Below, piece after piece: positions 1 to 64,000 of a stretch of DNA of 64,000 nt. The number at the start of each line of letters is the position of its first letter. Within the stretch, counting starts at the first letter, position 1. A model generated the notes under the pieces. It worked only from the letters and a program-made list of their open reading frames with translations. It searched no databases and had not been told where the DNA came from. The DNA is from a virus (lineage: Duplodnaviria; Caudoviricetes), in the IMG/VR virus record IMGVR_UViG_3300022401_000003, positions 1,250-65,249 of that record, one strand, 5' to 3'. The position numbers and the translations under genes were made by a program.

Positions 1-322
1 ACCAAAAATACCAACGGCGTTCGCCCTTTGTGAATTGAGGCTCCCAACCCTCGTTGAGAGCTGCGGTGATGATGCGGAGTTGTAGGTATGCTACCAAATC
101 ATAATCGTTCATATCGTGTTGGTGGATATGCGACACATAGCCGTCATAGGCTTTTACGAATGGGTGGTCAGAGCCAAGTTCACGACAAGCATCAGCAAAC
201 GTCTTGATACGCTCGGTTACGTCCTGTGGCTTTTCATCTACGAGGGTAAGCACACCATCTACCCATTTTGCAACTTTCCCTACCGGGATTTCGATTTCTA
301 CTTTCTTTGTCTTGTTTCCCAT
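1..322 (-). CDS. Conserved phage hypothetical protein, 5' part (runs off the window)
   Basis: Manual translation from ATG 322: MGNKTKKVEIEIPVGK...ERIKTFADACRELG...LRIITAALNEGWEPQF, open to position 1. Confidence 0.7.
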   Translation of the reverse strand, partial: MGNKTKKVEIEIPVGKVAKWVDGVLTLVDEKPQDVTERIKTFADACRELGSDHPFVKAYDGYVSHIHQHDMNDYDLVAYLQLRIITAALNEGWEPQFTKGERRWYFW

Positions 323-381
323 ACTGTTGTTGTTTTTAATTGGTTTGATAAAACTTTTGATAATGATTAAATGTCTCATTG

Positions 382-543
382 CTATTTGTTTTTTGGTTCA
401 AAGTCTGGGCACTCTTTCAACTTCTCCTTGTATGCAGGTGGTATCCACCACAAAGGCATATCGGGAGGGTCGGGTAAGTATCGTTTACACTTATCACGAA
501 TGGGGCAGGTAACGCCCGAACAATATGCATAGTCTGTGTTCAT
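382..543 (-). CDS. Small Cys-rich hypothetical protein
   Basis: ORF 382..588, probable start at 543 (MNTDYAYCSGVTCPIRDKCKRY...ECPDF), co-linear with the operon. Confidence 0.6.
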   Translation of the reverse strand: MNTDYAYCSGVTCPIRDKCKRYLPDPPDMPLWWIPPAYKEKLKECPDFEPKNK

Positions 544-550
544 ACTTATT

Positions 551-1282
551 TCATTTGTTTGTTGGTTTTCTGAATGATTGCTCCGCACCGAAATTGATGA
601 TGTGCATCATTTCACGGAAGCGGTCGGCAATGCGTTCATCGTAATAGGTTGCTATCTCTGCTGCTGAAAGATTGGAAGATACCAACGTGCAGAACTGCTC
701 TTCGTAGCGGAAAGAGATAATATCCATTGCCGCAGTTACAAAGTCGCCGTAGTGTATGCTTTCCTTTGGCTCTTGCCCGAGGTCGTCAATGGCAAGTATC
801 TCAATGGTGCGTAGCCTCTTGAACTTGTACACATCGCTTTCGTTCTCACGTGTGGGGTTGTTGTACGCTTTTGCAAGCAATACGAGTTCCTTTGCCGTGA
901 TGAATATGTAGCCACGTACCGGGTATTCGTCCTGTCGGCTACTCCAACCCTCATCGGAGCGGAGCAATCCTGTGAGGTTTTGCAAAGCACGGAGAATGGT
1001 TGTCTTTCCATTGCCTGCTCCACCACAGAGGAACAGCCCGAATGTGGAGTCCTGCGATGTGAGCCACTTGGAAATGTCCCATAGGTGTTGCTTGTACTCC
1101 TGTGTATCTTGGAACTCACGATAACGGCTTGCTACCTCGGCTTTACACGCTGTATAGAGCATTGCATATACCTGTTTAGGTGTATATGGCAGTCTAAAAC
1201 GTGTCGCCGTACGTTTTCGGCTCATCAGGTGAGAGAACATTTCCTCTACGTTGATTTCGTCCTTTGGATTTAGAGTTATCAT
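551..1282 (-). CDS. DnaC/IstB-like AAA+ ATPase (helicase loader)
   Basis: Walker A GGAGNGKT, Walker B ILAIDDLG, then TLVSSN and Y-D-E-R-I-A-D-R-F; directly follows the initiator gene. Confidence 0.88.
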   Translation of the reverse strand: MITLNPKDEINVEEMFSHLMSRKRTATRFRLPYTPKQVYAMLYTACKAEVASRYREFQDTQEYKQHLWDISKWLTSQDSTFGLFLCGGAGNGKTTILRALQNLTGLLRSDEGWSSRQDEYPVRGYIFITAKELVLLAKAYNNPTRENESDVYKFKRLRTIEILAIDDLGQEPKESIHYGDFVTAAMDIISFRYEEQFCTLVSSNLSAAEIATYYDERIADRFREMMHIINFGAEQSFRKPTNK

Positions 1283-1982
1283 CTTTCGCTGTTTTGTTTC
1301 TATTCACTATGCGTAACCACGAATTGAAGTGCTGTTTGGCATCTGCCAATGATTGGTGTCCTCGCTCTTTGCCGTCTGCCACACATTGCACCCGAAAATC
1401 ATCGAGGCTGTTCCGTAGCAGCTCTATTTTCATTGAGTGGAGCACCTGTAATTGGTCGAGCCAACATTCATCTGCTTTCAGTTTCTCAATTTCTTGGTCG
1501 AGCGTTAGCGAATATGGTTCGTAACGTGGTGGTGCGTCTTGTTTCTCAGTCTCCTTCTTTCGTTGGTTTGCCCTATTCCGAGGTCTTGGTGCTTGCTGTT
1601 GTGTCAGCAGGCTGTAATCTGTGATGTTACACACCCGGCGGCATTGAATACAAATACGACTGTAACGCTCTTGAATACCTTTGCTTGTAAGCACTCCCTC
1701 CGCATCGAACAGTTCCTTTGAAAACAACCCGAGAGACAGGCAGGTCTTGATAACCTCTGATACATACGCCTCGTCAAATCCCGTCAGTTCCGAGCAGATG
1801 AAAGGCAACTCTTCGTCCCACTCTATGTAATACCCATTCTTGTAGATGCTACAGAGCAGCAGAGCATATATCGAAATGGCTTTCCCACCTTGATACTTGA
1901 TTAGTTTTCTTATCTTGAGGTCGCTGAATATGTCTATATCCATTGGGAAATATTCCAACCCCTTTTTTGAAGTTCGTGCCAT
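1194..1982 (-). CDS. Phage replication initiator, DUF4373-type N-terminal winged helix
   Basis: MARTSKKGLEYFPMDIDIFSDLKIRKL...LTSKGIQERY N-terminus typical of DUF4373 proteins; lies upstream of the DnaC-like ATPase. Confidence 0.8.
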   Translation of the reverse strand: MARTSKKGLEYFPMDIDIFSDLKIRKLIKYQGGKAISIYALLLCSIYKNGYYIEWDEELPFICSELTGFDEAYVSEVIKTCLSLGLFSKELFDAEGVLTSKGIQERYSRICIQCRRVCNITDYSLLTQQQAPRPRNRANQRKKETEKQDAPPRYEPYSLTLDQEIEKLKADECWLDQLQVLHSMKIELLRNSLDDFRVQCVADGKERGHQSLADAKQHFNSWLRIVNRNKTAKDDNSKSKGRNQRRGNVLSPDEPKTYGDTF

Positions 1983-1988
1983 AGAGAG

Positions 1989-2417
1989 TTAGTATTCGTT
2001 GTTCAAATAATCGTCCACTTCACGTTGGAAATCGTCAAAGGAACGACACACCACATATTTGTACTCTCCGTCAGCACAGACGATGTTCTGCCATTGCTTT
2101 TGGCTGTCTCGCTGTCTGCCTTTGAGAGTTTTCATTTCAATGAGCAAAGCACCGTAGTCCCGGTTGCTTTTCAAGAGGATGAGGTCTGCCACCCCTGCCA
2201 CAACTCCCTCGGCTTTCAGTTTTGCTGCCGTAGTAGCATCACGCCTGCCACCATTAGGAACGGCGAACAGTCTGCCGTGAAGCCTGGGATATTGGAGGGA
2301 GAACCACCGCACACACGCACATTGTATGCGGTGTTCCTCATCCTTGTGTACCTTTCGAGTTTTGACAGCGTTCTTTTTAGCCATCAACTCATCGAAAGTC
2401 ATTCTATTCGCTGACAT
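1989..2417 (-). CDS. VRR-NUC domain nuclease (Holliday junction resolvase-like)
   Basis: AVPNGGRR, GVVAGVADLILL, IEMKT and Q-W motifs; probable start at 2417. Confidence 0.88.
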   Translation of the reverse strand: MSANRMTFDELMAKKNAVKTRKVHKDEEHRIQCACVRWFSLQYPRLHGRLFAVPNGGRRDATTAAKLKAEGVVAGVADLILLKSNRDYGALLIEMKTLKGRQRDSQKQWQNIVCADGEYKYVVCRSFDDFQREVDDYLNNEY

Positions 2418-2436
2418 TGCTTCAGCGATTGTTACT

Positions 2437-2883
2437 TTACTTTTCGTCATACTTTGCAGGGTAATAATCCAATATCTGTGTCTCGACAATGGAAACTATT
2501 TCGTAATCTGCCATTGTTCCTTTCATACCCTCAATGAAGCGGTCGTATGCGTTCTTGAAGTCCGAAGCCTGTACGAGAATAAAACTGTTGGTCTTTTTCT
2601 CGGCTCCGCTCTTTTCGTCAAGGGTGATGAAAGAAACCTTTACTTTGTAGTAGCGGTCTGCCGACACATCTTCGGAGAGCATCAGTTCTGAAATACGAGG
2701 CTTGACGATTTGGGGAATGCTAAATTCGCCACTGATGTAGGGTTTCAGTTCCTCGATAGTTCTTGCCTCTGCCTCTGTGAACGAGAGCGCATCAAAAAGA
2801 TACTGTTCGCTTACTGTCTTGTTGAGTCCGTTTTCCATTGTCTTTTCGTAGCGGACTGTCGAAAGGAAATAGTTTACCATCAT
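2437..2883 (-). CDS. DUF4494-like protein
   Basis: VRYEKTMENG...EQYLFDALSFTEAEAR...YKVKVSFITLDEKSG pattern. Confidence 0.8.
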   Translation of the reverse strand: MMVNYFLSTVRYEKTMENGLNKTVSEQYLFDALSFTEAEARTIEELKPYISGEFSIPQIVKPRISELMLSEDVSADRYYKVKVSFITLDEKSGAEKKTNSFILVQASDFKNAYDRFIEGMKGTMADYEIVSIVETQILDYYPAKYDEK

Positions 2884-3161
2884 TCTTTCAAGTTCATACG
2901 GTTTTTCAATTCTTTGCTTAACACGAGTTTGGCGGTGTTCTGTGCCGGAATGCTGACAACAGTACCCTTGCTGATGTTGCGAGCCTTTTTAGGGGCTGTG
3001 GTAACTGCCTTGATTGTTGCAAAGCCACGAATGAAAACACTCTCACCCTTTGCGAGTGAACTGCTGATAGCCTCTACCACGCTTTCGGTGGCAGCGATTG
3101 CCTGCGAACGACTTAAAGTCGTGTTGTTGATTACGTAATCAACGATGTCATTTTTCTTCAT
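2880..3161 (-). CDS. hup: HU family DNA-binding protein
   Basis: 93 aa with GESVFIRGFATI and ARNISKG motifs of the HU/IHF fold. Confidence 0.9.
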   Translation of the reverse strand: MKKNDIVDYVINNTTLSRSQAIAATESVVEAISSSLAKGESVFIRGFATIKAVTTAPKKARNISKGTVVSIPAQNTAKLVLSKELKNRMNLKE

Positions 3162-3327
3162 TTTGAACTGAATTAAAGGTGAATAATTTCTTTTCTAACT
3201 TCTTTATCATTTGTCGTATAACCCACGCACGACAGTTGTTGCGTTGTCCGGGCAGGGTGTCATATACTTTGGCAGCATCATCGAAATACTTGATAATCTT
3301 CTGCACGTCTGTTTTGCATATATCCAT
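3148..3327 (-). CDS. Hypothetical protein (59 aa, below ORF-track cutoff)
   Basis: Manual translation MDICKTDVQKIIKYFDDAAKVYD...; start overlaps the helicase stop and fills the gap before HU. Confidence 0.6.
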   Translation of the reverse strand: MDICKTDVQKIIKYFDDAAKVYDTLPGQRNNCRAWVIRQMIKKLEKKLFTFNSVQNEEK

Positions 3328-4763
3328 TATCCCGATGTGTTGAGGAAGAGATTAACCAACTCATCGAAGTACATTTCATCAGTTGGTATATCATCGTCCG
3401 AGTTCATTATTTCACTCGCAATAGATTTCTTGCGGTGTATGAGGTTATAAATGGTGTGGTCGATTGTGCCACGTCCGAGCAGGTAGTAACAGGTTACGTT
3501 GTCTTTCTGACCTATGCGGTGCGCTCTGTCCTCACATTGGCAGCAGTCGGCATACGTCCAAGCCAATTCAATGAATGCCACGTTTGATGAGGCTGTAAGT
3601 GTCAGTCCCACTCCGGCAGCTTTGATTGAACAGATGATGAGGTTTACATTGGGGTTGTTCTGGAACGCATCGACAGATGCCTGTTTGTTTACCATACTAT
3701 CACGTCCTGTAACCGTTACCGCACGAGGGAACACCTTTTGCAGTTCGTCCACAACCTCGTGTAGAGAGCAGAACACAATGAGTTTCTTTCCGCTGTCGAG
3801 GAATGTGCGAATGAAGTCCACCGCCTGCGCTATCTTGCCTTTGGTGGCCAAGGAACGCAACGTCATAAAGCGCACAAGGGCTTCCATACGCATTTTGCGG
3901 CGTATCTCCCAATCGGTACACTCGGTGTACTCCTGCAAGTATGCGGCAAGGTCGGCGGCAGCAAGGTTGTATTCCTTATCATTGGAAATCTCCACGTACA
4001 AGTCCACTCGTGTTTTGTCGGGCAACTGCGGCAGCACCTTTGATTTCTCTCGGCGTATCATACAGGTATCGTACAACTGCTTTGAAAGAACTGACAGAGG
4101 AACGGCAGGAACGGCGGTCTTGTCTTTGGGGTCGGTGCAGTAGTCTGCCATAAACTTGGCACGTCCTCCAAACTCGCCTATGCGGTCCAATATGGAGAGT
4201 TGGGCGATTAAATCTTCGGGACGATTGACAACAGGTGTACCCGACAGGAGTATGCGGTATTCCTTGCCAACGGACAAACCTTTTGTGAAGATTGTCTGCT
4301 GTGCGGAGGGGTCTTTTACACGGTGGCTCTCATCTATGATGATTGATTTGAACTGCTGCATCTGCGGACAGAACACTACGTCTTTCAGTCGGAACTGCTT
4401 GCCGCCCTTGATGTCCCACACGAAGTATTTGCGCAGGCTCTCATAATTGACAATGGCGACCTGATGCACGCCCATTGAGAGGAGATAACCCCACGTGGTG
4501 CGGACGTTATTGTCAAGCACAAGTGCGCTCTTATCTGTGAATTTCTCAAACTCTCGTTGCCAATTTAATTTGAGTGATGACGGACAGATAACGAGGCAGG
4601 GGTATGCTCTTGCTGTATCGACTATGCCAATGCTCTGCAATGTCTTGCCCAATCCCGGCTCATCGCCGATGATAATGCGCTTATGCTCCAATCCGAAGCA
4701 GATGCCCTCACGTTGGTATTCGTAAGGCTCGACACGCAGATTATGTTTCAGTATATTGCTCAT
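3327..4763 (-). CDS. SNF2-family (HARP/SMARCAL1-like) helicase/translocase
   Basis: GDEPGLGKT, IIIDESH, LSGTP, AAGVGLTL and QCEDRAHRIGQ motifs. Confidence 0.93.
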   Translation of the reverse strand: MSNILKHNLRVEPYEYQREGICFGLEHKRIIIGDEPGLGKTLQSIGIVDTARAYPCLVICPSSLKLNWQREFEKFTDKSALVLDNNVRTTWGYLLSMGVHQVAIVNYESLRKYFVWDIKGGKQFRLKDVVFCPQMQQFKSIIIDESHRVKDPSAQQTIFTKGLSVGKEYRILLSGTPVVNRPEDLIAQLSILDRIGEFGGRAKFMADYCTDPKDKTAVPAVPLSVLSKQLYDTCMIRREKSKVLPQLPDKTRVDLYVEISNDKEYNLAAADLAAYLQEYTECTDWEIRRKMRMEALVRFMTLRSLATKGKIAQAVDFIRTFLDSGKKLIVFCSLHEVVDELQKVFPRAVTVTGRDSMVNKQASVDAFQNNPNVNLIICSIKAAGVGLTLTASSNVAFIELAWTYADCCQCEDRAHRIGQKDNVTCYYLLGRGTIDHTIYNLIHRKKSIASEIMNSDDDIPTDEMYFDELVNLFLNTSG

Positions 4764-5197
4764 TTGAAATTCTCTATATCTGTGATTAAATCTTCTTTAT
4801 CTATCCCTTTGAGGAACTTGTATAGCACAAGGTCGATGCACTGATTGTAGAAGCGTTCAAACTCGTGTTGTTCCATTGCCGAGAATGATATGCTTTGGTA
4901 TTCTATCTCCTTTTCGCCTCGTTCGTTGAGGCTTGTTTTGAAGTAGCCCAAGTCTCGCTTGAAGCGGCGCAGCATATCTTCCTCATTGTGGACTTTGAAA
5001 TATTCTGCAAGGTTGGACGGCAGGTTGTCAAACGTGAGGCGCACCAATGCAAAGAACTTCTTGTGATGTTCGTAGTTGCGAGGGTTGCTAACCTTGCACT
5101 TGACGACAGAGCCGACACGAAGCCGTTTCTTCAAGTCGTAGTCGCTATCATAGAGCGGCACAAGACCGTGAGGCGTTACCTTGCAGAATATATCCAT
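4760..5197 (-). CDS. DUF1367/NinB-like protein
   Basis: PRNYEHHKKFFAL and SISFSAMEQHEFERFY motifs; probable start at 5197. Confidence 0.72.
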   Translation of the reverse strand: MDIFCKVTPHGLVPLYDSDYDLKKRLRVGSVVKCKVSNPRNYEHHKKFFALVRLTFDNLPSNLAEYFKVHNEEDMLRRFKRDLGYFKTSLNERGEKEIEYQSISFSAMEQHEFERFYNQCIDLVLYKFLKGIDKEDLITDIENFK

Positions 5198-5201
5198 AGG
5201 G

Positions 5202-5420
5202 CTATTTGAGGTCTGATGATGCAATCGCAAGAGCGACTATCGCAATTCGTACCTGTGTGCCATCTTCGCCAAACTTGTTGAAGTTCATTTTTATTGGAGC
5301 CTCTGTCAGTTCAGCCCAACGCTCCTCTGTTAATTTTTCGCCCATCAACATCATTGTTCCGGCTACCTCGTCTCTGTCAAACTCGACTTCGAGTTTCATT
5401 TTCTTGTTTTCTTCTGCCAT
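5202..5420 (-). CDS. Hypothetical protein
   Basis: 72-aa ORF tightly packed in the operon. Confidence 0.6.
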   Translation of the reverse strand: MAEENKKMKLEVEFDRDEVAGTMMLMGEKLTEERWAELTEAPIKMNFNKFGEDGTQVRIAIVALAIASSDLK

Positions 5421-5430
5421 AATTCTTTGA

Positions 5431-6105
5431 TTATAAATTGTTGTTAGTTACAGGTGGGCATAAGCACCAATATTGAAATGCCAATTCTTCGTATTTCTCA
5501 CGACCACGATTATAGACCTCATCGCCACGATTTATGAACTTCTTGAATATGCAGCAGTTCTTTTTGCTGATGGCGTAGATGAAATCACGGTTGCTCTTTG
5601 CGATGTCCATATACCAGGCACGACTCCTGTCCCAATCAAAGAAATCAACAGCTTCCTCGAACTGTTGCTGTGTGGCGGCGAATGTTGTTTTGAGGTCGCC
5701 ACCGAAGCCACCGAGCCACCAATCCCATTTGCACCGGGTATCGAGCGTGAACGGAAATTCGCAGTATGTGAACTGCTGTGCCTTATTGACCATAAAGCGT
5801 TGTGTTTCGGCACATTCAAGTACTTTGGCGAGGAACGCATCTTTGCGTGCTTCCATACGGAGAGCCTTTTGCATTTCCTGTGCGTGTCGGAACTCATCTT
5901 CTGTGTATGGCACATCGTCCACTGTTAGGCGGTAGTAGTCCACCTTTGACGGCTCTGTAATGATTGCATCGACCAACGAGCCGAAGCGGAACGCCGCCTC
6001 TTTGTCTCCGAACTGCATACGTGGATGTAAGATGTTTTTCAGTTCGGTGAGGTCAGAGTTACTGACCTCACTTCTGCTGTAATAATTATCGCTCATAGTA
6101 ATCAT
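5431..6105 (-). CDS. PD-(D/E)XK exonuclease, RecE/ExoVIII-like (DUF3799-like)
   Basis: YYSRSEVSNSDL, FRFGSLVDAII and RCKWDW...GGDLKTT motifs; lies in the RecT module. Confidence 0.82.
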   Translation of the reverse strand: MITMSDNYYSRSEVSNSDLTELKNILHPRMQFGDKEAAFRFGSLVDAIITEPSKVDYYRLTVDDVPYTEDEFRHAQEMQKALRMEARKDAFLAKVLECAETQRFMVNKAQQFTYCEFPFTLDTRCKWDWWLGGFGGDLKTTFAATQQQFEEAVDFFDWDRSRAWYMDIAKSNRDFIYAISKKNCCIFKKFINRGDEVYNRGREKYEELAFQYWCLCPPVTNNNL

Positions 6106-6114
6106 CGTAAATTC

Positions 6115-7308
6115 TTACTTCGCTTTTACGTCCTCGACATATTCCACACTCTCATCCTTGATGTACGTTCCCTCTTTGGCGAGTTTTTCACAGAATGTTA
6201 TCTGCTTCTTGAACATCTTGGTGAGTTCCTCAACAGAGAGGTGGCAACCCTCCTTGCTCCACCACATAGAGAGAATAGGCATAATGCCCTCGGGATTGAG
6301 CAGGTTGATTTTCTGTGCAACCTTTGCCTTTGGTTGGTAGCCGGAGGACACGACTGCTTGCTGACCGAACAGGCTTTCCATTTCGGACTGCTGACGTGCC
6401 ATTTCTGCCTTCTGCTTTTCTTCCTCCTCCTTGCGGCGGCGTTCTGCCTCCTGTTCCTCCGCTTCCTTGCGCTGACGTGCTTCCATTTCATCCTTGATAC
6501 GTGCAGCTTCCTCGGCTGATGCCTGTGCCATACGTTCGAGGTTGGTTTTCTTGGACGGCAGACGGTCGATGATGTACTGCTTTGTGCTGTCAATCTCGAA
6601 CTCGTATTGCTCCTTGAACTGCTTGGCAAGGCGTTCCTTTGTCTCAATCTCTGCCTTGCGTATCTCATCTACGGTTATTCCGGCAGGAATGCGAATGAGG
6701 GTGTGCAGGTTGTAGAGGAAGTCGGCAGGAAGTTCCGTTGAATAATCCTTAACCTGCTTGAATGATGCTTCGTAGTTGTCGAGGGTAACGGCATTGTCAA
6801 TGGCTGACAGAGCATTGCAGTCTCTGTTCACGAGTGTTTGGAACTGCTGCTTGAAGTCGTCCTCAATATCCTGTCGCATCTTGGTACGTGCCGCCTCTGC
6901 CTGTTGGCGTTCGTACTCCTTACGGCGGCGTTCCTCCTCCTCGGCACGTTTCTTGGCGGCGAACTGATTGCGGAACTGCTGCAACTTGTATGGGATTGTA
7001 TCGGCTTTGGTAGGGTCGATGGCATTCTCCATTACGGTGAACTCCTTGCGGATTGTGTCGAACAGTTGGGTAACAGGCGCACGGCGTTCGTTCATCTTCT
7101 TGACGGTCTTGCGTGCTTTCTCAATGTACTGTGCCGCACGTTGGTCGAGTTCGTCCGTCATTCCTCCCTGCACAATGGCATCGAGGATTGCTTGCCCGGC
7201 AGCTTCGCAGTTCTCACGAGATAGTTTGTTGTCCTTGTAGGACTGTGGAGCGGCAGACACGATAGTCTGTATATTCTCCTGCTTGATAATTGCTAATTCC
7301 TGTGACAT
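6115..7308 (-). CDS. Coiled-coil hypothetical protein in the recombination module
   Basis: 397 aa with E/K/R/Q-rich helical repeats, between RecT and the exonuclease. Confidence 0.75.
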   Translation of the reverse strand: MSQELAIIKQENIQTIVSAAPQSYKDNKLSRENCEAAGQAILDAIVQGGMTDELDQRAAQYIEKARKTVKKMNERRAPVTQLFDTIRKEFTVMENAIDPTKADTIPYKLQQFRNQFAAKKRAEEEERRRKEYERQQAEAARTKMRQDIEDDFKQQFQTLVNRDCNALSAIDNAVTLDNYEASFKQVKDYSTELPADFLYNLHTLIRIPAGITVDEIRKAEIETKERLAKQFKEQYEFEIDSTKQYIIDRLPSKKTNLERMAQASAEEAARIKDEMEARQRKEAEEQEAERRRKEEEEKQKAEMARQQSEMESLFGQQAVVSSGYQPKAKVAQKINLLNPEGIMPILSMWWSKEGCHLSVEELTKMFKKQITFCEKLAKEGTYIKDESVEYVEDVKAK

Positions 7309-7320
7309 AGTGGTATGGTG

Positions 7321-8271
7321 TTAGAATGTGTCGTCTGCGTTGTTTGATTGCTGTGCAGGGTCGATTGTTACACCTGCGGACATATCGGGTGCAGGTGCGA
7401 AATGCTGTTCCTGCTGTTGAGGCTGCTCTGTTCCAACACCGCCGTATGGGTCGATGTCTGTCGGTTGAGGCTGTTCGATGATTTCAGTTTCGAGAGCGGA
7501 GCCACGACCGATATTCAGTTTTGGGTAGGTCTTGAATGCGTGTTTCACGCACTTTGCCATAAGGAAGCCTGTGTCAATCTGACCGTTCTTGTTGTAGAGT
7601 TCGTTAGAGTTGGTTACCCATTGGTTTGTTTTGCGGTCAAAGTAGGAGTTTTGCTTGTCGCTGTAACCTTTAAGTCGCATCCAATCCTGTTCAGTCATCA
7701 CAGAATAGTCTATCGTACCATCGGCACGTGTAATCTTCAAGAAACAGGCAATAATCTTGTTGGACTTGCGAGGGAAAGCGGACATATAGTTCACTATCTT
7801 TTGTCCGTTCTGTTCTCCGTATTGGAATGTGTCGCCCTCGTACACGATAACAGGATTGTCGGCGTGGCGTATCTGTCCGGCATTCTTGCGCAGCACCAAT
7901 TCGCCATATCCCGAAATGGTAAGGTTGCAGACTTTCTCCCAAATGTCGTTGCCCTGTTGGTTTGTGCCTACCTTGACATTGCGAGGAATGAGGTAACAGA
8001 GTGCCTGTGCGCCCGGTGCAAGGGTAAGCCCCTTTACAGCAAGGTCAATAAAGGCATAGAAGATTGATGTACCAGAGCATTCACGCAGGTTGGCTTTGTC
8101 TCTCAACTGTTGGTTGAAGTAGATTGCCTCACGCTCGTACACCTGTTCGCCTCCCTCTTTCCAAATGGAGTTATAGACGTTGATGAATTGACTACGGACA
8201 CGCTCATTGCGTATCACATCGGTTGCTTTTGTCTGTTGCAACTCTTGGGCTAATGATAATGCATTGCTCAT
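7321..8271 (-). CDS. recT: RecT-family single-strand annealing protein
   Basis: GLTLAPG...CYLIPR, ISGYGEL, IVYEGDTF and MAKCVKHAFK motifs with an acidic tail; probable start at 8271 (the longer ORF start overlaps the tRNA-like element). Confidence 0.85.
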   Translation of the reverse strand: MSNALSLAQELQQTKATDVIRNERVRSQFINVYNSIWKEGGEQVYEREAIYFNQQLRDKANLRECSGTSIFYAFIDLAVKGLTLAPGAQALCYLIPRNVKVGTNQQGNDIWEKVCNLTISGYGELVLRKNAGQIRHADNPVIVYEGDTFQYGEQNGQKIVNYMSAFPRKSNKIIACFLKITRADGTIDYSVMTEQDWMRLKGYSDKQNSYFDRKTNQWVTNSNELYNKNGQIDTGFLMAKCVKHAFKTYPKLNIGRGSALETEIIEQPQPTDIDPYGGVGTEQPQQQEQHFAPAPDMSAGVTIDPAQQSNNADDTF

Positions 8272-8312
8272 AATGTTAATAATTAAAGTTATTGAAATAC
8301 AGTTGTCTGTTG

Positions 8313-8392
8313 TGGCTGCAAGCGGACTCGAACCGCTAACCCTCCATTGTGGCATACGACCCGGAGTGTAGTTCCCATTACTCTATACAGCC
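8313..8392 (-). tRNA. tRNA-like element with aberrant anticodon arm (isotype undetermined; possible pseudo-tRNA)
   Basis: Acceptor stem GGCTGTA/TGCAGCC, T-arm AGCGG-TTCGAGT-CCGCT, D-loop AATGG. Anticodon stem CTCCG/TGGAG encloses 15 nt. No CCA. Confidence 0.6.
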
Positions 8393-8398
8393 TTGTTG

Positions 8399-8671
8399 TT
8401 ATATCTTGAAATAGTCCTGTTTCACGTTCTGTAATGCTCTCAACTCTGCCGTGCGGTACTCGACTTTGCCGGGACGTTTACAAGGCTCTATCTTGCCCTC
8501 TATGCGCCACCTATCGACATTGCCACGTCCGAACATCGTGTATGCCTGTCGTTGGCTGACTGTCTCGGGGTCGTTGCGTACTTCGGAGAGCATACGCACT
8601 ACCGAAGCGGCAACATCGTGGATGAACGTCTCGTAGGTAACTGACTTGTCGGAAAAATCGAGTGTGAGCAT
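8399..8671 (-). CDS. Small HTH DNA-binding protein, excisionase-like
   Basis: SQRQAYTMFGRGNVDRWRIEGKIEP...VEY resembles the MerR/Xis-like winged helix. Confidence 0.6.
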   Translation of the reverse strand: MLTLDFSDKSVTYETFIHDVAASVVRMLSEVRNDPETVSQRQAYTMFGRGNVDRWRIEGKIEPCKRPGKVEYRTAELRALQNVKQDYFKI

Positions 8672-8675
8672 AGAT

Positions 8676-8876
8676 TTACTTTTTATTGGTTTGACTTTGA
8701 CACGCAGGTGTCTTGTCGTACTCTACATTTCGTTTGAGCAGGGTACAGTAGCGACCATTCAACTGCTCATAGGCTTTTGCACACTTGGCGCAAATGGGAT
8801 TGGTATGTGATGCCATAGTTAGAATATGCTTAATTGATGACCACGTTTCTTTACTGTGCGTTCGTAACGCTTGCAC
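8676..8876 (-). CDS. Small Cys-containing hypothetical protein
   Basis: CAKC...YC...C motifs; the true start may be an internal Met. Confidence 0.5.
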   Translation of the reverse strand: MQALRTHSKETWSSIKHILTMASHTNPICAKCAKAYEQLNGRYCTLLKRNVEYDKTPACQSQTNKK

Positions 8877-9046
8877 TTATCTTTGAAAGGACAGTTGCCG
8901 GACTTGGCTTGCTGATAGGCTGAATGAAAGGTGTCCCAATCCACACCACGAAGAAATCCCATCAAGTCCATACAAAACCAACCTTTATCCATTGATTTGT
9001 TCTCGCCTGTAATCTCGACAAGTCCGTTGCCTTTTGGTGTTCCCAT
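8819..9046 (-). CDS. Hypothetical protein
   Basis: 75-aa ORF overlapping its neighbours in the operon. Confidence 0.5.
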   Translation of the reverse strand: MGTPKGNGLVEITGENKSMDKGWFCMDLMGFLRGVDWDTFHSAYQQAKSGNCPFKDKCKRYERTVKKRGHQLSIF

Positions 9047-9561
9047 TACAATTGTTCTTTCTGATATTGTTCTACTTTTGCTTTCAGTCTCGCTTCTGCC
9101 AATGCAACACGTTCCTTTGCGAACTCCACCTTTGCACGAATTTTCTGCAATGCAGGGTCTGTGGCTTCATCAAAGAATAAGTTACCTTGATTGGCTTTGA
9201 TGTATGCTGCAACCCTGTTCTCCTGCAATGTGATTTTGCTCTTCAATGCCACGAGCTGCGACAGGTCGCTTCTAAATCCGTACTTCTCACCACTTGTCTT
9301 GTCATAGAAAGACATAGTGGTGTAGATATAACTTCGAGGGTCTGCACAGACAAACTTTGCTTTGCGCCAATCAATTACCCATTGCCAACGCTCTACACTT
9401 TCACGTGGCAGGTCGTAACGATGTAGCACGACCTCTTTTCCGTCCACCTTCTTGCAGATTAAGATTGCGACATACGCTTTAATGCTTAATTCTTTCTCTG
9501 CTTTGGCGTATGCCTTTGCGAGTTCTTGAAACTCTGCACCGATACCAACCTCCTGTGCCAT
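9046..9561 (-). CDS. Hypothetical protein
   Basis: 171-aa ORF translationally coupled to its neighbours. Confidence 0.75.
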   Translation of the reverse strand: MAQEVGIGAEFQELAKAYAKAEKELSIKAYVAILICKKVDGKEVVLHRYDLPRESVERWQWVIDWRKAKFVCADPRSYIYTTMSFYDKTSGEKYGFRSDLSQLVALKSKITLQENRVAAYIKANQGNLFFDEATDPALQKIRAKVEFAKERVALAEARLKAKVEQYQKEQL

Positions 9562-9564
9562 TGC

Positions 9565-9762
9565 TTACTTGTTTTTCTCTTGTTGATACTCACGATAAGA
9601 CTCGCGTACAAGTACCCACATCAAAAGGGCGAATAACAGAACTACGAGGAGACCGAATAAACCGATTGTGCCTTTGATGAGGTGAGCAATGCCCCAAGTG
9701 ATTGTTCCGAGGAACATAAAGACTGACATCGCAAGTTGGCTGAGGCTCATAAACTTATCCAT
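9565..9762 (-). CDS. Small membrane protein (2 predicted TM helices)
   Basis: Two hydrophobic stretches and a charged tail. Confidence 0.65.
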   Translation of the reverse strand: MDKFMSLSQLAMSVFMFLGTITWGIAHLIKGTIGLFGLLVVLLFALLMWVLVRESYREYQQEKNK

Positions 9763-9769
9763 AGTGATA

Positions 9770-9988
9770 TTATTTTGATGTTGAAAATTCCTCCACGACT
9801 ACAAATCTCTCAACCTTTACAGGGAAATCCGGCTCACCGTCAAACTCATTGTTCAGTTTGGCACACAAATTCATATTTTTGTGTGAACGGTCGAGGTTTA
9901 CATCACAGAGTAATGAGCCTTTGGCAGTCTGAAAAACCTCACGACCAAACGAGTCAAAACCGATACTCTTAATCTCAATCTTATTCAT
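9770..9988 (-). CDS. Hypothetical protein
   Basis: 72-aa ORF in the operon (GFDSFGREVF...EPDFP). Confidence 0.65.
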   Translation of the reverse strand: MNKIEIKSIGFDSFGREVFQTAKGSLLCDVNLDRSHKNMNLCAKLNNEFDGEPDFPVKVERFVVVEEFSTSK

Positions 9989-9990
9989 AA

Positions 9991-10143
9991 TTAGAAATCT
10001 GCTTTTAATTTGAGTTGTCTTAATACTTCTTTCAGTTCGCTGTCGGTGTATCTCTCGGCAATGCCACGAGGTACGCAGTTGTGGTTCATCGCTATTGTAA
10101 TAGCACGTTCTCTTGAAACCTTTGGAGTTCTTCTTCTAATCAT
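9991..10143 (-). CDS. Hypothetical protein (50 aa)
   Basis: Manual translation MIRRRTPKVSRERAITIAMNHNCVPRGIAERYTDSELKEVL...; fills the gap between ORFs. Confidence 0.55.
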   Translation of the reverse strand: MIRRRTPKVSRERAITIAMNHNCVPRGIAERYTDSELKEVLRQLKLKADF

Positions 10144-10147
10144 AGCG

Positions 10148-10348
10148 TTATGCAATTCGGGTTACTACTACGACACGTCTTTCACGGTCTGTCTCGGTCT
10201 TGTATGTTCTGTTCCACTTGAAACCGAGCATACTCGCCATACTTCTTGCAGTAGTGCATAGTGATGCAGGGAACTCCTTGCGCTCTCCGATTTTCATAGG
10301 CTCTAATTCGCCTGTAATAGTCTTTTTTTTAGCCATTTTTTCGGTCAT
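10148..10348 (-). CDS. Small basic DNA-binding protein, first gene of the early lytic operon (Cro-like position)
   Basis: Basic 62-66 aa protein, divergent from the repressor. Confidence 0.6.
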   Translation of the reverse strand: MTEKMAKKKTITGELEPMKIGERKEFPASLCTTARSMASMLGFKWNRTYKTETDRERRVVVVTRIA

Positions 10349-10376
10349 TTGAAGTTTAATGTTTAGTTTTATGGTG

Positions 10377-10408
10377 CAAAACTATAAAATAATACAGACA
10401 CACGCAAA
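10377..10408 (-). promoter_or_regulatory. Bacteroidetes sigmaA-type promoter for the early leftward operon
   Basis: Minus strand TTTG (10408-10405), 20-nt spacer, TAGTTTTG (10384-10377); matches the -33/-7 consensus. Confidence 0.75.
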
Positions 10409-10442
10409 TATTTTAGACAGAAAATTTCATTTTGTCTGTATT
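10391..10442. promoter_or_regulatory. Inverted repeat, candidate repressor operator
   Basis: AATACAGACA (10391-10400) and TGTCTGTATT (10433-10442), with a related AGACAGAAAAT half-site between them, overlapping the promoter. Confidence 0.55.
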
Positions 10443-10477
10443 TTATTTTAGTCGCAAATTGTAATACGCTGATAATT

Positions 10478-10831
10478 ATGAATTTAGGTTTGATTAGAAA
10501 TTTGTGCGAAAAGAGAGCCGGAGGGATGAGACAATTAGCCTCCGACATAGGTATGAGCGAAGCAAACTTGCATCGTTGCGTGAATAACAACAAAATTCAA
10601 GCTGCTGACTTGGAACAGATAGCATTGAAGTTGAGGGTTGATATTCGCCTATTCTTTGATGACGATGTAAGGGCACTTGCAAATAGTATAGACACCGAAA
10701 AAACTGCAAGTGCGACTGTCATTGATGACAATAGAGAACTAATCGAACTATGCAAATCACTTGTTTCAAACTTTCAGCAAAGAGATGACGTGATGAACAA
10801 ATTGGTGTCAATGGTTAAAGGAATGGAGTGA
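10478..10831 (+). CDS. XRE-family HTH repressor (CI-like) without a peptidase domain
   Basis: MRQLASDIGMSEANLHRCVNNN helix-turn-helix plus a C-terminal coiled coil; divergent from the early operon. Confidence 0.85.
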   Translation: MNLGLIRNLCEKRAGGMRQLASDIGMSEANLHRCVNNNKIQAADLEQIALKLRVDIRLFFDDDVRALANSIDTEKTASATVIDDNRELIELCKSLVSNFQQRDDVMNKLVSMVKGME

Positions 10832-11202
10832 TGGACAGTTTGACATTACTTGCAGAGAAGATATTGATAAATGCTGCGAAATCTGATGATGGGCATTGTT
10901 ATCCATCTCAAATAAACGCAACAGGTATTGACTTGGATGGTGCTTTGAGATTATTAGAGATGTACGGAAGAACATTTCCTATGTCAAGAGGAGCGATGCC
11001 GGTTTTTACCATCAACGAATTAGGAAAACATTTCGCAAGCACAGGAGCGTGGAGTGGAAAAGAAAATGCAGAGAGAATTGCCGCAGAACGACATAACGAA
11101 CAGATGCGTGCGCAACACAAAAATAACAAACTTGTAAAATGGAGTATTGTCGCAACAGTTGTAATTGGATTAGCCACTCTATTAGTTTCTATCTTAAAAT
11201 AA
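10828..11202 (+). CDS. Membrane-anchored hypothetical protein (C-terminal TM)
   Basis: Coupled to the repressor (GTGA overlap); ends WSIVATVVIGLATLLVSILK. Confidence 0.7.
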   Translation: MMDSLTLLAEKILINAAKSDDGHCYPSQINATGIDLDGALRLLEMYGRTFPMSRGAMPVFTINELGKHFASTGAWSGKENAERIAAERHNEQMRAQHKNNKLVKWSIVATVVIGLATLLVSILK

Positions 11203-11203
11203 A

Positions 11204-11395
11204 ATGAATAATAAACATTACTCAGTTTCTGTATTGCAGGCAATAAAAATTCTACTCTGCATTTGTGCGTTAGTTTTGGCGTACCTGTTTGCGCTGAATG
11301 GACGATATGTAAAAGAGGATGATGAATATTACTTCGACAAGTGGACAAAAACGATTTTGGTAATAGAAAACTATAAGGAGGTCGAGCAAAAATAG
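11204..11395 (+). CDS. Small membrane protein (N-terminal TM)
   Basis: ILLCICALVLAYLFAL followed by NGRY...YYFDKWT. Confidence 0.65.
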   Translation: MNNKHYSVSVLQAIKILLCICALVLAYLFALNGRYVKEDDEYYFDKWTKTILVIENYKEVEQK

Positions 11396-11409
11396 CCCTG
11401 CTGACACAT

Positions 11410-11660
11410 TGTTGTACGACATTTTGCAACTCGCTGAAAAGCAGACCGAAATTACAGCTGCTCAGGCTGCTGTTGAGGATAACAAGTAAGATACTTGATT
11501 ATTAACGATTTAGGCGGTAGGCTTTTCGCAATCAAGGGCTTACCGCCTATTTTATATAAATAATGCACGTGCGAAATGAGCATTAAATGTGCAGAATGAA
11601 CGCAAATGTTGTACAATAGTTGGTGGGTTTTTACAACAGTGTTGTACGGGTGTTGTACAA
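11410..11660. other. attP: arm-type repeats flanking a core that encodes a host-gene 3' end
   Basis: TGTTGTAC at 11410, 11607, 11640 and 11651, inverted TACAACA at 11632. Between them GCTGCTCAGGCTGCTGTTGAGGATAACAAGTAA (AAQAAVEDNK*, 11457-11489) and a terminator. Confidence 0.72.
11511..11556 (+). terminator. Intrinsic terminator after the attP core
   Basis: Stem TAGGCGGTAGGC / GCTTACCGCCTA followed by TTTTAT. Confidence 0.75.
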
Positions 11661-11771
11661 ATGGTATTGCCGAGGTGTGAGCGAGTTATGACAAAATGCA
11701 CCTCAATCCATTGGAACACGATACAGACACTTTGGAACGCAGTTGATGATTAACGATAAAGAATAACAGAT

Positions 11772-13250
11772 ATGGCAACATTGAAAGCAGTAGTGAGAAC
11801 GGCGAGGGCTGACGGTTTTTACCCTGTGTATATCCGGGTAACACATCATCGTGCATCTTCGTTCATCAAGACAGACAAGATGGTTACGAGAAAGGAACTG
11901 ACCAAGACCAACGAAATCAAAGACCCCTACGTACTACAATACTGTACGCAGAAGATTTTGGAGTACAATGAACGGCTGAACAAAAAGGACATCGAACATT
12001 GGACGGCAAAGGAGATTGCGGAGTTCCTCACGAGTGGCAATGATGATATTTGCTTCTCTGACTACGCACGCACGCACATCGCACGTATGATTGATAATGG
12101 ACAGGAACGGAACGCAAAGAACTATCAACTTGCGCTACAACACCTCGAACGCTTCACAGGAACGACAAAGGTGATGTTCTCGCACTTCACATCGCAGTTG
12201 GTGAACAGGTGGATTAAATCATTGGAGAGTACGCACAGGGCAAAGGAAATGTACCCTATCTGTATGCGGCAGGTGTTCAAGGCGGCGCAATTGGAGTACA
12301 ACGACTATGACACAGGGCTTATCCGCATCAAGACCAATCCGTGGGTTAAGGTGGAAATCCCTGCGGCTGACAAGGCGGAGAAACTTGCTATTACTCCCGA
12401 GGCGTGCCGGGCATTCTTCTCGTTCCCTCTCCCCGACAGCAAGATGAAGTTCCCATTGACGGAGTTCGGACGTGATATTGCTATGATGGTGCTTTGCTTG
12501 GCAGGCATCAACACTGTGGACCTGTATAACCTGCGGAAGAAAGACTATGAGAACGGCATCATTCGTTACCAACGTGCAAAGACACGCAAGAGCCGTTCTG
12601 ATGGTGCGTATATGGAAATGCGTGTGCCTGCAATAGTTCAGCCGTTGTTTGATAAGTACCTCGACACAACAGATAGCGAACGCCTGTTCAACTTCTATCA
12701 ACGTATGGGAACATCGGACAGCTTCAATGCGAACGCTAATAGCGGCATCAAGCAGATATGCAAGGCAATGGAACTTCCGAAAGAGGATTGGTATTCGGTC
12801 TATACGTTTAGGCATACTTGGGGTACGGTGGCGCAGAACGATGTCCGTGCCTCTATATCGGACGTTGCGTTTGCGATGAACCATAGTAGCGGACACAAGG
12901 TAACACGAGGATACATAAAGATTGACTACTCCCCTGCGTGGGAGTTGAACGACAAAGTGATTGACTTCATATTCTTCTCCGGCAAGACTTCGACCAGAGA
13001 GCAGAAGCAGGAGGACACACATTTCAGATTGTCGTATCGCTTTATGGTGAATGCTGCCGCATATCACAATGGGCAGAACGTGGCAGAACTGACGGACGTA
13101 GGCTTCAACAATGTGGATGAGGTTATTGCCCGGCTCGTTACTATGCTTCCCGAGGATATTCCCAACCGCTCAATGGTGATGTTCAAAATCGTCAATCTCG
13201 ACAAAAACCAAACTGTGGTGTACCAACGGCAGAAGGGAAAGGGTTTCTGA
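11772..13250 (+). CDS. int: Tyrosine recombinase (phage integrase) with arm-binding and SAM-like domains
   Basis: Arm-binding N-terminus (DGFYPVYIRVTHHR), SAM-like region (RNAKNYQLALQHLERF), then YTFRHTW, MNH and TRGY motifs. Confidence 0.92.
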   Translation: MATLKAVVRTARADGFYPVYIRVTHHRASSFIKTDKMVTRKELTKTNEIKDPYVLQYCTQKILEYNERLNKKDIEHWTAKEIAEFLTSGNDDICFSDYARTHIARMIDNGQERNAKNYQLALQHLERFTGTTKVMFSHFTSQLVNRWIKSLESTHRAKEMYPICMRQVFKAAQLEYNDYDTGLIRIKTNPWVKVEIPAADKAEKLAITPEACRAFFSFPLPDSKMKFPLTEFGRDIAMMVLCLAGINTVDLYNLRKKDYENGIIRYQRAKTRKSRSDGAYMEMRVPAIVQPLFDKYLDTTDSERLFNFYQRMGTSDSFNANANSGIKQICKAMELPKEDWYSVYTFRHTWGTVAQNDVRASISDVAFAMNHSSGHKVTRGYIKIDYSPAWELNDKVIDFIFFSGKTSTREQKQEDTHFRLSYRFMVNAAAYHNGQNVAELTDVGFNNVDEVIARLVTMLPEDIPNRSMVMFKIVNLDKNQTVVYQRQKGKGF

Positions 13251-13462
13251 CCTTTTTCGTGAAGCCACGAATATGATGCAAGCCTGCAAGGAGTTTTCTC
13301 TTTGTGGGCTTTCTCTTTTTCTTTTGAGCGCAATTTTTTCTTTTTCTCCTCTCAAAAAATCTTTCAAAAATTCTCTTTTCCCCTTTCAGTAGATGTAGTA
13401 GTAGATATATATTTACTATATATTCTATATACTTTCCTCTTCTTTGTTGCATTTTTACGGAG

Positions 13463-13737
13463 TTTATCCGAAGAAACGCCCCATAACTGTACATTTATTG
13501 CGATTATTGTACAGTTATACCCTATTTCTTCCGAAGTTATTGCTATAAATGAACAAGAATAAAGGTGTTGAGATGGCGTTATTGTGTGCCTAAATATGTG
13601 CTTAAAACATAGGTTTGCGAGGTGTATTTGACATCGTTTGTGCAGGAATTGATGTTATTTGCGCATTTATGTACATTTATGGGCTATAATTGTACATTTA
13701 TCAGCATTTCTTCCGAAGAAATAACAATAATTGTACA
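13463..13737. repeat. Iteron-like palindromic repeat cluster (candidate origin of replication)
   Basis: TTTCTTC-C-GAAGAAA palindrome variants at 13463, 13524 and 13706. TGTACA-centred motifs at 13488, 13508, 13670, 13691 and 13732. AT-rich tract at about 13390-13440. Confidence 0.65.
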
Positions 13738-13741
13738 AGAA

Positions 13742-13768
13742 TAGCGGTGTTCATTGCTGACACCGCTA
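13742..13768. terminator. Hairpin downstream of the terS-like gene
   Basis: TAGCGGTGT-N9-ACACCGCTA. Confidence 0.5.
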
Positions 13769-13839
13769 CAAACAAACTGTATTTGAACTAACCTTTGAGG
13801 TGCTGACCTCCGCATCTAAAGTAGATGAGTTTAGATAAA

Positions 13840-14121
13840 TCATTCCTCATCGTCAGAGAGTTCTGCCAATCTATCCTCGATAGTCTTTTTGTTCTCTACC
13901 GTCATATCGAGGGTTGTTGTCTGTAATTTTGGCGAAACATAAGCGGCGAACTTCTCCATTGCCGCAACTCTATCCTTTGGCTCCAACTCCGCTATATCAT
14001 TCACAAAGGTTTCGGACGTGAAATAGTCGTCGAGCATCTTTGCGATTGCCCCACGTACTGCCGCAGATGCCTTATTGGGCGTTCCTGCCTGTCTCCCTCC
14101 TGTTTTCTTTCCCTTTGCCAT
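13840..14121 (-). CDS. Putative terminase small subunit
   Basis: N-terminal KKTGGRQAGTPNK motif typical of small terminase-like proteins; helical body. Confidence 0.6.
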   Translation of the reverse strand: MAKGKKTGGRQAGTPNKASAAVRGAIAKMLDDYFTSETFVNDIAELEPKDRVAAMEKFAAYVSPKLQTTTLDMTVENKKTIEDRLAELSDDEE

Positions 14122-14149
14122 TCAACTGTAAAAAGATAAAACGATGGCT

Positions 14150-14171
14150 CAAAGGTATGTGATTAGTTTTG
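14150..14171. promoter_or_regulatory. Back-to-back Bacteroidetes -7 promoter elements
   Basis: TACCTTTG on the minus strand (14157-14150) and TAGTTTTG on the plus strand (14164-14171). Confidence 0.65.
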
Positions 14172-14209
14172 CAACAGAAGTATAACTTTTAACAATTCAT
14201 TTCATACGT

Positions 14210-14707
14210 ATGGGACTTATTGGAAGCATTGTCGGCGGAGGACTTAGCGCAGCAGGTGCTATCTTCGGTGGTATCTCCGCATCGAAGGCAATGAAAAAAG
14301 CGAAGCGTAATGTTGAGGCACAGCGTAAGAAAAACCAAGATTGGTATGACCAACGCTACAACGAAGATGCGACACAGCGTGCCGATGCTCAACGTATCCT
14401 TACGCAAACCGAAGAGAGTATCAAACAGCGCAACAGGGCGGCGGCAGGTTCAGCAGCCGTTATGGGCGGTACAGATGAAAGTGTAGCGGCGGCGAAAGCT
14501 GCCAACAACGAGGCACTTGCTGACGCTACTGCGCAGATTGCGGCTAATGCTGATGCACGCAAAGACAGCATCGAAGCGACTTATCTACAAAACGACAACG
14601 CATATGTGGAGCAGTTGAACGCTATCGAGCAGGGCAAGGCACAGGCTATCAGTCAAGCAGTACAGGGCGTAGCAAACGCAGGTGCAAGTATCGCAGGCGC
14701 ATTCTAA
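14210..14707 (+). CDS. Internal virion/ejection (pilot) protein
   Basis: Gly/Ala-rich hydrophobic N-terminus (MGLIGSIVGGGLSAAGAIFGG) and A/Q-rich helices; first gene of the ejection cluster. Confidence 0.7.
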   Translation: MGLIGSIVGGGLSAAGAIFGGISASKAMKKAKRNVEAQRKKNQDWYDQRYNEDATQRADAQRILTQTEESIKQRNRAAAGSAAVMGGTDESVAAAKAANNEALADATAQIAANADARKDSIEATYLQNDNAYVEQLNAIEQGKAQAISQAVQGVANAGASIAGAF

Positions 14708-14719
14708 ATCCATTCTCCT

Positions 14720-15940
14720 ATGGCAACATTAGATGAAATTTTAGGCGGCAGTCCTCCCGATGGTGGAGGACACGCACCGAAAGGCTCACAGGAGTGGGCA
14801 GAACAAAATTCGGGAGAGAACGCAGGAGGAAGCGGCGGCAGCACACCACCGAAAGGCTCACAGGAGTGGGCAGAACAAAATTCGGGAGAGAACGCCCCGG
14901 TTTCATCTTCTCCTACCGCTCCAACACAGCCCGGAGCAAAGAGTAAGCCGTCATCAGGAGCAGGTGCGCCTGCCTCGGGTGGCGGTGGTGGCGGTTATGA
15001 GGAACTGTTCAAGAAACTCAACCCATACACCCCACCTACGGCAGAGGAACTTGAAAAGGAAAGGAAGAGAGAGAAGCGAGCGCAGATATTCGCAGCCATT
15101 GGTGACGGTATAACTGCCCTCTCAAACCTTTTCTTCACTACACAGTATGCACCGAATATGTATGACGGTAAGAATACTATTTCAACCGCTAACAAGGTGC
15201 GCTATGACAAATTGGTGAAAGACCGAGAGGAAAAGAACACGGCGTATTACAACGCTCTTATGCGTGCAAGACAGGCTGATGAAGATGCAGCCCACCGTGA
15301 ACGTAGTTGGCAACGACAGCTCGGACTCGACCAAGAGGCACGAGATAGGTACAACGAGGGTATTCAGCACCGCAACGAGCGTGAGCGCATCGCCGATGAA
15401 CGCTATACAAGCGAGCAAGAGTACAGACGTGGACGTGATGCGGAAGCAGATAGACGTTGGCAGGCAACCTTTGACGAGGACAAACGCCGTTCTGACCGTT
15501 CACACAACTTCCAAGTTCGACAGCATAATGACAATGTTTCCGTTCGCCGTGAGCAGGCAAGAGCAACGGCAGCACGTGGTGTTCGTGGTAAGCAACTCGG
15601 CTTTGCTGATGGTAACGGCAACCAAGTGGCAATCTACGAAAACGTATGGAAAGGCTCAATGCAACAGGTCTATGATGCGATGTTGGAAGACCTCGCACCA
15701 ACAGATGAGACACAGCGCAGACGTTGGGAGAGTGAAATGAGACGTCTTGACACTCCGCAGAAGAAAGAGGACTATGTTAAGCAGAATTGGCACAAATCGC
15801 CAAAAGCCTCTCAAATTATGCTCACTCTCTCTGGTATTGACCCTGCCACTATGACAAGCGAACTCAATGATGATGTCGAGGAATACACTCCCGGCGGTGG
15901 CGATGATGAAGTGATTGATTATACACCCGGTAACAAATAA
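14720..15940 (+). CDS. Internal virion/ejection protein
   Basis: Disordered N-terminus, a short hydrophobic helix and an R/E/Q-rich coiled coil; lies between the pilot and giant protein genes. Confidence 0.7.
   Translation: MATLDEILGGSPPDGGGHAPKGSQEWAEQNSGENAGGSGGSTPPKGSQEWAEQNSGENAPVSSSPTAPTQPGAKSKPSSGAGAPASGGGGGGYEELFKKLNPYTPPTAEELEKERKREKRAQIFAAIGDGITALSNLFFTTQYAPNMYDGKNTISTANKVRYDKLVKDREEKNTAYYNALMRARQADEDAAHRERSWQRQLGLDQEARDRYNEGIQHRNERERIADERYTSEQEYRRGRDAEADRRWQATFDEDKRRSDRSHNFQVRQHNDNVSVRREQARATAARGVRGKQLGFADGNGNQVAIYENVWKGSMQQVYDAMLEDLAPTDETQRRRWESEMRRLDTPQKKEDYVKQNWHKSPKASQIMLTLSGIDPATMTSELNDDVEEYTPGGGDDEVIDYTPGNK
14775..14895 (+). repeat. Perfect 49-bp in-frame direct repeat (2 copies, 72-bp period)
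   Basis: CACCGAAAGGCTCACAGGAGTGGGCAGAACAAAATTCGGGAGAGAACGC at 14775 and 14847; encodes PKGSQEWAEQNSGENA twice. Confidence 0.95.
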
Positions 15941-15945
15941 TAACT

Positions 15946-18900
15946 ATGCCTATATTTGAGTACAACGGAAAGAAGTACAATGTGAAAGACGAACACATTG
16001 ACAGCTTTATGAAAGATTTCCCCGATGCTTCAACCATTATGGAGCGTGAGGGGAAGAAGTATCGTGTTAGGTCGGCTGATTACAGGACGTTTATGTCTGA
16101 ACAACAGAACAGCGAGCCTCAACAGCCCGAACAGCCTGCGGCAGCACCTCCTGCACCCGAAGTGGAAGAGCCTGCAACTCCGACAGGCGAAACGCCGCTC
16201 ACAGAACAGGATAAAATACGTTTCAGCGCAGGTATTGAGCAGATGAAACGCCGTACACGTCAGTCTATGGACGATTTCAACGAACGTATGGCAACAATGC
16301 GTGAGTACCACGAGAACGCACCATTAGGCGGCGGACAGACTGTCGAGGGACGTATGATGTTCAACCCTCAAAGCGGCAAGGTAGAGAAAACCTACATCAC
16401 CCCACTTGGCAACAGGTACACAAGCAAGTGGCTTGCCGATATGGAAAGTTTCAGATACCGACAGGCGGCTGATATGTCCGTCAGTGGGCAGTTGCGCCGT
16501 GCAAGGTTGAAACTCGCAGAATTGCAGGCAAAGCGGAACGAGAGAGCCAGCGAGGTACACGATGAGGCTACGGAGTTCAATAACACCAAACTGACAGGAT
16601 TAGGTCATGCGCTCATCGGAGGTCAGATGTATGTAGGTATGCAACAGAGCGACCCCGAGAAGAATGCTTTGAATGTGGCTATTCGTCAGACAGAGGAACT
16701 TATCAAAGACCTCGAAGAACAGCAAGACCGTGAACAGGGTGAAGATGTTGGCTTTTGGCGTGGCTTCGGTCGTATTGCAGGCGATTTCAGAACGTGGGAC
16801 TTCGGTATGAGCGATTTGAGCGATGCAATGACAATGATGCACGCTGACCAACTTGTAGATGACAATGCGACCGAGGGCGAACGTGAAGCCTACAACGAAA
16901 TGATGGGCGCACTCTACAACAAGGAACAGGCGGAGCAGGCGTATGGCGGCAATGCAAGTTTTTGGAACAGAGCAGGTGTAATGACAGGCTATATGCCGTC
17001 CTTTATGCTTGACTTCGTGATTACAGGCGGTGGTTTCGAGGGTATCAGCCTACTTTCAAAGGGTGGCACAAGAGCCGCCACAAAGGTAATCGGAAGTGAG
17101 GTTGTTGAGGAAATGGCAGAACAAGGCTTCAAGACCTATGTGCGAAACAACGGTGTCAGAGGTTTCGGACAGTATGCAGGTAATTGGACCATTAAGGCAT
17201 TGGGTACAATGGGCGATGACTTGCTCATTCGTGCGCCGCTTATGACCAACACTGTGCAGGTTGGCAAAACAACCTCCGACATCATTGACCGCAAATTGGG
17301 TAATGTTGTCGTAAACGAGGACGGAACATACGATTTCAGCAATGATGAGACTTGGGGCAGTGCCATTTGGCAAGGCGAAGCCAATGCTATCATCGAGAAC
17401 TATTCGGAAATGTTCGGCGCACATCTTGACCCTGTTGTTACATTCGGTAATATGAGCAAACTTGCCAATGTGGTAGGTGCTAAACGTCTCGGTGCTGTGC
17501 TTTCAAAGGCTGATGCAGGTGCTTTGAATGGCATTATGGGACAAACACACCAACTGTTCAACAAAATGGGTGTGAGCGACTATTTTGGCGAGGTTACAGA
17601 GGAATACTATGGTCAGATGTGGCGCACAATGCTCAATCTTGACGATGCCTATCAGCAAAACCCGGACGGAACACGCACCAACCTATTTGCCACAGGACAA
17701 TTCCACGGTGATGTTTGGGGCGGTATGGCTCTTTCTATGGGATTGATGGGTGCAGGTAAGCACACTCTTTCGGCAGCACACTATACCTCAATGAAGCACA
17801 GTGTAAACAAGGCTGATGCACACGCAACAGAATTGCTTGGCAAAGAGGTATGGGAGCCGTTGAGAACATCGCTTGACCTTACCACCAATGAGGATATGGG
17901 CGCAATGGCAGAGGCTATTGTGAACGATAAGGACTTCACAGACGAAGAGAGAGCGGCTGTTCTCACCTATATGGAGCGTTCTATGATGATGAGAGGTTAC
18001 AACCTCGGAACACTCGCACAAAGAAGAGGTGCAGCACAGGATGAGGACGTACAGGCTCTTGATGAAAGTTACATTGACGGTTACAGCATTGAGAGTTCGC
18101 AGGAAATGAACGATGCCAAGAATATGTATGACTATCAACGTCAGAGGGCATTGGCAATCATTGAAGAAGATTTCCTTGCCGACATCGAGAACGACCCTGC
18201 GGCACATTTGGACTACATTCGTAACTCCGAAGATTGGAGTGATGAGGAACGAGGCATTTTGCTTGACTACCTCAACTCAAAGCAGGTGTATGACGGTATG
18301 ATACAGCGTGTGCGTGATGATATTGACGGACGCATCGACCAGAGCAACGCAATGGTAAATGCCCGTACCAACCGCACAACAGGTATGATACAGGGCGCAA
18401 CGATGAAGCAGGACGACCGCCGTGTGTATGTTATCAACGGAAACCTTGTGCAGTATGCAGACGGTAGCGGTATTGACATCGAGGCTTCGGACAACAGTAT
18501 CATTGTTCGTGATGCAGAGACAGGCGCACTTGAACAGGTGTCGCCCGATGCTATATTGAACATTGATGAGGCGTTAGACCCCATAACTGAAATGCAGACT
18601 GCCGCAGATGCTATCCGTCAGCAGTACGCACAGGAGGCAGCCAACAGGATTGATGGTGTTGTTACATTCAATCCGGGCGACACATACACCATTACAGGCG
18701 ATGATGCACAGATACAGGTGCAGATTGTAGCCAATGATGAGGGTATTGTGGATAATGGGGACGGCACTGTAAATGTGTCGGACGGTACAAACGTGTTCCC
18801 CTTGGCCAAGGAGACCATACAGCAACAGGCAGAGGCGGCACAGTTGGCACGTGTGGCGCAGTTCGAGCAGCAGAGAGCTGCCGAGAATGCAGCCTATCAG

Positions 18901-21900
18901 CAGGCTATTGAGGAAGAAAGCAGACCGCAGTATGCCCTCAACGACCTTGTTTCCCTCCGTGATGAGAACGGAAATGCTGTTCGTGGCAACATTACTACCG
19001 ATGCAGATGCAGACGGAAGATATGAGGTTTACACCGAAGCACCTATCAATGGCAAGCGTGTAAACCTGTTCACTCGTGATGAACTCGACAGTATGCTGAT
19101 GGAGCATAACGGAGTGGTAATCGAGCAACCTGCCGAGAATGAGGGTAACAATGGTGGCGAAAATATTCCCGAAAATGGCAACATTGCCCCTCAAAATATT
19201 CCTGCAATGCAGAGAATACCAAAGGATATGCAGGGCAATCCCCTTTATGAGCAGACCGACAGCGATACCGCTTGGGACGCTATCGTTGAGCAGACAGAGG
19301 GCGATGAGGCTATGGCACAAACCGTAGCCGATGGAATGGTTGCCGACAAAGAGGCAGCTTTGAAAAAATTGGAGAAAGCCAAGTCGAAAGGCGGTGCTAC
19401 CATTGCCGAGAAGATTGCTGCCGAGAAAGAACGCAAGGCGGCGATTGATGCGGCACAGCAGGAACTGAACATTTGGAAGAAGATTGCCGGTACTGCCAAC
19501 CGCAGAAGAATGGATGCAGAAGCAGAACGCAGACGTGTTGCCGATGAAGCCGCAGCACTCCGCAAGGCAGAGGAAGAGCGATTGCGTGCTGAACGTGAGG
19601 AAGCAGAGCGCATAGAGCGTGAAGCCCTCAACGGTGTTCCCGATATGGTGGACGATACTCCACAGGACGCACGAGCAAGAGGTTACAGACGTGTCAGTGG
19701 GCATAAGATTGACCGCCAAGAGCCTTTGCAGGCAGTACAGGGTAAAGAGGTTGCAGTACGTTTCAGCGATGATGCCATTGCCAATGGTCGTGTAGCAGTC
19801 ATTGATGCAGCCCAATTACAGCCGAGCCACATTCAAGGTGTGCGCAATCCTCTACACTTCATTGATGAGGCACAGCCGAAAGAGCGTAACGATGAAGCGA
19901 GTGTAATGTCGGCACGTAAGATTGCCGGGAACATTCGCCCCGAGGAGATTACTTCTTCCGTTACCGCCTATACAGGTGCGCCTACCGTGAACGCACGAGG
20001 AGAAGCCATACAGGGCAACAACCGTAGTGATGCGCTCCGTCTTATGTGGGAGAGCCACCAAGACCAGGCAGCGCAGTACAAGCAGTATCTGATTGACCAC
20101 GCAGAGGAATTTGGCTTGAATGCCGATGATGTTGCGGCTATGGAACGTCCTGTACTTGTGAATATGCTTGACGTGGACGATGCAGAGGCTATCACTCTTG
20201 GTCAGTTCGTGGCACAGGACACCGAGAGCGGAGGAACAGAGCGTATCAAGCCGAAGAATGCTTTGCAGAAAATGGGCAACGATATGCGTTCATTCGCCAA
20301 CCTGTTGTTGAAGTCCAACGATGAGGACACATCATTTGCAGGGCTTGTGGACAACAACGGTGTTGAGGTGTTGAAGTGGATGAGCCAAAGAGGTTACATC
20401 ACTCCTACACAGTACAAGAGTGCTTTTGACAGCAAGGGCAACCTTACTGCCGAGGCAAAGAACGATTTGCGAGGTATTATGTATCAGAGCATCTTCAAGG
20501 GCGGCAGCACCCGACTTGAAGAAATGTTCAACGCTATGCCTGCAAAGGCTCAAAAGGCTATCCTTGCAACGGCATTCCGTGATTATGACAGCCCTAATGC
20601 AGACCGTATGATTGAGGAGATACAGAACTCAATCCGTGCGTTCTATGCCCTATCGCAAAGCGAGGACTTTGTAAACGCCAAGACGTTCAAGGATGCACGT
20701 TTGGCAGTAGAGGGTTGGAAAATTCAGTACCAAATTGATGATGTAACAGGCGAAAGTTACCTACCTGCCGAGAATTTCAGTAACTTTGCACTGCTTTTGG
20801 CAACGATGTATAAAGGCGACAACCAAAGCGTCATTCAAGGTACTTTCAACAAACTTTACGACCTTATTCAAGGTACACAAGAACCAAACCTGTTTGAGCA
20901 GCCGGACAACACGCCTCGCACGCTTGCACAGGCTATTTACGAAACATTAAACATTACCTACGATGGACAACAGCGAAGCAATGTATTGGTTGGCGATAGT
21001 TCAGCAAGCCAACGAGGGCAGCAAGGAAGCACAGGAAATGCTGCAACAGGAGAACGAATTGAGAGTGGAGAGCGGACAGCCGACAGTACAGGAAGCATTG
21101 AAGCAGAAAGCACAACAGGCAACGAAGCCGTATATCAACCCCAACCCGAACGAAAAGGACTTGAACAAACTCCTGATGGAGGACGGGAAACAGACGGCAC
21201 AGGAGTGGCTGATGACGCAACCCAAGAAGTATTGGGAGCGAGCAACCGAGGCGATATACGAGTGCTTGAAGAGGGGTTGGACACTTCATACAGGGAATAT
21301 TCAGAGTACAGCGAGAGAACTCGACGCACAACGGAATCCGAAAGGCTGGTAAGCCTTGCCAAACAGCACGGCTTATTCATTCCTGCCGAAGTTACCAAGA
21401 CTTTGACAGGTAAGGTAGCAAAGCGCACAGGCGAGAGTGTTGTTTACATCGACACAGCAGCAGGCAAGGTAACAAAGGTCAAAGACCCGTACGCCAAGGC
21501 TGCAATGAAAAGCGGTGTTCAGCCCGAAGATGCCGCCTTTGAACACCTTGTGCATAATCTCCTGTTCCCCGAAACCGCCTACACATTGGAGGGTATCAGC
21601 GAGGAAATGGGCGATGTTCGCATTGTACTGTCGCAGGACTTCATTCAAAACTACGAACAACCTACAAAGGAACAGATTGCGGAAGCACTTGCCGCACGTG
21701 GATTGTTCCCGGAAGATAACTACTCTTTCGGTAATGAACTTGTGTCTGTAACCGATGTAGAGGGCGATAACGTGTTGTTGGGTGAAGATGGTACGGTGTA
21801 CTTCATTGACCCTATTATCCGTTTCAAAAAGCCGTTGAGAGAGATTTTAGCGGCTCTTGGTGGTGCTGAACAGAAAGCACCTACCATTGGCGAGCAGATA

Positions 21901-24900
21901 CAGGCAGCAGAGGCAGAGGTAAACACCAACCCTACCGAAGCACAGAAAGAGGCAGGCAACTACAAGAAAGGACACGTTCAGATTGGCACATTCAACGTAA
22001 CCATTGAACAGCCGAAAGGCTCTGTACGTAGTGGCGTAGATGCTGACGGCAAGAAATGGGAGACCGAAATGCAGAACACCTACGGCTACATTCGTGGCAC
22101 AGAGGGTGTGGACGGCGACCATATAGACGTGTTCCTGTCTGATGATATTGACGGTTGGGACGGACACAAAGTGTTCGTAGTGGACCAACGTAATGCAGAC
22201 GGCAGCTTCGATGAACATAAGGTTATGCTTGGCTTCAATGACATCAACGATGCCGAAGCAGCCTATATGAGCAACTATGAAGAAGGTTGGCAGGGACTTG
22301 GAGCCATTACAGGCGTTTCCATTGAGGAGTTCGAGAAGTGGATAGCCTCATCACATCGCAAGACCAAAGCATTTGCAGAGTACAAGAGTGTCAAGACCAC
22401 CGAGGGACAGAACGCATCGGCAGACAAGGATTTGCGCCGCAAACTCGCAGACTTCAATGTTGGCGATGTTGTGCGTGATTACTACAATCAGAAGTTGTAC
22501 CGCATCAAAAAACACTCAACCAATGGTGTTTCTACCATTGCAGAACTCGATGCAGAGGGTAACGAGGTGGGTACTACCACAATGAACGCCCACAACAATA
22601 GCCGTTACAGCCTTGCCGAAGCACCTGTAAAGGCAGAGACTCCGACTATATCACAGGATAGTGAGCAAGTCAGCGACCAAGATAACGCACCATACACTAT
22701 CGCTCCGGCACAGTACACCACCAAGAAAGGCAAGGTGCTTGATATGCACCTCGTGAAGTTTGCAGGCACTCTGACGAAAGAACAGCAGAGAGCAGCCAAA
22801 GAACTTGCCAAAGCCGAAAAGGGTTGGTATGACCGTGAGCAGGGTGGATTTATGATGCGTAGCGAAGAAAGCGCAAAGCAGTTGGCGGACACCATTCTGA
22901 ACAATGACGATGCCGTGAGCGATGCACAGCCTGTATCTATGACCGACATTCAAGCGTTGAACAATGGCGATGTGCTGTTTACCGAGCCTCAACAGCCAAA
23001 GGAGCAACCCAAAGACGAAGAGTATCATCCTATTTGGCAATACTCTATCCACATTGATGCAGACGGCTACACTACTATTAGTCGTGATGATGTAAGCAGT
23101 GGTTATCCGATTGGTGATGCTCGTTTCAGATATAGCACAGATAGTCCAGAAGAAATGCTCGACATTCTCCGCAACCCATTGAACGGAATGCAGGAAGCAT
23201 TAGAAGCTGTCGGTGTTACTCTTGAAAACAAGATTAAGACACGTGAACTTGACCGAAAGATTAAGGAAGAGCGCAGACGTGAGTATGAGGCTTTGAGAGC
23301 CAACGGCTACAATGGCTATAAAATTGGCGATGAAGTAATCTATAAGGGCAAGAAAGCAAAGATACACGACCTTGAAGAATATGGCGAACATCGTCCTGTA
23401 CTTGATACAGGGCTTGCACCTGTTATGTATGAGGTTGCAGAATGGAGCGATATTCAAAGCGATACATCGTCTAAAACTATATTCTCATCAGCATTCAAAG
23501 ACCTTGTTAGCGAAGATGGTAAATACAACATCCGTATAACAAAGGTCGATGGAGCAAAGCGTATAGTTACGGCAGACCTTAATACTGCTAATGTCGGTGG
23601 TGAGGGATTAGTTTTGTCTTTTGAAGAAATGACAGACATCCTTAATAGCGGCAATTGGCAGGAGAAGATTGCATCCGAGCCTAAAAACGAGGGGCAGTTC
23701 GGGCTTGTCAGCGATGAACGTATGGCTGAACTTAAAGACAGATTGCGCAAGAAATTGGGCGGACAGATGAACATCGGTATCGACCCCGAAATACTTGCTA
23801 TCGGTTTGGAAATTGCTGTCGGACATCTTGATAGAGGTGTAAAGACCTTTACAGACTTTGCAAAGGTTATGATTTCCGATTTGGGCGATGTTATACGTCC
23901 ATACCTCAAAGCGTTCTACAATGGAGCGAGAGAACTTCCCGAAGTTGTTGAGAATGGTTTGGCTTCCGATATGACCTCATACGATGAAGTGCAGAGTTTC
24001 GATGTTGCCAACTTTGACAAACAAGGCATTGATGCTTTTGCTACTGCTGAAACTGTAACAAGAGAAGCTGAGGTCGCACAGGAAGTTGAGGTCGCACAGG
24101 AACGCATCAAGAAAACACGTTCCGCAAAGAAAGAAACCAAGAAAAAATCCGTAACTTCGCAGGAACAAACAGGAGGTTTGTTCGACGACTTATTTGCTGA
24201 AACCAACAAGGCTGATGCAGAACTGCATCGCCAATTTGCAATGACGGTAAAGGCTGATATGCTTGCGGCTCTTGACAATGGAACAAAACCATACAGAAGC
24301 ATTTTAGACCTACGCAAGCGTGCAAGCGAGTTGGGAATGGAGGTTGATAGTGACGGAAGAACCGACATTTTGTTGCAGGAACTTGTTGAGGACGGATTGG
24401 TTAGAGCCGCACGTGAGGTTATTGGTCGCAAAGGTAGAAACAGTCGTGCATCATACGATTTGATATGCAAACTCTATGAAATGCAACCTACCATTGCCGC
24501 ACGAAGCAGTAACCGTATCAAGATGCAGCAGTACTCCACTCCTCTCCCAATGGCTTGGATAGCCAACCACTTCGCAATGGCAAACAAAGCAGGTGGCAAG
24601 GTATTGGAGCCAACGGCAGGTAACGGGATGTTGGTATTCACAGTTCCTGTTGAGCAAGTTCACGCCAATGAACTTGACGAGACACGATTGGATAATCTGC
24701 GAGAGCAAGGATTTGCAGAGGTAACACAGCAGGATGCAACAGAACCTTTCGAGGGTGGTATGCAGTATGATGTTGTTATTGCCAATCCACCCTTTGGAAA
24801 ACGTGAGGCTGTGGAGTATGACGGAAAGATGATACCCGGACTTGACCCACAGATTACGTTGAACGCTCTTGCAAGTATGAAAGATGATGGCAGAGCAGCC

Positions 24901-27900
24901 ATAATCATTGGTGGAAATATGGAGTATGCAAGCAATGGTGCAATCAAAAGTATGAAACCATTCTTTACTTACTTGTATGACCACTACAATGTGAAAGGTG
25001 TTATTGATATGAGCGGCGGACTGTACGCAAAGCAAGGTACTACGTTCCCTACTCGTATGATACTTATAGATGGTCGCAGAAGCGATGAGGAGCGAGCGCA
25101 GACAGCCGTATATCCTCCTGTGGAGAGTAAGGCTATTCGCAAGGCTGAAAGTTTTGACGACCTGTATGAGATAATTAACGAAGTATTAAACTCTAAGGAA
25201 AAGACAAATGGAACAGAAATATTACGTAGCCGAGAAAGGCAGTTGGCATCTGTCAATAACGAAACATCCGGGAACACTGACGGAGCAGGACATCGTGAAC
25301 AACCTCGAAAGAATGATGATGTTGGAAGCAGAAGAAAACCAACAAAAGAGCATTCGGACGGAAGCGAACAGGTTTTACCAAGAGAACGTAGAACGAATAA
25401 TGCAGATGGTGAAACCCGGGCAGAAACTCCAAGAGATAACGCAGGAGGAAGCAGAAGTGTATCTGACACTGACATTCAGCGAGTGGGAACAGAGCGAGTT
25501 TCCACAAACGGAGTGGGATTAAAGCAGACTCCAACCGAACACAAGAAACGTACTCTTACAGATGAAAAGAGTGCGTATCGTCCTCATAACAGTGCATTTT
25601 CACTTAACAGCGTTGCCCCTGCTGCAATGGTCGAGGCAATGGACAATGTGCTAACTCAAATTGAAGCACAGCACGGTAGCATTGACGAATTTATCAGAAC
25701 TGAACTCGGATATGACACCGTTGAGGAAGCACACCAGGCACTTGCCGCAGAACAGATGGATAGTGTTGCTATGGCTATCTATCAGATGAAGCAAGGACAA
25801 GCACTCATTATCGGCGACCAAACAGGTGTTGGTAAGGGTCGCCAAATGGCAGCACTTATTCGTTGGGCAGTTCAACGAGGTGAGAAACCTGTATTCATCA
25901 CACAGAAAGCAGACCTATTCTCCGATATTTACCGAGACTTGGTAGATGTTGGAAGTGGAGACCTTGTGCCGTTTATTTTCAACTCTGACGGTGCAATGGT
26001 TGATAGCAAAGGTAATACAGTACACAAACCTCTATCTTCCACTGAAATGGCAAAAGTATTTGCATCGGGAACATTGCCCGATGAATATGACTTCGCAGTG
26101 CTCACCTATTCACAGGTAAATACAGGCGATGCTGTCAGTCAGCAGGAAATGGAAGAAGCTGCCAAAAAGAGCGGCGCACGTACCAAGAAAAGCAAGAACG
26201 TAAAGAATGGCAAGGCTACACCAAAGGCTACATTCTTACGTGCCATTGCAGAGGATAATTATCTGTTCCTTGATGAAAGCCACACGGCAGCAGGTTCAAG
26301 CAATACAGGCGCATATCTCCAAAGCATTCTACGCACCGCAAAAGCAGCCACATTTGCAAGTGCTACATTCGCAAAGCGTCCCGACACAATGCCTTTGTAT
26401 GCAATTCGCACAGCGATGAGCCAAGCAAAGGTTGAGCCAGATAAAATGATTAGTATCATTGAAAAAGGCGGTGTAACTCTGCAAGAGATTATGAGCCGTG
26501 AATTGACTAATGCAGGGCAAATGGTACGCAGGGAGCGAGATATGAGCGATGTTATTACCGATTGGAAAACAATTACAGACCCCGAAACCGTTAGACGTGC
26601 AAGAGAGAACTACGACCGTACCATAGCGGCATTCAATGCCATCATCAAGTTCCAAGAGGACTACGTAAAGCCGATGATTGAAGCGTTGGATATGGAACTC
26701 GCAGTTATGGCAGAGAGCGCAGGTGTGAAGCGAGGCACAGATAAAATGGGCGTTGAGAACGTGCCATTTGCAAGCAAGACCTACAACTACACCAAGCAGC
26801 TTATGCTTGCCCTCAAAGTTGATGCTATTGCAGATGAGGTGGAAGCCGAAATCAATGCAGGTCGCCACCCTGTTATTGCGTTGGAAAGCACAATGGAGAG
26901 CAGCATTAAGGACTATGCCGCAGGCGAAATCATTGATGAGCCTACATTCAGTGCAAGCCTACTGAAAGGACTTGACACCGTTATGCAGTACACCGTAAAA
27001 GATGAGGACGGTAACGAACGCCACGAGCGATATTCTCCACAGGCATTAGGTCCAGCAGGAGAAAAGGCATATTACGAGTTGCAGGACTTCATTCGTGAGA
27101 GTACAAGCGACATCTTTATCAGTCCACTTGATGCCATTATCGAGCGTCTGCACGAGAAAGGATACAAAGTAGGTGAACTGACAGGACGTAATATGTATGT
27201 TGAGCGCAACGATGACGGACGTGTCGTTGTCAAGCGTAGAACCGACAAGGACAAAAAGAGAATGCAGCGAGAGTTTAACAGTGGTGTCCTTGATGTTCTT
27301 ATCCTCAACAAGTCTGCATCAACAGGTATCAGTCTGCACGCATCAGAGAAATTCAGCGACCAACGTCAGCGTTCAATGATTATTGCACAGCCATTGAGCG
27401 ACATCAACGACTATATGCAGATGATTGGACGTATAGACCGCACAGGACAGGTGCATAGAGGTTACTACATCAACCTCGGTCTGCCTGTTCCTGCCGAAAA
27501 CCGTTTCTTGATGATGCTTTCTACCAAGTTAAAGTCTTTGAACGCTAATACCACGACCTCACAGGATAGTGAAAGCAACGATGTAGAAGCACCTGACTTG
27601 CTCAATAAATACGGTAGCCAAGTTGTTGTAGAGTATCTACGAGATAATGTGGAAATCTATGAGAAAATGGGTACACCTTTGAAGAAAGGCGGACTTGGAG
27701 GCGGTCGTGTGCAAGCAAGCGAACTTGATGAGTACAAGCCACAGGAAGATGATGCACGAAAAGTTACGGGATACGTAGCCCTTTTGACCACAAAGGAGCA
27801 AGAGGAGTTTTACGATGATGTGGTAAGACGTTACAATGAATTGATTAAGTACCTCAACGATACAGGTAGCAACGATTTGAAGATTAACGTAATGCCACTT

Positions 27901-30900
27901 CGTGCCAAGACGATAGAGAGACGTGTATCATCAGAAGGCATTGACCCGAACGGCAGTAATCCTTTTGCACGCAATTCCTTTGTGGAAAAGGTGGAAATGG
28001 ACGTATTGAGAAAGCCGATGAAAGCCGATGAAATACGCAAGGTTATTGAGCAGATAAACCGAGGTGTTGCCCCAGCTGAATACTTGGAAAGTGTCATCGA
28101 GATAATCCGTAAAGAGGACGAAGCGAGAATTGCCGCAGAGGAAGAACGTTACGAGAAAGCAAAAGCGAAAGCCGTAGAGGATATTGCCAAGCAGACAGAC
28201 AAAATCAACGGACAGAAGAAACGTAGCGAAGAGGAAAAGCGTGTTGCCATAGAAAACTTTATCGCAGAGACTAACGAAAAGGTTGAAGCGAAGCACAATG
28301 ACAATATTCTACGCCTCAACCAAAGCAGCGACCAGATGATGCACCGCTTGAGAATGTTTGAAGTTGGCAAGTCTTATCTTGTGCCGGATAACCTTGAGTC
28401 GATGATTTTTGACTTTGCCACTCCTGCTATTTTCTGTGGATACAAAACAAAGGACAGCAAAATTACAGCCTCAACAACACTTGCGGTATTTGCTACCCTT
28501 GACGGTCGCAGACGCATTGAAATCAAACTGTCGCAAATTGATGCGTTGCGAAGCATTGACAAGATGACCAATGACAATTGGGATGCTGCACGTGCCACTA
28601 CGCTTGATAATTGGGATAGTCAGATACCAAGTGAGACACGAAAGACAGGTTTCATTATGACAGGAAATATCTTGCAGGCTATCGCCGATACACAAGATGA
28701 ATACGGAGGCTATCCGGGACAGCTCATTAGTTATACTGATATTGACGGTAATGTTCACGATGGTATCTTAATGCCCGACAAATGGAATGCATCAATGCTC
28801 AAAACAAGCGGTGCGCCATTGAGTAGTCGTTTGCAACAGATAAAAGACTATACGCCTATAACAAGCCACGATGGAAAGGTTGAAATTATGGGTAGCAGTT
28901 GGGCAAAGATGTTCTACCTCACTGTTCCTAAGACAAAGAAAGATGGTGCTGTTTACTATGAAAACAAGACCTTGCTACGTGCCGCAGGTGGAAACTTCTA
29001 CCCTTATCGTGGAAAGTTGCGTGCGGATATTCCCGAGGAACGTATAACAGAGGTTGTTAAGGAACTTACCAAATTGGGCGTAAAAGTCAAGGAGGAACAC
29101 CATAGTGATGATGCCTTAAATCGTGAGGGTGTCGGCTCATATACTGATGATGAGTTGGCTTTGGAGAGCGACCCTGTTTCAAAGCCAAGAGGAACGAGAA
29201 AGCAGCGCAGGGAGTTTGCACAGCGTGAACGTCAGAGAATGGCAGAACGTGTGGAACGCCTTGCAAAGAAACTGCATCTTGATAATGTTGAGGTCGTAAC
29301 TGATGCAAGTACATTGGAGGGCAAGAAACAGCGTGCAAAGGGTTTCTACACAAAGAGTACAGGCAAGATAACTATTGTTATCCCTAACCATTCAACTGCT
29401 TTTGACGTTGAACAGACTTTGCTCCACGAGGCAGTTGCCCACTATGGATTACGTCAGTTGTTCGGAGAGCATTTTGAAACATTCCTCGACAATGTATTCA
29501 ACAATGCAGATGAGGCTATCCGTCAGCGTATCGTTGCCCTTGCTGCAAAGAACGGCTGGGATTTCCACAAGGCTACGGAAGAATATCTTGCTATGCTTGC
29601 AGAGAACACCGAATTTGAGAACACCAATGCAAGTTGGTGGAGGCAGATTAAGGATTTCTTCTTGAATATGCTTCACAAGATAGGTTTTGAGGATTTCAGA
29701 GGAGTTACTCTGACTGATAACGAACTTCGCTATATCTTGTGGCGCAGTTATGAAAACCTTGCAGAGCCGGGCAGATACCGTAGCATATTGGGCGAAGCTG
29801 CTGATGTGGCTAAACAATACGAGTTGGGTGTTGGTAACTATTCAGATACCAACCTCAACCCGAATTTCGCCGCCGAAAGCGATGATGACCTCTATCGTGA
29901 TGGAGACCCCAAAATACACGAAAGGGAATTGGCACGAGACCGTTATGAAAGACGTGTCAAGACAGGTATGTTCCAATCACAGGAGGCATTGCAGGATAGT
30001 ATGCTCGGACTGAAAGAAGCAATGCAGGCTATCCTTGGCCAAGGAACAAACATTGAAGATGTGGACGGCTTCGAGAATGCTTATTTGGGCGAAAACCGCC
30101 TGTCGAGTGTGAACAAAGCCGAAGCAGATGCTTTCGCACAGACATTGTTCAAGCCAATGCTTGATGAGGTTGCCAAACTTTCCCGAAATGAGGCAGAGCG
30201 TGAGGAACTGACCGATTATATGATGGCTAAACACGGACTTGAACGTAATGCGTATATGCGTAATGAGGCTATCAATAACGGTGCTACTGATGCAGACCAA
30301 ACCGACTATGCAGGTTTAACAGCCTTAACAGGTATGGACGATGTTGCCGATGCCGAAGCGGAAGCACAGCGCATTGTTGATGATTACGAACAGGCACACG
30401 ACACAACTGACCTTTGGGAGAAAGTCAATGCCGTAAGCAAGGCTATTCTTCAAAAGTCATACGATTGTGGAATGATGAGCAAAGAGACATTCGATAAAGT
30501 TTCGGCTATGTACGAGTTCTATATCCCATTACGTGGCTTTGACGAAAAGACAAGTGCAGAGGCATACGCTTACCTGTCGCATAAACATAGTGCTTTCAAT
30601 GCTCCTATCAAGAAAGCAGAGGGACGTAGGTCAAAAGCCGATGACCCATTTGCCAACCTGCAATCTATGGCAGAGGGTGCGATAATGCAGGGCAACAGAA
30701 ACAAGTTGGTGAAACAGCGTTTCTTGAACTTTGCCCTCAACCACCCGAGCGACCTTGTGAGCGTTAGCGACATCTGGGTAGAATATGATGCAGTAACCGA
30801 TGAATGGAAACCTGTATTCCCGGACAACATCGAGAGTACAGACACCCCCGAAGAGGTTGAGCAGAAGATGCAGGACTTTGAGACAAAGATGGAGTCATTG

Positions 30901-32823
30901 GCACAGCAGTACCCCGACCAATACAAGAGAGGTAAAGATGCTATCGGCATTCCTTACCGCATTGTAGAGAGCCGAGATATGAGACAGCACCAAGTTGTTG
31001 TGAAGCGTGGCGGTAGAGATTATGTAATCACTATCAACGGCAACCCTCGTGCGGCGCAGGCATTGAACGGACAGACCAACCCCGACAATGATATGTCGGG
31101 TGCTATCGGTGCTATTCTTCGTGCAGGAGAAAAGATAAACCGTCAGTTGAGTGCGCTCTATACCACACGTAACCCGGACTTCATCGTATCGAACTTTATG
31201 CGTGATATGCTCTACACCAACAGTATGGCGTGGATAAAGGAAAGCCCGAACTACGCTCTGCGTTTCCACAGGAACTACCTAATGGTAAACCCTGTTACAA
31301 TGAAACGCTTATTGGCGAAATATCGCAAGGGAACGCTTGATATGAGCAACAGGACCGAAGCAATGTTCCATCAGTTTATGATGAACGGAGGCGAAACAGG
31401 CTATGCCAATATCCGAGACATCGAGCAGCATAAGAACGACATCCGCAAGGAACTGAAACGAGCAAACGGCAAACTGAAACTTGCACGTGCTTGGAGCCTG
31501 CTTGCAGAGAAGTTCGATGAACTGAACAGAGCTGTTGAGAACTGTGCCCGATTTGCCGCTTTTGTAACCTCTCGTGAAATGGGCAGAAGCATTGACAGAG
31601 CCATTTACGATGCAAAGGAGATAAGTGTAAACTTCAACAAGAAAGGTAGCGGAGCGAAGTTCTATGACAGCGTAGGACAGACAAAGGCAGGAAACGCAAG
31701 TGCATTGGTATCGGGACTTGGTCGTAGCGGTTACGTCTTTTGGAATGCCGCCATTCAAGGTACTACCAACTTCGGGCGACAGATGAAGCGACACCCGGCA
31801 AAAGCCTTTACAGGTGTTGCGGCAATGTTCCTGCTTGGTGCTATCGTGGCATATTTGGGTGGCGATGATGATGAGGACGACAAGAACGCATACTACAACC
31901 TGCCCGAGTATGTGAGACGTAGTAACATTTTGTTCCGTGCAGGCGACAGTTGGATTTCCATTCCTCTGCCTATCGAGTACAGAGCGTTCTACGGAATGGG
32001 TGAACTTATGACCTCTGTATTCAGTGGCAAGGAACACCTTACAGGTGGCGAGATTGCCGAGGCGGTTTTGGGACAGGCTACACAGATATTGCCTATTGAC
32101 TTCTTGGAGGGTGGCGGTGGATTGAACGCTTTTGTTCCGAGTGCTGCCAAACCATTGTGGGAAGCCTACGTTGCAGAAAAGAGTTGGACGGGTATGCCAC
32201 TCTATAAGGACACTCCTTTCAATAAGGATATGCCGGAATGGACGAAAGCATACAGCAGCACCAATAAACACATCGTGAACTTGGCGGCAACTCTGAACGA
32301 GGCAACAGGTGGCGACCCATACACAAAGGGAGCAATCGACATCAACCCTGCCAAAGTTGAGTATATGCTAAACGGTTATTTCGGTGGAGTGTTCGGTACT
32401 ATCGACAAACTGACAAAGACTGCTGAAACGATTGTCGGCGACAGAGAGTATGACCCTCGTAGCATACTGTTGGTAAACCGACTTGTCAAGGCAGGCGATG
32501 AACGTACCGAGTACCGTGCCGTAAATAATGAGTATTTCCGTTTGAAAGAGGAACACGACCGATTGAAAACCCGATTGAGACACTATGAGGAAGATACCGA
32601 CAACGGCATCTTTGACTATGCCGAGAAGATAGATTTCCTCTACAACTCGCCCGAATACGAGCGTTACGAAATCTTTGAGGACTACCGCAAGGACATTGAC
32701 GACCTCTACGATGAAATGCAGGAGGCAGTCGATGATGAAGAGCGCAAGGACATCGAAGCCGAGTTGAACGAACTCAAAAAGGAGATGATACAGGAAATGA
32801 ACACAACTCGCAAACGTAAATAG
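15946..32823 (+). CDS. Giant (5625 aa) polyvalent ejection protein, DarB-like: ParB/DdrB-like, kinase, inorganic pyrophosphatase, N6-adenine methyltransferase, strawberry-notch helicase, HExxxH and LPD38-like domains
   Basis: QGNNRS (~20010); TKVKDP..DVEGDNVL..YFIDP (~21420-21820); GNYKKGH..DGDHIDVF..DEHKVMLGF (~21955-22350); QYSTP..VLEPTAGNG..NPPF (24526-24795); GDQTGVGKGRQ (~25813), DESH (~26271); HEAVAH (29425); C-terminal LPD38-like region. Confidence 0.88.
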   Translation: MPIFEYNGKKYNVKDEHIDSFMKDFPDASTIMEREGKKYRVRSADYRTFMSEQQNSEPQQPEQPAAAPPAPEVEEPATPTGETPLTEQDKIRFSAGIEQMKRRTRQSMDDFNERMATMREYHENAPLGGGQTVEGRMMFNPQSGKVEKTYITPLGNRYTSKWLADMESFRYRQAADMSVSGQLRRARLKLAELQAKRNERASEVHDEATEFNNTKLTGLGHALIGGQMYVGMQQSDPEKNALNVAIRQTEELIKDLEEQQDREQGEDVGFWRGFGRIAGDFRTWDFGMSDLSDAMTMMHADQLVDDNATEGEREAYNEMMGALYNKEQAEQAYGGNASFWNRAGVMTGYMPSFMLDFVITGGGFEGISLLSKGGTRAATKVIGSEVVEEMAEQGFKTYVRNNGVRGFGQYAGNWTIKALGTMGDDLLIRAPLMTNTVQVGKTTSDIIDRKLGNVVVNEDGTYDFSNDETWGSAIWQGEANAIIENYSEMFGAHLDPVVTFGNMSKLANVVGAKRLGAVLSKADAGALNGIMGQTHQLFNKMGVSDYFGEVTEEYYGQMWRTMLNLDDAYQQNPDGTRTNLFATGQFHGDVWGGMALSMGLMGAGKHTLSAAHYTSMKHSVNKADAHATELLGKEVWEPLRTSLDLTTNEDMGAMAEAIVNDKDFTDEERAAVLTYMERSMMMRGYNLGTLAQRRGAAQDEDVQALDESYIDGYSIESSQEMNDAKNMYDYQRQRALAIIEEDFLADIENDPAAHLDYIRNSEDWSDEERGILLDYLNSKQVYDGMIQRVRDDIDGRIDQSNAMVNARTNRTTGMIQGATMKQDDRRVYVINGNLVQYADGSGIDIEASDNSIIVRDAETGALEQVSPDAILNIDEALDPITEMQTAADAIRQQYAQEAANRIDGVVTFNPGDTYTITGDDAQIQVQIVANDEGIVDNGDGTVNVSDGTNVFPLAKETIQQQAEAAQLARVAQFEQQRAAENAAYQQAIEEESRPQYALNDLVSLRDENGNAVRGNITTDADADGRYEVYTEAPINGKRVNLFTRDELDSMLMEHNGVVIEQPAENEGNNGGENIPENGNIAPQNIPAMQRIPKDMQGNPLYEQTDSDTAWDAIVEQTEGDEAMAQTVADGMVADKEAALKKLEKAKSKGGATIAEKIAAEKERKAAIDAAQQELNIWKKIAGTANRRRMDAEAERRRVADEAAALRKAEEERLRAEREEAERIEREALNGVPDMVDDTPQDARARGYRRVSGHKIDRQEPLQAVQGKEVAVRFSDDAIANGRVAVIDAAQLQPSHIQGVRNPLHFIDEAQPKERNDEASVMSARKIAGNIRPEEITSSVTAYTGAPTVNARGEAIQGNNRSDALRLMWESHQDQAAQYKQYLIDHAEEFGLNADDVAAMERPVLVNMLDVDDAEAITLGQFVAQDTESGGTERIKPKNALQKMGNDMRSFANLLLKSNDEDTSFAGLVDNNGVEVLKWMSQRGYITPTQYKSAFDSKGNLTAEAKNDLRGIMYQSIFKGGSTRLEEMFNAMPAKAQKAILATAFRDYDSPNADRMIEEIQNSIRAFYALSQSEDFVNAKTFKDARLAVEGWKIQYQIDDVTGESYLPAENFSNFALLLATMYKGDNQSVIQGTFNKLYDLIQGTQEPNLFEQPDNTPRTLAQAIYETLNITYDGQQRSNVLVGDSSASQRGQQGSTGNAATGERIESGERTADSTGSIEAESTTGNEAVYQPQPERKGLEQTPDGGRETDGTGVADDATQEVLGASNRGDIRVLEEGLDTSYREYSEYSERTRRTTESERLVSLAKQHGLFIPAEVTKTLTGKVAKRTGESVVYIDTAAGKVTKVKDPYAKAAMKSGVQPEDAAFEHLVHNLLFPETAYTLEGISEEMGDVRIVLSQDFIQNYEQPTKEQIAEALAARGLFPEDNYSFGNELVSVTDVEGDNVLLGEDGTVYFIDPIIRFKKPLREILAALGGAEQKAPTIGEQIQAAEAEVNTNPTEAQKEAGNYKKGHVQIGTFNVTIEQPKGSVRSGVDADGKKWETEMQNTYGYIRGTEGVDGDHIDVFLSDDIDGWDGHKVFVVDQRNADGSFDEHKVMLGFNDINDAEAAYMSNYEEGWQGLGAITGVSIEEFEKWIASSHRKTKAFAEYKSVKTTEGQNASADKDLRRKLADFNVGDVVRDYYNQKLYRIKKHSTNGVSTIAELDAEGNEVGTTTMNAHNNSRYSLAEAPVKAETPTISQDSEQVSDQDNAPYTIAPAQYTTKKGKVLDMHLVKFAGTLTKEQQRAAKELAKAEKGWYDREQGGFMMRSEESAKQLADTILNNDDAVSDAQPVSMTDIQALNNGDVLFTEPQQPKEQPKDEEYHPIWQYSIHIDADGYTTISRDDVSSGYPIGDARFRYSTDSPEEMLDILRNPLNGMQEALEAVGVTLENKIKTRELDRKIKEERRREYEALRANGYNGYKIGDEVIYKGKKAKIHDLEEYGEHRPVLDTGLAPVMYEVAEWSDIQSDTSSKTIFSSAFKDLVSEDGKYNIRITKVDGAKRIVTADLNTANVGGEGLVLSFEEMTDILNSGNWQEKIASEPKNEGQFGLVSDERMAELKDRLRKKLGGQMNIGIDPEILAIGLEIAVGHLDRGVKTFTDFAKVMISDLGDVIRPYLKAFYNGARELPEVVENGLASDMTSYDEVQSFDVANFDKQGIDAFATAETVTREAEVAQEVEVAQERIKKTRSAKKETKKKSVTSQEQTGGLFDDLFAETNKADAELHRQFAMTVKADMLAALDNGTKPYRSILDLRKRASELGMEVDSDGRTDILLQELVEDGLVRAAREVIGRKGRNSRASYDLICKLYEMQPTIAARSSNRIKMQQYSTPLPMAWIANHFAMANKAGGKVLEPTAGNGMLVFTVPVEQVHANELDETRLDNLREQGFAEVTQQDATEPFEGGMQYDVVIANPPFGKREAVEYDGKMIPGLDPQITLNALASMKDDGRAAIIIGGNMEYASNGAIKSMKPFFTYLYDHYNVKGVIDMSGGLYAKQGTTFPTRMILIDGRRSDEERAQTAVYPPVESKAIRKAESFDDLYEIINEVLNSKEKTNGTEILRSRERQLASVNNETSGNTDGAGHREQPRKNDDVGSRRKPTKEHSDGSEQVLPRERRTNNADGETRAETPRDNAGGSRSVSDTDIQRVGTERVSTNGVGLKQTPTEHKKRTLTDEKSAYRPHNSAFSLNSVAPAAMVEAMDNVLTQIEAQHGSIDEFIRTELGYDTVEEAHQALAAEQMDSVAMAIYQMKQGQALIIGDQTGVGKGRQMAALIRWAVQRGEKPVFITQKADLFSDIYRDLVDVGSGDLVPFIFNSDGAMVDSKGNTVHKPLSSTEMAKVFASGTLPDEYDFAVLTYSQVNTGDAVSQQEMEEAAKKSGARTKKSKNVKNGKATPKATFLRAIAEDNYLFLDESHTAAGSSNTGAYLQSILRTAKAATFASATFAKRPDTMPLYAIRTAMSQAKVEPDKMISIIEKGGVTLQEIMSRELTNAGQMVRRERDMSDVITDWKTITDPETVRRARENYDRTIAAFNAIIKFQEDYVKPMIEALDMELAVMAESAGVKRGTDKMGVENVPFASKTYNYTKQLMLALKVDAIADEVEAEINAGRHPVIALESTMESSIKDYAAGEIIDEPTFSASLLKGLDTVMQYTVKDEDGNERHERYSPQALGPAGEKAYYELQDFIRESTSDIFISPLDAIIERLHEKGYKVGELTGRNMYVERNDDGRVVVKRRTDKDKKRMQREFNSGVLDVLILNKSASTGISLHASEKFSDQRQRSMIIAQPLSDINDYMQMIGRIDRTGQVHRGYYINLGLPVPAENRFLMMLSTKLKSLNANTTTSQDSESNDVEAPDLLNKYGSQVVVEYLRDNVEIYEKMGTPLKKGGLGGGRVQASELDEYKPQEDDARKVTGYVALLTTKEQEEFYDDVVRRYNELIKYLNDTGSNDLKINVMPLRAKTIERRVSSEGIDPNGSNPFARNSFVEKVEMDVLRKPMKADEIRKVIEQINRGVAPAEYLESVIEIIRKEDEARIAAEEERYEKAKAKAVEDIAKQTDKINGQKKRSEEEKRVAIENFIAETNEKVEAKHNDNILRLNQSSDQMMHRLRMFEVGKSYLVPDNLESMIFDFATPAIFCGYKTKDSKITASTTLAVFATLDGRRRIEIKLSQIDALRSIDKMTNDNWDAARATTLDNWDSQIPSETRKTGFIMTGNILQAIADTQDEYGGYPGQLISYTDIDGNVHDGILMPDKWNASMLKTSGAPLSSRLQQIKDYTPITSHDGKVEIMGSSWAKMFYLTVPKTKKDGAVYYENKTLLRAAGGNFYPYRGKLRADIPEERITEVVKELTKLGVKVKEEHHSDDALNREGVGSYTDDELALESDPVSKPRGTRKQRREFAQRERQRMAERVERLAKKLHLDNVEVVTDASTLEGKKQRAKGFYTKSTGKITIVIPNHSTAFDVEQTLLHEAVAHYGLRQLFGEHFETFLDNVFNNADEAIRQRIVALAAKNGWDFHKATEEYLAMLAENTEFENTNASWWRQIKDFFLNMLHKIGFEDFRGVTLTDNELRYILWRSYENLAEPGRYRSILGEAADVAKQYELGVGNYSDTNLNPNFAAESDDDLYRDGDPKIHERELARDRYERRVKTGMFQSQEALQDSMLGLKEAMQAILGQGTNIEDVDGFENAYLGENRLSSVNKAEADAFAQTLFKPMLDEVAKLSRNEAEREELTDYMMAKHGLERNAYMRNEAINNGATDADQTDYAGLTALTGMDDVADAEAEAQRIVDDYEQAHDTTDLWEKVNAVSKAILQKSYDCGMMSKETFDKVSAMYEFYIPLRGFDEKTSAEAYAYLSHKHSAFNAPIKKAEGRRSKADDPFANLQSMAEGAIMQGNRNKLVKQRFLNFALNHPSDLVSVSDIWVEYDAVTDEWKPVFPDNIESTDTPEEVEQKMQDFETKMESLAQQYPDQYKRGKDAIGIPYRIVESRDMRQHQVVVKRGGRDYVITINGNPRAAQALNGQTNPDNDMSGAIGAILRAGEKINRQLSALYTTRNPDFIVSNFMRDMLYTNSMAWIKESPNYALRFHRNYLMVNPVTMKRLLAKYRKGTLDMSNRTEAMFHQFMMNGGETGYANIRDIEQHKNDIRKELKRANGKLKLARAWSLLAEKFDELNRAVENCARFAAFVTSREMGRSIDRAIYDAKEISVNFNKKGSGAKFYDSVGQTKAGNASALVSGLGRSGYVFWNAAIQGTTNFGRQMKRHPAKAFTGVAAMFLLGAIVAYLGGDDDEDDKNAYYNLPEYVRRSNILFRAGDSWISIPLPIEYRAFYGMGELMTSVFSGKEHLTGGEIAEAVLGQATQILPIDFLEGGGGLNAFVPSAAKPLWEAYVAEKSWTGMPLYKDTPFNKDMPEWTKAYSSTNKHIVNLAATLNEATGGDPYTKGAIDINPAKVEYMLNGYFGGVFGTIDKLTKTAETIVGDREYDPRSILLVNRLVKAGDERTEYRAVNNEYFRLKEEHDRLKTRLRHYEEDTDNGIFDYAEKIDFLYNSPEYERYEIFEDYRKDIDDLYDEMQEAVDDEERKDIEAELNELKKEMIQEMNTTRKRK
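20963..21352 (+). CDS. Putative nested gene (129 aa) in the +1 frame of the giant protein gene
   Basis: Protein-like helical composition (E/Q/L/M/W) while the host frame is a G/S/R/T linker; A-rich leader ATTAAACATTACCTACG-ATG. Confidence 0.5.
   Translation: MDNSEAMYWLAIVQQANEGSKEAQEMLQQENELRVESGQPTVQEALKQKAQQATKPYINPNPNEKDLNKLLMEDGKQTAQEWLMTQPKKYWERATEAIYECLKRGWTLHTGNIQSTARELDAQRNPKGW
25208..25522 (+). CDS. Putative nested gene (104 aa) in the +1 frame of the giant protein gene
   Basis: MEQKYYVAEKGSWHLSITKHP... acidic helical ORF spanning the MTase-helicase linker; leader ATTAAACTCTAAGGAAAAGACAA-ATG. Confidence 0.5.
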   Translation: MEQKYYVAEKGSWHLSITKHPGTLTEQDIVNNLERMMMLEAEENQQKSIRTEANRFYQENVERIMQMVKPGQKLQEITQEEAEVYLTLTFSEWEQSEFPQTEWD

Positions 32824-32841
32824 TTATACTTGAAAAGAATG

Positions 32842-32849
32842 CTTGGGGT
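32842..32849 (+). promoter_or_regulatory. -7 promoter element upstream of the portal gene
   Basis: TACCTTTG in the intergenic region. Confidence 0.55.
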
Positions 32850-32894
32850 AGTACCTTTGTGGCTATCCTAAGCATTCTATAATATTCAACGATT

Positions 32895-34868
32895 ATGCAT
32901 ACAGAAAAAGGAAATAAAAGGTTATTGTCTATGAGCCGTATCGCTCCCAAGCGTGATACGGAAGAGATAGACACCGTAGCGATGTCTTCCCGGCAGTTCG
33001 GCGACCGCAGGGCGTTCGATGTGCTGATGGAAGCGCAGCACTATTGGAACCAGATGGAGGATTTCCGAAAGGACAGAGAACGCAACAAGCGTTACACCTA
33101 TGGTTTCCAATGGGACGATAAAATTTGTGTGGACGGCAAGACTATGACCGAGGAAGAGTACATCAAGAGTCAGGGCAATGTGCCGTTGAAAAACAACCTT
33201 ATCCGCAGATTAGTCAAAAGTGTGCTTGGTGTGTACCGCAGTCAGAGTAAAGAGCCGACCTGTACCGCACGAGACCGAGACGAACAGAAGTTGGGCGAAA
33301 CAATGAGTACCATTCTGCAATGCAATATGCAACTTAACAGAATGACGGAGGTGTATGCCCGAACAATGGAAGAGTTTCTAATCAGCGGTTTTATAGTACA
33401 CCGCAAGTCATACGGTTGGCGTAATGGTAAGGAGGACTGTTGGACGGACTATGTTCAGCCAAACAATTTCTTTATCGACAACAATATGCGTGATTTCAGA
33501 GGTTGGGACGTTTCGGTGCTTGGCGAGATACACGACATTTCATTTGGGCAGTTGTGTGAGCAGTTCGCCACATCACCCGAGGAATACCGCAAACTCCGTG
33601 AAATCTACAAGTGGGCTGCTAAAAAGGAATACATTGCCTCGTATGCAGAGCGTTTCGGATATAGCCGTTTGCAGAATTACGACTTTCTGTTCACGAGCGA
33701 GCCGGGACGATGCAGGGTTATCGAGGTGTGGCGCAAGGAACAGAAACCACGTTGGCGATGCCACGACTACCAAAATGGCGACATCTTCAAGATTGACGTT
33801 GAGGACTACCAAAGGTGTGTTGTAGCCGAGAACGAGGAGCGTAAAAGAATGGCAAAGGCTGTCGGTATGCCCGAGGAGGAAGTGCCATTGATTAAAGCCA
33901 CTTGGTTTGTCGATGATTATTGGTATTTCTACTATCTGTCCCCATTCGGAGACATCTTGAAAGAGGGTGAAACGCCATACGAACACGACAGCCACCCATA
34001 CGTATTCAAGGCATATCCGTTCATTGACGGTGAGATACATTCGTTTGTGGCTGACGTTATCGACCAACAACGATACACCAACCGACTGATTACATTGTAC
34101 GATTGGATAATGCGTGCAAGTGCGAAAGGTGTGCTGATGATGCCCGAGGATTGTTTGCCGGATGGTGTCAGCATTGACGATATTGCCGAGAGTTGGACCG
34201 AGTTTAACGGTGTCATTGTCTATAAGCCGAGCAAGAGCGGCAAAGTGCCGGAACAGGTTGCCAACAATTCGACAAACATCGGTATTGCCGAGTTGCTGAA
34301 TATGCAGTTGAAGTTCTTTGAGGACATATCGGGTGTTACAGGTGCATTGCAAGGCAAGCCCGGATTTTCGGGCGAGAGTGCTGCACATTACCAACAGCAG
34401 ACACAGAACGCCACCACTACATTGCTTGACCTGTTGGAGTGCTTCAGCGGCTTTGTTGTGGACGGAGCGTACAAGGATGTCAAGAATATGCAGCAGTTCT
34501 ATGACAGCAAGAGAGTATTCAACATTGCAGGCAAGAGCGGCGCACAAATCGAGTACGACCCGAAGAAGATACGAGACGTGGAGTTCGATTTGAGCATTAC
34601 AGAAAGCACAACGACACCTGCATACAGACATCTTGCCAACGATATACTGTTGCAGTTGTGGCAATCGCAGGCAATCAGCGTAGAGCAGTTGCTTGAACAC
34701 GGAGACTTCCCATTTGCTGATGAATTGTTGCAGAGCATCAAATCGCAGAAAGAGCAGTTAGCGCAGGGCAAAGTTCCTGACGGTCTTTCTCCCGAACTGA
34801 TGGCGAAAGCACAGCAGGGAGCCAATATGCAAGCTGTAGGAAGATTGCACAGCGCAATGGCAGCATAA
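32895..34868 (+). CDS. Portal protein (P22 gp1-like)
   Basis: 657 aa with R..RY..G.QW, NNLIRR, DVIDQQRYTNR, ISGV..ALQG, ESAA and Q-rich C-terminal patterns. Confidence 0.85.
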   Translation: MHTEKGNKRLLSMSRIAPKRDTEEIDTVAMSSRQFGDRRAFDVLMEAQHYWNQMEDFRKDRERNKRYTYGFQWDDKICVDGKTMTEEEYIKSQGNVPLKNNLIRRLVKSVLGVYRSQSKEPTCTARDRDEQKLGETMSTILQCNMQLNRMTEVYARTMEEFLISGFIVHRKSYGWRNGKEDCWTDYVQPNNFFIDNNMRDFRGWDVSVLGEIHDISFGQLCEQFATSPEEYRKLREIYKWAAKKEYIASYAERFGYSRLQNYDFLFTSEPGRCRVIEVWRKEQKPRWRCHDYQNGDIFKIDVEDYQRCVVAENEERKRMAKAVGMPEEEVPLIKATWFVDDYWYFYYLSPFGDILKEGETPYEHDSHPYVFKAYPFIDGEIHSFVADVIDQQRYTNRLITLYDWIMRASAKGVLMMPEDCLPDGVSIDDIAESWTEFNGVIVYKPSKSGKVPEQVANNSTNIGIAELLNMQLKFFEDISGVTGALQGKPGFSGESAAHYQQQTQNATTTLLDLLECFSGFVVDGAYKDVKNMQQFYDSKRVFNIAGKSGAQIEYDPKKIRDVEFDLSITESTTTPAYRHLANDILLQLWQSQAISVEQLLEHGDFPFADELLQSIKSQKEQLAQGKVPDGLSPELMAKAQQGANMQAVGRLHSAMAA

Positions 34869-34871
34869 AAC

Positions 34872-34907
34872 AGAGGGCGTATAGATTGGTTTTTCTATAC
34901 GCCCTCT
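34872..34907. terminator. Bidirectional intrinsic terminator
   Basis: 14-bp stem AGAGGGCGTATAGA/TCTATACGCCCTCT between convergent genes. Confidence 0.85.
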
Positions 34908-34911
34908 TTGT

Positions 34912-35118
34912 TTACTTCTTTGTAGAGTGAGAAATGTCTTCAAGATATTCTACGACATCATCTAATGTTACAACTTTGTCTTCGTGGCAGACAGGCTCAA
35001 TATTCTTTGCCATTGCCCAAATGCCATTTTTCTTGCCGATTGTTCCCTTTGCATTATCTGTGGCATTGGGGTTGTTGGTTAGCGTTGCTATACCGTCAAT
35101 GTTTCCGTACCTGCCCAT
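34912..35118 (-). CDS. Hypothetical protein
   Basis: 68-aa ORF overlapping the upstream gene. Confidence 0.55.
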   Translation of the reverse strand: MGRYGNIDGIATLTNNPNATDNAKGTIGKKNGIWAMAKNIEPVCHEDKVVTLDDVVEYLEDISHSTKK

Positions 35119-35449
35119 TCTTCTTTGATTTAGCGATTGCTTCCAACCAAGAGAAGTATTGCTTCTTCTTCAATGCTACTGCTTCGGCAGACAATTCGCC
35201 TGCTCCATTGCGATATGGTGTGCAGTAGAAACACTCCACTTCAAGGTCTCTTACGAATGTGTTGTAATTGATGTAGTGCTTCTGCTTGAGTTTACGGAAA
35301 TTGTTCCTATCCATAATGACAAGTTGTCCGCTTGTACCACTTGTTGGCATTACATAGTAACGCTGTCCGTTCTCACTGTGTGCCTTGTCTGCTTTTCTCA
35401 CTGCCTCACGCAAACGAAGAGAGGCTTTGAATTTCTTGAAAATGTTCAT
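35096..35449 (-). CDS. Hypothetical basic protein
   Basis: 117-aa ORF downstream of TerL. Confidence 0.7.
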   Translation of the reverse strand: MNIFKKFKASLRLREAVRKADKAHSENGQRYYVMPTSGTSGQLVIMDRNNFRKLKQKHYINYNTFVRDLEVECFYCTPYRNGAGELSAEAVALKKKQYFSWLEAIAKSKKNGQVRKH

Positions 35450-35473
35450 TGTTCTGTTGTTATTTAGTTAAAC

Positions 35474-37573
35474 TTATATTGTTGCGGCAGATACCGCCTT
35501 TCTCTTCTTGGTTATAAACCTGCCCACACGAGGAACAAATCTCGGCAATTCCATTTCAAAGAAACAGATGTGCAGACCTATTGCACGTGTCATCAGCAAG
35601 TCATCGTGTTTTCCTGTAATTGCTCCGAATGCTCCGTTCGGTTTCTTCTCATAGCACAAGTATTCGTCCAGGCATCGTGCATCACGTTCGGTATAGAGGT
35701 TCTCACGAATGACCTTTACGAGTGTGGATATAATCATTGGTTTTGTTGCAATGTTGGTGTGGAAGCCATAATTCTTTGGCAAGCCCTCACGTATTGCCTC
35801 CTCTGACTGCTTGCGTGCATAGAGGTTGGGATAAATATCCTTAATCTGATTGAGGATAAACTGTGATTGGTCGCCGTCCACCTCACGCTCCTTGTCGTGT
35901 GTTTCGAGCGTGTTGCTCTCTATCACAAGCAGGGAGTTGTCATAGAACGCTGCTATCTGTGCCGCTTTCCACGCCAACAAGTCAATGTCTATGTGTCCGT
36001 ACCATTGTGCCACAACCGTAGGTTTTCCACCCTCTGCCATAAACAGACGGTCGAGAACGAGGATAACAGAGAAGTCGGCTTTGTTGGAACGTCCTCCGAC
36101 ATCGACTATCGTAACATATCTGTCTGTTACAATCTCTTTATCGTCAATCTCGGGCATTTCCCAAATGTGGAGCAAGCCCTGTTTATCTTCGGTGAAGCGT
36201 AGGTTTTTCAAAGCATTTTTGCCCTCATCTTCATCGGCATACACCTCACCAATGTAGCGAGGTGGGCGACACGATGGGCGCAGCTTCTCAACCTTGTATT
36301 TGTCGAACACTCTTGCTCCCGAATGTACGAAAGCCTCAACATCATCTGACGGGAACTCTGCCGCCATCAGTCCGTGGTCGGTGTACTTTGCACGCTCCTG
36401 TATGTACCAATTTATTGCTTCGAGGGTTGCGCCCTGTTCCCATAACCACCACAGATATTTTCCGCTCTCCTCACGAACTGACGGAACATTGTCGTTCTCA
36501 CGGTTGGCATAGAGCATCTGTGCGAATATCTCCACATCATCGAGAGGCAAAGAATACTGCTCAATATCAAACCACGAAACGAACATCGCTTCAAACTGTG
36601 ATTTTCCGCTCTTGGCATCGTCATACTCCTTTTGGAAGAAGTTACCTGTACCATTGGCGGTACTCTCATATACAATCATCGTGTAAGGACGGAGCAATAC
36701 ACCCGAGCAAGCAGAGCGCACAATATCTTCGGGCTTCTTTCCCTCTGTTGCTTTCCACAGTCCGACCTCGGAAAGATGCACGAGGTTATAATCACCACCA
36801 CGACAAGAGTCCGGGCGTTCTGCTGTACCAATCTTGATTTTGCAGTTACGCTGTGGTACACGATGAATACTGCCCGACTTACCAACGCCGACCAATTTAG
36901 GCTCATTCTCATTGTATGCCTCGCCTAACTTGTGCAGCATTTCCACAGGATAGTTCTTAATCATACGGTCGAACATATCCTTGATTTCGTCAGAGCCTGC
37001 GCCTTGATGTGCAATGATAAGCGAGTTCAAACCGACCTTGTGAACGAGTTGCAACCACGCCATATACAACTGCGATGTGGTTGAGCCGCCCCATTGTCGA
37101 GCCTTCAAGAGAACAATACGAATAGGCTTGTTTGCCTTGCGGCGTTTTTCCAAACGTGCAATAAACCTACGTTGAGGACGTGTGAGGCGAAATAATACAT
37201 CTTCGCCACCACCTTTGTTCTTGATATATACAAATGTAGCCGCCCAAAAGGGAAAGTCGTGTCTGTTTCTGATGCGTACAAACTGACTGATAACTTTTAG
37301 TCGGTCGCTTTCGTAGTCCTCCTCTTCGTTTGCTCCGAGTTCCTGCAAGAACGCTTTAATGGAGCCGCATTCCGCAAGTTGCCGTACAAGCGGCACTTTC
37401 ATCATTTCGACAGGCAGGTATTGCGTGCGTATGGGGAAGTCATCAATAACCACCTTAACACGCTCACCGACCGAGCCGAAGCCGCTAATCGGGTCGAAAC
37501 GTGCATATATCTCCGCATTACGGCGGTTGTTCTCTTCGATGATATTGCGTATTGCGATGTTCATATCAGCCAA
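35474..37573 (-). CDS. terL: Terminase large subunit
   Basis: IVLLKARQWGGST Walker A region, VHLSEV Walker B, YESTANG, IVDVGG nuclease Asp, IESN and HDDLLM motifs. Confidence 0.93.
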   Translation of the reverse strand: MADMNIAIRNIIEENNRRNAEIYARFDPISGFGSVGERVKVVIDDFPIRTQYLPVEMMKVPLVRQLAECGSIKAFLQELGANEEEDYESDRLKVISQFVRIRNRHDFPFWAATFVYIKNKGGGEDVLFRLTRPQRRFIARLEKRRKANKPIRIVLLKARQWGGSTTSQLYMAWLQLVHKVGLNSLIIAHQGAGSDEIKDMFDRMIKNYPVEMLHKLGEAYNENEPKLVGVGKSGSIHRVPQRNCKIKIGTAERPDSCRGGDYNLVHLSEVGLWKATEGKKPEDIVRSACSGVLLRPYTMIVYESTANGTGNFFQKEYDDAKSGKSQFEAMFVSWFDIEQYSLPLDDVEIFAQMLYANRENDNVPSVREESGKYLWWLWEQGATLEAINWYIQERAKYTDHGLMAAEFPSDDVEAFVHSGARVFDKYKVEKLRPSCRPPRYIGEVYADEDEGKNALKNLRFTEDKQGLLHIWEMPEIDDKEIVTDRYVTIVDVGGRSNKADFSVILVLDRLFMAEGGKPTVVAQWYGHIDIDLLAWKAAQIAAFYDNSLLVIESNTLETHDKEREVDGDQSQFILNQIKDIYPNLYARKQSEEAIREGLPKNYGFHTNIATKPMIISTLVKVIRENLYTERDARCLDEYLCYEKKPNGAFGAITGKHDDLLMTRAIGLHICFFEMELPRFVPRVGRFITKKRKAVSAATI

Positions 37574-38057
37574 TCTTTACAGGTTTGTTCAACAATGCCA
37601 CCGCCCCACCTGCCAAATAGCAGTACAGGTGTACCAACGCATTGGTATTCGGGAAAAAGAAGCCTGCCACAAGGTATGCAAGCATCCATAACTGATAATA
37701 TGCTTTACGCTGTACCTCGAACGAGATAGAGCCGAAGAGTGCAAACACAACGCCCGACAAACCAACGGTAGGAATGTCGGACAGACAAAATGACGGAACT
37801 CCAACTGCGATGATATATGCAAGGGTAAACCGCCATAGCGATATGTCATAGATGAATATGACAGAGAGCAGACACCACGCATTCAGCGTTGCGTGTAACA
37901 GGTTAGCGTGATAGAACGGATAAAGCATACGACAGCCGAGTCCGCACCCTGTATAGATGCCGACCGCAGACCAATCCGCCATATCCTGCAAAGAGAGACA
38001 GAACACGAGGATTGATATTAAAAGCGACGTAGCCTTTGCTGCTTTCTTCTTATCCAT
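37566..38057 (-). CDS. Minimal rhomboid-family intramembrane serine protease
   Basis: FYHANLLHATLN (HxxxxHxxxN), catalytic GLSG, catalytic His in NALVHLYCYLAG; hydrophobic TM segments. Confidence 0.85.
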   Translation of the reverse strand: MDKKKAAKATSLLISILVFCLSLQDMADWSAVGIYTGCGLGCRMLYPFYHANLLHATLNAWCLLSVIFIYDISLWRFTLAYIIAVGVPSFCLSDIPTVGLSGVVFALFGSISFEVQRKAYYQLWMLAYLVAGFFFPNTNALVHLYCYLAGGAVALLNKPVKIG

Positions 38058-38452
38058 TCTTTCCTCGCTTTACAAACCATAATTTTGGCACTGCCGGGTG
38101 TGAGATAGAATTTCGGTGCAGGCTGAATGACAACCATTGCACAGAGTTCAGAAGTAGTCTTATCGGGATATTTCTCACGCATTATGGCTACACGGCGGTA
38201 GATTTCTTCGTACATCTCACGTTTGGAAGCACACATCTTATCCAAACGTGCCTCTCCCCTCATCATCGCAGAAATGACAAGAGCAGCACGAATGTCGCTA
38301 ACCCAAAAACGGCGTGATGGCATATTGACAATGTTGTTGTACACATCGGGCATACGGATATAGTCGCACGATGCAAGATATTCATCGTACGCCCTCATCA
38401 AGTCGTCTGAACGCTCTTGTGAGTACTCCATCAATGCACCCTTATGCTTCAT
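38018..38452 (-). CDS. Hypothetical protein (possible regulator), first gene of the terL operon
   Basis: 144 aa with PSRRFWVS and PAPKFYLTP motifs. Confidence 0.7.
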   Translation of the reverse strand: MKHKGALMEYSQERSDDLMRAYDEYLASCDYIRMPDVYNNIVNMPSRRFWVSDIRAALVISAMMRGEARLDKMCASKREMYEEIYRRVAIMREKYPDKTTSELCAMVVIQPAPKFYLTPGSAKIMVCKARKEWIRRKQQRLRRF

Positions 38453-38484
38453 CTTTCTAACTCATTGCCGACTTATTTATGTTC

Positions 38485-38547
38485 CAAAGTTACACATTGG
38501 AGCGTAAAAAGATAAACATAACAAGCGTTTATTTCGGACTATTTTTG
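38485..38547. promoter_or_regulatory. Divergent -7 promoter elements for the terL and head operons
   Basis: TAACTTTG on the minus strand (38492-38485) and TATTTTTG on the plus strand (38540-38547). Confidence 0.6.
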
Positions 38548-38585
38548 CTTCACAGTTTAGTAAAACATCTAAATATTTACAGTAT

Positions 38586-39374
38586 ATGTCTAAGAATACG
38601 GAAGTTAAAAGCAATCGAGACCGATACACGGAACGATTGAAAGCGAAGTATCCCGACAAGGAATTTGCCGATGATGAGGCGTTATTCGGTCAAATCAATG
38701 ACGATTACGACAGTTACGACAATGAATTATCGGGTTATCGTGAGCGAGAAAAAGCCCTTTCAGACCTATTCGCAAGCAATCCACGCAGTGCAGCTTTCCT
38801 TACCGATTGGCGAAAGGGTGAAGACCCTATCATCGGAATGGTGCGCAAATTCGGTGATGATTTCAAGGCAGCACTTGAAGACCCCGAGAAGCAGGAGGCA
38901 CTTGCCGCCGCCAATAAGGAGTTTGCGGAGCGTATTGCCCAAGAGGAGCAGTATGAGGGCGAGTATCAAACCAACATCAATGAAACCCTAACCACACTCG
39001 AAGCAATGCAACAGGAAGAGGGATTGTCTGATGAGGACATCGACAATGCTATGGATTTCCTTATGGGTATTGTTCGTGACGGCATTATGGGCAAGTTCAC
39101 TCGTGAGAGCGTGATTATGGCACTCAAAGCCATTAAGCACGACAGCGATGTAGAGCAGGCAGACCGTGAGGGCGAAGTTCGAGGACGCAACACCAAGATT
39201 GAAGAGAAGTTGCGCAAGGGTAGCAAGAGTGACGGCACAGCCAACCTCAGCAGCAAAAACGGAGGTGGCAAGGGTGCAGCACGAGAAATGCCCGATTTAG
39301 GAGCCATTGACCAGAACTACGGTACTCAAAATATTTGGGAACGTGGCGGAGAGAAACGCAGACCAAACAAGTAA
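38586..39374 (+). CDS. Putative scaffolding protein
   Basis: Acidic coiled-coil protein immediately upstream of the capsid gene. Confidence 0.7.
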   Translation: MSKNTEVKSNRDRYTERLKAKYPDKEFADDEALFGQINDDYDSYDNELSGYREREKALSDLFASNPRSAAFLTDWRKGEDPIIGMVRKFGDDFKAALEDPEKQEALAAANKEFAERIAQEEQYEGEYQTNINETLTTLEAMQQEEGLSDEDIDNAMDFLMGIVRDGIMGKFTRESVIMALKAIKHDSDVEQADREGEVRGRNTKIEEKLRKGSKSDGTANLSSKNGGGKGAAREMPDLGAIDQNYGTQNIWERGGEKRRPNK

Positions 39375-39413
39375 CAGTCAATTTATTTATTCACTTTTCA
39401 AAATTTTACAGCA

Positions 39414-40850
39414 ATGAAGAAAGCAACAAGTTTTCTGTGTCGCATCTTGCTAATAGCATTAGCATTTGTGACGGGCGCATCGGGCGGTGTCTTTATGGCT
39501 AACGCCTCCGAACTCCCCGATGCAGGTAAGACAGTAGCCGGTGCTGATGGCACAGGCGGAACGGACGGTATCGCAACGGAGACCGTAGGTAGAACTGAGG
39601 GCGACCCAAATTTTTATTTGAGCGATGTGGACAAACGCATCGTGAAGATACGCCCGATGGCAACCCCTATCGACCAAATCAGCCGTTATGCGAAGTCGAG
39701 CAGCACGAACTCGTTCGAGGTCAAGTATTACAGCGTAGGCACACGAGAAATCAAGTGCAGCACAAGCGCAAAGGTTACTGCTATGACCGCAGGCGCAAGT
39801 GTATCGCTCCCTGTGGACGACCTCAATATGTTCACTTTGGACGATACTATCCGCGTAGTAGGTGTGCCTGCCAAGACTAAACCCGATGGAACGGCGTACA
39901 CTTCCGAAGACAGCCTCATCCCCGACCTTGTATTGTGTGTATGCGGTAAGGACAGCACTACCAATCTGCCTACCGTCTATGCAGTAAACGGTACGATGGA
40001 CAGCTCTACCAAGCAGCCTATCCTTGTACCCGAAATTCCACAGGGAACTACCCTTGTGCGTATGGGTAAGGCTTGCGGTGAGTTGGACGTACAGACAGGA
40101 CGTTTCAACAACATTCCTATGCCGGAGACACAGTACTGCCAAAACTTTATGATACAGGTTGAGCAGTCCACCTTCGACAAGATTGCGGCCAAGGAAGTGA
40201 ATTGGAATTTCTCTGACATTGAGGAGGACGGCGTATATGATATGCGTCTTGCTATGGAGAATACCTATCTGTTTGGTGTTAAGAACGTCATCAAGCACAT
40301 TGCAAAGGACGGTATGAACACTTGGTTTACAGGCGGTATTTGGTGGATGGCAGGTAAGGACATTGAGGTCGGCGAGTGGGACAGCGACAAGAAGTGTGCT
40401 GTTATCACAGATGAAAACCTCGTGGATATTACCAAAGACCTCTTTGTCGGTACAGGTATCGGTAACAAGCGTAAAATCCTTTTCTGCGGTAGTGATATGC
40501 TCTCTGCTTTCTCAAAGATTAAGAGTGAGAAGTTCCGTCTGAAAGACACCGTAGAGGTTTGGAACTTGAAGTTCAAGTCTTGGGATACCGATTTCGGCGA
40601 GGTACTCACCATTCATCACGAGTTGTTCGATGTGAACGGTATGAGCGACTGCGGTTTTGCAATGGACCCCGAATACTTGTCAAAGAAAACTCATATCTCT
40701 TGGGCAAGAAACGTACTCGACTTGCAGAAGGCAGGTATTCGCCGTACAGATGCCGTAGTTATTCAGGAGGTAAGTTGCTTGTACTTGCGCTATGCAAAGG
40801 CACACGCACGTATGAAACTTGCCAAAGCACCTACTGCTGCGGCAGCATAA
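39414..40850 (+). CDS. Major capsid protein with a hydrophobic N-terminal leader
   Basis: Follows the scaffold gene and precedes a terminator. QYCQNFM.QVEQS, MRLAMENTYLFG and FTGGI motifs. N-terminus MKKATSFLCRILLIALAFVTGASGGVFMA. Confidence 0.8.
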   Translation: MKKATSFLCRILLIALAFVTGASGGVFMANASELPDAGKTVAGADGTGGTDGIATETVGRTEGDPNFYLSDVDKRIVKIRPMATPIDQISRYAKSSSTNSFEVKYYSVGTREIKCSTSAKVTAMTAGASVSLPVDDLNMFTLDDTIRVVGVPAKTKPDGTAYTSEDSLIPDLVLCVCGKDSTTNLPTVYAVNGTMDSSTKQPILVPEIPQGTTLVRMGKACGELDVQTGRFNNIPMPETQYCQNFMIQVEQSTFDKIAAKEVNWNFSDIEEDGVYDMRLAMENTYLFGVKNVIKHIAKDGMNTWFTGGIWWMAGKDIEVGEWDSDKKCAVITDENLVDITKDLFVGTGIGNKRKILFCGSDMLSAFSKIKSEKFRLKDTVEVWNLKFKSWDTDFGEVLTIHHELFDVNGMSDCGFAMDPEYLSKKTHISWARNVLDLQKAGIRRTDAVVIQEVSCLYLRYAKAHARMKLAKAPTAAAA

Positions 40851-40879
40851 TCAAGAGTTATCAACTAATTCAGCAACCG

Positions 40880-40908
40880 AGGGATGGGCGTAGTCCCGTC
40901 CCTTTTTT
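40880..40908 (+). terminator. Intrinsic terminator after the capsid gene
   Basis: AGGGATGGG-CGTAGT-CCCGTCCCT followed by a T run. Confidence 0.85.
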
Positions 40909-40923
40909 AATTTTCCAAAGTAT

Positions 40924-41499
40924 ATGATTAAGACCTACAAAGCGAACACCAACGTCAGCATCAACGTGGTGCTTCCAAGCAAGAAGAACTTGCACATTTC
41001 GTTCATACCCCTGTCAAACGGCAGCAGCACATTCACGACCGACAACGAGGAGATTATGAACGCCATTGAGTGCCATTACAATTTTGGCAAGTTGTTCCGC
41101 CTCCACAGCGTACAGGGCGAAAGCAAGAAAAATGCTGCAAAGGTAGTGGAAACGCCTGCAAAGAAAGAGGAGAAAGCAGAGGAAAAGCCTGCCGACAATC
41201 CTACTCCGGCAGAAGACACAACTGTTACCGACAATGGCGACAATGAGAACGCAGATGCAAACGAGAACGGAGAGAACAACGAGCAGAACGGCGAAGCCCC
41301 AACCGAGGGTGGAGAGACCGAGACTGATACTGATGCTGATGCTGATGCCACATTGAAGCAAGTAACAGTCAGCGACCTTGCCGCCGCCAAAGATTACCTC
41401 GCAGACAAATTCGGCATCAGCCGTACCACTTTGCGCAGTAAGAAAGCCATTGTCGAGCAGGCAGCCGCTAACGGTATCGAGTTCGTTGGATTGTCATAA
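40924..41499 (+). CDS. Hypothetical virion/assembly protein with an acidic linker
   Basis: Folded N- and C-terminal domains joined by a D/E/N/T-rich spacer. Confidence 0.7.
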   Translation: MIKTYKANTNVSINVVLPSKKNLHISFIPLSNGSSTFTTDNEEIMNAIECHYNFGKLFRLHSVQGESKKNAAKVVETPAKKEEKAEEKPADNPTPAEDTTVTDNGDNENADANENGENNEQNGEAPTEGGETETDTDADADATLKQVTVSDLAAAKDYLADKFGISRTTLRSKKAIVEQAAANGIEFVGLS

Positions 41500-41512
41500 A
41501 GAGTAATGAGGT

Positions 41513-42151
41513 ATGACAGTCTATCCACTTGATAAGATTGCGGAAGATGTTCGCATAGCACTTGACCAAAATATGTCGAGTGATGCGCTGACAGAAATCG
41601 GCGATGTGGACACCCTTGCCCTCAATGACATCATCAAGTCGAAGATTGTTGAGGCTGTCAAGCGCATACACAGCGAAGCACCCCCTCACTTACTTGACGG
41701 AGGTCATAATTTCGGCGATGCCGTGTATTGGATGGAACACGAAAGCGGTTGGGTACTCTTACCCGAGGACTTTATGCGCTTTGTAGTGTTCGAGATGGAC
41801 GATTGGGCGAGACCTGTTTTCACCTGTTCCAACACGGACGACCCCGAATATGAGAAGCAACATTCACGCTTCAAAGGCATACGAGGCACGGCGCAACGCC
41901 CTGTCTGTTTCGTTTCGATACGTCCAGAGGGACGTGTGTTGGAGTTCTACTCCTGCAAGAGCGAGGAGGCAATGGTTAGCCGTGCCGTATATCTTCCCTA
42001 TCCGAAAGTGGACGAATACGGTGCTATCGAGATTTGTCAGCGATGTTACGATGCAGTGGTTTACACCACAGCAGCATTAGTGTTAATCACGTTCGGCGAC
42101 ACGGAGCGAAGCAACGTGTTGAACGAATTGGCTAAATCATCCTTAATATGA
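41513..42151 (+). CDS. Putative head-tail adaptor
   Basis: 212 aa; located after the head genes; GWVLLPEDF and YLPYP motifs. Confidence 0.55.
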   Translation: MTVYPLDKIAEDVRIALDQNMSSDALTEIGDVDTLALNDIIKSKIVEAVKRIHSEAPPHLLDGGHNFGDAVYWMEHESGWVLLPEDFMRFVVFEMDDWARPVFTCSNTDDPEYEKQHSRFKGIRGTAQRPVCFVSIRPEGRVLEFYSCKSEEAMVSRAVYLPYPKVDEYGAIEICQRCYDAVVYTTAALVLITFGDTERSNVLNELAKSSLI

Positions 42152-45100
42152 GTTCAATAAAGACAACACAGATTGACGGTGATGTTTCCGTTGGTCGCAA
42201 CGTGGCTGTTGGTGGCAGAGTAACCGTTCAAGGCAGTTCCCAATTCAAAGGGAGTGTAAAGGTGGAGGGTTGGCTTGATGCCAAGAACATCAAAGGTGCG
42301 AACAAAGGTATCTTCACGTCAGTAGAGAAATTGAAAGAAGCCTACCCATTGCCTCACGATGGTTGGTGGGCTATTGTCGGAAAGACTCTCCCCGGACCCA
42401 TTTATGTGGGTGATGGTGGCGAATGGGTTGCCACAGGCGAAGAGGGAGGAAACCCGACCATTGACAGTGAGCAGTACAACGAAGCTGTTGCCGAGTTGCA
42501 AAGCGATATGGCGTTGATGCAGCAGGATATTAAAGACATTGAAGATAAGAACAAAGCGCAGGATACGCAACTTACTTCACAGGGCAACAATATCAATGCT
42601 ATTCAGACACAGGTGAACACTGTTCAGACGACCGCCAACGAAGCCAAGACAAAGGCAAATGCAGTCGGCGCAGAACTCACCGAGTTCAAAAATACGTTAG
42701 GAGAAGCAAACGGTATCGCTCCGCTTGGCGAAGATGCAAAAATCCCTGCCACCTATTTACCCGGCTTTGTTGATGATGTAATTGAGTTTGCAGAAGCAGT
42801 AGAGAACATTGTCGTTCAACAAAGCGAACTTGGCAGTGTTTCCGAACAAACAAAAGTTGTTTTTCATAAGAATAATAACGTGTTTGTAATTGCTCGTATC
42901 GTTGAAGTCGAAACGGAAAACGGCGAGTTGGATACGGAAATTTACTATTATCCTGTGTGGGAAGATAGTGAAACTTGGGGAGTTCAATCCTATAACGGCG
43001 TTACCCCCGAGGCAGGTAAAGTTTATGTTGATAAGTCGAGAAATATCACTTATCGTTGGAGCGGCAGCACCCTTGTTGCCATAGGCTCTGACCTTGCGTT
43101 AGGTTATACCGCAAGTACGGCTTTCCCCGGCAGCGATGGTAAGAAGTTGCAGGACGAAATGAAAACCGCACAAGGGGACATCAGTAACCTCGGTAAAAGT
43201 CTAACAGGCGCAACAAAACACATCATCGCCCGAAGCGTAGTAAATGTAAATCAACTGCTTGGATTGACAGGCAGAGAAATTACATTTGCCGTAGCCCTTG
43301 ACCGCATTGCCAACTTGGACGGAGCAGACAACACCATTATGATACCGGGCGTTGTATTGACGTTCCTTACTGAAAACGGTTGGCAGTCGAAACAGTGGAC
43401 TAATACAGCAGATTGGGCTACCGAAAGCAATTGGACTGACTTCGGAGCAAACGGCGAGAGTATTGGCAACACTATCAATGTGAATGCCCTTTGTGATAAC
43501 ATCGAGTATTCATTGAGTACCGCCATTCAAGCCGTACAGAACTTGGAGAGAGAAAGCGGACTTTCCTACTTCAAGAGTGGTGTTGTACTGACATTCAAGA
43601 CAGCAGACACCGACCTCAACGGCGCACCTGTATGGCTTGCCTATCAGTTCACTCGTGAGGTTGCCGACATCAACCCTGCCGATGAAAAGCCGTGGGTTGC
43701 TTTCGGTGGCGGCGGTAGTGGAAATGTTGAGACCGCAGACGTTCCCGAGAAAGGTGGCAAACAAGCCCTTTCGACAGGCGGAGCATACGAAATGCAGGAG
43801 AAAGCCATCGGCGGTTTTGATGAGGAAAGCGATGAAGAGTACATCTATTACAAGGCTGTAAACCTCAACGGACAGCAGCTTCCCGATGTTCAAATCAAGA
43901 TACCGAAGAATACAGGAGGTGGTGGGTCGAGCGAGGACAGCACCCTGTCTATCTATTTCGAGGAAGCCGCTCCTACCGTAGCCTACGGCTCCGATATTCT
44001 TGTGAATGTTGCCTTGCGTAGCGTAAGTTACCCGGACGGCAACGAGGTGTTGGGCGTTATCCGTAGCCTTGCTATCATTGACGCAAGCACAGGACTGACA
44101 TTGTTCAGCGAGAGTATGAACGAAGTCGGCTCGGCAAGTGCAACAGACTTCAAGTTCCAACTTGACTTTACCGAGTATTTCAGCAGTGCCGCATCAAAGA
44201 GTTTCTTTGTGCAGGCTTCTGATGCAGACGGAAACACCAAGAAGAAAGCCATTACCATTGTGGCGGTTGATGTTACCGTTGAGCAGCCTATGGCACTCAA
44301 TTACACAAGCAGTACAGCATTGACCGTAGGCGGTGGAGCAAAGAGCATCGGACAGTTCTATAAGTTCCCGAACAACTCTTCATCTATCCTTGCCGTAGTG
44401 GAAATGCTCTACAATGGCGAGTGGAAGAAGTTGGGCGAAGCAACCGTAAGCGACAGTTACACCAAGAGTATTTCTGTCAATCCGAGCAATGTGTTCGGCG
44501 GTGGCGAAAGACTTTTGCACGGTGCATATCCTGTACGCATCTATGGCATAGAAACCAAGTCGGGAGTAAGAGGTAACACCATTTACTCTGCCATTATGTG
44601 TGTCGATGCCGACAACACGACACCGATTGTTGCTATCCGCTTCAACGATACCAACAACGGCTCGTTGCGCCTGTACGACAACCTCACCGTGGAGGTTGCG
44701 GCATATACTTCGGGCAAGACCGAAACGCATATTGACGTGTACTACGGCGAGGAACTTGTAACCTCCGTTGAGGCTATGATTGCCGAGACTATCAAGGTAA
44801 ACAAGCAGATACAGGGTTACAGCACAGACGGCACACAGCAAATCATTGTACACGCCGAGAGCGGCACGGTATCAACCAATGATATCAAAGTAACCGTACA
44901 GGGCAGTGCTATCGGTGCTATCATCAAGGACGGTGCTTTGTTCGGTTTCGACTTTGCAAGCCGTAGCAACAGCGAGAGCGACCACACCATTAAGAACAAT
45001 GGCGTGGAAATGGTTGTAAAAGGCTCTAACTATTCAAGTAACGGCTTTGTGGATTACCTCGGTGAGCGTTGTTTGCGCACCGCAGAGAATGTAACGGCAG

Positions 45101-48100
45101 AGATTATCGGCTATAACCCATACGGCAATTCAGCCACAGAGCGTACGACAGGTAATGCCATTCAGTTTGCCTTTGCTACCAAGAACATCAAGGATGCAAA
45201 TGCGAAACTCATCGAGTGCTACGACCCAGATAGCGGAGCAGGTTTCTATGTGTGCGGCAATAAGGCTGCTATCTACTGCAAGACAGGACAACCGACATTG
45301 GTAGAGCGTTCGTTCAAGTGTGCCGAGAAACACACAATGGCGGTAGTCGTTGAGCCATCCACCATCTATGTAACACGTGGTGGCAGCAACTACTCCTGTA
45401 TCAAACTGTACTTGGACGGTGAAGAGGTCGGCTGTATCGGTTACATCAGCAACAGCGGTGCTATCCTCAATAGCAAGACAATCACATTCAATGGCACAGA
45501 GGGCGATTTGTACCTATACTATTTCCTTGCCTACGATAGCCATTATGAGTGGGCGCAGGCATTTCAGAACTACCTGTGCAAACTTACCGACACTACCGCT
45601 ATGATTGCGGAGTATGAGGCAGAAGATGTGCTTGACACGCAAAACCGCCCGACACTCGAAAAACTCAAAGAGAAAGGTATCCCGTACTATGTTGTGGTAC
45701 AGGAACAACAGACCTTTGACACCTTTGACGGCGATATTGATACAAGCAAGAAGTTCAGTTGTACGCTGTACTACTACCACCCGACAATGCCTTGGCGCAG
45801 CTTCAAGGCTGTAAATGTTCAGTGGCGCAGACAGGGTACAACCTCGGCAAAACGTCCTATCAAGAATGACCGCTTCTACTTGCGTAAGAATGACGGTTGG
45901 GAGGTAACGCCTATCTACCCGGACTACACCAACGAGGACGCATTGATTTCATACGAGTTGATGAAACTCGGCTATGTTCGTGTGGGCGAGAACTCAATCC
46001 CTGTAAGTATCATCACTGTAAAGGTGGACTACTCGGACAGCTCGGGTGCTAACGACTGCGGTGTTTGCGACTTGATGAACGCTACTTATCGTGCGCTCGG
46101 CAGCAACTATCTGACCCCTGCACAGCGAGCCTTTGACGGCACTTGGACGAAAGGCGATGTCAAACTGACAGGCTTGCAGATGAACCACTCCACAGCCAAC
46201 CACCCGATTGCGGCATTCCGTTCGACAATGGAGAGCCTCACAGATGCTTGGTTTCACGCAAAGGGCAATTGGAAAGAGGATAAGAACGAACAGGTTGCAC
46301 TCGGCTTCCTCGATACTCCGGGCTACAACTTGGGCTGTGTAAACTACGGTGATTTCATTGAGTATTTCGGTAAGGAGGGCGAAAGCCTTGACGAAATTGA
46401 AATGCGCTTCAAGAATGACAACACCACCGACAAGAGCCAACTCTACCTGTTGTCGCTCTACTGTGGCGAGAACTATCGCTTTATGGCATACGAGAGTGGA
46501 GCGTGGACGGCACAGAAAGGCGAAATGAAGCAGGTAAACGGCAAGTGGCAGATTACAGGTAAGGTACTTAACCCTGTGAGCGGTTACGAGTTGTTGAGTT
46601 ATGACGGCTTGAATTGGTGGCAAGGCGTTGGCAGCATTGCCGATATGATGGAGCCTACCACCGCCGAAGCATCTTGGGTTACCAAATTGAAACTCGGACA
46701 GCCTACATACCCGATGTGGACTCGATATTTCGAGTGTATGATTGACGATGACCAACTGCAAGAGGACTTGGCAATGGGTCGCAAAGTTCCATACGACCTG
46801 TATCAGATGTTGGTGTTCTGTAATAGTTGCGACTATTCAAAGGCTGAACTTGCCGACACTTGGCAGAACATTTGGAAAACGCAGATGTGGAAATTTGCCA
46901 ATCCGTACTCTCTTGTAGCATACTACCTCTTTACTGACTACCTTGCCGCCGTTGACCAACAGGCGAAGAATATGCAGCCTATGTGGTTCTTGGAGGACGG
47001 TTGTAGCGTAAAAGACGGTGTGTATAGCGGTGCGAACGGTATGAACGCACGCCGTATGTACTGTAACAAGGTGTACGACTGCGATACCTGTAACGGAAAG
47101 GACAATGACGGTGGACAGACCATTGACCCCGAAGTTGACCCCGGGGACTTGACAAGCAGCGCATACGCAGGACGTGGCTCTGTGCTTTGGAACAACATCA
47201 GAGGACAGCAGACAATGGACGTTGACCAAAACGGCAACACCATTACCCTGTTGGCAATCGCCGACACTATGCGTTCATTGCCGGACACACTCGGCATTGG
47301 TGCAGGACCATTCTCGCCAAAGGGTGCTTTGCACTACTTTGTTGATGAGCGTCTGAAGAAGTGGCCAAAGGTTGTTTCAAGTTTTGACGGAGAGCGTAAG
47401 TACATCAAGTACACAGGTTATAGCGACATCTATTTCTATGCTCTGCAAGGTCTTGGCTTGACATCGCTTCCTGCGTTCATCGAACAGCGTTGGCGTATCA
47501 GAGACGGTTACTACCGTTGCGGCGACTTCAAGGCTGAAAGCGGTTATATCGGTGGTCGTATCGGTGCAAAGGACGGTGCAGTAATCCGCTTCAAAGCAGC
47601 CAAGACAGGTTATTTCGGTATCGGTAACGATAGCGGTAACATTACCGAGGGTATCTACTTGCAGGCAGGCGAAGAGGGCGTGTTCAGCAACTTCCAACAC
47701 GGCGAAAACATTATGCTCTACATATACCAGGCAGACCGTATGAGTATGCTTGATTTGAGCGAAGTGAGTATCGACCCACAGTTCGGTAACACCTTGTCGA
47801 AAATGGCTCTCTTGCAAGAGTTGTATTTAGGTAGCGAGACACACGCCGATTGGACTATGTCGCCCGGTAACACAGGCTATATGACCAATCTTGATTTGGG
47901 CGATATGCCATTCTTGCGTGTGCTTGATGTGCGCAATACAGAGGTGCAGACGATGAACGCATCGAAGTGTCCTCGCTTGGTATCGGTATATGCGGAAAAC
48001 ACATCGCTTTCTACCATTACCCTTGCCGAAACATCGCCTATCAAGGAACTGACACTGCCCGACACTATGACCGAGATTGTACTGAACAATCTGCCAAACT

Positions 48101-50091
48101 TGACATACCCCGGTGGATTGACCATTGCAGGTATCAACAAGGTGGTGAAAGTCTTTGTGAACAACTGCGCCCACATCAATACAATGACCTTGTTGGAGCA
48201 GATTACAGAGGCAAGCGCATTGAAAACCGTGCGTATTCCCAATGTAAATGTGTCGGCAAGCGTTGATATGCTTCGTAGCATTAAAGATAGCGGTTGTATC
48301 GGTCTTGATGCAAACGGCAATGCCTACGATGAGAGCGGACAGTGTAGCGGTATTACAGGACGTTGGATATTGACCGAACTTATTGAGGATAGCGAGGTAG
48401 CAGCTTTGCAGGACTACTTTAAGGAGTTGAGCATCTATAACGCCCAATTCTCGCAGGTTATCTTCAACGATGAGGAAGAAGATACCTACAACATCACCAA
48501 TATGGATAACAAGACAGGTTATCTGTTTGGCAATACCTATCAGAAGAGCGGACATTTCGCACGTATCGAGGCGGCAAGCCACGCCTACCGAGCCATCTAT
48601 GATGCAAGTGCAGGTGCGATGAAATGCCGTCAGTTGAGCGATGCCGACTACAACTATTTTGCAGACGGAACAGAACTCGACTTGAGCGATACATCGGGCG
48701 AGGGCTTTGATATTATGAAGCGTTTGCAGCCTTATTGGTACAAGGGCGTGAACGACTACAAAAACCAGCAGAAGCATTTCTTCGCCTCATCGCAGGAAAG
48801 CGAGCCAATGAGTACCGCCAACAAGGTAACCCGAAAGAAATTGAGCGAAATTCTGTTGCAGGAACTCTCCTCCGTGTTCGTTTCGGGAAACAGCGTAGGC
48901 AGTCCGTTGGTAATTACCGAGAATGCCAACCACAACACCTATTCGATAGACGTTGAGGGTATGAAGCAGGTACGCTTCCCCGGTGTCAATTCGAGTGCAG
49001 TAGGTGGTGCTTTCGTGGATGAAAACGACAATGTGGTATCGTTGTTCAATATGTACGTTACACATTCTCTGTTTGACTTCACACCGGGCGAATACATCTT
49101 CTGTGATGTTCCGCAGGGTGCTAAACGCTTTGTGTTCTCTTCTCAGACAGGATTGGACGACATTGAGACCATTGCCGTAGATAGCAATGCCATTGAAGCC
49201 ATTGAGCCTGATTGGGTACATACTCCCGACCGCCTCATCGGTGTATATGGTGCATCGGTGGACGGACTGATGCGTCTCCGCTCTATCAGCGGTGTCAAGT
49301 CGAAAGTTGGTACAGGCACAGCACAGACAAGTAGCGAATGGACGTATGACGACAACGGAAAGGTTACCAATGTAACCGCTCCGAACGTAAAGAACTTCAC
49401 GTGCAAGGATTTCCAAAACCTCGCTATGTTCCGTAGAAATGGCTACCAAGTTATTGACTACGAAATGAGCAAGGATATTGCCAACCTTGTAATGGCATTG
49501 GTGGGAACACGTGATATTCAAGCATACGCAGGCTACGGTTGCGGCGTAGGTTATACCACAGGTGCAAACTCTCTGAATACCTATGGCAATCAGACACGCA
49601 AGTATTCGGGTAGCAATATCGGTAACTTGATATTCGGTATTCAGAACTTCGTAGGCTGTAACTATGAGTGGACTGACAATGTAGCGGTGAACGTGGTATC
49701 GTTCAAGTCGTTCTTGAAGAACAAAGGCGTTGCCATTACTGCCGATGTGGTTGATAGAGTTTGGCATATCTACGACCCTGTAACCGACACAGAACGTACC
49801 GTACAGGCTTGTGCAGCCACCACAACGCACTATACTATTGGTCGTGTTCGCTTCGGTCGTTACTGTGATTACATCGCATCGAGAATGACTACTGACAATT
49901 CAGCCTATAATCAGTGGTACACCGACAGTTACTACTATTCGGGTGAGAAAGCCCGTGTGGTTGGTCGTGGCGGTTACGGTGCGAATGCGTACTGCGGTCT
50001 CGTTTGTGCGCACGCGTATAGCGCGTCTTCGGGCTCGGTCACGAACTACGGCTCTCGGCTCGCCTTCATCGGAAAAATCGAAATTGAGTAA
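42148..50091 (+). CDS. Large receptor-binding/tail fibre protein (2647 aa), DGR target with C-terminal C-type-lectin (FGE-like) domain
   Basis: N-terminal virion anchor and coiled coil, beta-sandwich regions, LRR segment (~47730-48300), GNLIFGIQNFVGCNYEW and a VR ending GSRLAF. Confidence 0.85.
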   Translation: MSSIKTTQIDGDVSVGRNVAVGGRVTVQGSSQFKGSVKVEGWLDAKNIKGANKGIFTSVEKLKEAYPLPHDGWWAIVGKTLPGPIYVGDGGEWVATGEEGGNPTIDSEQYNEAVAELQSDMALMQQDIKDIEDKNKAQDTQLTSQGNNINAIQTQVNTVQTTANEAKTKANAVGAELTEFKNTLGEANGIAPLGEDAKIPATYLPGFVDDVIEFAEAVENIVVQQSELGSVSEQTKVVFHKNNNVFVIARIVEVETENGELDTEIYYYPVWEDSETWGVQSYNGVTPEAGKVYVDKSRNITYRWSGSTLVAIGSDLALGYTASTAFPGSDGKKLQDEMKTAQGDISNLGKSLTGATKHIIARSVVNVNQLLGLTGREITFAVALDRIANLDGADNTIMIPGVVLTFLTENGWQSKQWTNTADWATESNWTDFGANGESIGNTINVNALCDNIEYSLSTAIQAVQNLERESGLSYFKSGVVLTFKTADTDLNGAPVWLAYQFTREVADINPADEKPWVAFGGGGSGNVETADVPEKGGKQALSTGGAYEMQEKAIGGFDEESDEEYIYYKAVNLNGQQLPDVQIKIPKNTGGGGSSEDSTLSIYFEEAAPTVAYGSDILVNVALRSVSYPDGNEVLGVIRSLAIIDASTGLTLFSESMNEVGSASATDFKFQLDFTEYFSSAASKSFFVQASDADGNTKKKAITIVAVDVTVEQPMALNYTSSTALTVGGGAKSIGQFYKFPNNSSSILAVVEMLYNGEWKKLGEATVSDSYTKSISVNPSNVFGGGERLLHGAYPVRIYGIETKSGVRGNTIYSAIMCVDADNTTPIVAIRFNDTNNGSLRLYDNLTVEVAAYTSGKTETHIDVYYGEELVTSVEAMIAETIKVNKQIQGYSTDGTQQIIVHAESGTVSTNDIKVTVQGSAIGAIIKDGALFGFDFASRSNSESDHTIKNNGVEMVVKGSNYSSNGFVDYLGERCLRTAENVTAEIIGYNPYGNSATERTTGNAIQFAFATKNIKDANAKLIECYDPDSGAGFYVCGNKAAIYCKTGQPTLVERSFKCAEKHTMAVVVEPSTIYVTRGGSNYSCIKLYLDGEEVGCIGYISNSGAILNSKTITFNGTEGDLYLYYFLAYDSHYEWAQAFQNYLCKLTDTTAMIAEYEAEDVLDTQNRPTLEKLKEKGIPYYVVVQEQQTFDTFDGDIDTSKKFSCTLYYYHPTMPWRSFKAVNVQWRRQGTTSAKRPIKNDRFYLRKNDGWEVTPIYPDYTNEDALISYELMKLGYVRVGENSIPVSIITVKVDYSDSSGANDCGVCDLMNATYRALGSNYLTPAQRAFDGTWTKGDVKLTGLQMNHSTANHPIAAFRSTMESLTDAWFHAKGNWKEDKNEQVALGFLDTPGYNLGCVNYGDFIEYFGKEGESLDEIEMRFKNDNTTDKSQLYLLSLYCGENYRFMAYESGAWTAQKGEMKQVNGKWQITGKVLNPVSGYELLSYDGLNWWQGVGSIADMMEPTTAEASWVTKLKLGQPTYPMWTRYFECMIDDDQLQEDLAMGRKVPYDLYQMLVFCNSCDYSKAELADTWQNIWKTQMWKFANPYSLVAYYLFTDYLAAVDQQAKNMQPMWFLEDGCSVKDGVYSGANGMNARRMYCNKVYDCDTCNGKDNDGGQTIDPEVDPGDLTSSAYAGRGSVLWNNIRGQQTMDVDQNGNTITLLAIADTMRSLPDTLGIGAGPFSPKGALHYFVDERLKKWPKVVSSFDGERKYIKYTGYSDIYFYALQGLGLTSLPAFIEQRWRIRDGYYRCGDFKAESGYIGGRIGAKDGAVIRFKAAKTGYFGIGNDSGNITEGIYLQAGEEGVFSNFQHGENIMLYIYQADRMSMLDLSEVSIDPQFGNTLSKMALLQELYLGSETHADWTMSPGNTGYMTNLDLGDMPFLRVLDVRNTEVQTMNASKCPRLVSVYAENTSLSTITLAETSPIKELTLPDTMTEIVLNNLPNLTYPGGLTIAGINKVVKVFVNNCAHINTMTLLEQITEASALKTVRIPNVNVSASVDMLRSIKDSGCIGLDANGNAYDESGQCSGITGRWILTELIEDSEVAALQDYFKELSIYNAQFSQVIFNDEEEDTYNITNMDNKTGYLFGNTYQKSGHFARIEAASHAYRAIYDASAGAMKCRQLSDADYNYFADGTELDLSDTSGEGFDIMKRLQPYWYKGVNDYKNQQKHFFASSQESEPMSTANKVTRKKLSEILLQELSSVFVSGNSVGSPLVITENANHNTYSIDVEGMKQVRFPGVNSSAVGGAFVDENDNVVSLFNMYVTHSLFDFTPGEYIFCDVPQGAKRFVFSSQTGLDDIETIAVDSNAIEAIEPDWVHTPDRLIGVYGASVDGLMRLRSISGVKSKVGTGTAQTSSEWTYDDNGKVTNVTAPNVKNFTCKDFQNLAMFRRNGYQVIDYEMSKDIANLVMALVGTRDIQAYAGYGCGVGYTTGANSLNTYGNQTRKYSGSNIGNLIFGIQNFVGCNYEWTDNVAVNVVSFKSFLKNKGVAITADVVDRVWHIYDPVTDTERTVQACAATTTHYTIGRVRFGRYCDYIASRMTTDNSAYNQWYTDSYYYSGEKARVVGRGGYGANAYCGLVCAHAYSASSGSVTNYGSRLAFIGKIEIE
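49953..50061 (+). repeat. DGR variable repeat (VR)
   Basis: 109-bp copy of the TR with 15 differences, all at TR adenines; A-only divergence continues to 50070. Confidence 0.97.
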
Positions 50092-50122
50092 AGCGATGGA
50101 AGCGAAAAGAACGAAACACGTC

Positions 50123-50157
50123 AGAGTGAGAGACCCTGTAAGGGGTCTGCTCACTCT
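50123..50157 (+). promoter_or_regulatory. Hairpin/cruciform downstream of VR-IMH (DGR target recognition element)
   Basis: AGAGTGAG-AGACCC-tgtaag-GGGTCT-g-CTCACTCT. Confidence 0.7.
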
Positions 50158-50248
50158 CCCTGTTACCGCCCGGCAAAAGGCGTCGAGAAAAGAAATGAAA
50201 GTTTAACGGCAGTCGCAGGACTGCAAAAAAGGTAGAGTGTCTCCATAG

Positions 50249-50357
50249 CCGTGTGGTTGGTCGTGGCGGTAACAATGCGAATGCGAACTACGGTCTCGTT
50301 TATGCGAACGCGAATAACGCATCTTCGAACTCGAACACGAACAACGGCTCTCGGCTC
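50249..50357 (+). ncRNA. DGR template repeat (TR)
   Basis: 11 AAY and 2 TAY codons in the VR frame; 26 adenines; lies between the VR and the RT gene. Confidence 0.97.
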
Positions 50358-50527
50358 ACAATCAAAGCAAATAAACGTGGGTGTTGTTCGCCACGCTTAT
50401 ATATAATCGTTCCAACTGCACGGCTACGTGTAGCCACCGCAGGGAGCGAGAGACACGAGCCTCGGCAACCCTCTCCGAAAGGAAGAAAGCCGGAACATAA
50501 CTGAGTGCCTTGAAGGCATAGAACAAT

Positions 50528-51880
50528 ATGGAAAAGACAATATTCCCTCTGAACAATCTGATGAGCAAGATTGCCACGAGGGAGAATGTAGAGGAAGCCT
50601 TTGACTACGTTGTCAGCCACCTCGAATGCAAGGAGCAGCGAGAGAAATACTACCCTCAACGAGAGAAGATGTGTAGCAAGCTGCTGAAAGACTTGGCAGA
50701 CGGAACATTCCGTATTACCGAGTTCAATGAAATGGAGGTCAAGGATGGTCCGAAAATAAGGCGAGTGCAAGCCCCACGAGTATATGGACGTGTCGGTTGC
50801 CACGCCATTATGGTGATTGTTGAGAAATACACTTACCCTACGCTCATCAAGAACACGGCGGCGAGTATTCCCGGACGTGGTATGCATTGGCTACATCACA
50901 TTGTAGAGACCGATGTAAAGAGTGTGCCGGAACTGACGGTACACTACTATCAGTGCGACATACACCATTACTATGACAGCATCGAGCAATGGAGAATGAA
51001 AGCATTGATAAGGGAATACATCAGCGACCCTGTATTGCTTCCAATACTTGACAACTTTATTGAGTTGCTCCCCGAGGGCATTTCAAAGGGACTACGTTCC
51101 TCTCAATGTTTCGCCAACCTGTTCCTGTCGAAATTAGACCACCTTATGACATCGAAGGTTGCATCATACGAGTTGGAGCAGAAAGACGGCTCTTTTGAGG
51201 TGCGCTACCTGTATTACCGCTATTGCGATGACATTGTGATGTTGGCAAGCAGTAAAAAGGAGTTGTGGCGGTTGAGGAACATTCTTGTTGCCCACGTTGA
51301 GGCTATCGGGCTGAAGGTAAAACCCAACGAGGCAGTAAGACCGCTTGAAGAATGCGGACTTGATTACCTCGGCTATGTGGACTATCGCACCCATTCGCTG
51401 ATACGAAAGCGAACGAAACAGAAAGCAGCCCGACACTTGGCCAAGGTGAAATCGAGAAAGCGCAGGCAATCCATTGTCGGCTCATTCAAGGGAATGGCGT
51501 GCCACGCAGATTGCAAACATTTGTATTATAAACTAACAGGAAAGAAAATGAAAAAGTTTGGAGAATTGGGTGTAACCTACACCCCGAAAGACGGAAAGAA
51601 AAGATTTCCGGGTAACACTGTAAGACTTGCAGCCATTCAGAACATACCCATTGAGGTACACGACTATCAGACGGATATGAAAACACCTCACGGAGAGGGT
51701 CGTTATCTCGTTTCGTTCAAAGACAAACAGACTGAGCAATGGGGCAAATTCTTTACCGCCTCGGAGGAAATGAAGAATATCCTTGACCAGATAAGCGACA
51801 TTGAGGACGGTTTCCCATTTGAGACCAAAATCACAAGTGAGCGATTTGACGGCAACAAGGTAAAGTACAGTTTCACATAA
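50528..51880 (+). CDS. DGR reverse transcriptase with a 110-aa C-terminal extension
   Basis: QCDIHHYYDSI, GISKGLRSSQCFANL, YYRYCDDIV and GLDYLGY motifs; adjacent TR/VR pair. Confidence 0.95.
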   Translation: MEKTIFPLNNLMSKIATRENVEEAFDYVVSHLECKEQREKYYPQREKMCSKLLKDLADGTFRITEFNEMEVKDGPKIRRVQAPRVYGRVGCHAIMVIVEKYTYPTLIKNTAASIPGRGMHWLHHIVETDVKSVPELTVHYYQCDIHHYYDSIEQWRMKALIREYISDPVLLPILDNFIELLPEGISKGLRSSQCFANLFLSKLDHLMTSKVASYELEQKDGSFEVRYLYYRYCDDIVMLASSKKELWRLRNILVAHVEAIGLKVKPNEAVRPLEECGLDYLGYVDYRTHSLIRKRTKQKAARHLAKVKSRKRRQSIVGSFKGMACHADCKHLYYKLTGKKMKKFGELGVTYTPKDGKKRFPGNTVRLAAIQNIPIEVHDYQTDMKTPHGEGRYLVSFKDKQTEQWGKFFTASEEMKNILDQISDIEDGFPFETKITSERFDGNKVKYSFT

Positions 51881-51918
51881 GCGTAACAAGATAAACAACT
51901 GAAAAAAGGCGGAGCAAG

Positions 51919-51926
51919 TATTTTTG
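51919..51926 (+). promoter_or_regulatory. -7 promoter element upstream of the post-RT/lysis genes
   Basis: TATTTTTG in the intergenic region. Confidence 0.5.
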
Positions 51927-51949
51927 TAGAAACTAATTAGTGCATCGCA

Positions 51950-52426
51950 ATGGAAAAAAGATACGGAGCCACCGAGAGGCACGACCGCCTAATGAAAATC
52001 GGTCGCAACAAATGGGAACTGATATACGGTTACGGGACTGACGGTGTATCGGGTTGGACTTATAGGGAGCGTTTCACACGTAAGCCTACGATGGAGGAGA
52101 TAAAGGAGATTATCATCGCCCAAATCAACCGCAACGTAGAGGAAAAGATATTGTGCGGTTTGGTGTGGAAAGATATGCCTATATGGTTGTCCACAGAAAA
52201 CCAATTCAACTACAAGGCTGCATACGACTGTGCGAGAGATACAGCCGGACAGTCATTGCCTGTGAAGTTCAAGTTCGGCACAGACGAAGAGCCTGTATAT
52301 TACACGTTCACCACCTTTGAGGAGTTGCAGGAGTTCTATATGACCTCGTTGCAGTTTGTTCAGCAGGTGCTTGATGAGGGTTGGGCAGAAAAGGACGGTC
52401 TTGATTTGAGTGTATTCACTTTATAA
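51950..52426 (+). CDS. DUF4376-like tail-fibre-associated protein
   Basis: IWLSTENQFNYKAAYD...PVKFKFG...GWAEKD pattern. Confidence 0.65.
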   Translation: MEKRYGATERHDRLMKIGRNKWELIYGYGTDGVSGWTYRERFTRKPTMEEIKEIIIAQINRNVEEKILCGLVWKDMPIWLSTENQFNYKAAYDCARDTAGQSLPVKFKFGTDEEPVYYTFTTFEELQEFYMTSLQFVQQVLDEGWAEKDGLDLSVFTL

Positions 52427-52436
52427 CAGCAACAAT

Positions 52437-52679
52437 ATGAAGAAACTTATCGAATGGATTAAGCAAAGCAACAGGTGGAAACACCTTGCAGGCGGCTACC
52501 TTATAGGACTTTGTGCCGACACGAACTATTGCGCCGCCTATACCTCTGTGATTGCAGGTGCTTGTCTTGAATACAAGGACAAGGCGACAGGCGGCAAATG
52601 GGATTGGATTGACTTCGGGCTGACCGTAGGCGGTGCAGTTCTTGGGCGTGTAACTCGACTAATCATTGGCGTGCTATGA
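52437..52679 (+). CDS. Small membrane protein (holin/antiholin candidate)
   Basis: SNRWKHL...LEYKDK..GGKWDWID...GG with hydrophobic helices; in the lysis cluster. Confidence 0.6.
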   Translation: MKKLIEWIKQSNRWKHLAGGYLIGLCADTNYCAAYTSVIAGACLEYKDKATGGKWDWIDFGLTVGGAVLGRVTRLIIGVL

Positions 52680-53278
52680 ATGAGGTACAGGGTGTAACGG
52701 AGATTGCGGAGGGTATCAGCAACTTCGGGATTATGATTGTGATTTGCGCAGCTTTCATTGTCCTTTCGCTGTTGATGTGGGTAGCCATTTTCAAATGGTT
52801 CAAGAGCATCATTGACAACACGATGAAGAACAATGCCAAAGTGATGAACGAGTTGCTGAAAAAGACTGACGCACAGAATGAGTTACTGAATGACATTGCA
52901 GACGGTATGCGACCTGCCACGCTGTTGCAGATTAAGAACATATCGAACACGTGTTTTGACTTGGCTGTGGAGCGTGTGTGCCGCATCATCAAAAAAGTGC
53001 GTGAGGAAAACAACATCATTAACAAGGAAGCAACCAAAGCGAAGATACGGACATTGCTCTGCAACTTGCACGAGGACAGGAACAGCCGCTTTGACAACCA
53101 CCGATACAGAGGCAAGACCTTGACACAGTACACTGCCCCCGAATGGATTGATTGGGTTGCAGAGATTGTAGAGAGTGAGGTATATGCCGAGACACAGAAT
53201 AATGCAAGAGCCTTTACCAACGTGGAGGCTGTCTATTCAAAGATACGACTTGATTTCTACCACCGATTAACCGATTAG
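52676..53278 (+). CDS. Putative holin-like protein (single N-terminal TM)
   Basis: GIMIVICAAFIVLSLLMWVAIF TM helix; directly upstream of the endolysin. Confidence 0.55.
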   Translation: MNEVQGVTEIAEGISNFGIMIVICAAFIVLSLLMWVAIFKWFKSIIDNTMKNNAKVMNELLKKTDAQNELLNDIADGMRPATLLQIKNISNTCFDLAVERVCRIIKKVREENNIINKEATKAKIRTLLCNLHEDRNSRFDNHRYRGKTLTQYTAPEWIDWVAEIVESEVYAETQNNARAFTNVEAVYSKIRLDFYHRLTD

Positions 53279-53281
53279 GAT

Positions 53282-53881
53282 ATGAAGATACTTATTGACA
53301 ACGGACACGGCAAGAATACACCAGGCAAGAGAAGCCCGGACGGAAAGTTTAGGGAGTACCTCTATGCACGTGAGATTGCCGAAGCCATTGAGGGCGAATT
53401 GAAGTTCTTGGGTTTAGATGCAGAGCGTATCGTAACCGAGACGGAAGATATTTCCCTTGAAGAACGTGCAAGGCGAGTGAACGAGATTTGCGGACGTTTG
53501 GGCGCAGAGAACGTTGTGCTTGTTTCCATTCACTGCAACGCATCGAAAAACAGCGAATGGGGCAAGGCTCGTGGTTGGAGTGCCTATACAAGCAAAGGCA
53601 AGACCAAGAGCGATGAACTTGCCACTATGCTGTATGTGGAAGCCGCAAAGAACTTTGCCGGGCAGACACTACGCAAAGAGTTTTCGGACGGCGACCCCGA
53701 TTGGGAGGAGGGTTTCTATGTGCTGCGCAAGACGAAGTGCCCTGCTGTGCTGACTGAAAATTTCTTTATGGACAATGAGCAAGACCTTGCCTACCTCACA
53801 TCGGAGGAGGGACGTGAGGCTATCATCAGAACGCACGTTGCCGCATTGACAAATTGGGACTATAAGTATGGAAAAGGTTAA
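53282..53881 (+). CDS. Endolysin, N-acetylmuramoyl-L-alanine amidase (Amidase_3)
   Basis: ILIDNGHG, REY, VSIHCNA and AVLTENFFMDN zinc-amidase motifs. Confidence 0.93.
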   Translation: MKILIDNGHGKNTPGKRSPDGKFREYLYAREIAEAIEGELKFLGLDAERIVTETEDISLEERARRVNEICGRLGAENVVLVSIHCNASKNSEWGKARGWSAYTSKGKTKSDELATMLYVEAAKNFAGQTLRKEFSDGDPDWEEGFYVLRKTKCPAVLTENFFMDNEQDLAYLTSEEGREAIIRTHVAALTNWDYKYGKG

Positions 53882-54473
53882 GAACATAGCACTGTTGCTG
53901 TTCTTGGCGGTGTTTGTCGCTTCGCTATGCCTCAATGTGCATCATTACACAATGAGAGAGCAAGAGCCATACAGAGACACCATAAGGACTACATTTGTGG
54001 ACACTATTCCATATTACAAGCCTATTCCGAAAGAGGAAAAGCCATTGGGGAACATTACTGCGAAATTGCCTGTAAGCGTTCCCAAATTGCCCGAAAACGT
54101 GCAAAAATTTCCCGAAAGCGGCAAAAACTTGCAGGATAGTGTACAGAATTTCGGTAAAAGCGTTCCCGATGACCATTTCGAGGATATGGGCGAAAAGGTT
54201 ACTCCCGATAGTGCCGATGTAGTTGTTCCCATAACGCAGACCGTATATGAGGACAGCACCTATACGGCGTACGTCAGCGGTTACCGTGCGAGCCTCGACA
54301 GCTTGATATTCCGAATGCCACGAGAGGTAACAACCATAACGAACACCCATTACCAAAAGCCGAAGCGGTGGAGCATTGGCATACAGGTGGGATATGGAAT
54401 GACATTGAAAGGCACGCCGCAGTTTGCCCCATACGTGGGTATAGGTGTGTCGTATAACCTATTTAGTTTTTGA
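53868..54473 (+). CDS. Spanin-like protein
   Basis: N-terminal TM; C-terminal amphipathic beta hairpin ending in Phe; follows the endolysin. Confidence 0.6.
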   Translation: MEKVKNIALLLFLAVFVASLCLNVHHYTMREQEPYRDTIRTTFVDTIPYYKPIPKEEKPLGNITAKLPVSVPKLPENVQKFPESGKNLQDSVQNFGKSVPDDHFEDMGEKVTPDSADVVVPITQTVYEDSTYTAYVSGYRASLDSLIFRMPREVTTITNTHYQKPKRWSIGIQVGYGMTLKGTPQFAPYVGIGVSYNLFSF

Positions 54474-54922
54474 GTATGGAGATAACATTGAAAGTGAACA
54501 AAGAGACTGTGTATGATGAAGTGGCGAAGACCACCGAATACACAGGTGCAAAGATGGACGATGAACACGCATACGAAGTAATCTCGACCACCGATGAGGA
54601 CAAAGCGATGCTTGAACGCTTTTGGAACGAGTGTAAGAATATGATTTGCAATTCGCTGAAAAAGGTGCTTGTTTCGGAGGTGGAGGCAGAGGGCGAGTAT
54701 TCATTGACATTGGGACTATCTACCGCCTTTGATGAGAGCCTAACAGAGAGTATGCAGCGTAGTCTGTTTTCGTTCTTTGTGATGAACATTACCGCCAAAT
54801 GGTACACTTTTGCCAACAAGAGCGAGGCGACCGGGTATGCTACGGAGGCTGCAACATACATTGAGGACATAATGCGTAAGGCATTCTTCAAGAAGAAGCC
54901 GACACGCCCGACATACGACTAA
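54470..54922 (+). CDS. Tail ring/tail tubular A-like protein 1
   Basis: Helical 150-aa protein ending KKKPTRPTYD. Confidence 0.55.
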   Translation: MSMEITLKVNKETVYDEVAKTTEYTGAKMDDEHAYEVISTTDEDKAMLERFWNECKNMICNSLKKVLVSEVEAEGEYSLTLGLSTAFDESLTESMQRSLFSFFVMNITAKWYTFANKSEATGYATEAATYIEDIMRKAFFKKKPTRPTYD

Positions 54923-54950
54923 TTTATTTACTCACTTAATTTTTATAGAT

Positions 54951-55463
54951 ATGGCAGAGAACAAAAAGACAATCACAGTTACCCAAAGGGTTAAGGAACT
55001 TATCTTTGACATTCAGAACAAAGCATACTTGACCGGACAGGCACGTGAGGCTGAGGGTAAAAAGAGTTATGAGGCTGCATCTAATATGCAGGCGAGCGAT
55101 GATGTGGAGAACTCCTATCAGATACGCCGTTCGTTGGCAAATGCTTTCTCGGCACTGAAAAGCCTGCTCGGAGAGTATCTGTCGGAGGATAAGACTACAA
55201 GCGACAATCTCATCAACACGGAGATTGACAATGACGGCACGCTGACTATGGCGTTCGACTTGCCAAGCAACTACAACAACGCATCGGCAGACAGTCTTGG
55301 CAACGGCATTCACGCATACTTGGTAGATATGGCTCTGGGCGATTGGTTTGCTATCACCAACAAAGAGGATGCAGACACCTACATTTCGCACTCGGCTGTG
55401 AGTTTGGAGAATGTGAAGCGTGCATTGTATAAACGCAGTCGCCCCGAACGCCCGACATACTAA
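54951..55463 (+). CDS. Tail ring/tail tubular A-like protein 2
   Basis: Same architecture as protein 1; ends KRSRPERPTY. Confidence 0.55.
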   Translation: MAENKKTITVTQRVKELIFDIQNKAYLTGQAREAEGKKSYEAASNMQASDDVENSYQIRRSLANAFSALKSLLGEYLSEDKTTSDNLINTEIDNDGTLTMAFDLPSNYNNASADSLGNGIHAYLVDMALGDWFAITNKEDADTYISHSAVSLENVKRALYKRSRPERPTY

Positions 55464-55993
55464 TGTATCCTTGTTGTAACAGTCAGCAGCAGACAAAGCC
55501 TGTAACGCTGACATTCAAACGCTCGGAACTGTTATATGATGCAGCGAACTACTCGTTTGTTGAGGGCGACATAATGAAAGCAGACGATGAACACGCACGG
55601 CATCAGGTGTTCGACATAGCGGAGAAAGGCAACATAGACCGTGTTACAAGGGTGCTTAACCTTGCTCACGCTGAATGTGTGGAAATGCTGTTCCCCTACA
55701 CCAAAGAGGAGATAGCAGACGGACAGGAGGCACTAAACGATGTATTGACAGCCCCCGAGGAATACCACATCGTACTGAACTTGCCCGTAGGCTTTTCGCT
55801 CACTACCGTAAGATTGCTGCAAAATCTGATACACGAATACCTTGTTTGTAGGGTGCTTGCCGATTGGATGAGCATTACCAATCCGAACAGTGAAGCCAAT
55901 TGGGAGAGGAAATTCGAGAGCCTGCGAAGCAAGATAAGAACATCGCTTGTGTCGAGAACAGGCAAGGTAAGGCGCAAATGTAAGCCGTTTTAA
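55463..55993 (+). CDS. Tail ring/tail tubular A-like protein 3
   Basis: Same architecture (IHEYLV..VLADW); ends RRKCKPF. Confidence 0.55.
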   Translation: MYPCCNSQQQTKPVTLTFKRSELLYDAANYSFVEGDIMKADDEHARHQVFDIAEKGNIDRVTRVLNLAHAECVEMLFPYTKEEIADGQEALNDVLTAPEEYHIVLNLPVGFSLTTVRLLQNLIHEYLVCRVLADWMSITNPNSEANWERKFESLRSKIRTSLVSRTGKVRRKCKPF

Positions 55994-55999
55994 GAAACA

Positions 56000-56030
56000 A
56001 GAGCCGAGGTGCATCACGCATCCCGGCTCT
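56000..56030. terminator. Hairpin between convergent operons
   Basis: AGAGCCG...CGGCTCT with an inner GGTGC/GCATCC stem. Confidence 0.7.
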
Positions 56031-56069
56031 CTTCATTATTAACCTTAAATCTAACTATGAGAAACAAAA

Positions 56070-58760
56070 TCATCGTACTTGGTTTGTCATACGTGGCTCA
56101 TATACTACTGTGCAACCGTATATGCTTTCGCCCCTATCGAACTTGCATACAAGGGCAAGACGGAACGCCTTGTACGGTGTACCTCTGAAACCTCGCATAA
56201 TCTTATCTACGCTGCTCCATACGGTATGCCAATGTATGAGGTCGTTGGAGCCATACAGCACCTGCTGAACGTGTGTAGAACGGAACATACCACGCTGAAT
56301 AATGGTGTTGATTGTCTTGAACATATTGGGGTCGTCAATCTTGAACGGTCGTGTGATGATGAGTGCTGTGATGTTCTCTGCCACAGGCTTTGAGAAATCC
56401 ACGAGTTTTGCACCGTCAGCCATTGCAAGGGCTTCGGGATAGGAATTGACGTTATCCACTATGTCGGAACGCATCATACCCCACGTTTGAGACTTCAATG
56501 AATAGACGTAGGCATATCGGACCGCAGGGTTATAAACGATGAGGTGCTGATTGGTGTAGTCGTACACCATTCGGCAGCCTTGCAGAAACTCATTGAACGG
56601 CAGCAGGGTTATATCGGCAAGGGTTACCTGTTCGCTTTCATCGGCTTTCCCATTGAAGATGTTGATTAGTTTGTCGCACTTCGGCAGGTCGGCAATGCTG
56701 AACAGTTCCTCCGTGTTGAGGCGGTCGGATATACATTGTACTGTTGAGCCGCTGATGTGCATAATGCCCCTGTCGGTGGCAAACAGCACGGCACTATCTA
56801 TCTGTGTGATGCTATCGGGATTGATAACGACATCACGTGTGATAGGTTGCTTTGCGGAGTACGTTCCTGTGGCTGATACCTCCAACGCCCACACTCCCTC
56901 CGAGGTGAACGCATAGAGTGGGAACTGTCCGAACTGACCCTCGGACAATGCTTTTGCGGCAGCACAAATGCCGAGAATGTTTCCTGTTCCTACGGTGTTG
57001 ATGCCGAGTACCGGGAAATAGAACGGGTTGTTTACCTCGGAGGTGTAGATTTTGTTGGTAACTTCAATCGTTCTTTCTACATCACTCGACACAGAGGGGA
57101 TACTCGTTGCTTCTGTGCTGACATCGTCCCAACCACCGAAATAGAATGCACCATTCAAGAAATCGTGTTTCTCCAATGGTATATCACTGAAATAGTTGTT
57201 ACGTTCAATGATAGCCTTATACGCATTGGCATTCGGGTAATAGAAGAACAGCAACGGCATATTATATCCAAATTGACCGTATTCACTTCTGACGACAATA
57301 TCTTTACCGTCTTGCTTGATGAACACATAAACGCCAACACTGACTCTAATATCCATCATAGTAGGTGTAGCATCAGACCAATTCGCAACATATCCATCGC
57401 TGTGATTGAATAGCGAATAGGCATTATGACCTCTGAACAGTACTTTTTTCAAGTTTGCCACGTTCAAACGGCTGTTGTATGGAAATGAATACTGCGGTAT
57501 GATTTTATCGTGGCTGTCGTAGTCATCGGTCATAACCTCACGAGTAACGAGCGACTGCAAATAATCCTCCTCAACCGTAATCAATTTGCGCTCCATTGAG
57601 AGCTGTTCAATCTTAATACTTTCGAGGAAGTAGAACTGCGAACAGTTCTTGATGTCGCTTTTCACATCATCGACACTACGGCGAGGGAGCATCAAACGTC
57701 CCGATGGATATGTAAAGGTGCTTGGATTGTATGTAAAGGCATACAACTTGCTGAACTTGTTGAACTGATAACGCAATGGATATGTCGTTGTGCTTGCTGC
57801 TTGATTAGTATGTTTGCATACACAGTAACAATCGCTATTATCCACGTTCTTAAACCCTGTACACTCGCCGTTTTGGTCGTAGGTGTATATTGGTTTGGAT
57901 ATGAATATATCAACCGAGCGTACAATGTCTTTCCAATTCTGAATGTTTGTCAAAGAATACTGATTGACTGCGGCGAAATCGACCTTATGCAACATTCCTA
58001 CAACTTGCAACTTTGCATTTGTGTACGAGCCTTTACCTGTGATATGAGTCCAAAAAACCTGCGGAGCAAGGTCGGAGGAAGCAATCATCAAGATAGGGGC
58101 AGAATGCTTGGTCAATGAGCCGTCATACAAGCGATAGGCGTAACGCAATAGGAATGGATAGATGAACTTCCCCTTATTGGTGGAGTTGTCCGCAATGAAT
58201 TTGTTTACCTTGGCCAACACTTGGCTTGTAACCTTTGTCTTGTTTGCATCGGTAAACTCATTCCATATACTGCCCTCGCTAATACTATCAAAAGAAATCT
58301 CAAATTCGTCCGTTCGTACCATTTCTCCCTGCAAGCCGAAAGACAAGGGACACTCTGGTATTTCTGTACCCAAATACAAATATCCCTCGGAAGTTCCTTT
58401 CCATAGGAAATAGTGCATACCGTCAGAAGCAAGAACGATAAGTGTATTGCCCACTGCCGTTACTTGATAGATAGTCGTTGTAAACGTGCGTAGCGATGCA
58501 GGTGTGTTTGTCTCCTCTCCGTCCCACCATTGCAGTGAGCCGTTTGTTTTGAGAATGATGTAATGCCTAAAATTGGCTGTTTCGTGTATATACTTGACAG
58601 CAGCTCCGCTTTCGAGTTGCAGAACTAATGACGGCGGCAGCACAGGTTTCATTGTGCCGTCCTCCTGTATCAACCCCATTGTGGTAGCCAAGTCGCCATC
58701 GGCACATTCATAGTCCGAGGGATTGGCTGAATATCCGTTGTATTTAATCTCCTTAATCAT
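56070..58760 (-). CDS. Tail tubular protein B/stabilisation protein (P22 gp10-like)
   Basis: 896-aa beta-rich protein with IYTSEVNNPFYF, GQFGQFPLYAFTSEGVWAL and SITQIDSAVLFATDRG motifs. Confidence 0.72.
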   Translation of the reverse strand: MIKEIKYNGYSANPSDYECADGDLATTMGLIQEDGTMKPVLPPSLVLQLESGAAVKYIHETANFRHYIILKTNGSLQWWDGEETNTPASLRTFTTTIYQVTAVGNTLIVLASDGMHYFLWKGTSEGYLYLGTEIPECPLSFGLQGEMVRTDEFEISFDSISEGSIWNEFTDANKTKVTSQVLAKVNKFIADNSTNKGKFIYPFLLRYAYRLYDGSLTKHSAPILMIASSDLAPQVFWTHITGKGSYTNAKLQVVGMLHKVDFAAVNQYSLTNIQNWKDIVRSVDIFISKPIYTYDQNGECTGFKNVDNSDCYCVCKHTNQAASTTTYPLRYQFNKFSKLYAFTYNPSTFTYPSGRLMLPRRSVDDVKSDIKNCSQFYFLESIKIEQLSMERKLITVEEDYLQSLVTREVMTDDYDSHDKIIPQYSFPYNSRLNVANLKKVLFRGHNAYSLFNHSDGYVANWSDATPTMMDIRVSVGVYVFIKQDGKDIVVRSEYGQFGYNMPLLFFYYPNANAYKAIIERNNYFSDIPLEKHDFLNGAFYFGGWDDVSTEATSIPSVSSDVERTIEVTNKIYTSEVNNPFYFPVLGINTVGTGNILGICAAAKALSEGQFGQFPLYAFTSEGVWALEVSATGTYSAKQPITRDVVINPDSITQIDSAVLFATDRGIMHISGSTVQCISDRLNTEELFSIADLPKCDKLINIFNGKADESEQVTLADITLLPFNEFLQGCRMVYDYTNQHLIVYNPAVRYAYVYSLKSQTWGMMRSDIVDNVNSYPEALAMADGAKLVDFSKPVAENITALIITRPFKIDDPNMFKTINTIIQRGMFRSTHVQQVLYGSNDLIHWHTVWSSVDKIMRGFRGTPYKAFRLALVCKFDRGESIYGCTVVYEPRMTNQVR

Positions 58761-59125
58761 AATATATACTTAATGATGATTGGTAATGCTGTTCCGTAGT
58801 GCTGTAACTCGACAGGAGTGCCGCAGCACAAACGCACCTTGTCGCCACCTCCGCACCTTGACATAATGTAACGGCAAAGAGTGATTGATGAGGCTACGCA
58901 ATGGTGTCCGTTCTTGTTGGAGCGGAACACCATACCCTCGTGCTTGCCGACAACAGGCGCACGATGCTTGACGTACAAATAGGTTTCGCCTGTTCCCTCC
59001 ATTATATCAACAACATCGCCGTGTGCCAAGCCAAGCGACTTTGACACACGAGCGGATATGTTGATACGTCCCCCACGATGAAAGGTAATATCAGCCTTGC
59101 GTGTATTTCCTAATATGCTTTGCAT
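58757..59125 (-). CDS. Hypothetical protein
   Basis: Probable start at 59125 (MQSILGNTRKADITF); coupled to the gp10-like gene. Confidence 0.65.
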   Translation of the reverse strand: MQSILGNTRKADITFHRGGRINISARVSKSLGLAHGDVVDIMEGTGETYLYVKHRAPVVGKHEGMVFRSNKNGHHCVASSITLCRYIMSRCGGGDKVRLCCGTPVELQHYGTALPIIIKYIL

Positions 59126-59510
59126 CGGGTCGGTCGAATTGATAATATAACTTACCTTGTGCCGTGCGGCAGACAGAGACTGACAATTTGACACGTTGTG
59201 TGGCATTCAGTCCGTAGTTATAGAGGATATGACCGACAGACGGACAGAGCGTTTCAAATCCGATGCATTGATATTTGTCGTTGTACTGAATATCGCACAT
59301 CTGTGTTGGTTGCTCTATACCGGGATTGGTCATAAATCCAAAACTCTGCTCTACCTTGAACACGAATACACGAGCCTCATCGCCCTCGTGGGCGTTGTCC
59401 TTGATGTGATTGAACAACGCCTTTGAGAGTGTAACAGAGTTATCGGCAGGGTCGGCAATGACGTAGTACCGAAGCGACTGCCACCATTTTTTTACTTTCT
59501 TGAATATCAT
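59091..59510 (-). CDS. Hypothetical protein
   Basis: 139-aa ORF; a TATCTTTG element lies just upstream (59522-59515). Confidence 0.7.
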   Translation of the reverse strand: MIFKKVKKWWQSLRYYVIADPADNSVTLSKALFNHIKDNAHEGDEARVFVFKVEQSFGFMTNPGIEQPTQMCDIQYNDKYQCIGFETLCPSVGHILYNYGLNATQRVKLSVSVCRTAQGKLYYQFDRPDAKHIRKYTQG

Positions 59511-59546
59511 AGCCCAAAGATAAATGATGAACGAAATACAGGCAGT

Positions 59547-59783
59547 TTAACTTTTTACTGCCATTTCTACACTTACCTTACGGGACCGGAACGACACCGT
59601 TTCAACGAAGCGGAACGACAGTGTTGTTTCAATTTCCCTGCGGTGGTTTTCGGCAGCTTCACGAGTGGCGAAGATGTACGAGCAAATTTCCTGTTTGGCT
59701 ACGCCTTTGGTGGCGATGATGTTGGCGTAATACTTACGTCCGAGAAGAAATGCAATGATTTCTGTCAATACTGTTGAGTGCAT
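59547..59783 (-). CDS. Hypothetical protein
   Basis: 78-aa ORF in the operon. Confidence 0.65.
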   Translation of the reverse strand: MHSTVLTEIIAFLLGRKYYANIIATKGVAKQEICSYIFATREAAENHRREIETTLSFRFVETVSFRSRKVSVEMAVKS

Positions 59784-59794
59784 AATAATGTTAT

Positions 59795-59989
59795 TTAATC
59801 GTTAAACAAATTGGTCTGTTTCGGTTGTTGAGGTGTTCCGATGATGTTATTCACACGCTCAATCTCTTTGTCAATCTCGGTTTCGAGAGCCTTGCTGTTA
59901 CGCAGGGCGGTTTGGTTGCGAGTTTTGAAATACTCCTTTTGAGCCTTACGCATAAGGGCAACCTTTTGGAAGAATGTTTTTGCGTCCAT
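59795..59989 (-). CDS. Hypothetical protein
   Basis: MDAKTFFQKVALMRKAQKEYFKTR...; probable start at 59989. Confidence 0.65.
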   Translation of the reverse strand: MDAKTFFQKVALMRKAQKEYFKTRNQTALRNSKALETEIDKEIERVNNIIGTPQQPKQTNLFND

Positions 59990-59990
59990 A

Positions 59991-61529
59991 TCAAGCAGCG
60001 TTCTTAAAGTGTTCTTTGAGTTTGGCACATAGAGCCTCACACCAACGGCGAGCGATGGTAACCTCTACGGCATTGCCGATATACTTCTTTTGCTCCGCCT
60101 GTGTTCCTACCAACACATAATCCTCGGGAAAGCCCATAATCTTTTTGAGTTCGGGAATTTTGAGCATACGCATTGTAATTTCCACAATGCCATACAGAGC
60201 CATAAACTCCTTAATCTTTACCATCATAGGAGTGTCGGTATCGTAGATGCAGTATTTGTAACCTTCTTCGGTAGGAACAATAAAGTCGGGTAACTCGTTG
60301 CTCTGTGTTGAGGCTTCCACGAGGTAAGGCGGCATCTTATCCATTCGGGCAATGAGCGTGAAGCAGGGCTTATCTATGGAACTGCCCTTTGACTTGTATT
60401 GAGGATTGAGAAGAAACCTCTTGACGGTTACCAAAGAAATCTTATCCTTTGTTGTCAATGTAGGAGCAGGCTGTTCGCAAGAACGATTAGAGCCATTACC
60501 ATAGTGGACCGATATAAATGCGTGGTGGTCTTTGCAGGTGATTGCTCCAGCAGGTGCTTCGACCGATACATTTTTGCTCATTGGGTCGCCGCTGAACTGC
60601 TTGGACAGGAACTGTACCTTTGCCAAACCGAGGCGGTTTTGCGTGGCGACAGTTGGGCAAGGCTCATCAATGGACGGAGGTATGTGTTTGCCTGTTCTCT
60701 TATTGACTGAATTGTATTTGACGATAAAGGCTTCTTTGCCCTCGGCAACAAACTTTATCAGCCCTGCGTAGATACGTTCCAATGTAGCCTCAACGAGTGG
60801 CTTTTTGCGCCCGAAGATGCTATCGCCCTCATCATCGAAGTCCAGGCACTCACGCACAGGTCGCCATTTTTCCAATGTCCCGAACAATGAAGATGTACCC
60901 TCCTTGCTGTGTGTGGCTTCGGGGAATGTGATTGGTAAACCTTTCTTGCCGAAGATACCAAAGAAACGTTTGCGTGAGGTGTAAGCACCGTAATCGGCAG
61001 CATTGAGTATGCGATATTCAAAGTTATAGCCATACTTCTTTACATTGCGTACCCAACGTGTGTAACTCTTGCCCTTATCCATTGAAACAGGCTTGCCGTT
61101 CTCATCCACATCACCCCACGACATAAATTCCTCTACGTTTTCTATCTGTATGTAGTCGGGGTTGATTGCTTCGATGTAACGGAACAGGTGTTCAGCGAGT
61201 GTGCGACTATCTGCATCACGAGGCATACCGCCTTTTGCCTTGCTGAAATTGGTACACTCCAACGATGCCCACAGCACTACCAACGCATCGGGGTACTGAC
61301 GGCGGCAACTTTGCAGATGCGTGAGCAATGGCGAGAGTTCCAATGTTCGTATATCCTCGGTGAAGTGCATTGCCTCTGGGTGATTGGCAGCGTGCGAGGC
61401 AATGGCGTTCTTGTCGTGATTGACACAGGCGATAACGGTTGCGCACTGCTTATCATCGAGGCGAGCGGAGTTTACGCCGGAGGAAGTTCCCCCGGCTCCG
61501 CAAAATAGGTCTATGTATAGTAGTTTCAT
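59991..61529 (-). CDS. Orphan C5-cytosine DNA methyltransferase
   Basis: Motif I DLFCGAGG, motif IV ASLECTNFS, motif VI ENV, motif VIII RKRFF, motif X IGNAV. Confidence 0.92.
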   Translation of the reverse strand: MKLLYIDLFCGAGGTSSGVNSARLDDKQCATVIACVNHDKNAIASHAANHPEAMHFTEDIRTLELSPLLTHLQSCRRQYPDALVVLWASLECTNFSKAKGGMPRDADSRTLAEHLFRYIEAINPDYIQIENVEEFMSWGDVDENGKPVSMDKGKSYTRWVRNVKKYGYNFEYRILNAADYGAYTSRKRFFGIFGKKGLPITFPEATHSKEGTSSLFGTLEKWRPVRECLDFDDEGDSIFGRKKPLVEATLERIYAGLIKFVAEGKEAFIVKYNSVNKRTGKHIPPSIDEPCPTVATQNRLGLAKVQFLSKQFSGDPMSKNVSVEAPAGAITCKDHHAFISVHYGNGSNRSCEQPAPTLTTKDKISLVTVKRFLLNPQYKSKGSSIDKPCFTLIARMDKMPPYLVEASTQSNELPDFIVPTEEGYKYCIYDTDTPMMVKIKEFMALYGIVEITMRMLKIPELKKIMGFPEDYVLVGTQAEQKKYIGNAVEVTIARRWCEALCAKLKEHFKNAA

Positions 61530-61687
61530 AACTCGGGATATGTTGCTAATTGATAATCTTCTTTTTCCTTATCTGTTAGGCTATTGTAGCAATCTTCGCA
61601 TAATACAGGGTATCCGTGTTCTTCCTCGAAATATACTCCGCATAATTGGCAACAAAAGCCGTCTATCATATCTTGTGCGATGCTCAT
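61526..61687 (-). CDS. Small zinc-finger protein (53 aa)
   Basis: Manual translation MSIAQDMIDGFCCQLCGVYF...LCEDCY...; overlaps the MTase start codon. Confidence 0.65.
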   Translation of the reverse strand: MSIAQDMIDGFCCQLCGVYFEEEHGYPVLCEDCYNSLTDKEKEDYQLATYPEL

Positions 61688-61688
61688 A

Positions 61689-62155
61689 TCAGTATCTGAA
61701 ATCTGTAAAATGGATTATACCTCCTTTGAAAACTTTGTCCTCCTTTGGGTCTTTGCCGAAAAACCATTCTTTGAAATCCTGCACAGAAAGTCCGTCATTC
61801 TTTGCCAATGTGTAGCAATCTGCATCGAGCCTTCACGACCGTCAATCTTGGCTGTTATGGTGTCGTTGTCGGCGTGGTAGTAGAGTTCCACAGACTGAAC
61901 GCCGATTGGGTTGTGTCGCTGTGCTATCTCCACCTGTGGCGAGTTGTAGGGTTTGCCCGACCATTGACGTATGGAGAGGTAGAATTTACCTCGTTCCATT
62001 TTCTCGGCATTGACTTTCCACAGGTCGTAGTTCCTGCGGATTGTGTGTTTCTTCTCTCCCGAAGCGAGTTTGCTTGTAAAGCCTGTCGGCTCACCTCGGC
62101 GGCTGTGTGTTACCGGGAACACACGTGATAGGGTTATGATGATTTTCTTTTTCAT
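61689..62155 (-). pseudogene. ASCH-like protein interrupted by a 1-bp frameshift
   Basis: KKHTIRRN..W..LSIRQWSGKPYNSPQ in one frame; LAKNDGLSVQDFKEWF...IIHFTDFRY* continues in another frame from about 61831. Confidence 0.7.
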
Positions 62156-62157
62156 AA

Positions 62158-62418
62158 TCAGAAGTAATATCTTTTGTTATAGCATCGGCGAGCACGTGTA
62201 GTTCCTTGCGCACCAAGTTTCCAAATCCTATATGCTTTTTTCAATACATTACAGGCTTTTATATATTGCGCTCTGCTGTATGGGGCTGTTGATGGGCGAA
62301 TTGTAACACTCCAAGTATTTCCACATTGCTTTATGTGGTAGAAAGCAAAACTTTCAAAACTCGCCATCATCGACCTATACACACGGCGGTATATCTTTTT
62401 TGCGATACGTTTCTTCAT
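62158..62418 (-). CDS. Hypothetical basic protein
   Basis: 86-aa ORF in the operon. Confidence 0.55.
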   Translation of the reverse strand: MKKRIAKKIYRRVYRSMMASFESFAFYHIKQCGNTWSVTIRPSTAPYSRAQYIKACNVLKKAYRIWKLGAQGTTRARRCYNKRYYF

Positions 62419-62420
62419 AA

Positions 62421-62678
62421 TCAGTCTATATCTAAATAATATGTTCCTGTTTTAGCCACGAGTGTACATTCTTCGGGCTTGTAATCGTCTAACTCGCTTT
62501 CGGGATAACACACTCCGTCAAAATCATCATTGTAGTACATATTTTCATTTGTTCTATCCAAAGTAATTTCGCTTTTGAGTGATATTTCTTCGCCCCAAGC
62601 ACGAACAGGTTCCTGTTGTTCCTGCTCATTCATCTGTTCTATTTTCTCTTTGAGCATAGCCCAAGTAAGTGATTTCAT
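62421..62678 (-). CDS. Hypothetical acidic protein
   Basis: Probable start at 62678 (MKSLTWAMLKEKI). Confidence 0.6.
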   Translation of the reverse strand: MKSLTWAMLKEKIEQMNEQEQQEPVRAWGEEISLKSEITLDRTNENMYYNDDFDGVCYPESELDDYKPEECTLVAKTGTYYLDID

Positions 62679-62691
62679 AACCGTTCTGAAT

Positions 62692-63114
62692 TTATTGATA
62701 ATACTTATTATAAGCCTCTTGCCACGATGGGTAGTTGGCAAATGTTATTGGCTCATTATCGTGGACGTACTTTGCATTGAGCCGTTGGCAAAGTTCCGTT
62801 GCTTCCTTTTGGGATGCACAGGTTATTGGTTGGTGGAGTTGATGCGTTCCGCTTATGGTACTGACGACAACATCACCGAAGAAGCGGTACAACTCAACAC
62901 CTTTCGTAACGATGTAGCGGTTGAGCGGATGTCCCCAATACGTTAGACGTGTATCGAAGATGATGTAGATGCTATCCGGGTGTTCTTCTCGCCACTTTCG
63001 GAACGCTTGATACATCTTGGTTAAGTCATTATTCCCCATAACAGCAACCATATTGTTAGTATAGTACAGGACAGAATGGAAATGCGAAGTCGTCTTTTCG
63101 CTATTCTGTAACAC
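62692..63114 (-). CDS. Hypothetical protein
   Basis: 140-aa ORF; the true start is probably internal (~63040). Confidence 0.55.
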   Translation of the reverse strand: MLQNSEKTTSHFHSVLYYTNNMVAVMGNNDLTKMYQAFRKWREEHPDSIYIIFDTRLTYWGHPLNRYIVTKGVELYRFFGDVVVSTISGTHQLHQPITCASQKEATELCQRLNAKYVHDNEPITFANYPSWQEAYNKYYQ

Positions 63115-63275
63115 ATCCTGTAATATCGCATATACTTCTCATCACGCATACTGCTCGATTTCTTGTAATCATTCTTGAATGATATATAATAGTCATACTT
63201 AACCATTGCATTAGCATTGCAGTATAGCAGAATTAAAAAAGAGAAAATTGTTAAAGGGAAAAGAATATAAAACAT
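63021..63275 (-). CDS. Small membrane protein
   Basis: N- and C-terminal hydrophobic segments with a basic middle. Confidence 0.5.
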   Translation of the reverse strand: MFYILFPLTIFSFLILLYCNANAMVKYDYYISFKNDYKKSSSMRDEKYMRYYRMCYRIAKRRLRISILSCTILTIWLLLWGIMT

Positions 63276-63502
63276 TATTCACCTCCTTTCTGAAGTAATT
63301 GAGCAAGTTCCTCACTTGGTATATCTGCTTCGGTCTCATATCCTTTTTCAACTGCGTATAAAACGACACGCCTTACTTCGGCATCAGTCATATCACGACC
63401 ATTGACCGAGAAATAACCTCTTAAATTTTTGCGTGGGTGTGCATCCATCCATTTCTTAAATCCACGCATACAGGTTTTTATTTTGAAAGTCTTTGTTCCC
63501 AT
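63275..63502 (-). CDS. Hypothetical protein
   Basis: 75-aa ORF coupled to its neighbours. Confidence 0.6.
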   Translation of the reverse strand: MGTKTFKIKTCMRGFKKWMDAHPRKNLRGYFSVNGRDMTDAEVRRVVLYAVEKGYETEADIPSEELAQLLQKGGE

Positions 63503-63506
63503 AATT

Positions 63507-63896
63507 TTAGTACAATTCTTCTTTTAACAATTCGGGGTTATCGTAAACATTCCCAATGACCTTTTTCGAGCCTGTCCAACGGCTATCATCAAGACCGCAT
63601 ACACCTACAAAATCGTTTTCAATATCGCCATTGAGAGCAGCCATAAACCTACCTTGCTTTTCATTATAGAATATCAAGTGCTTGATACTTGGATTATGGC
63701 AACCTATGACATCACCCTCGTAAATATCCTTGCCGTTCTTGTCGGTTATCCCTGTGAACTGCCCCATAGTCTCGTTTTCTATGTATGCGTTTGCACAGCC
63801 ACCAAACCGAATTAGCAAATATTCATCATCGTGAATGAGGTCTCCGTGATGCCACAGCCCTGCAAAATCACGACCTCGAAATTTAATCGTTCTCAT
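63507..63896 (-). CDS. YopX family protein
   Basis: MRTIKFRG, GQFTGITDKNGKDIYEGD and VIGNVYDNPELL motifs. Confidence 0.92.
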   Translation of the reverse strand: MRTIKFRGRDFAGLWHHGDLIHDDEYLLIRFGGCANAYIENETMGQFTGITDKNGKDIYEGDVIGCHNPSIKHLIFYNEKQGRFMAALNGDIENDFVGVCGLDDSRWTGSKKVIGNVYDNPELLKEELY

Positions 63897-64000
63897 CGTT
63901 GCCTCCTTTCAGTAATTCGGGGTTGTCGTGGATATTGCCGATAACCTCGACATCCAATAGTCTATTTTCATTGTGTATTGCAGGAGTAAGGTCAAAGCCT
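63883..64000 (-). CDS. Second YopX family protein, C-terminal part
   Basis: Manual translation ...EVIGNIHDNPELLKGGNDEND*. Confidence 0.8.
   Translation of the reverse strand, partial: GFDLTPAIHNENRLLDVEVIGNIHDNPELLKGGNDEND

Follow-up and report, generated by a model that had tools for sequence, protein, structure and literature searches.

An ORF of 129 codons is found in the +1 frame of a giant phage gene. Does it encode a protein, or is it the by-product of the sequence in which it is embedded? The window analysed here is the whole stretch of 64,000 nucleotides, taken from the IMG/VR virus record IMGVR_UViG_3300022401_000003 (Caudoviricetes).

Location and features of the nested ORF

The elements of the locus are the following.

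15946..32823, + strand, host gene, polyvalent (DarB-like) phage protein, 5625 codons
20943..20962, + strand, leader of X, lying over the final codons of the upstream domain (host ...ETLNITYD)
20963..21352, + strand, candidate nested gene X, +1 frame of the host gene, 129 codons plus TAA
21331..21828, + strand, Kinase-PolyVal domain (E 2.6e-27), directly downstream of X, whose last 7 codons it overlaps

The host gene belongs to the polyvalent-protein class, as PF18763, PF18762, PF18823, PF18857, a MTase and a Sbno helicase are found in one 5625-aa ORF. The ddrB-ParB, Kinase-PolyVal and InPase domains span residues 1276-1407, 1796-1961 and 1998-2133, respectively; further domains are N6-MTase, SNF2/Sbno-like helicase and LPD38. 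Members of the Kinase-PolyVal family lack the usual helical C-lobe (PMC5512222). In the nearest cultured relative the same gene is annotated as 'DarB-like antirestriction'. The annotation of Bacteroides phage BKO1-TP3 reports the giant gene only, with no nested ORF called; nested genes of this kind are invisible to gene callers. Cultured temperate Bacteroides phages share the arrangement, which is therefore experimentally tractable. No match was found in a plasmid collection searched by distant blastn.

X is a complete ORF, running from ATG to TAA inside another gene, on the same strand and in a different frame, and covers host residues 1673-1803. Its product would measure 15 kDa, with a pI of 5.3, and X-specific tryptic peptides include EAQEMLQQENELR and GWTLHTGNIQSTAR. 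The initial annotation had placed this ORF in the linker between the ParB-like and the kinase domains. The ORF is present at 20963-21352 and does lie in the linker leading to the kinase, but the ParB-like domain does not directly precede it: ddrB-ParB ends at residue 1407, and a conserved but unassigned domain of ~265 residues intervenes between ddrB-ParB and the ORF. The linker filled by X thus runs between this conserved domain and Kinase-PolyVal. The low complexity attributed to the host frame is borne out, as G (17), E (17), S (14), T (14) and R (13) abound among the 130 host residues over X, which have a pI of 4.4.

ORF length and selection on the +1 frame

Length and composition, on which the ORF had initially been singled out, are no evidence by themselves. 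Stops number 238 among the 5625 codons of the host gene's +1 frame. When the gene was shuffled synonymously 2000 times, the longest +1 run averaged 132 codons, and measured 133 codons or more in 47% of the cases; the local T content is only 13%. The length of X is within chance; its conservation pattern among homologs exceeds chance.

The ATG and the open +1 frame are kept in 32/32 loci where a giant gene encloses the ORF. Stops in homologs, or loss of the ATG, which had been indicated as the findings that would speak against a gene, were encountered in none of them. The full form (129–194 aa) ends at the same stop position in L001-L005, L029-L031, L033 and L034. The +1 frame also surpasses the host frame in amino-acid identity (75 vs 61%, 62 vs 48%, 95 vs 88%).

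Within the overlap, dN/dS is 0.28 (0.20–0.40) in the +1 frame, which reached 1 in 0/500 bootstraps, and 0.99 (0.70–1.45) in the host frame; intervals here and below derive from codon bootstrap only, and the sequence pairs compared are phylogenetically non-independent. In the flanks, dN/dS of the host frame is 0.09–0.11 (0.11 in the kinase), that of the +1 frame 0.94–0.97 in the upstream domain and 0.67 (0.45–1.06) in the kinase. The result for the +1 frame extends to deep lineages, whose kinases are as little as 57% identical. Diversity at host third positions drops from 0.45–0.6 to 0.07–0.18 at the ATG of X, and recovers past the stop. In a 7.6-kb scan of five homologs, the X interval alone has host position 3 less variable than positions 1 and 2. 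Variation is phased to the nested codons (position 3 > 1 > 2; dNN/dNS 0.28), and indels preserve the +1 frame.

On these comparisons, selection preserves the amino-acid sequence of X. The tract 20963-21352 is in all likelihood a genuine protein-coding gene of a temperate Bacteroides-type phage, nested in its giant polyvalent-protein gene, and the core of the initial annotation, a real overprinted gene with the host linker as its shadow, is supported by the dN/dS values of the two frames. Few long genes that overlap another on the same strand have strong evolutionary backing in bacteria or in phages with double-stranded DNA.

As a side observation, 14 variants are listed inside X, and 9 fall at its third codon positions; they are consistent with the pattern above, of which they are not independent evidence.

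The host frame across the overlap

Two parts can be distinguished in the host frame.

20965..21246, + strand, host-frame linker proper, open, residues drifting neutrally, predicted disordered
21247..21351, + strand, stretch of low variation in both frames, end of X (EAIYECLKRGW...NPKGW) over the lead-in to the host kinase (RGDIRVLEEGL...SERTRR..ESERLV)

In all nested loci the number of host-frame stops is 0, the expected number being 9.7. The expectation comes from random synonymous recoding of X according to phage codon usage, which introduced on average 9.7 host-frame stops, and left none in 0/20000 sequences. Relatives which are not nested carry 2–4 stops in the host-like frame. In L086, where the genes are separate, the kinase frame is still open over the 21247..21351 part.

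The host frame is open and neutral and X is constrained; the stretch is therefore dual-coding, with the host frame kept free of stops, its residues serving as a neutral disordered spacer, and the small gene as the constrained partner.

Fold and modular organization of X

The nested frame had been described as reading like a helical protein. AlphaFold indeed models six helices in the X product (pLDDT 92.7), and no secondary structure in the host-frame product of the same bases (pLDDT 52.6), from alignments whose rows (37 for X, 24 for the host-frame control) come for the most part from the same loci. X can be subdivided into two modules.

20963..21127, + strand, N-module (X residues 1-55), three helices, motif M[YF]WLAI.QQA..G..EA.E.L..E.E.R
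21149..21349, + strand, C-module (X residues about 63-129), helices 79-83, 88-103 and 110-124, motif EAIYECLK.GW.L....IQ..ARE[IL]DA.RNPKGW followed by the stop

The dN/dS of the +1 frame is 0.35 (0.20–0.54; 25 sequences) for the N-module, and 0.22 (0.12–0.35) for the C-module. The N-module always follows the upstream domain in L001-L022, relatives which were fetched with that domain, and in L006-L022, as well as in Bacteroides phage BKO1-TP3, makes up the entire nested ORF (52–75 aa). Where found alone (L023, L035-L040), the C-module has its own ATG. One or both modules are matched by 149 clusters at 50% identity, and in distant relatives they are found in frame in other proteins, including P0173, P0229, P0213 and P0129. 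Two unnamed small domain families, of about 150 clusters, are thus defined.

Profile searches with X at E thresholds of 0.01 (Pfam-A), 1 (PHROGs) and 0.1 (PADLOC) gave no family; TnpV (PF14198) was among those covered. The closest known counterparts of the host gene are the polyvalent proteins of phages and conjugative elements, of which it is a member, and the P1 DarB-type virion proteins; the modules of X match no family of the Pfam and PHROG libraries searched. Foldseek searches of PDB and BFVD gave nothing at E up to 0.001, and the ESM Atlas no usable match. With VIA-align, Z reaches 4.9 at best, for helical hairpins and three-helix bundles of a generic kind. Longer in-frame relatives of X were not found by a word-based search, which is weak evidence. 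The best PDB profile match, T4 endonuclease V, has an E of 0.08 over 30 residues, and was disregarded as a relative of X.

In copies outside giant genes, the homology blocks start at most 35 bases from the ATG, and end at most about 50 bases from the stop. These copies are probably recent fragments of polyvalent genes, rather than long-standing free genes, because the host-like frame is still open there.

That X is a chance ORF, the stop-poor shadow of an A/G-rich, T-poor low-complexity linker giving no product, fits the lengths reached by the shuffles and the local scarcity of T, yet is scarcely credible, as purifying selection is frame-specific, switching on sharply at the ATG and off at the stop, the ATG is kept in all nested loci, the product has a high pLDDT and in-frame homologs exist elsewhere.

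It is also very improbable that the bases are conserved as a nucleotide-level element, such as a recombination linker, a RNA structure or regulatory DNA, of which the open +1 frame would be a by-product. In its favour, polyvalent genes have a strongly mosaic make-up (PMC5512222), the change of architecture in L006-L022 falls between the N- and C-modules, and hardly any variation is seen at any of the three codon positions in the final ~14 codons before the stop of X. Phasing of the variation to +1 codons and frame-preserving indels are at odds with such an element, as is the confident fold of the product; distant relatives conserve the protein and not the DNA, and some in-frame copies have a closed -1 frame.

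Proposed expression of X

The A-rich leader reported in the initial annotation is confirmed. It has 9 A and 1 G in 20 bases, and is A-rich, G-poor and weakly structured; all homologs have 9–12 A and 1–2 G per 20 bases (4 G in L022), whereas the tracts preceding ATG trinucleotides in the gene have on average 6.0 A and 5.4 G. At the start of X dG(-25..+25) is -4.8, exactly as at the start of the giant gene itself; the mean over the gene is -8.5. The +1 frame ends at an in-frame TAA (20948-20950) located 4 codons ahead of the ATG, a stop which is conserved. One copy of the Bacteroides -7 promoter motif TAnnTTTG is located 175 bases upstream of the ATG; with 45 copies in the window against 40 expected, its occurrence is at chance level.

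X would be translated by internal, Shine-Dalgarno-independent initiation at the invariant ATG, downstream of the A-rich, G-poor, weakly structured leader, on the late mRNA of the giant protein. As both would be encoded by the same late mRNA, X and the giant protein should therefore appear together. Contigs of the stretch are present in four runs labelled as metatranscriptomes; they show no starts, strand or translation and may result from DNA carry-over.

Phages use frameshift recoding, as for the tail chaperone G/GT and T7 10A/10B, and X might similarly be reached from the host frame by a programmed frameshift, with no start of its own, to yield a truncated giant isoform ending in X. This is improbable: the conserved TAA leaves only 12 bases for the shift, and no slippery heptamer is evident therein. 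In addition, the ATG is invariant and constraint begins there, ORFs made by the C-module only have their own ATG, and some copies exist without any upstream giant ORF.

A second candidate nested gene and other alternative-frame ORFs

A second ORF was found in the linker between the MTase and the helicase.

25208..25522, + strand, second candidate nested gene, MTase-helicase linker, +1 frame, 104 codons

Frame and stop are kept in 23/23 non-redundant homologs, the ATG in 22 of them (L056 has GTG). The dN/dS is 0.30 (0.21–0.42) in the +1 frame, and 0.92 (0.69–1.26) in the host frame. The ORF thus carries the same signature as X. There would be two nested genes in one giant gene, with unusual roles, as the small protein is constrained and the giant one only needs an open frame.

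Other ORFs were rejected as genes since host synonymous variation is not suppressed over them. These, all within the scanned tract 17212-24800, are the +1 ORFs at 18773 and 21509 and an antisense ORF of 413 codons (18574-19815).

Association with the kinase domain

In every nested case having a kinase, the C-module is located directly before Kinase-PolyVal. X or the C-module and the kinase are overlapped or abutting in L037 and L086, and in the latter the C-module is a separate gene upstream of the kinase. In the chromosomal gene P0173 the C-module is fused in frame after the kinase. In L005, X is retained and the kinase is deleted, and no kinase is found beside the module in L024, L026-L028 and L032, nor in the distant L087 and L088. 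Adjacency inside one gene partly reflects physical linkage, and not functional association.

It had been suggested that X could act as an inhibitor or a chaperone keeping the adjacent enzyme silent. X may be so, and the recurrent association of C-module and Kinase-PolyVal supports the notion. An accessory or regulatory partner fits the in-frame fusion better than a pure inhibitor does; because kinase and C-module are fused in frame in P0173, an accessory domain is favoured over a simple inhibitor. Our leading, though tentative, proposal is that the C-module may associate non-covalently with the adjacent Kinase-PolyVal, in an accessory or regulatory role; it is built on gene neighbourhoods and fusions. 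X provides a testable partner for this kinase family.

Alternatively, X may be real but independent of the host protein, as a small effector of host takeover or counter-defence, or a virion-packaging chaperone, residing in the linker only for compactness and co-expression. This is conceivable, if somewhat doubtful. X is retained in loci from which the kinase is deleted or missing (L005, L024, L026-L028, L032), N-module-only versions precede several different downstream domains, and one N-module fusion protein adjoins a type I-C CRISPR-Cas locus. Independence is less easily reconciled with the recurrence of C-module and Kinase-PolyVal in four gene arrangements, among which are an in-frame fusion and, in distant genomes, a pair of separate genes.

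Origin of the overlap and comparison with known systems

In classical viral overprinting, as in phiX174 A*/B/K/E and in RNA-virus cases, the disordered frame is usually that of a young accessory protein (PMC8227390, PMC3494269). Here too one stretch would yield two proteins, one of them ordered and conserved, the other disordered and of biased composition. In contrast to those cases, the disordered, neutral frame is that of the giant host protein, and the nested frame specifies folded modules with in-frame relatives elsewhere. Because of these modules and their relatives, the linker may be the newer reading. It probably arose when a fusion of neighbouring genes read through a pre-existing small gene in another frame, which would be a concrete mechanism for how polyvalent proteins may gain linkers at gene fusion.

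By extension, polyvalent linkers might be small accessory genes read through in another frame, the single ORF being a compressed operon in which each effector module has a separately translated partner. We consider this generalization unlikely. If true, the C-module would pair with the C-lobe-less Kinase-PolyVal, and the second nested gene would be one such partner, placed between MTase and helicase; the partner would regulate, complete or silence its module in the producing cell, and the linker of the giant protein would be the younger, overprinted reading. No published report of such nested genes in polyvalent genes was found. In the study of polyvalent proteins by Iyer et al. 2017 (PMC5512222) the words 'overlapping' and 'linker' are absent, and the sole 'reading frame' passage concerns small neighbouring ORFs, none nested.

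The locus resembles two known systems in part. In both the lambda Rz/Rz1 spanin genes and X, a whole small gene is contained, in the +1 frame, within a larger phage gene on the same strand. Embedded, overlapped and separated architectures of the spanin genes are said to have been described by Summer et al. in 2007; similarly, X and the kinase are nested in the window, overlapped or abutting in L037 and L086, and fused in P0173. Unlike Rz1, X has no lipoprotein signal, and no relation in sequence or fold to the spanins. The host is here a 5625-residue multi-enzyme protein carrying at least two nested genes, and the overlap is confined to an inter-domain linker with neutral host residues. The two spanin products form a complex; X and the host product may do so, as gene neighbourhoods and fusions of the C-module with Kinase-PolyVal suggest.

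The comS gene of Bacillus subtilis reportedly lies inside srfAB, a finding attributed to D'Souza et al. in 1994 and Hamoen et al. in 1995. As in the case of X, a small protein is encoded out of frame in a giant multi-module gene; ComS is regulatory, and co-expressed from the mRNA of its host. Unlike X, comS has 46 codons and resides inside an enzymatic module rather than a neutral linker, and the two differ in host, function and family.

Position of the nested ORF in the polyvalent protein gene

The window was taken from a virus record. Among cultured phages, BS-TP4 and BKO1-TP3, two temperate phages of Bacteroides, are its closest relatives (PMC12694917). In BKO1-TP3, the homolog of the gene discussed here is annotated 'DarB-like antirestriction'. 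The main features are the following.

15946-32823, + strand: polyvalent protein gene, one ORF of 5625 codons
Residues 1276-1407 of the giant protein: ddrB-ParB domain
Residues 1796-1961 of the giant protein: Kinase-PolyVal domain
Residues 1998-2133 of the giant protein: InPase domain
20963-21352, + strand: nested ORF, ATG at 20963, TAA at 21350-21352, 129 codons, offset +1
25208-25522, + strand: second nested ORF, MTase-helicase linker, +1 frame, 104 codons, MEQKYY...EWD stop

The giant protein also features N6-methyltransferase, Sbno-type helicase and LPD38 domains. The initial annotation had set the 129-codon ORF in the linker between the ParB-like and kinase domains. The ORF exists and lies in the linker before the kinase, but the ParB domain is not its immediate neighbour: ddrB-ParB and the linker are separated by a strongly conserved domain (window 20167-20961, host residues 1408-1672; host dN/dS about 0.1), for which no Pfam match was found. 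The ORF covers host residues 1673-1803, the linker leading from this domain to the kinase, and, as had been noted, the host frame is of low complexity (G/E/S/T/R-rich) across it. In homologous loci fetched with the 1408-1672 domain (L001-L022), the N-terminal part of the nested product (residues 1-55, hereafter N-module) always follows that domain.

The mere length of the ORF is within chance expectation. The +1 frame of the giant gene holds 238 stops in 5625 codons, T is only 13% in the local DNA, and the longest +1 run in synonymous shuffles of the gene measures 132 +/- 27 codons, reaching at least 133 in 47% of them.

Conservation and selection in the two frames

Homologous DNA was compared in 23 loci of IMG/VR and 13 of bacterial MAGs, together with contigs encoding database relatives of the +1 product. 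Homologs with stops in the nested frame, or lacking the ATG, would speak against a gene; among loci with a giant ORF enclosing the stretch, 32/32 have both the ATG and an open +1 frame. The whole protein, with the identical stop after ...NPKGW, is encoded in ten loci. A 17-codon insertion in one of these and a tandem duplication of 65 codons in another do not interrupt the +1 frame. The duplication (L002:3752-4333, protein P0004) covers 195 bases of the linker, yields a nested product of 194 aa that contains two N-modules, and leaves both frames open. At the amino-acid level, every case resembles the window more closely in the +1 than in the host frame (75 vs 61% and 62 vs 48% identity, for example). 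In a 98%-identical relative (L005:3751-4300), kinase, InPase and about 460 codons are missing; the deletion, between two SLA microhomologies, begins 9 bases past the nested stop and leaves the nested ORF untouched.

Selection was measured by OLGenie-style estimates. The sequences were aligned by their host-frame protein, a choice that is conservative with respect to the nested frame.

dN/dS in the two frames (ranges in brackets)
Overlap: +1 frame 0.28 (0.20-0.40); host frame 0.99 (0.70-1.45)
Upstream domain: +1 frame 0.94-0.97; host frame 0.09-0.11
Kinase domain: +1 frame 0.67 (0.45-1.06); host frame 0.11

Purifying selection thus acts on the +1 frame of the overlap, and the pattern is reversed in the flanks. 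The N-terminal 49 codons alone give a +1 value of 0.35 (25 sequences), and the C-terminal part follows the same pattern in lineages down to 57% kinase identity. Diversity at host codon positions 1/2/3 is 0.17/0.14/0.49, a normal profile, in the flanking domains, and 0.30/0.26/0.20, phased to the nested frame, inside the ORF. Host third-position diversity falls from 0.45-0.6 to 0.07-0.18 at the nested ATG and recovers directly past the stop. Across 7.6 kb scanned in five homologs, host position 3 is less variable than positions 1 and 2 nowhere but in 20956-21316. Both frames show little variation over the last 35 codons, and the ~14 codons next to the stop, which encode both the end of the nested product and the host lead-in to the kinase, are nearly invariant at all three positions.

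Host-frame stops are avoided as well. When the nested ORF is recoded with the usual codons of the phage, a mean of 9.7 host-frame stops arises, and 0/20000 recodings are stop-free; every nested locus has zero, vs 2-4 in the host-like frame of non-nested relatives of the modules. Because no stops occur where 9.7 are expected, the giant protein is read through the stretch, selected for an open frame only and not for its residues. The stretch is shown to be dual-coding, with selection on the nested product. Comparative selection, conserved ATG and open frames make it very probable that 20963-21352 is, as first proposed, a real gene overprinted on the giant gene.

A second probable nested gene

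The first reading had also pointed to 25208-25522, and this ORF carries the same selection signature. Frame and stop are kept in 23/23 non-redundant homologs despite indels, and the ATG in 22 (L056, another homologous locus, has GTG). The overlap has dN/dS of 0.30 (+1) and 0.92 (host), the flanks 0.87-0.89 (+1) and 0.04 (host). Its start region belongs to the least structured 0.2% of the giant gene.

Other ORFs were rejected. In five homologs, synonymous variation of the host frame is normal across the 413-codon antisense ORF at 18574-19815 (-) and the alternative-frame ORFs at 18773-19063 (+) and 21515-21751 (+), which are apparently non-coding shadows.

Embedded same-strand phage genes are known, as in Rz/Rz1. 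Unlike these, the host-frame linker evolves neutrally here, and at least two nested genes reside in one giant gene. A literature search found no report of nested genes inside polyvalent-protein genes.

Translation start

The leader of the 129-codon gene is A-rich, as first described: 9-12 of its 20 bases are A in all homologs, and 1-2 are G (4 in locus L022). It is as unstructured as the start of the giant gene itself, and matches Shine-Dalgarno-independent initiation in Bacteroidota. Since the ATG is invariant, marks the onset of constraint and is preceded, at a distance of four codons, by a conserved TAA, we infer that the gene starts independently at its ATG. It would be made on the mRNA of the giant protein, so that both products would appear together.

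Ahead of each nested gene, the host protein reads E-[TV]-L-N, coded GAA-xxA-TTA-AAC (window 20941-20952 and 25180-25191), and in both the TAA within ATTAAAC shuts the +1 frame a short way upstream of the nested ATG. The shared motif may be a start signal, a sign of common origin or a coincidence.

Predicted product and its modules

The product is predicted by AlphaFold2 to be helical, in agreement with the first reading (mean pLDDT 92.7, 37-row alignment). Three helices in residues 3-54 are followed by a loop and helices 79-83, 88-103 and 110-124. Translated in the host frame, these bases give a product (pLDDT 52.6; 24 rows, largely from the same loci) with no predicted structure except a helix over the last ~14 residues. 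No family or fold match to the nested product was found in the searches run.

When 1.8 billion representatives were searched by profile, 149 clusters of small proteins matched the N-module, the C-module (residues about 63-129), or both. The N-module makes up the whole nested ORF (52-75 aa) in loci L006-L022 and in BKO1-TP3, where differing domains come next. The C-module occurs solo, with its own ATG, inside other giant genes (L023, L036, L038-L040). In distant relatives the modules stand in frame; these include a chromosomal solo gene with Kinase-PolyVal first and the C-module after it (P0173), two N-modules in tandem (P0129), N-module plus 200 residues (P0229), C-module plus DUF2442 (P0138) and, as a candidate read from sequence by eye, N-module plus a domain like part of the giant protein (P0213). 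P0229 (255 aa; L085:5001-5768, bacterial MAG) is encoded next to, and downstream of, a type I-C CRISPR-Cas operon (Csd1, Cas7, Cas4, Cas1, Cas2). In BKO1-TP3 (PQ571269; L081:3557-3721, in gp55), the N-module is an unannotated 54-aa ORF in the +1 frame of the 'DarB-like antirestriction' gene, and this cultured phage offers a tractable experimental system.

Pairing of the C-module with Kinase-PolyVal recurs in four forms: nested, abutting, separate and fused. That kinase family is without a helical C-lobe (PMC5512222). For these reasons we tentatively favour the C-module as an accessory or regulatory partner of the kinase. The initial annotation had suggested an inhibitor or chaperone of the adjacent enzyme; the fusion in P0173 argues against a simple inhibitor. 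That the product is instead an unrelated effector or packaging helper is only slightly less probable.

Copies outside giant genes

Copies of the nested gene, or of its modules, also reside outside giant genes. One contig (L086) carries a C-module gene followed by a separate Kinase-PolyVal gene, whose frame, within the small gene, is open across no more than the final ~38 codons. In another (L037), the C-module ORF ends where the conserved kinase core begins, in a stand-alone kinase ORF, whose frame is open across the entire C-module ORF too. In four phage contigs (L026-L028, L032) the gene lacks an enclosing giant ORF, and the conserved block extends from ~35 bases before the ATG (vs the window; ~50 among copies) to ~12 bases past the stop. 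Because the host-like frame is still open, the copies outside giant genes probably derive recently from polyvalent genes and are not old free genes; their boundaries nonetheless respect the nested gene.

In a chromosomal remnant on bacterial contigs (L042-L046, L024-L025), homology to the window begins at base 20963, the nested ATG, and the gene has a 46-codon upstream extension. The site, flanked by genes for an MFS transporter and an AMP-binding enzyme, is found in two variants. One has the nested gene, kinase and part of InPase, the other the nested gene followed by a gene for an S24 peptidase, further genes and an integrase. At L035:2777-3900, the N-module (50 aa) and the C-module (74 aa) form distinct ORFs directly after a tRNA-Met gene, overlying a kinase-frame ORF with one internal stop; this arrangement may be an integration-site remnant.

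Follow-up and report, generated by a model that had tools for sequence, protein, structure and literature searches.

Evidence for a small acidic gene nested out of frame between the methyltransferase and helicase modules of a giant phage polyvalent protein

A second reading frame at a domain boundary

In a 64,000-nt stretch of tailed-phage DNA (the window), an ORF of 104 codons, here called X, lies wholly inside the gene of a giant polyvalent protein and is, with a probability that we put at about 0.88, a real, selected gene whose DNA codes in two frames. X occupies positions 25208..25522 of the + strand (ATG 25208-25210, TAA 25520-25522) and is set in the +1 frame of the ORF 15946-32823, (25208-15946) mod 3 being 1, where a sequence-only reading had reported it. 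That reading also took X for a genuine nested protein-coding gene, a view now borne out by the conservation of its start and stop, by a flip in the phase of variation, and by the constraint on synonymous change in the overlapping frame.

The host gene (15946..32823, + strand; 16,878 nt) encodes a DarB-like protein of 5,625 aa in which Pfam recognizes ddrB-ParB, Kinase-PolyVal, InPase, N6-MTase, Sbno/SNF2-like helicase, and LPD38 domains, that is, several unrelated enzymatic or polyvalent-associated domains on one polypeptide, the combination by which polyvalent proteins are defined. In nearly all homologues the gene is one intact ORF of about 5,100-6,600 aa; among cultured phages, Bacteroides phage BS-TP4 is the nearest relative. 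The main-frame neighbors of X, both on the + strand, are an N6-adenine methyltransferase (MTase) match upstream (Pfam N6_Mtase/MTS/Eco57I; approximately 24748..25086) and a helicase module of the strawberry-notch type downstream (Pfam AAA_34 + Helicase_C_4; ~25732..27885), so its proposed location between these two domains is correct. Read in the -1 frame relative to X, the same DNA (25207..25530, + strand; NGTEILRS...GVGLK) supplies the giant protein with its inter-domain linker. Alignment and composition show this segment to be rich in R, G, S, T, N, and E, with 12% hydrophobic residues and many indels, none of which puts the MTase and the helicase out of frame with each other. A companion case in the same gene is nested gene 1 (20963..21352, + strand), a +1 ORF set in the linker between ParB and kinase.

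A compact protein with relatives outside the overlap

The two products of the overlap are predicted to differ sharply. The AlphaFold2 (AF2) model of X, made with 20 loci, is mostly helical and confident (pLDDT 91.7, pTM 0.85), whereas the main-frame linker, modeled with the same 20 loci as a control, is devoid of secondary structure (pLDDT 53.5, pTM 0.12). X is thus modeled as a compact, acidic alpha/beta protein of ~12 kDa. Its description from sequence as acidic and helical stands: in the window, X has a pI of 4.6 and a net charge of -10, and the family is uniformly acidic (median pI 4.26, median net charge -16). The N-terminus, MEQKYYVAEKG, has neither a hydrophobic leader nor a Cys lipobox, and the C-terminal end reads ...EWEQSEFPQTEWD.

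A profile of X, run against 1.84 billion representatives, returned 68 cluster representatives at E<=1e-3, and 32 of them reached E<=1e-10; most of the hits are full-length proteins, 100-145 aa long. No consistent family for X came out of Pfam, PHROGs, or per-member Pfam searches, and a PDB profile search with the family gave nothing. The X model had no Foldseek match at E<=0.001 in PDB or BFVD (best E 5.5 and 2.1, respectively), the best VIA-align wide hits were unrelated chains (Z 3.4), and the ESM Atlas held no usable match. X represents a protein family without an earlier description.

Some members of this family are ordinary genes. P0022, found at loci L032 and L033, and P0009, which adjoins an FtsK-like gene at locus L039, are encoded by DNA whose other frames contain stops; in non-overlapped homologues the first residue is the homologous Met (M-E/A-Q/K-K-Y-Y). 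Relatives of X occur on conjugative or mobilizable elements. In-frame domain fusions are also found, as in P0013, from a CTnDOT-like conjugative element, and P0045, and X forms the C-terminal domain of the larger proteins P0013, P0016, and P0043. The 1,297-aa ResIII+Eco57I neighbor of P0013 and the MTase-helicase of the window are not closely homologous. P0005, in which X is joined to residues 2606-2692 of the giant protein, is the one MTase-linked fusion, but a relic of the linker can still be read in the -1 frame across its X; P0005 is therefore a deletion derivative of a polyvalent gene, and its value as a Rosetta-stone argument is weak.

Initiation of X

The leader of X (25187..25207, + strand) opens with a +1-frame stop, TAA 25187-25189, followed by an A-rich stretch of 18 nt (...AAGGAAAAGACAA) that runs up to the ATG. 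The sequence-only reading had pointed to an ATTAAAC leader common to both nested ORFs. This motif is indeed found ahead of X (25185-25191) and ahead of nested gene 1 (~20945-20951), but it is not conserved: homologues have GTAATCAAC, TATTGAAT, and others at its position. In the main frame it encodes Leu-Asn (TTA-AAC), and its TAA is the very +1 stop that bounds X. Among homologues, AAGACAAATGG is near-invariant, and the main-frame Asn codon at the start of X is AAT without exception, so that the ATG is preserved. Bacteroidota genes are not expected to carry a Shine-Dalgarno sequence, and the A-rich stretch may provide the initiation context of X. The Bacteroides -7 promoter motif (TAnnTTTG) does not occur on the + strand in the ~1.5 kb searched upstream of X, so we assume that X expression must rely on internal initiation within the translated 17-kb ORF.

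Could the ribosome instead reach the X frame by a programmed +1 frameshift just upstream, yielding a truncated giant protein that runs from the N-terminus through the MTase and ends in the X domain? The occurrence of X as a C-terminal domain in P0013, P0016, and P0043 fits such a product, as does P0071, an assembly in which the MTase and X share one frame. However, on the P0071 contig the giant gene is split among five or more ORFs, consistent with indel noise, and we discount this fusion as a probable product of it. At the loci checked, the +1 frame is open for just a few codons ahead of the ATG (in most homologous loci the distance from the +1 stop is 6-7 codons), which leaves little room for a shift site, and inspection by eye recognized no shift-prone motif there. 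Since, moreover, the ATG is invariant and the non-overlapped homologues start at the same Met, we consider a frameshift improbable, and independent initiation at the ATG of X the better account.

Selection on both frames

X start and stop codons are retained in 30 of 30 phage loci from IMG/VR and GenBank, down to 60% main-frame identity, in 10 of 10 GTDB loci (Bacteroidales-type genomes, prophages among them), and in short metagenomic MTase-helicase junctions in which X is just 28-38% identical; ~45 homologous loci in all share the ATG and the stop, although these loci also share ancestry and their counts are not independent trials. Among related phage loci the X product varies from 103 to 144 aa, with a single stop at the homologous position.

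The pattern of nucleotide variation changes phase across the overlap. In the flanks, variability at main-frame positions 1/2/3 is 0.10/0.08/0.46, as against 0.40/0.29/0.27 in the overlap; realigned on X, the overlap gives 0.32/0.25/0.42 at X-frame positions 1/2/3, the wobble position of X being the most variable. Main-frame synonymous variability falls about threefold, from ~0.45 in the flanks to 0.137 in the overlap (lowest value 0.057), and amino-acid identity is higher for X than for the linker in 99% of 190 pairs. When all 5,625 codons of the giant gene were scanned against 28 homologues, 25216-25530 and 20941-21120 alone were flagged, and only in this overlap and in nested gene 1 did variability at position 1 exceed that at position 3. 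The two +1 ORFs picked out by the sequence-only reading are thus exactly the two places in the giant gene with overlapping-gene signatures; in nested gene 1 the signature covers the first ~55 codons. A low-variability window at ~23575, seen in a first, poorly aligned scan, was not reproduced by the HSP-based scan. The X region changes faster than the enzyme domains do, and the constraint on X is therefore moderate.

Synonymous constraint by itself leaves the constrained entity unspecified, and an RNA structure or a DNA site in the linker (for packaging, recombination, or regulation) might be what is conserved, rather than a protein. We regard this as very improbable: variation is three-periodic in the X frame and greatest at the X wobble, hydrophobic periodicity is conserved in X, the predicted fold is confident, and homologous proteins are encoded elsewhere by ordinary, non-overlapped genes.

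A similarly small chance attaches to the reverse possibility, that X alone is real and the main frame is not translated through, with MTase and helicase made separately and the long ORF open by accident. Disorder, low conservation, and weak codon adaptation of the main-frame segment would all suit an untranslated frame. Yet when the codons of X were redrawn synonymously (2,000 draws for each of 10 lineages), the main frame stayed open in at most 0.15% of the draws, and in every lineage it is open; the converse redraw, of main-frame codons, left the X frame open in 2-10%. The openness of the main frame is kept by selection, and the frame-preserving indels and intact giant ORF described above tell the same way. 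Codon adaptation is nevertheless unequal: the codon adaptation index (CAI) is 0.58-0.67 in the X frame and 0.52-0.60 in the linker frame, with X the higher in 10 of 10 lineages, compared to 0.50+/-0.04 in ordinary non-coding +1 windows.

Open-frame length in this one genome carries no such weight. When the codons of the giant gene were shuffled synonymously 1,000 times, 86% of the shuffles contained a +1 run open for at least 104 codons, and 15.5% had one over this very linker; across the shuffles, the median run over the linker was 81 codons. The shuffled-codon control proposed with the sequence-only reading thus finds the length not significant. Two or more such runs arose in 52% of the shuffles, and the earlier argument that two cases with the same frame, context, and leader speak against chance fails. 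For the length and frame of the ORF in this genome, chance is not excluded, and it is the comparative evidence, not length, that places X beyond it. That a purine-rich, T-poor linker (15% T) merely lacks +1 stops and encodes nothing, in a giant gene whose antisense frames are open for up to 413 codons, has almost no credibility left, as it would leave unexplained an ATG and a stop kept over ~45 loci, the phase flip, the threefold lower synonymous variability of the main frame, the confidently predicted fold, and the non-overlapped homologues.

Comparison with known systems

In phage lambda, the spanin gene Rz1 is embedded in the +1 frame of Rz. Like Rz1, X is small, has a start and a stop of its own, and lies entirely within a bigger phage gene, in the +1 frame of that gene; in both cases the two products are thought to come from one mRNA. 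Unlike Rz1, X lacks a signal or lipobox and is an acidic, soluble-type protein, its host is a 17-kb polyvalent enzyme gene rather than a lysis gene, and the frame of the larger gene is disordered and apparently the younger. With no hydrophobic leader or Cys lipobox and a polyvalent-gene context, X is ruled out as an embedded spanin of the Rz1 type.

Dual coding is also found in the overprinted genes of small viruses, such as phiX174 A/B/K and D/E (reviewed in PMC8227390). X shares with these overlaps a reduction in synonymous change and the pairing of an ordered frame with a disordered one, and its codon-usage asymmetry is of the kind used in overprinted small-virus genes to infer which frame is older. 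The phiX174-type overlaps belong to tiny genomes under size pressure, whereas X resides in the 65-kb genome of a tailed temperate phage, at a point where two domains of a giant multidomain protein meet, and its overlap has lasted while the embedded protein diverged deeply (to about 28% identity).

Iyer et al. 2017 (PMC5512222) described the polyvalent proteins that phages and conjugative elements encode; a text-term search of their paper found no mention of overlapping, nested, or frameshifted ORFs. The host gene resembles these proteins and P1 DarB in its Pfam polyvalent-associated domains and in its pairing of MTase and helicase, as in DarB; relatives of X, like polyvalent domains, are found on conjugative or mobilizable elements. 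X itself is not among the Pfam LPD families and is a second-frame product, not an in-frame domain. It is reminiscent of T7 Ocr and ArdA in being small, strongly acidic (family median pI 4.3), encoded by phages or conjugative elements, and placed beside anti-restriction-type modules. No sequence or structural similarity to Ocr or ArdA was detected (Pfam; Foldseek E>2; best VIA Z 3.4), and the likeness is one of resemblance only.

Origin, function, and outlook

We posit that translation of X would start independently within the giant-gene mRNA, at the conserved ATG, behind an A-rich, Shine-Dalgarno-less leader of Bacteroidota type and with no separate promoter motif nearby. The giant protein, presumably of the virion/ejection type and made by a temperate Bacteroides phage, reads the DNA of X one base earlier as a disordered tether between its MTase and helicase modules, and selection keeps both frames. 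A text-term search of the BS-TP4 paper found no mention of mass spectrometry.

X is probably the older gene, over which the giant-protein linker was laid: non-overlapped and domain-fused relatives exist elsewhere, and the X frame is the better adapted in its codons in all 10 lineages. The linker may have arisen when an upstream polyvalent ORF was extended through X, in the -1 frame, until it fused with the helicase ORF. The suggestion that linkers of giant proteins encode their own small partners is therefore right in that the nested gene is real, and probably reversed in direction.

Two roles can be proposed for X, each of them tentative. It could (i) act as a counter-defense or establishment factor of mobile elements, possibly through acidic, DNA-mimic-like inhibition, or (ii) be co-expressed in stoichiometric amounts with the DarB-like MTase-helicase module and serve as its partner or inhibitor. 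Both linkers in the giant gene that hold a long +1 ORF show the overlap signature. It is conceivable, if doubtful, that linkers of giant polyvalent ejection proteins are older small genes read in a second frame, that these proteins grow by out-of-frame read-through while the small proteins are kept as separately translated, obligatorily co-transcribed partners, and that X belongs to a new-fold family that counters defense or regulates the MTase-helicase.

Gene callers drop ORFs nested in longer ORFs, and X is unannotated in BS-TP4, the only cultured relative, a phage reported in 31% of a Chinese gut virome set (PMC12694917). The scan for synonymous constraint is applicable to all polyvalent and DarB-like genes. 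X adds to the candidates for counter-defense an acidic family that has no detectable fold relative and is common to phages and conjugative elements. The case shows a tailed phage of 65 kb maintaining, over long times, out-of-frame dual coding where domains of a giant multi-enzyme protein meet, and the reading through of an intervening gene in another frame may be a route by which polyvalent proteins are assembled.

A nested gene between methyltransferase and helicase

Strong comparative evidence indicates that X, an ORF running from ATG 25208 to TAA 25522 (+ strand, 104 codons, +1 relative to the giant ORF), is a real nested gene, one of two in the giant gene. The latter is a single ORF of 5,625 codons (15946-32823, + strand) with Pfam matches to ddrB-ParB, Kinase-PolyVal, InPase, an N6-adenine methyltransferase (MTase), a strawberry-notch/SNF2-type helicase (AAA_34, Helicase_C_4), and LPD38; its product is polyvalent as Iyer et al. 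2017 (PMC5512222) use the term, and its MTase and helicase form a DarB-like pair. X lies in the linker, downstream of the MTase match, which ends at about 25086, and upstream of the helicase match, which begins at about 25732 (both + strand); ORF, translation, and Pfam positions bear out the placement and frame proposed in the sequence-only reading. The virus record is complete (65,249 bp), the window being nearly all of it. Its nearest relative in culture is BS-TP4, a temperate Bacteroides phage that is 84% identical in nucleotide sequence over the region and in which X is unannotated; this phage came from sewage, and 31% of one set of gut viromes has been reported to contain it (PMC12694917). 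Giant ORFs of homologous phages (L054-L082) run to about 5,100 to 6,600 codons and are non-collinear N-terminal to about window position 24250, with modules swapped or inserted, and two (L068, L074) are interrupted upstream; from the MTase across X to the helicase, collinearity holds in all of them.

Within this genome, ORF length and frame fail as an argument against chance, the use to which they had been put. The X stretch is T-poor (15% T vs 21% across the giant gene), so stop codons are scarce there, and among 1,000 synonymous-codon shuffles of the giant gene, 86% had the +1 frame open somewhere for 104 codons or more, 52% had this at two or more places, and 61% had an ATG-started ORF of such length; over the MTase-helicase linker, the longest +1 run was 81 codons in the median shuffle and 104 or more in 15.5%. 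Given these frequencies, open +1 frames are equally frequent in randomised linkers when this genome alone is considered, an outcome that the sequence-only reading had taken to speak against a gene. The shared ATTAAAC leader is no better as evidence: read in the main frame it gives TTA-AAC (Leu-Asn), and it varies among homologues, where the position reads GTAATCAAC, TATTGAAT, or other variants, and the TAA inside it is the +1 stop bounding X. At the level of sequence comparison, evidence from other loci reverses the chance verdict for X.

Conservation and selection in both frames

We compared homologous MTase-helicase junctions from 29 IMG/VR loci and BS-TP4, with main-frame identities from 99% to 60%. 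In 30/30, an ATG stands at the homologous position of the +1 frame, which has zero internal stops and a single stop at the homologous end (after ...EWD), giving 103-144 codons. Some homologues, L005 and L007 among them, have 108 codons. The ATG, the open +1 frame, and the homologous stop recur in 10/10 loci from GTDB genomes (Phocaeicola, Prevotella, Alloprevotella, Bacteroidales MAGs, and one MAG labelled Bacillota), and in every one the -1 frame of X stays open as far as the examined DNA reaches, for up to >4,000 codons. Start and stop conservation extends to short metagenomic contigs recognisable as the same junction (main frame ...KTNGTE.LR, linker, GVGL...AYRPHN.A.SL.S.APAAM), whose +1 products are 28-38% identical to the window's X.

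Twenty-seven distinct sequences were aligned by main-frame codon. On average, pairs differ by 0.10/0.09/0.46 at positions 1/2/3 upstream of X, by 0.12/0.07/0.45 downstream of X, and by 0.40/0.29/0.27 across it, where main-frame position 1, the +1-frame wobble, becomes the most variable. When the alignment is made on the +1 protein, X-frame positions vary 0.32/0.25/0.42. Of codon pairs for the same main-frame residue, a fraction of 0.45 differ in codon in both flanks and 0.137 in the overlap (minimum 0.057), and in 99% of 190 pairs conservation is higher for the X protein than for the main-frame product. For a gene-wide scan, BLASTP HSPs between the window's giant protein and 28 homologous giant genes were mapped back to codons in 30-codon windows. 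Over the gene as a whole, synonymous variability was 0.424 and positions 1/2/3 varied 0.21/0.16/0.48; against this background the scan flags two places only in the entire giant gene, 25216 to about 25530 (X) and 20941 to about 21120 (the start of nested gene 1); the signal is thus specific and no general property of linkers or purine-rich sequence. As a reading of the X region, a giant gene with a fortuitous shadow frame is rejected.

When the X protein was fixed in each of 10 lineages and its codons were redrawn from the phage's own usage, no lineage retained an open main frame across X in more than 0.15% of its 2,000 draws; the converse redraw, with the linker protein fixed, left the X frame open in 2-10%. 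In nature the main frame across X is always open, the giant ORF being intact in nearly all homologues, and a reading of the region as two separate genes is rejected because the redraws so rarely leave that frame open. By this codon-level test, X and the linker are a case of true dual coding.

Nested gene 1 (20963-21352, + strand, +1 frame of the giant gene) carries an overlapping-gene signature like that of X over its first ~55 codons (MDNSEAMYWLAIVQQANEG...), with synonymous variability of 0.05-0.15 and a phase flip at 20941-21120. Its N-terminal part is kept even where the homologues' polyvalent architecture differs downstream; its C-terminal half is variable or absent in homologues, and in one locus (L042) the unit is duplicated to give 198 codons. 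A database search returned 77 proteins, many of 70-75 aa, among them a non-overlapping 70-aa relative (P0101) encoded between polyvalent-type genes (PBECR2, MuF_C) next to rpsP-rimM. The proposal of two real nested cases stands on the signature in both regions, but not on the leader or on single-genome statistics.

The X protein and its family

An AlphaFold2 model of X from an alignment of 20 +1 products (mean pLDDT 91.7, pTM 0.85) predicts a compact domain of two short strands and about seven helices; the main frame of the same 20 loci, run as a control, gave pLDDT 53.5, pTM 0.12, and zero secondary structure. The linker is 12% hydrophobic and R/G/S/T/N/E-rich, and X is 32% hydrophobic. Searched with a family profile, 1.84 billion cluster representatives yielded 68 proteins at E<=1e-3 and, at E<=1e-10, 32; the majority are 100-145 aa and match X end to end. 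They have in common the N-terminal motif M-(E/A)-Q-K-Y-Y...L-T-x-T-x-H-P-G-x-L-T-x-x-D-I-x-x-N-L-x-R-M and, usually, a C-terminal E-(F/L)-P-x-x-E-W-D; the acidity noted for the window's product is uniform across the family (median pI 4.26, net charge -16). Searches with X found no family in Pfam or PHROG and no relative among PDB sequences, and a fold search with the model gave no convincing match (Foldseek E>2; VIA-align best Z 3.4).

Initiation and expression

The ATG of X is invariant, which forces the main-frame Asn codon to AAT in every sequence, though about 45% of pairs differ at synonymous sites in the flanks. The 20 nt upstream are A-rich, with AAGACAAATGG near-invariant. Initiation in Bacteroidota is SD-independent, with an A-rich context, and the upstream stretch would fit such initiation at this ATG. 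Since the promoter motif TAnnTTTG does not occur on the + strand within about 1.5 kb upstream of X, internal initiation on the giant-gene mRNA is the simplest route by which X would be translated. A minor alternative would make X a +1 frameshift product, but the +1 frame is open for only a few codons (mostly 6-7) before the ATG in the loci checked, and non-overlapped X homologues start at the same Met.

Relatives outside the overlap and direction of overprinting

Some members of the X family are ordinary genes whose two other frames are both interrupted by stops: P0022 (140 aa, L032/L033) follows a 352-aa HTH/KorA-like gene, and P0009 (L039) lies near an FtsK/SpoIIIE gene. Others are parts of larger proteins. 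P0045 carries X near its N-terminus; P0013 (455 aa) carries it at the C-terminus, and its gene is part of a CTnDOT-like conjugative element (L094/L095/L096, e.g. L095:2279-8822), where it has ParA and Tra genes as neighbours (TraJ, TraG, DUF4133/4134, and ParA on the element). Two genes downstream of P0013 is a 1,297-aa ResIII+Eco57I helicase-methylase, a second, non-overlapping association of X with such an enzyme, which is not a close homologue of the window's MTase-helicase module. P0005 (L034:7340-8169), whose contig also encodes a Mob_Pre relaxase, has residues 2606-2692 of the giant protein, in a second copy, fused in frame to X, and the -1 frame over X is a 42%-identical relic of the main-frame linker, followed by a stop; the relic marks P0005 as a deletion derivative, and the locus resembles a polyvalent gene that has decayed except for X, which is intact.

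P0071 (L035:2046-3410, a Logan contig) has MTase and X in one frame through a one-base difference in a GAAAAG run that turns ...NSKEKTNG into ...NSKERQMEQ; we do not count it as a natural fusion, since the giant gene there is split into at least five ORFs and the difference is probably assembly indel noise. Two long metagenomic contigs (L036, 227 kb; L037, 55 kb) have their first base inside the MTase-helicase junction, about 150 nt before X, and gene callers report X there (P0003) because the contigs start inside the giant gene.

Overprinting, including the usual criteria for the older frame, has been well reviewed (PMC8227390). The codon adaptation index is higher for X (0.58-0.67) than for the linker frame (0.52-0.60) in 10/10 lineages, the references being 0.74 for typical coding windows and 0.50 for typical non-coding +1 windows; the wider distribution and the ordered (predicted) structure are also on the side of X. 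On distribution, predicted order, and codon adaptation, X is probably the older frame and the linker the younger, which would have arisen by -1-frame read-through of X from a polyvalent ORF. Overprinting then probably ran in the opposite direction to the one that the term "overprinted gene" implies for X.

Known systems and possible function

Embedded +1 genes like X are already known in phages, as in lambda Rz/Rz1 and phiX174. Full-text literature searches brought up no account of genes nested within those for polyvalent or DarB-like proteins, and the terms overlap, frameshift, and linker are absent from the polyvalent-protein paper (PMC5512222). X is small, very acidic, sited at the MTase-helicase joint of a DarB-like protein, and recurrent on conjugative/mobilisable elements. 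These features suggest two candidate roles, each tentative and of similar weight, well short of even odds: X may be a partner or inhibitor of the MTase-helicase module, or it may act in counter-defence or establishment.

Follow-up and report, generated by a model that had tools for sequence, protein, structure and literature searches.

A membrane-type leader on the major capsid protein of a gut Bacteroides phage and a neighbouring rhomboid gene point to a possible membrane step in head building

The DNA analysed here, a stretch of 64,000 nucleotides referred to below as the window, covers all but a small part of a virus record of 65,249 bp that is rated complete and belongs to a gut Bacteroides phage. 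The cultured phages closest to it, BS-TP4, BKO1-TP3 and BF1-TP2, are temperate phages of Bacteroides (PMC12694917); the capsid proteins of the first two are 90–92% identical to that of the window, and that of BF1-TP2 is 49% identical. BS-TP4 was detected in 31% of 930 viromes (PMC12694917), and the family to which it belongs occurs at high abundance in the human gut. The head and packaging module of the window comprises genes for a portal protein, the large terminase, a small rhomboid protease, a 144-aa soluble protein, a probable scaffolding protein and the major capsid protein (Table 1). Within this module, a hydrophobic N-terminus is found on the capsid protein only.

Table 1. Coordinates of the head and packaging genes, of their sequence elements and of possible alternative rhomboid substrates in the window
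Feature	Position	Strand	Basis or remark
P22-like portal protein	32895..34868	+	PF16510 at 2.6e-38; N-terminus, as read, not hydrophobic
Large terminase	35474..37573	-	phrog_2 at 2.7e-20 and ORF map; start overlaps rhomboid stop by 8 nt
Mini-rhomboid, 163 aa, six-helix core	37566..38057	-	Pfam PF01694 and AlphaFold2 model
H143, predicted catalytic histidine, last helix	37629..37631	-	invariant
G99-L-S101-G102, predicted catalytic serine S101	37752..37763	-	G99 and S101 invariant
Rhomboid TM2 motif H50-x4-H55-x3-N59	37881..37910	-	invariant in alignments
144-aa soluble protein	38018..38452	-	5' of rhomboid gene, 40-nt overlap; phrog_27246, function unknown
262-aa acidic protein, probable scaffolding protein	38586..39374	+	directly 5' of capsid gene; from position and composition
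Major capsid protein precursor, 478 aa, SU10-like HK97 fold	39414..40850	+	PF17236, phrog_26635, AlphaFold2 model
Leader n-region, M1-R10 (K2, K3, R10 basic)	39414..39443	+	kept family-wide
Leader h-region, I11-V19 (ILLIALAFV)	39444..39470	+	helix 2-19 in model
Leader c-region, T20-A29 (TGASGGVFMA)	39471..39500	+	candidate cleavage region; alignments
Met28 codon	39495..39497	+	alternative start weighed in the earlier note; G+C-rich context
Disordered acidic Gly/Thr/Asp-rich linker, N30 to ~G68	39501..39617	+	contains conserved LPDAG
200-aa membrane protein, holin candidate	52676..53278	+	alternative rhomboid substrate; adjoins Amidase_3 endolysin 53282-53881
201-aa DUF6808 protein, N-terminal hydrophobic segment	53868..54473	+	alternative rhomboid substrate

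The arrangement of the module is shared with relatives. The rhomboid gene adjoins the large terminase gene in the window, in BS-TP4 and BF1-TP2 and in the relatives L086, L089, L110 and L137, and the gene for the 144-aa protein—which, judged by its position alone, may be the small terminase—occupies the same place in BF1-TP2, L110, L137 and L089. The scaffold candidate corresponds to a gene of 250–295 aa that is syntenic across all relatives, and yielded no family match except phrog_22323.

Some annotations around the module deserve mention. In the GenBank records of cultured relatives, L001 (PQ571277) and L003 (PQ571263), the large terminase is labelled “tail spike protein”, the capsid protein “DUF2951/DUF5309 protein” and a 68-aa soluble protein “YajC”; by profile match, the first two products are a terminase and an SU10-type capsid protein. 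The “YajC” label, carried by gp5 of BS-TP4, was rejected, given that the window homologue (34912–35118, minus strand) contains no hydrophobic segment and has no Pfam match. Farther away, a 165-aa protein (14210–14707, plus strand), encoded just upstream of ORFs of 406 and 5625 aa, gave a weak match to the T7 gp14 internal virion protein (23.5 bits, cut-off 27), which fits an ejection-protein module running into the giant ORF.

The capsid ORF, the translation of which starts MKKATSFLCRILLIALAFVTGASGGVFMANASELPDAG, matches the SU10_MCP family (Pfam PF17236) at 5e-30 with 105 bits against a cut-off of 24.1, and its match to phrog_26635 spans the entire protein, leader included. An AlphaFold2 model based on an input of 25 homologues contains a helix at residues 2–19, a disordered stretch at residues 21–68 (pLDDT <50) and a confident HK97 fold from residue 65 onward. 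In a Foldseek comparison with known structures, this model retrieved the VP1 capsid (5.7e-21) and also those of crAss001, SU10 and HK97; a sequence search of solved structures returned the capsid of Vibrio phage VP1 as the sole match, covering the fold only. Window positions 39414–39500 encode a leader, MKKATSFLCRILLIALAFVTGASGGVFMA, which is joined via a disordered linker of ~40 residues to an HK97-fold capsid protein. The leader has the layout of Sec-type signals, with an n-region (K2/K3/R10), an h-region (I11–V19) and a c-region (T20–A29), and this layout is retained family-wide. Substitutions in the h-region among homologues exchange one hydrophobic residue for another, and, in the alignments, at least 90% of the rhomboid-bearing clade share G21 and A29. 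The linker varies in length across the family, with G38 of its LPDAG motif being invariant in the alignment.

An earlier note on this DNA, made from the sequence, had described the capsid protein as beginning with a signal- or transmembrane-like leader, and the comparison with relatives bears this out. A basic N-terminus, a hydrophobic run and the motif GASSGV-x-MA-[DN]A[ST]xLPDAG are present, in frame and free of stops, in nearly all (>110) of the best 120 clusters at 90% identity, the few shorter entries among them being cases in which gene callers chose internal Met codons; the same layout was read in 43 of 44 distant representatives at 26–54% identity, and the leader is thus retained in relatives as remote as ~29% identity. 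When the DNA of 15 relatives is aligned, synonymous codon changes are seen within the leader while G21, A29 and G38 stay unchanged, and the A/T-rich DNA preceding the first ATG diverges freely. The contrast in base composition pointed out in the earlier note was likewise recovered: the 39 nt before the first ATG contain 23% G+C, and the 39 nt before Met28 contain 56%. Met28 itself is replaced by Ile in the relative L082, and the relatives P0225 and L100 lack any Met in the interval from leader to conserved N-arm, so that the leader must be translated there. Taken together, leader conservation, the context of the first ATG and the loss of Met28 in relatives make Met28 unlikely as the sole start, and the sequence comparison confirms, far beyond chance, that the leader is a translated segment of membrane type under selection. 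One relative, L157, has at 9809–10000 an Arg/Leu/Val-rich N-terminus of 60 residues (MVRLSWLRRLCLMAV...) in place of leader and linker and retains the rhomboid, an arrangement suggestive of a frameshift or of misassembly in the leader region.

The rhomboid gene lies 1357 nt from the start of the capsid gene, in agreement with the distance of about 1.4 kb in the earlier note. Its product scores 27.4 and 26.7 bits with PF01694, above the cut-off of 22.6 for rhomboids (MEROPS S54), and the corresponding AlphaFold2 model (pLDDT 89.5, pTM 0.87) retrieved exclusively GlpG or iRhom structures at PDB ranks 1–38 in Foldseek, with TM-scores of 0.55–0.73 at a probability of 1.00 but E-values of only ~1e-3. 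The residues H50, H55, N59, G99, S101 and H143 are invariant in homologues at 26–99% identity, and in 17 phage homologues (26–78% identity) Y46, P96 and G150 join these six as invariant positions. By sequence and predicted structure, this is an intact rhomboid with the full catalytic set and a GlpG-like fold; its basic N-terminus and six helices suggest that both termini are located in the cytoplasm and that the active site faces the periplasm. Its classification as a rhombosortase was rejected, given that the profile TIGR03902 yielded 18.7 bits, far under the cut-off of 84. When the complete genome was searched with profiles of other proteases (S78, S77, S49, ClpP, S26), none gave a match above threshold, and neither a phage signal peptidase nor a prohead protease was found. 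The only other protease-like signal, a sub-threshold Peptidase_S49 fragment of 11.9 bits in an 89-codon frame (59843–60025, minus strand), is probably noise.

To relate leader and rhomboid, whole virus records were searched with a rhomboid profile in two screens, and the results were compared at clade level, kinship being ignored. Three groups of capsid proteins emerge. In the short-leader clade, with capsid identity to the window reaching down to ~33%, the leader ends in G-x3-4-[VC]-x-M-A, and a rhomboid was found in 16 of 38 mixed records and in 49 of 50 further ones, and every record of this clade that holds the terminase block also holds the rhomboid. If each screen is restricted to records with a completeness of 90% or more, the rhomboid is present in 11 of 12 records in one and in 25 of 26 in the other. 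The long-leader clade (26–30% identity) has leaders of 45–60 residues without the x-M-A ending and with a second, weakly hydrophobic Gly/Ala-rich stretch, e.g., GVTGLLGLGSAGVILAVGAIVA in L097; no rhomboid was found in it even at E<=10, whether with the Pfam model or with our own profile. The third group, with 33–43% identity, is leaderless and resides in chromosomal cassettes, within 8–10 kb of which no rhomboid was found. All rhomboid-bearing relatives that were read carry a short leader ending in x-M-A, and all rhomboid-less relatives that were read have either the long two-part leader or none. Searches of viral contigs with single distant proteins, and of genome contigs with a profile of the long-leader clade, gave no match.

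One record at first sight breaks this pattern, namely G045 (L025), a 92%-identical relative of 53 kb rated 100% complete, which has the short leader and no rhomboid. In its region 5000–10000, unrelated ORFs on the plus strand stand upstream of the scaffold gene where the 144-aa gene, the rhomboid gene and the large terminase gene would be expected, and a terminase was found nowhere in the record, which indicates a rearranged or chimeric contig with an overestimated completeness; it was dismissed as an exception since the terminase block is missing along with the rhomboid, i.e., as a truncated record.

The earlier note had expected the leader to be conserved only in rhomboid-encoding phages, and this expectation failed. 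The long-leader genome G016, which is 60.8 kb long, has terminal repeats, is 100% complete and encodes a 44% identical terminase, and four further long-leader records, 80–88% complete, encode a leader-bearing capsid protein and have no rhomboid (E<=10), so the basic role of the leader does not need a phage rhomboid. The rhomboid was found only in leader-bearing genomes, and specifically in those with the short type, the presence of which it tracks at clade level; of the two, the leader has the greater age and the wider distribution. In the long-leader relatives L117, L090 and L088, the terminase gene is immediately next to those for scaffold and capsid protein. In the rhomboid-less L090 and L084, small genes neighbouring the terminase were considered as substitute membrane proteases and discarded, as they encode soluble proteins.

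Leaderless homologues were seen only in small chromosomal capsid–portal cassettes, e.g., L174 8885–12242, L175 9463–13632, L176 943–4329 and L177–L256. These cassettes consist of a small ORF, the capsid gene, an ORF of ~170 aa and a short P22-like portal gene (427–452 aa), surrounded by housekeeping genes (SusC/D, RecQ/RecJ, AsnA); neither terminase nor scaffold nor rhomboid genes were found nearby. At least 454 such loci are present in species-representative Bacteroidales genomes, with hosts including Muribaculaceae, Prevotellaceae, Porphyromonadaceae and Paramuribaculum intestinale DSM 100749, and the cassette may be a domesticated capsid–portal module.

How well the leader would suit a rhomboid depends on cleavage site and topology. 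Rhomboid substrates carry a small residue at P1 and hydrophobic residues at P4 and P2', and the known bacterial substrates are oriented N-out, with the cut close to the outer helix end (PMC2941825). For a cut between A29 and N30, P1 (A29) and P4 (V26) fit, while P2' (A31) is small and does not; helix breakers are provided by G21, S23, G24 and G25. The positive charges before the helix (K2, K3, R10) and the negative ones after it (E33, D36) predict that the N-terminus lies inside and the capsid domain outside the cell, an orientation opposite to that of canonical rhomboid substrates. The interpretation of the earlier note finds partial support, in the conserved membrane-type leader, the intact rhomboid of the head module, the lack of a match to any other head protease and the correlation between leader type and rhomboid; tethering of whole procapsids to the inner membrane is that note's conjecture. 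Either enzyme, rhomboid or signal peptidase, would cut at the periplasmic face. A mature capsid protein acting outside the cytoplasm is not to be expected, DNA packaging being the task of a cytoplasmic terminase.

The reading that we tentatively favour, at somewhat less than an even chance, is that the leader-bearing precursor goes to the membrane or the Sec machinery, that the leader is removed near A29 and that this processing is coupled to the phage rhomboid. The precursor would be made up of a membrane leader (residues 1–29), the disordered acidic linker of ~40 residues and the HK97-fold body. The leader would most likely take the newly made capsid protein to the inner membrane or the Sec translocon and would then be removed near A29, and the rhomboid, produced together with the terminase, would either cut the leader or clear it from the membrane. 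More speculatively, the leader might insert as a loop, with the linker threading back through the channel, so that the folded body would stay inside the cell and be freed upon cleavage; this would reconcile the cut site with a cytoplasmic capsid. Membrane insertion, leader removal, the cleavage site and the cutting enzyme are all points that we infer. A functional coupling of rhomboid and leader is possible rather than probable; direct cleavage of the leader by the rhomboid we consider rather unlikely.

Of the alternatives, the one that survives best, albeit somewhat unlikely in our estimate, regards the leader as an ordinary Sec signal or anchor that is cut by the host signal peptidase I, here and in the rhomboid-less relatives alike, with the rhomboid having another job; it might trim a membrane protein of the lysis cassette, act on host membrane proteins or serve in quality control. 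The leader indeed has a textbook layout, distant relatives have clean A-M-A and V-M-A as well as A-M-T sites, and in the window itself T20-G-A22 (cut before S23) and A22-S-G24 (cut before G25) would suit signal peptidase. Leaders are, moreover, present in phages without a rhomboid, and the genome encodes other single-pass membrane proteins, including the holin candidate of the lysis cassette at 52676–53278, the acidic N-side and basic C-side flanks of which suggest an N-out orientation; according to PMC7232013, orphan membrane proteins are cleared by bacterial rhomboids. Against this stands the genomic setting, since the rhomboid is fixed in the terminase operon beside the capsid genes and not in the lysis cassette, and its presence follows the leader type. 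Furthermore, a cut between A29 and N30 would place Ala at -1, and at -3 Phe in the window and Met, Phe or Leu in most close relatives, which is poor for signal peptidase, and the conservation of GASSGVxMA-[DN]A[ST]xLPDAG exceeds the needs of a bare -3/-1 rule.

Quite improbable is a second alternative, by which the leader would not be removed by proteolysis at all, serving, much like a SAR or delta domain, as a permanent or reversible membrane anchor or as a hydrophobic helix for assembly, and ending up inside the capsid or being shed unproteolysed. The N-termini of HK97-type capsid proteins point into the procapsid, and the second Gly/Ala-rich stretch of the long leader could form a hairpin with the first helix that would leave the body in the cytoplasm. 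However, several hundred hydrophobic helices with their 40-residue linkers would have to share the room in each head with 65 kb of DNA, the conserved small-residue motif resembles a processing site, and we know of no solved HK97-fold capsid with a comparable hydrophobic segment. The last alternative, that the virion protein starts at Met27/28 and that the leader is a gene-calling extension or a minor long isoform, is very improbable: the short-leader clade does conserve a Met with a small residue after it at this site, and some gene callers picked it as the start (P0085, P0088), yet the 27 preceding codons show the amino-acid conservation and synonymous change described above, the A/T-rich context belongs to the first ATG, and the Met is lost in L082 and in long-leader relatives.

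The favoured reading, i.e., membrane targeting followed by rhomboid-coupled leader removal, has partial counterparts in known systems. In HK97 (gp5 delta domain with gp4) and T4 (gp23 with gp21), propeptides are soluble, scaffold-like domains, and soluble proteases (S78 or S77) cut them within the procapsid; these systems resemble the one proposed here in that an HK97-fold capsid protein is produced with an N-terminal portion that is lost as the head matures, whereas in the present phage no S78/S77 protease was found and a separate scaffold-like gene is present. Prohead initiation in T4, where the portal gp20 is assembled with gp40 at the inner membrane and released later, provides a precedent for a tailed-phage head starting at this membrane; there, however, it is the portal and not the capsid protein that is membrane-held, and neither a signal-like leader nor an intramembrane protease is involved. 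With Sec signal peptides processed by signal peptidase I, the leader shares a basic n-region, a hydrophobic core of 9–13 residues and a c-region of small residues, but its cargo is a cytoplasmic capsid protein that has to meet terminase and DNA, and Phe or Met occupies -3 in the clade of the window. The mitochondrial rhomboid PARL cuts PINK1 within its inserted N-terminal targeting segment, and the C-terminal domain, which never crosses the membrane, returns; the likeness lies in an N-terminal membrane segment cut by a rhomboid with the large domain going back to its starting compartment, while the setting is a eukaryotic organelle, the outcome is protein turnover and the proteins are unrelated.

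Among bacterial systems, the rhomboid AarA of Providencia stuartii activates the single-pass protein TatA by trimming a short N-terminal segment, cutting after a small P1 residue near helix-breaking Gly/Ser (PMC3712462; PMC2941825). TatA is oriented N-out, loses 8 residues only and stays in the membrane; the phage leader, by contrast, is predicted to be N-in, the whole hydrophobic segment would be removed to yield a soluble capsid product, and both partners are phage-encoded. Rhombosortases and their GlyGly-CTERM substrates (PMC3237569) likewise combine a dedicated rhomboid with a three-part signal (Gly-rich motif, helix and basic cluster), the two often being encoded near each other, and GASGG of the window resembles the SGGS motif of that signal. 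GlyGly-CTERM, however, is C-terminal and found on exported proteins, whereas the phage leader is N-terminal with its elements in mirror order.

A literature search for phage rhomboids, signal-like leaders on capsid proteins or DUF5309 retrieved no relevant description. The prevailing view places the assembly of tailed-phage capsids wholly in the cytoplasm and ascribes their maturation to soluble prohead proteases; for bacterial-type rhomboids, natural substrates are, to our knowledge, largely unknown. Against this background, leader and rhomboid point, at the level of sequence, to a possible, undescribed membrane step in the building of tailed-phage heads, the link between rhomboid and capsid leader being plausible but unproven. 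That a large family of Bacteroidales tailed phages routes its HK97-fold capsid precursor through the inner membrane or Sec, and that one lineage has recruited a mini-rhomboid, co-expressed with the terminase, as its maturation protease, is a wider proposal that we regard as doubtful. If rhomboid and leader are linked, they would represent a new route of capsid maturation and a defined enzyme–substrate pair for bacterial-type rhomboids, and would raise the question of how a Sec-type leader suits a cytoplasmic product. If the rhomboid does mature the capsid, virus head assembly would thereby have its first example of an intramembrane protease, and phage rhomboids would have, in rhomboid and capsid precursor, their first defined natural enzyme–substrate pair.
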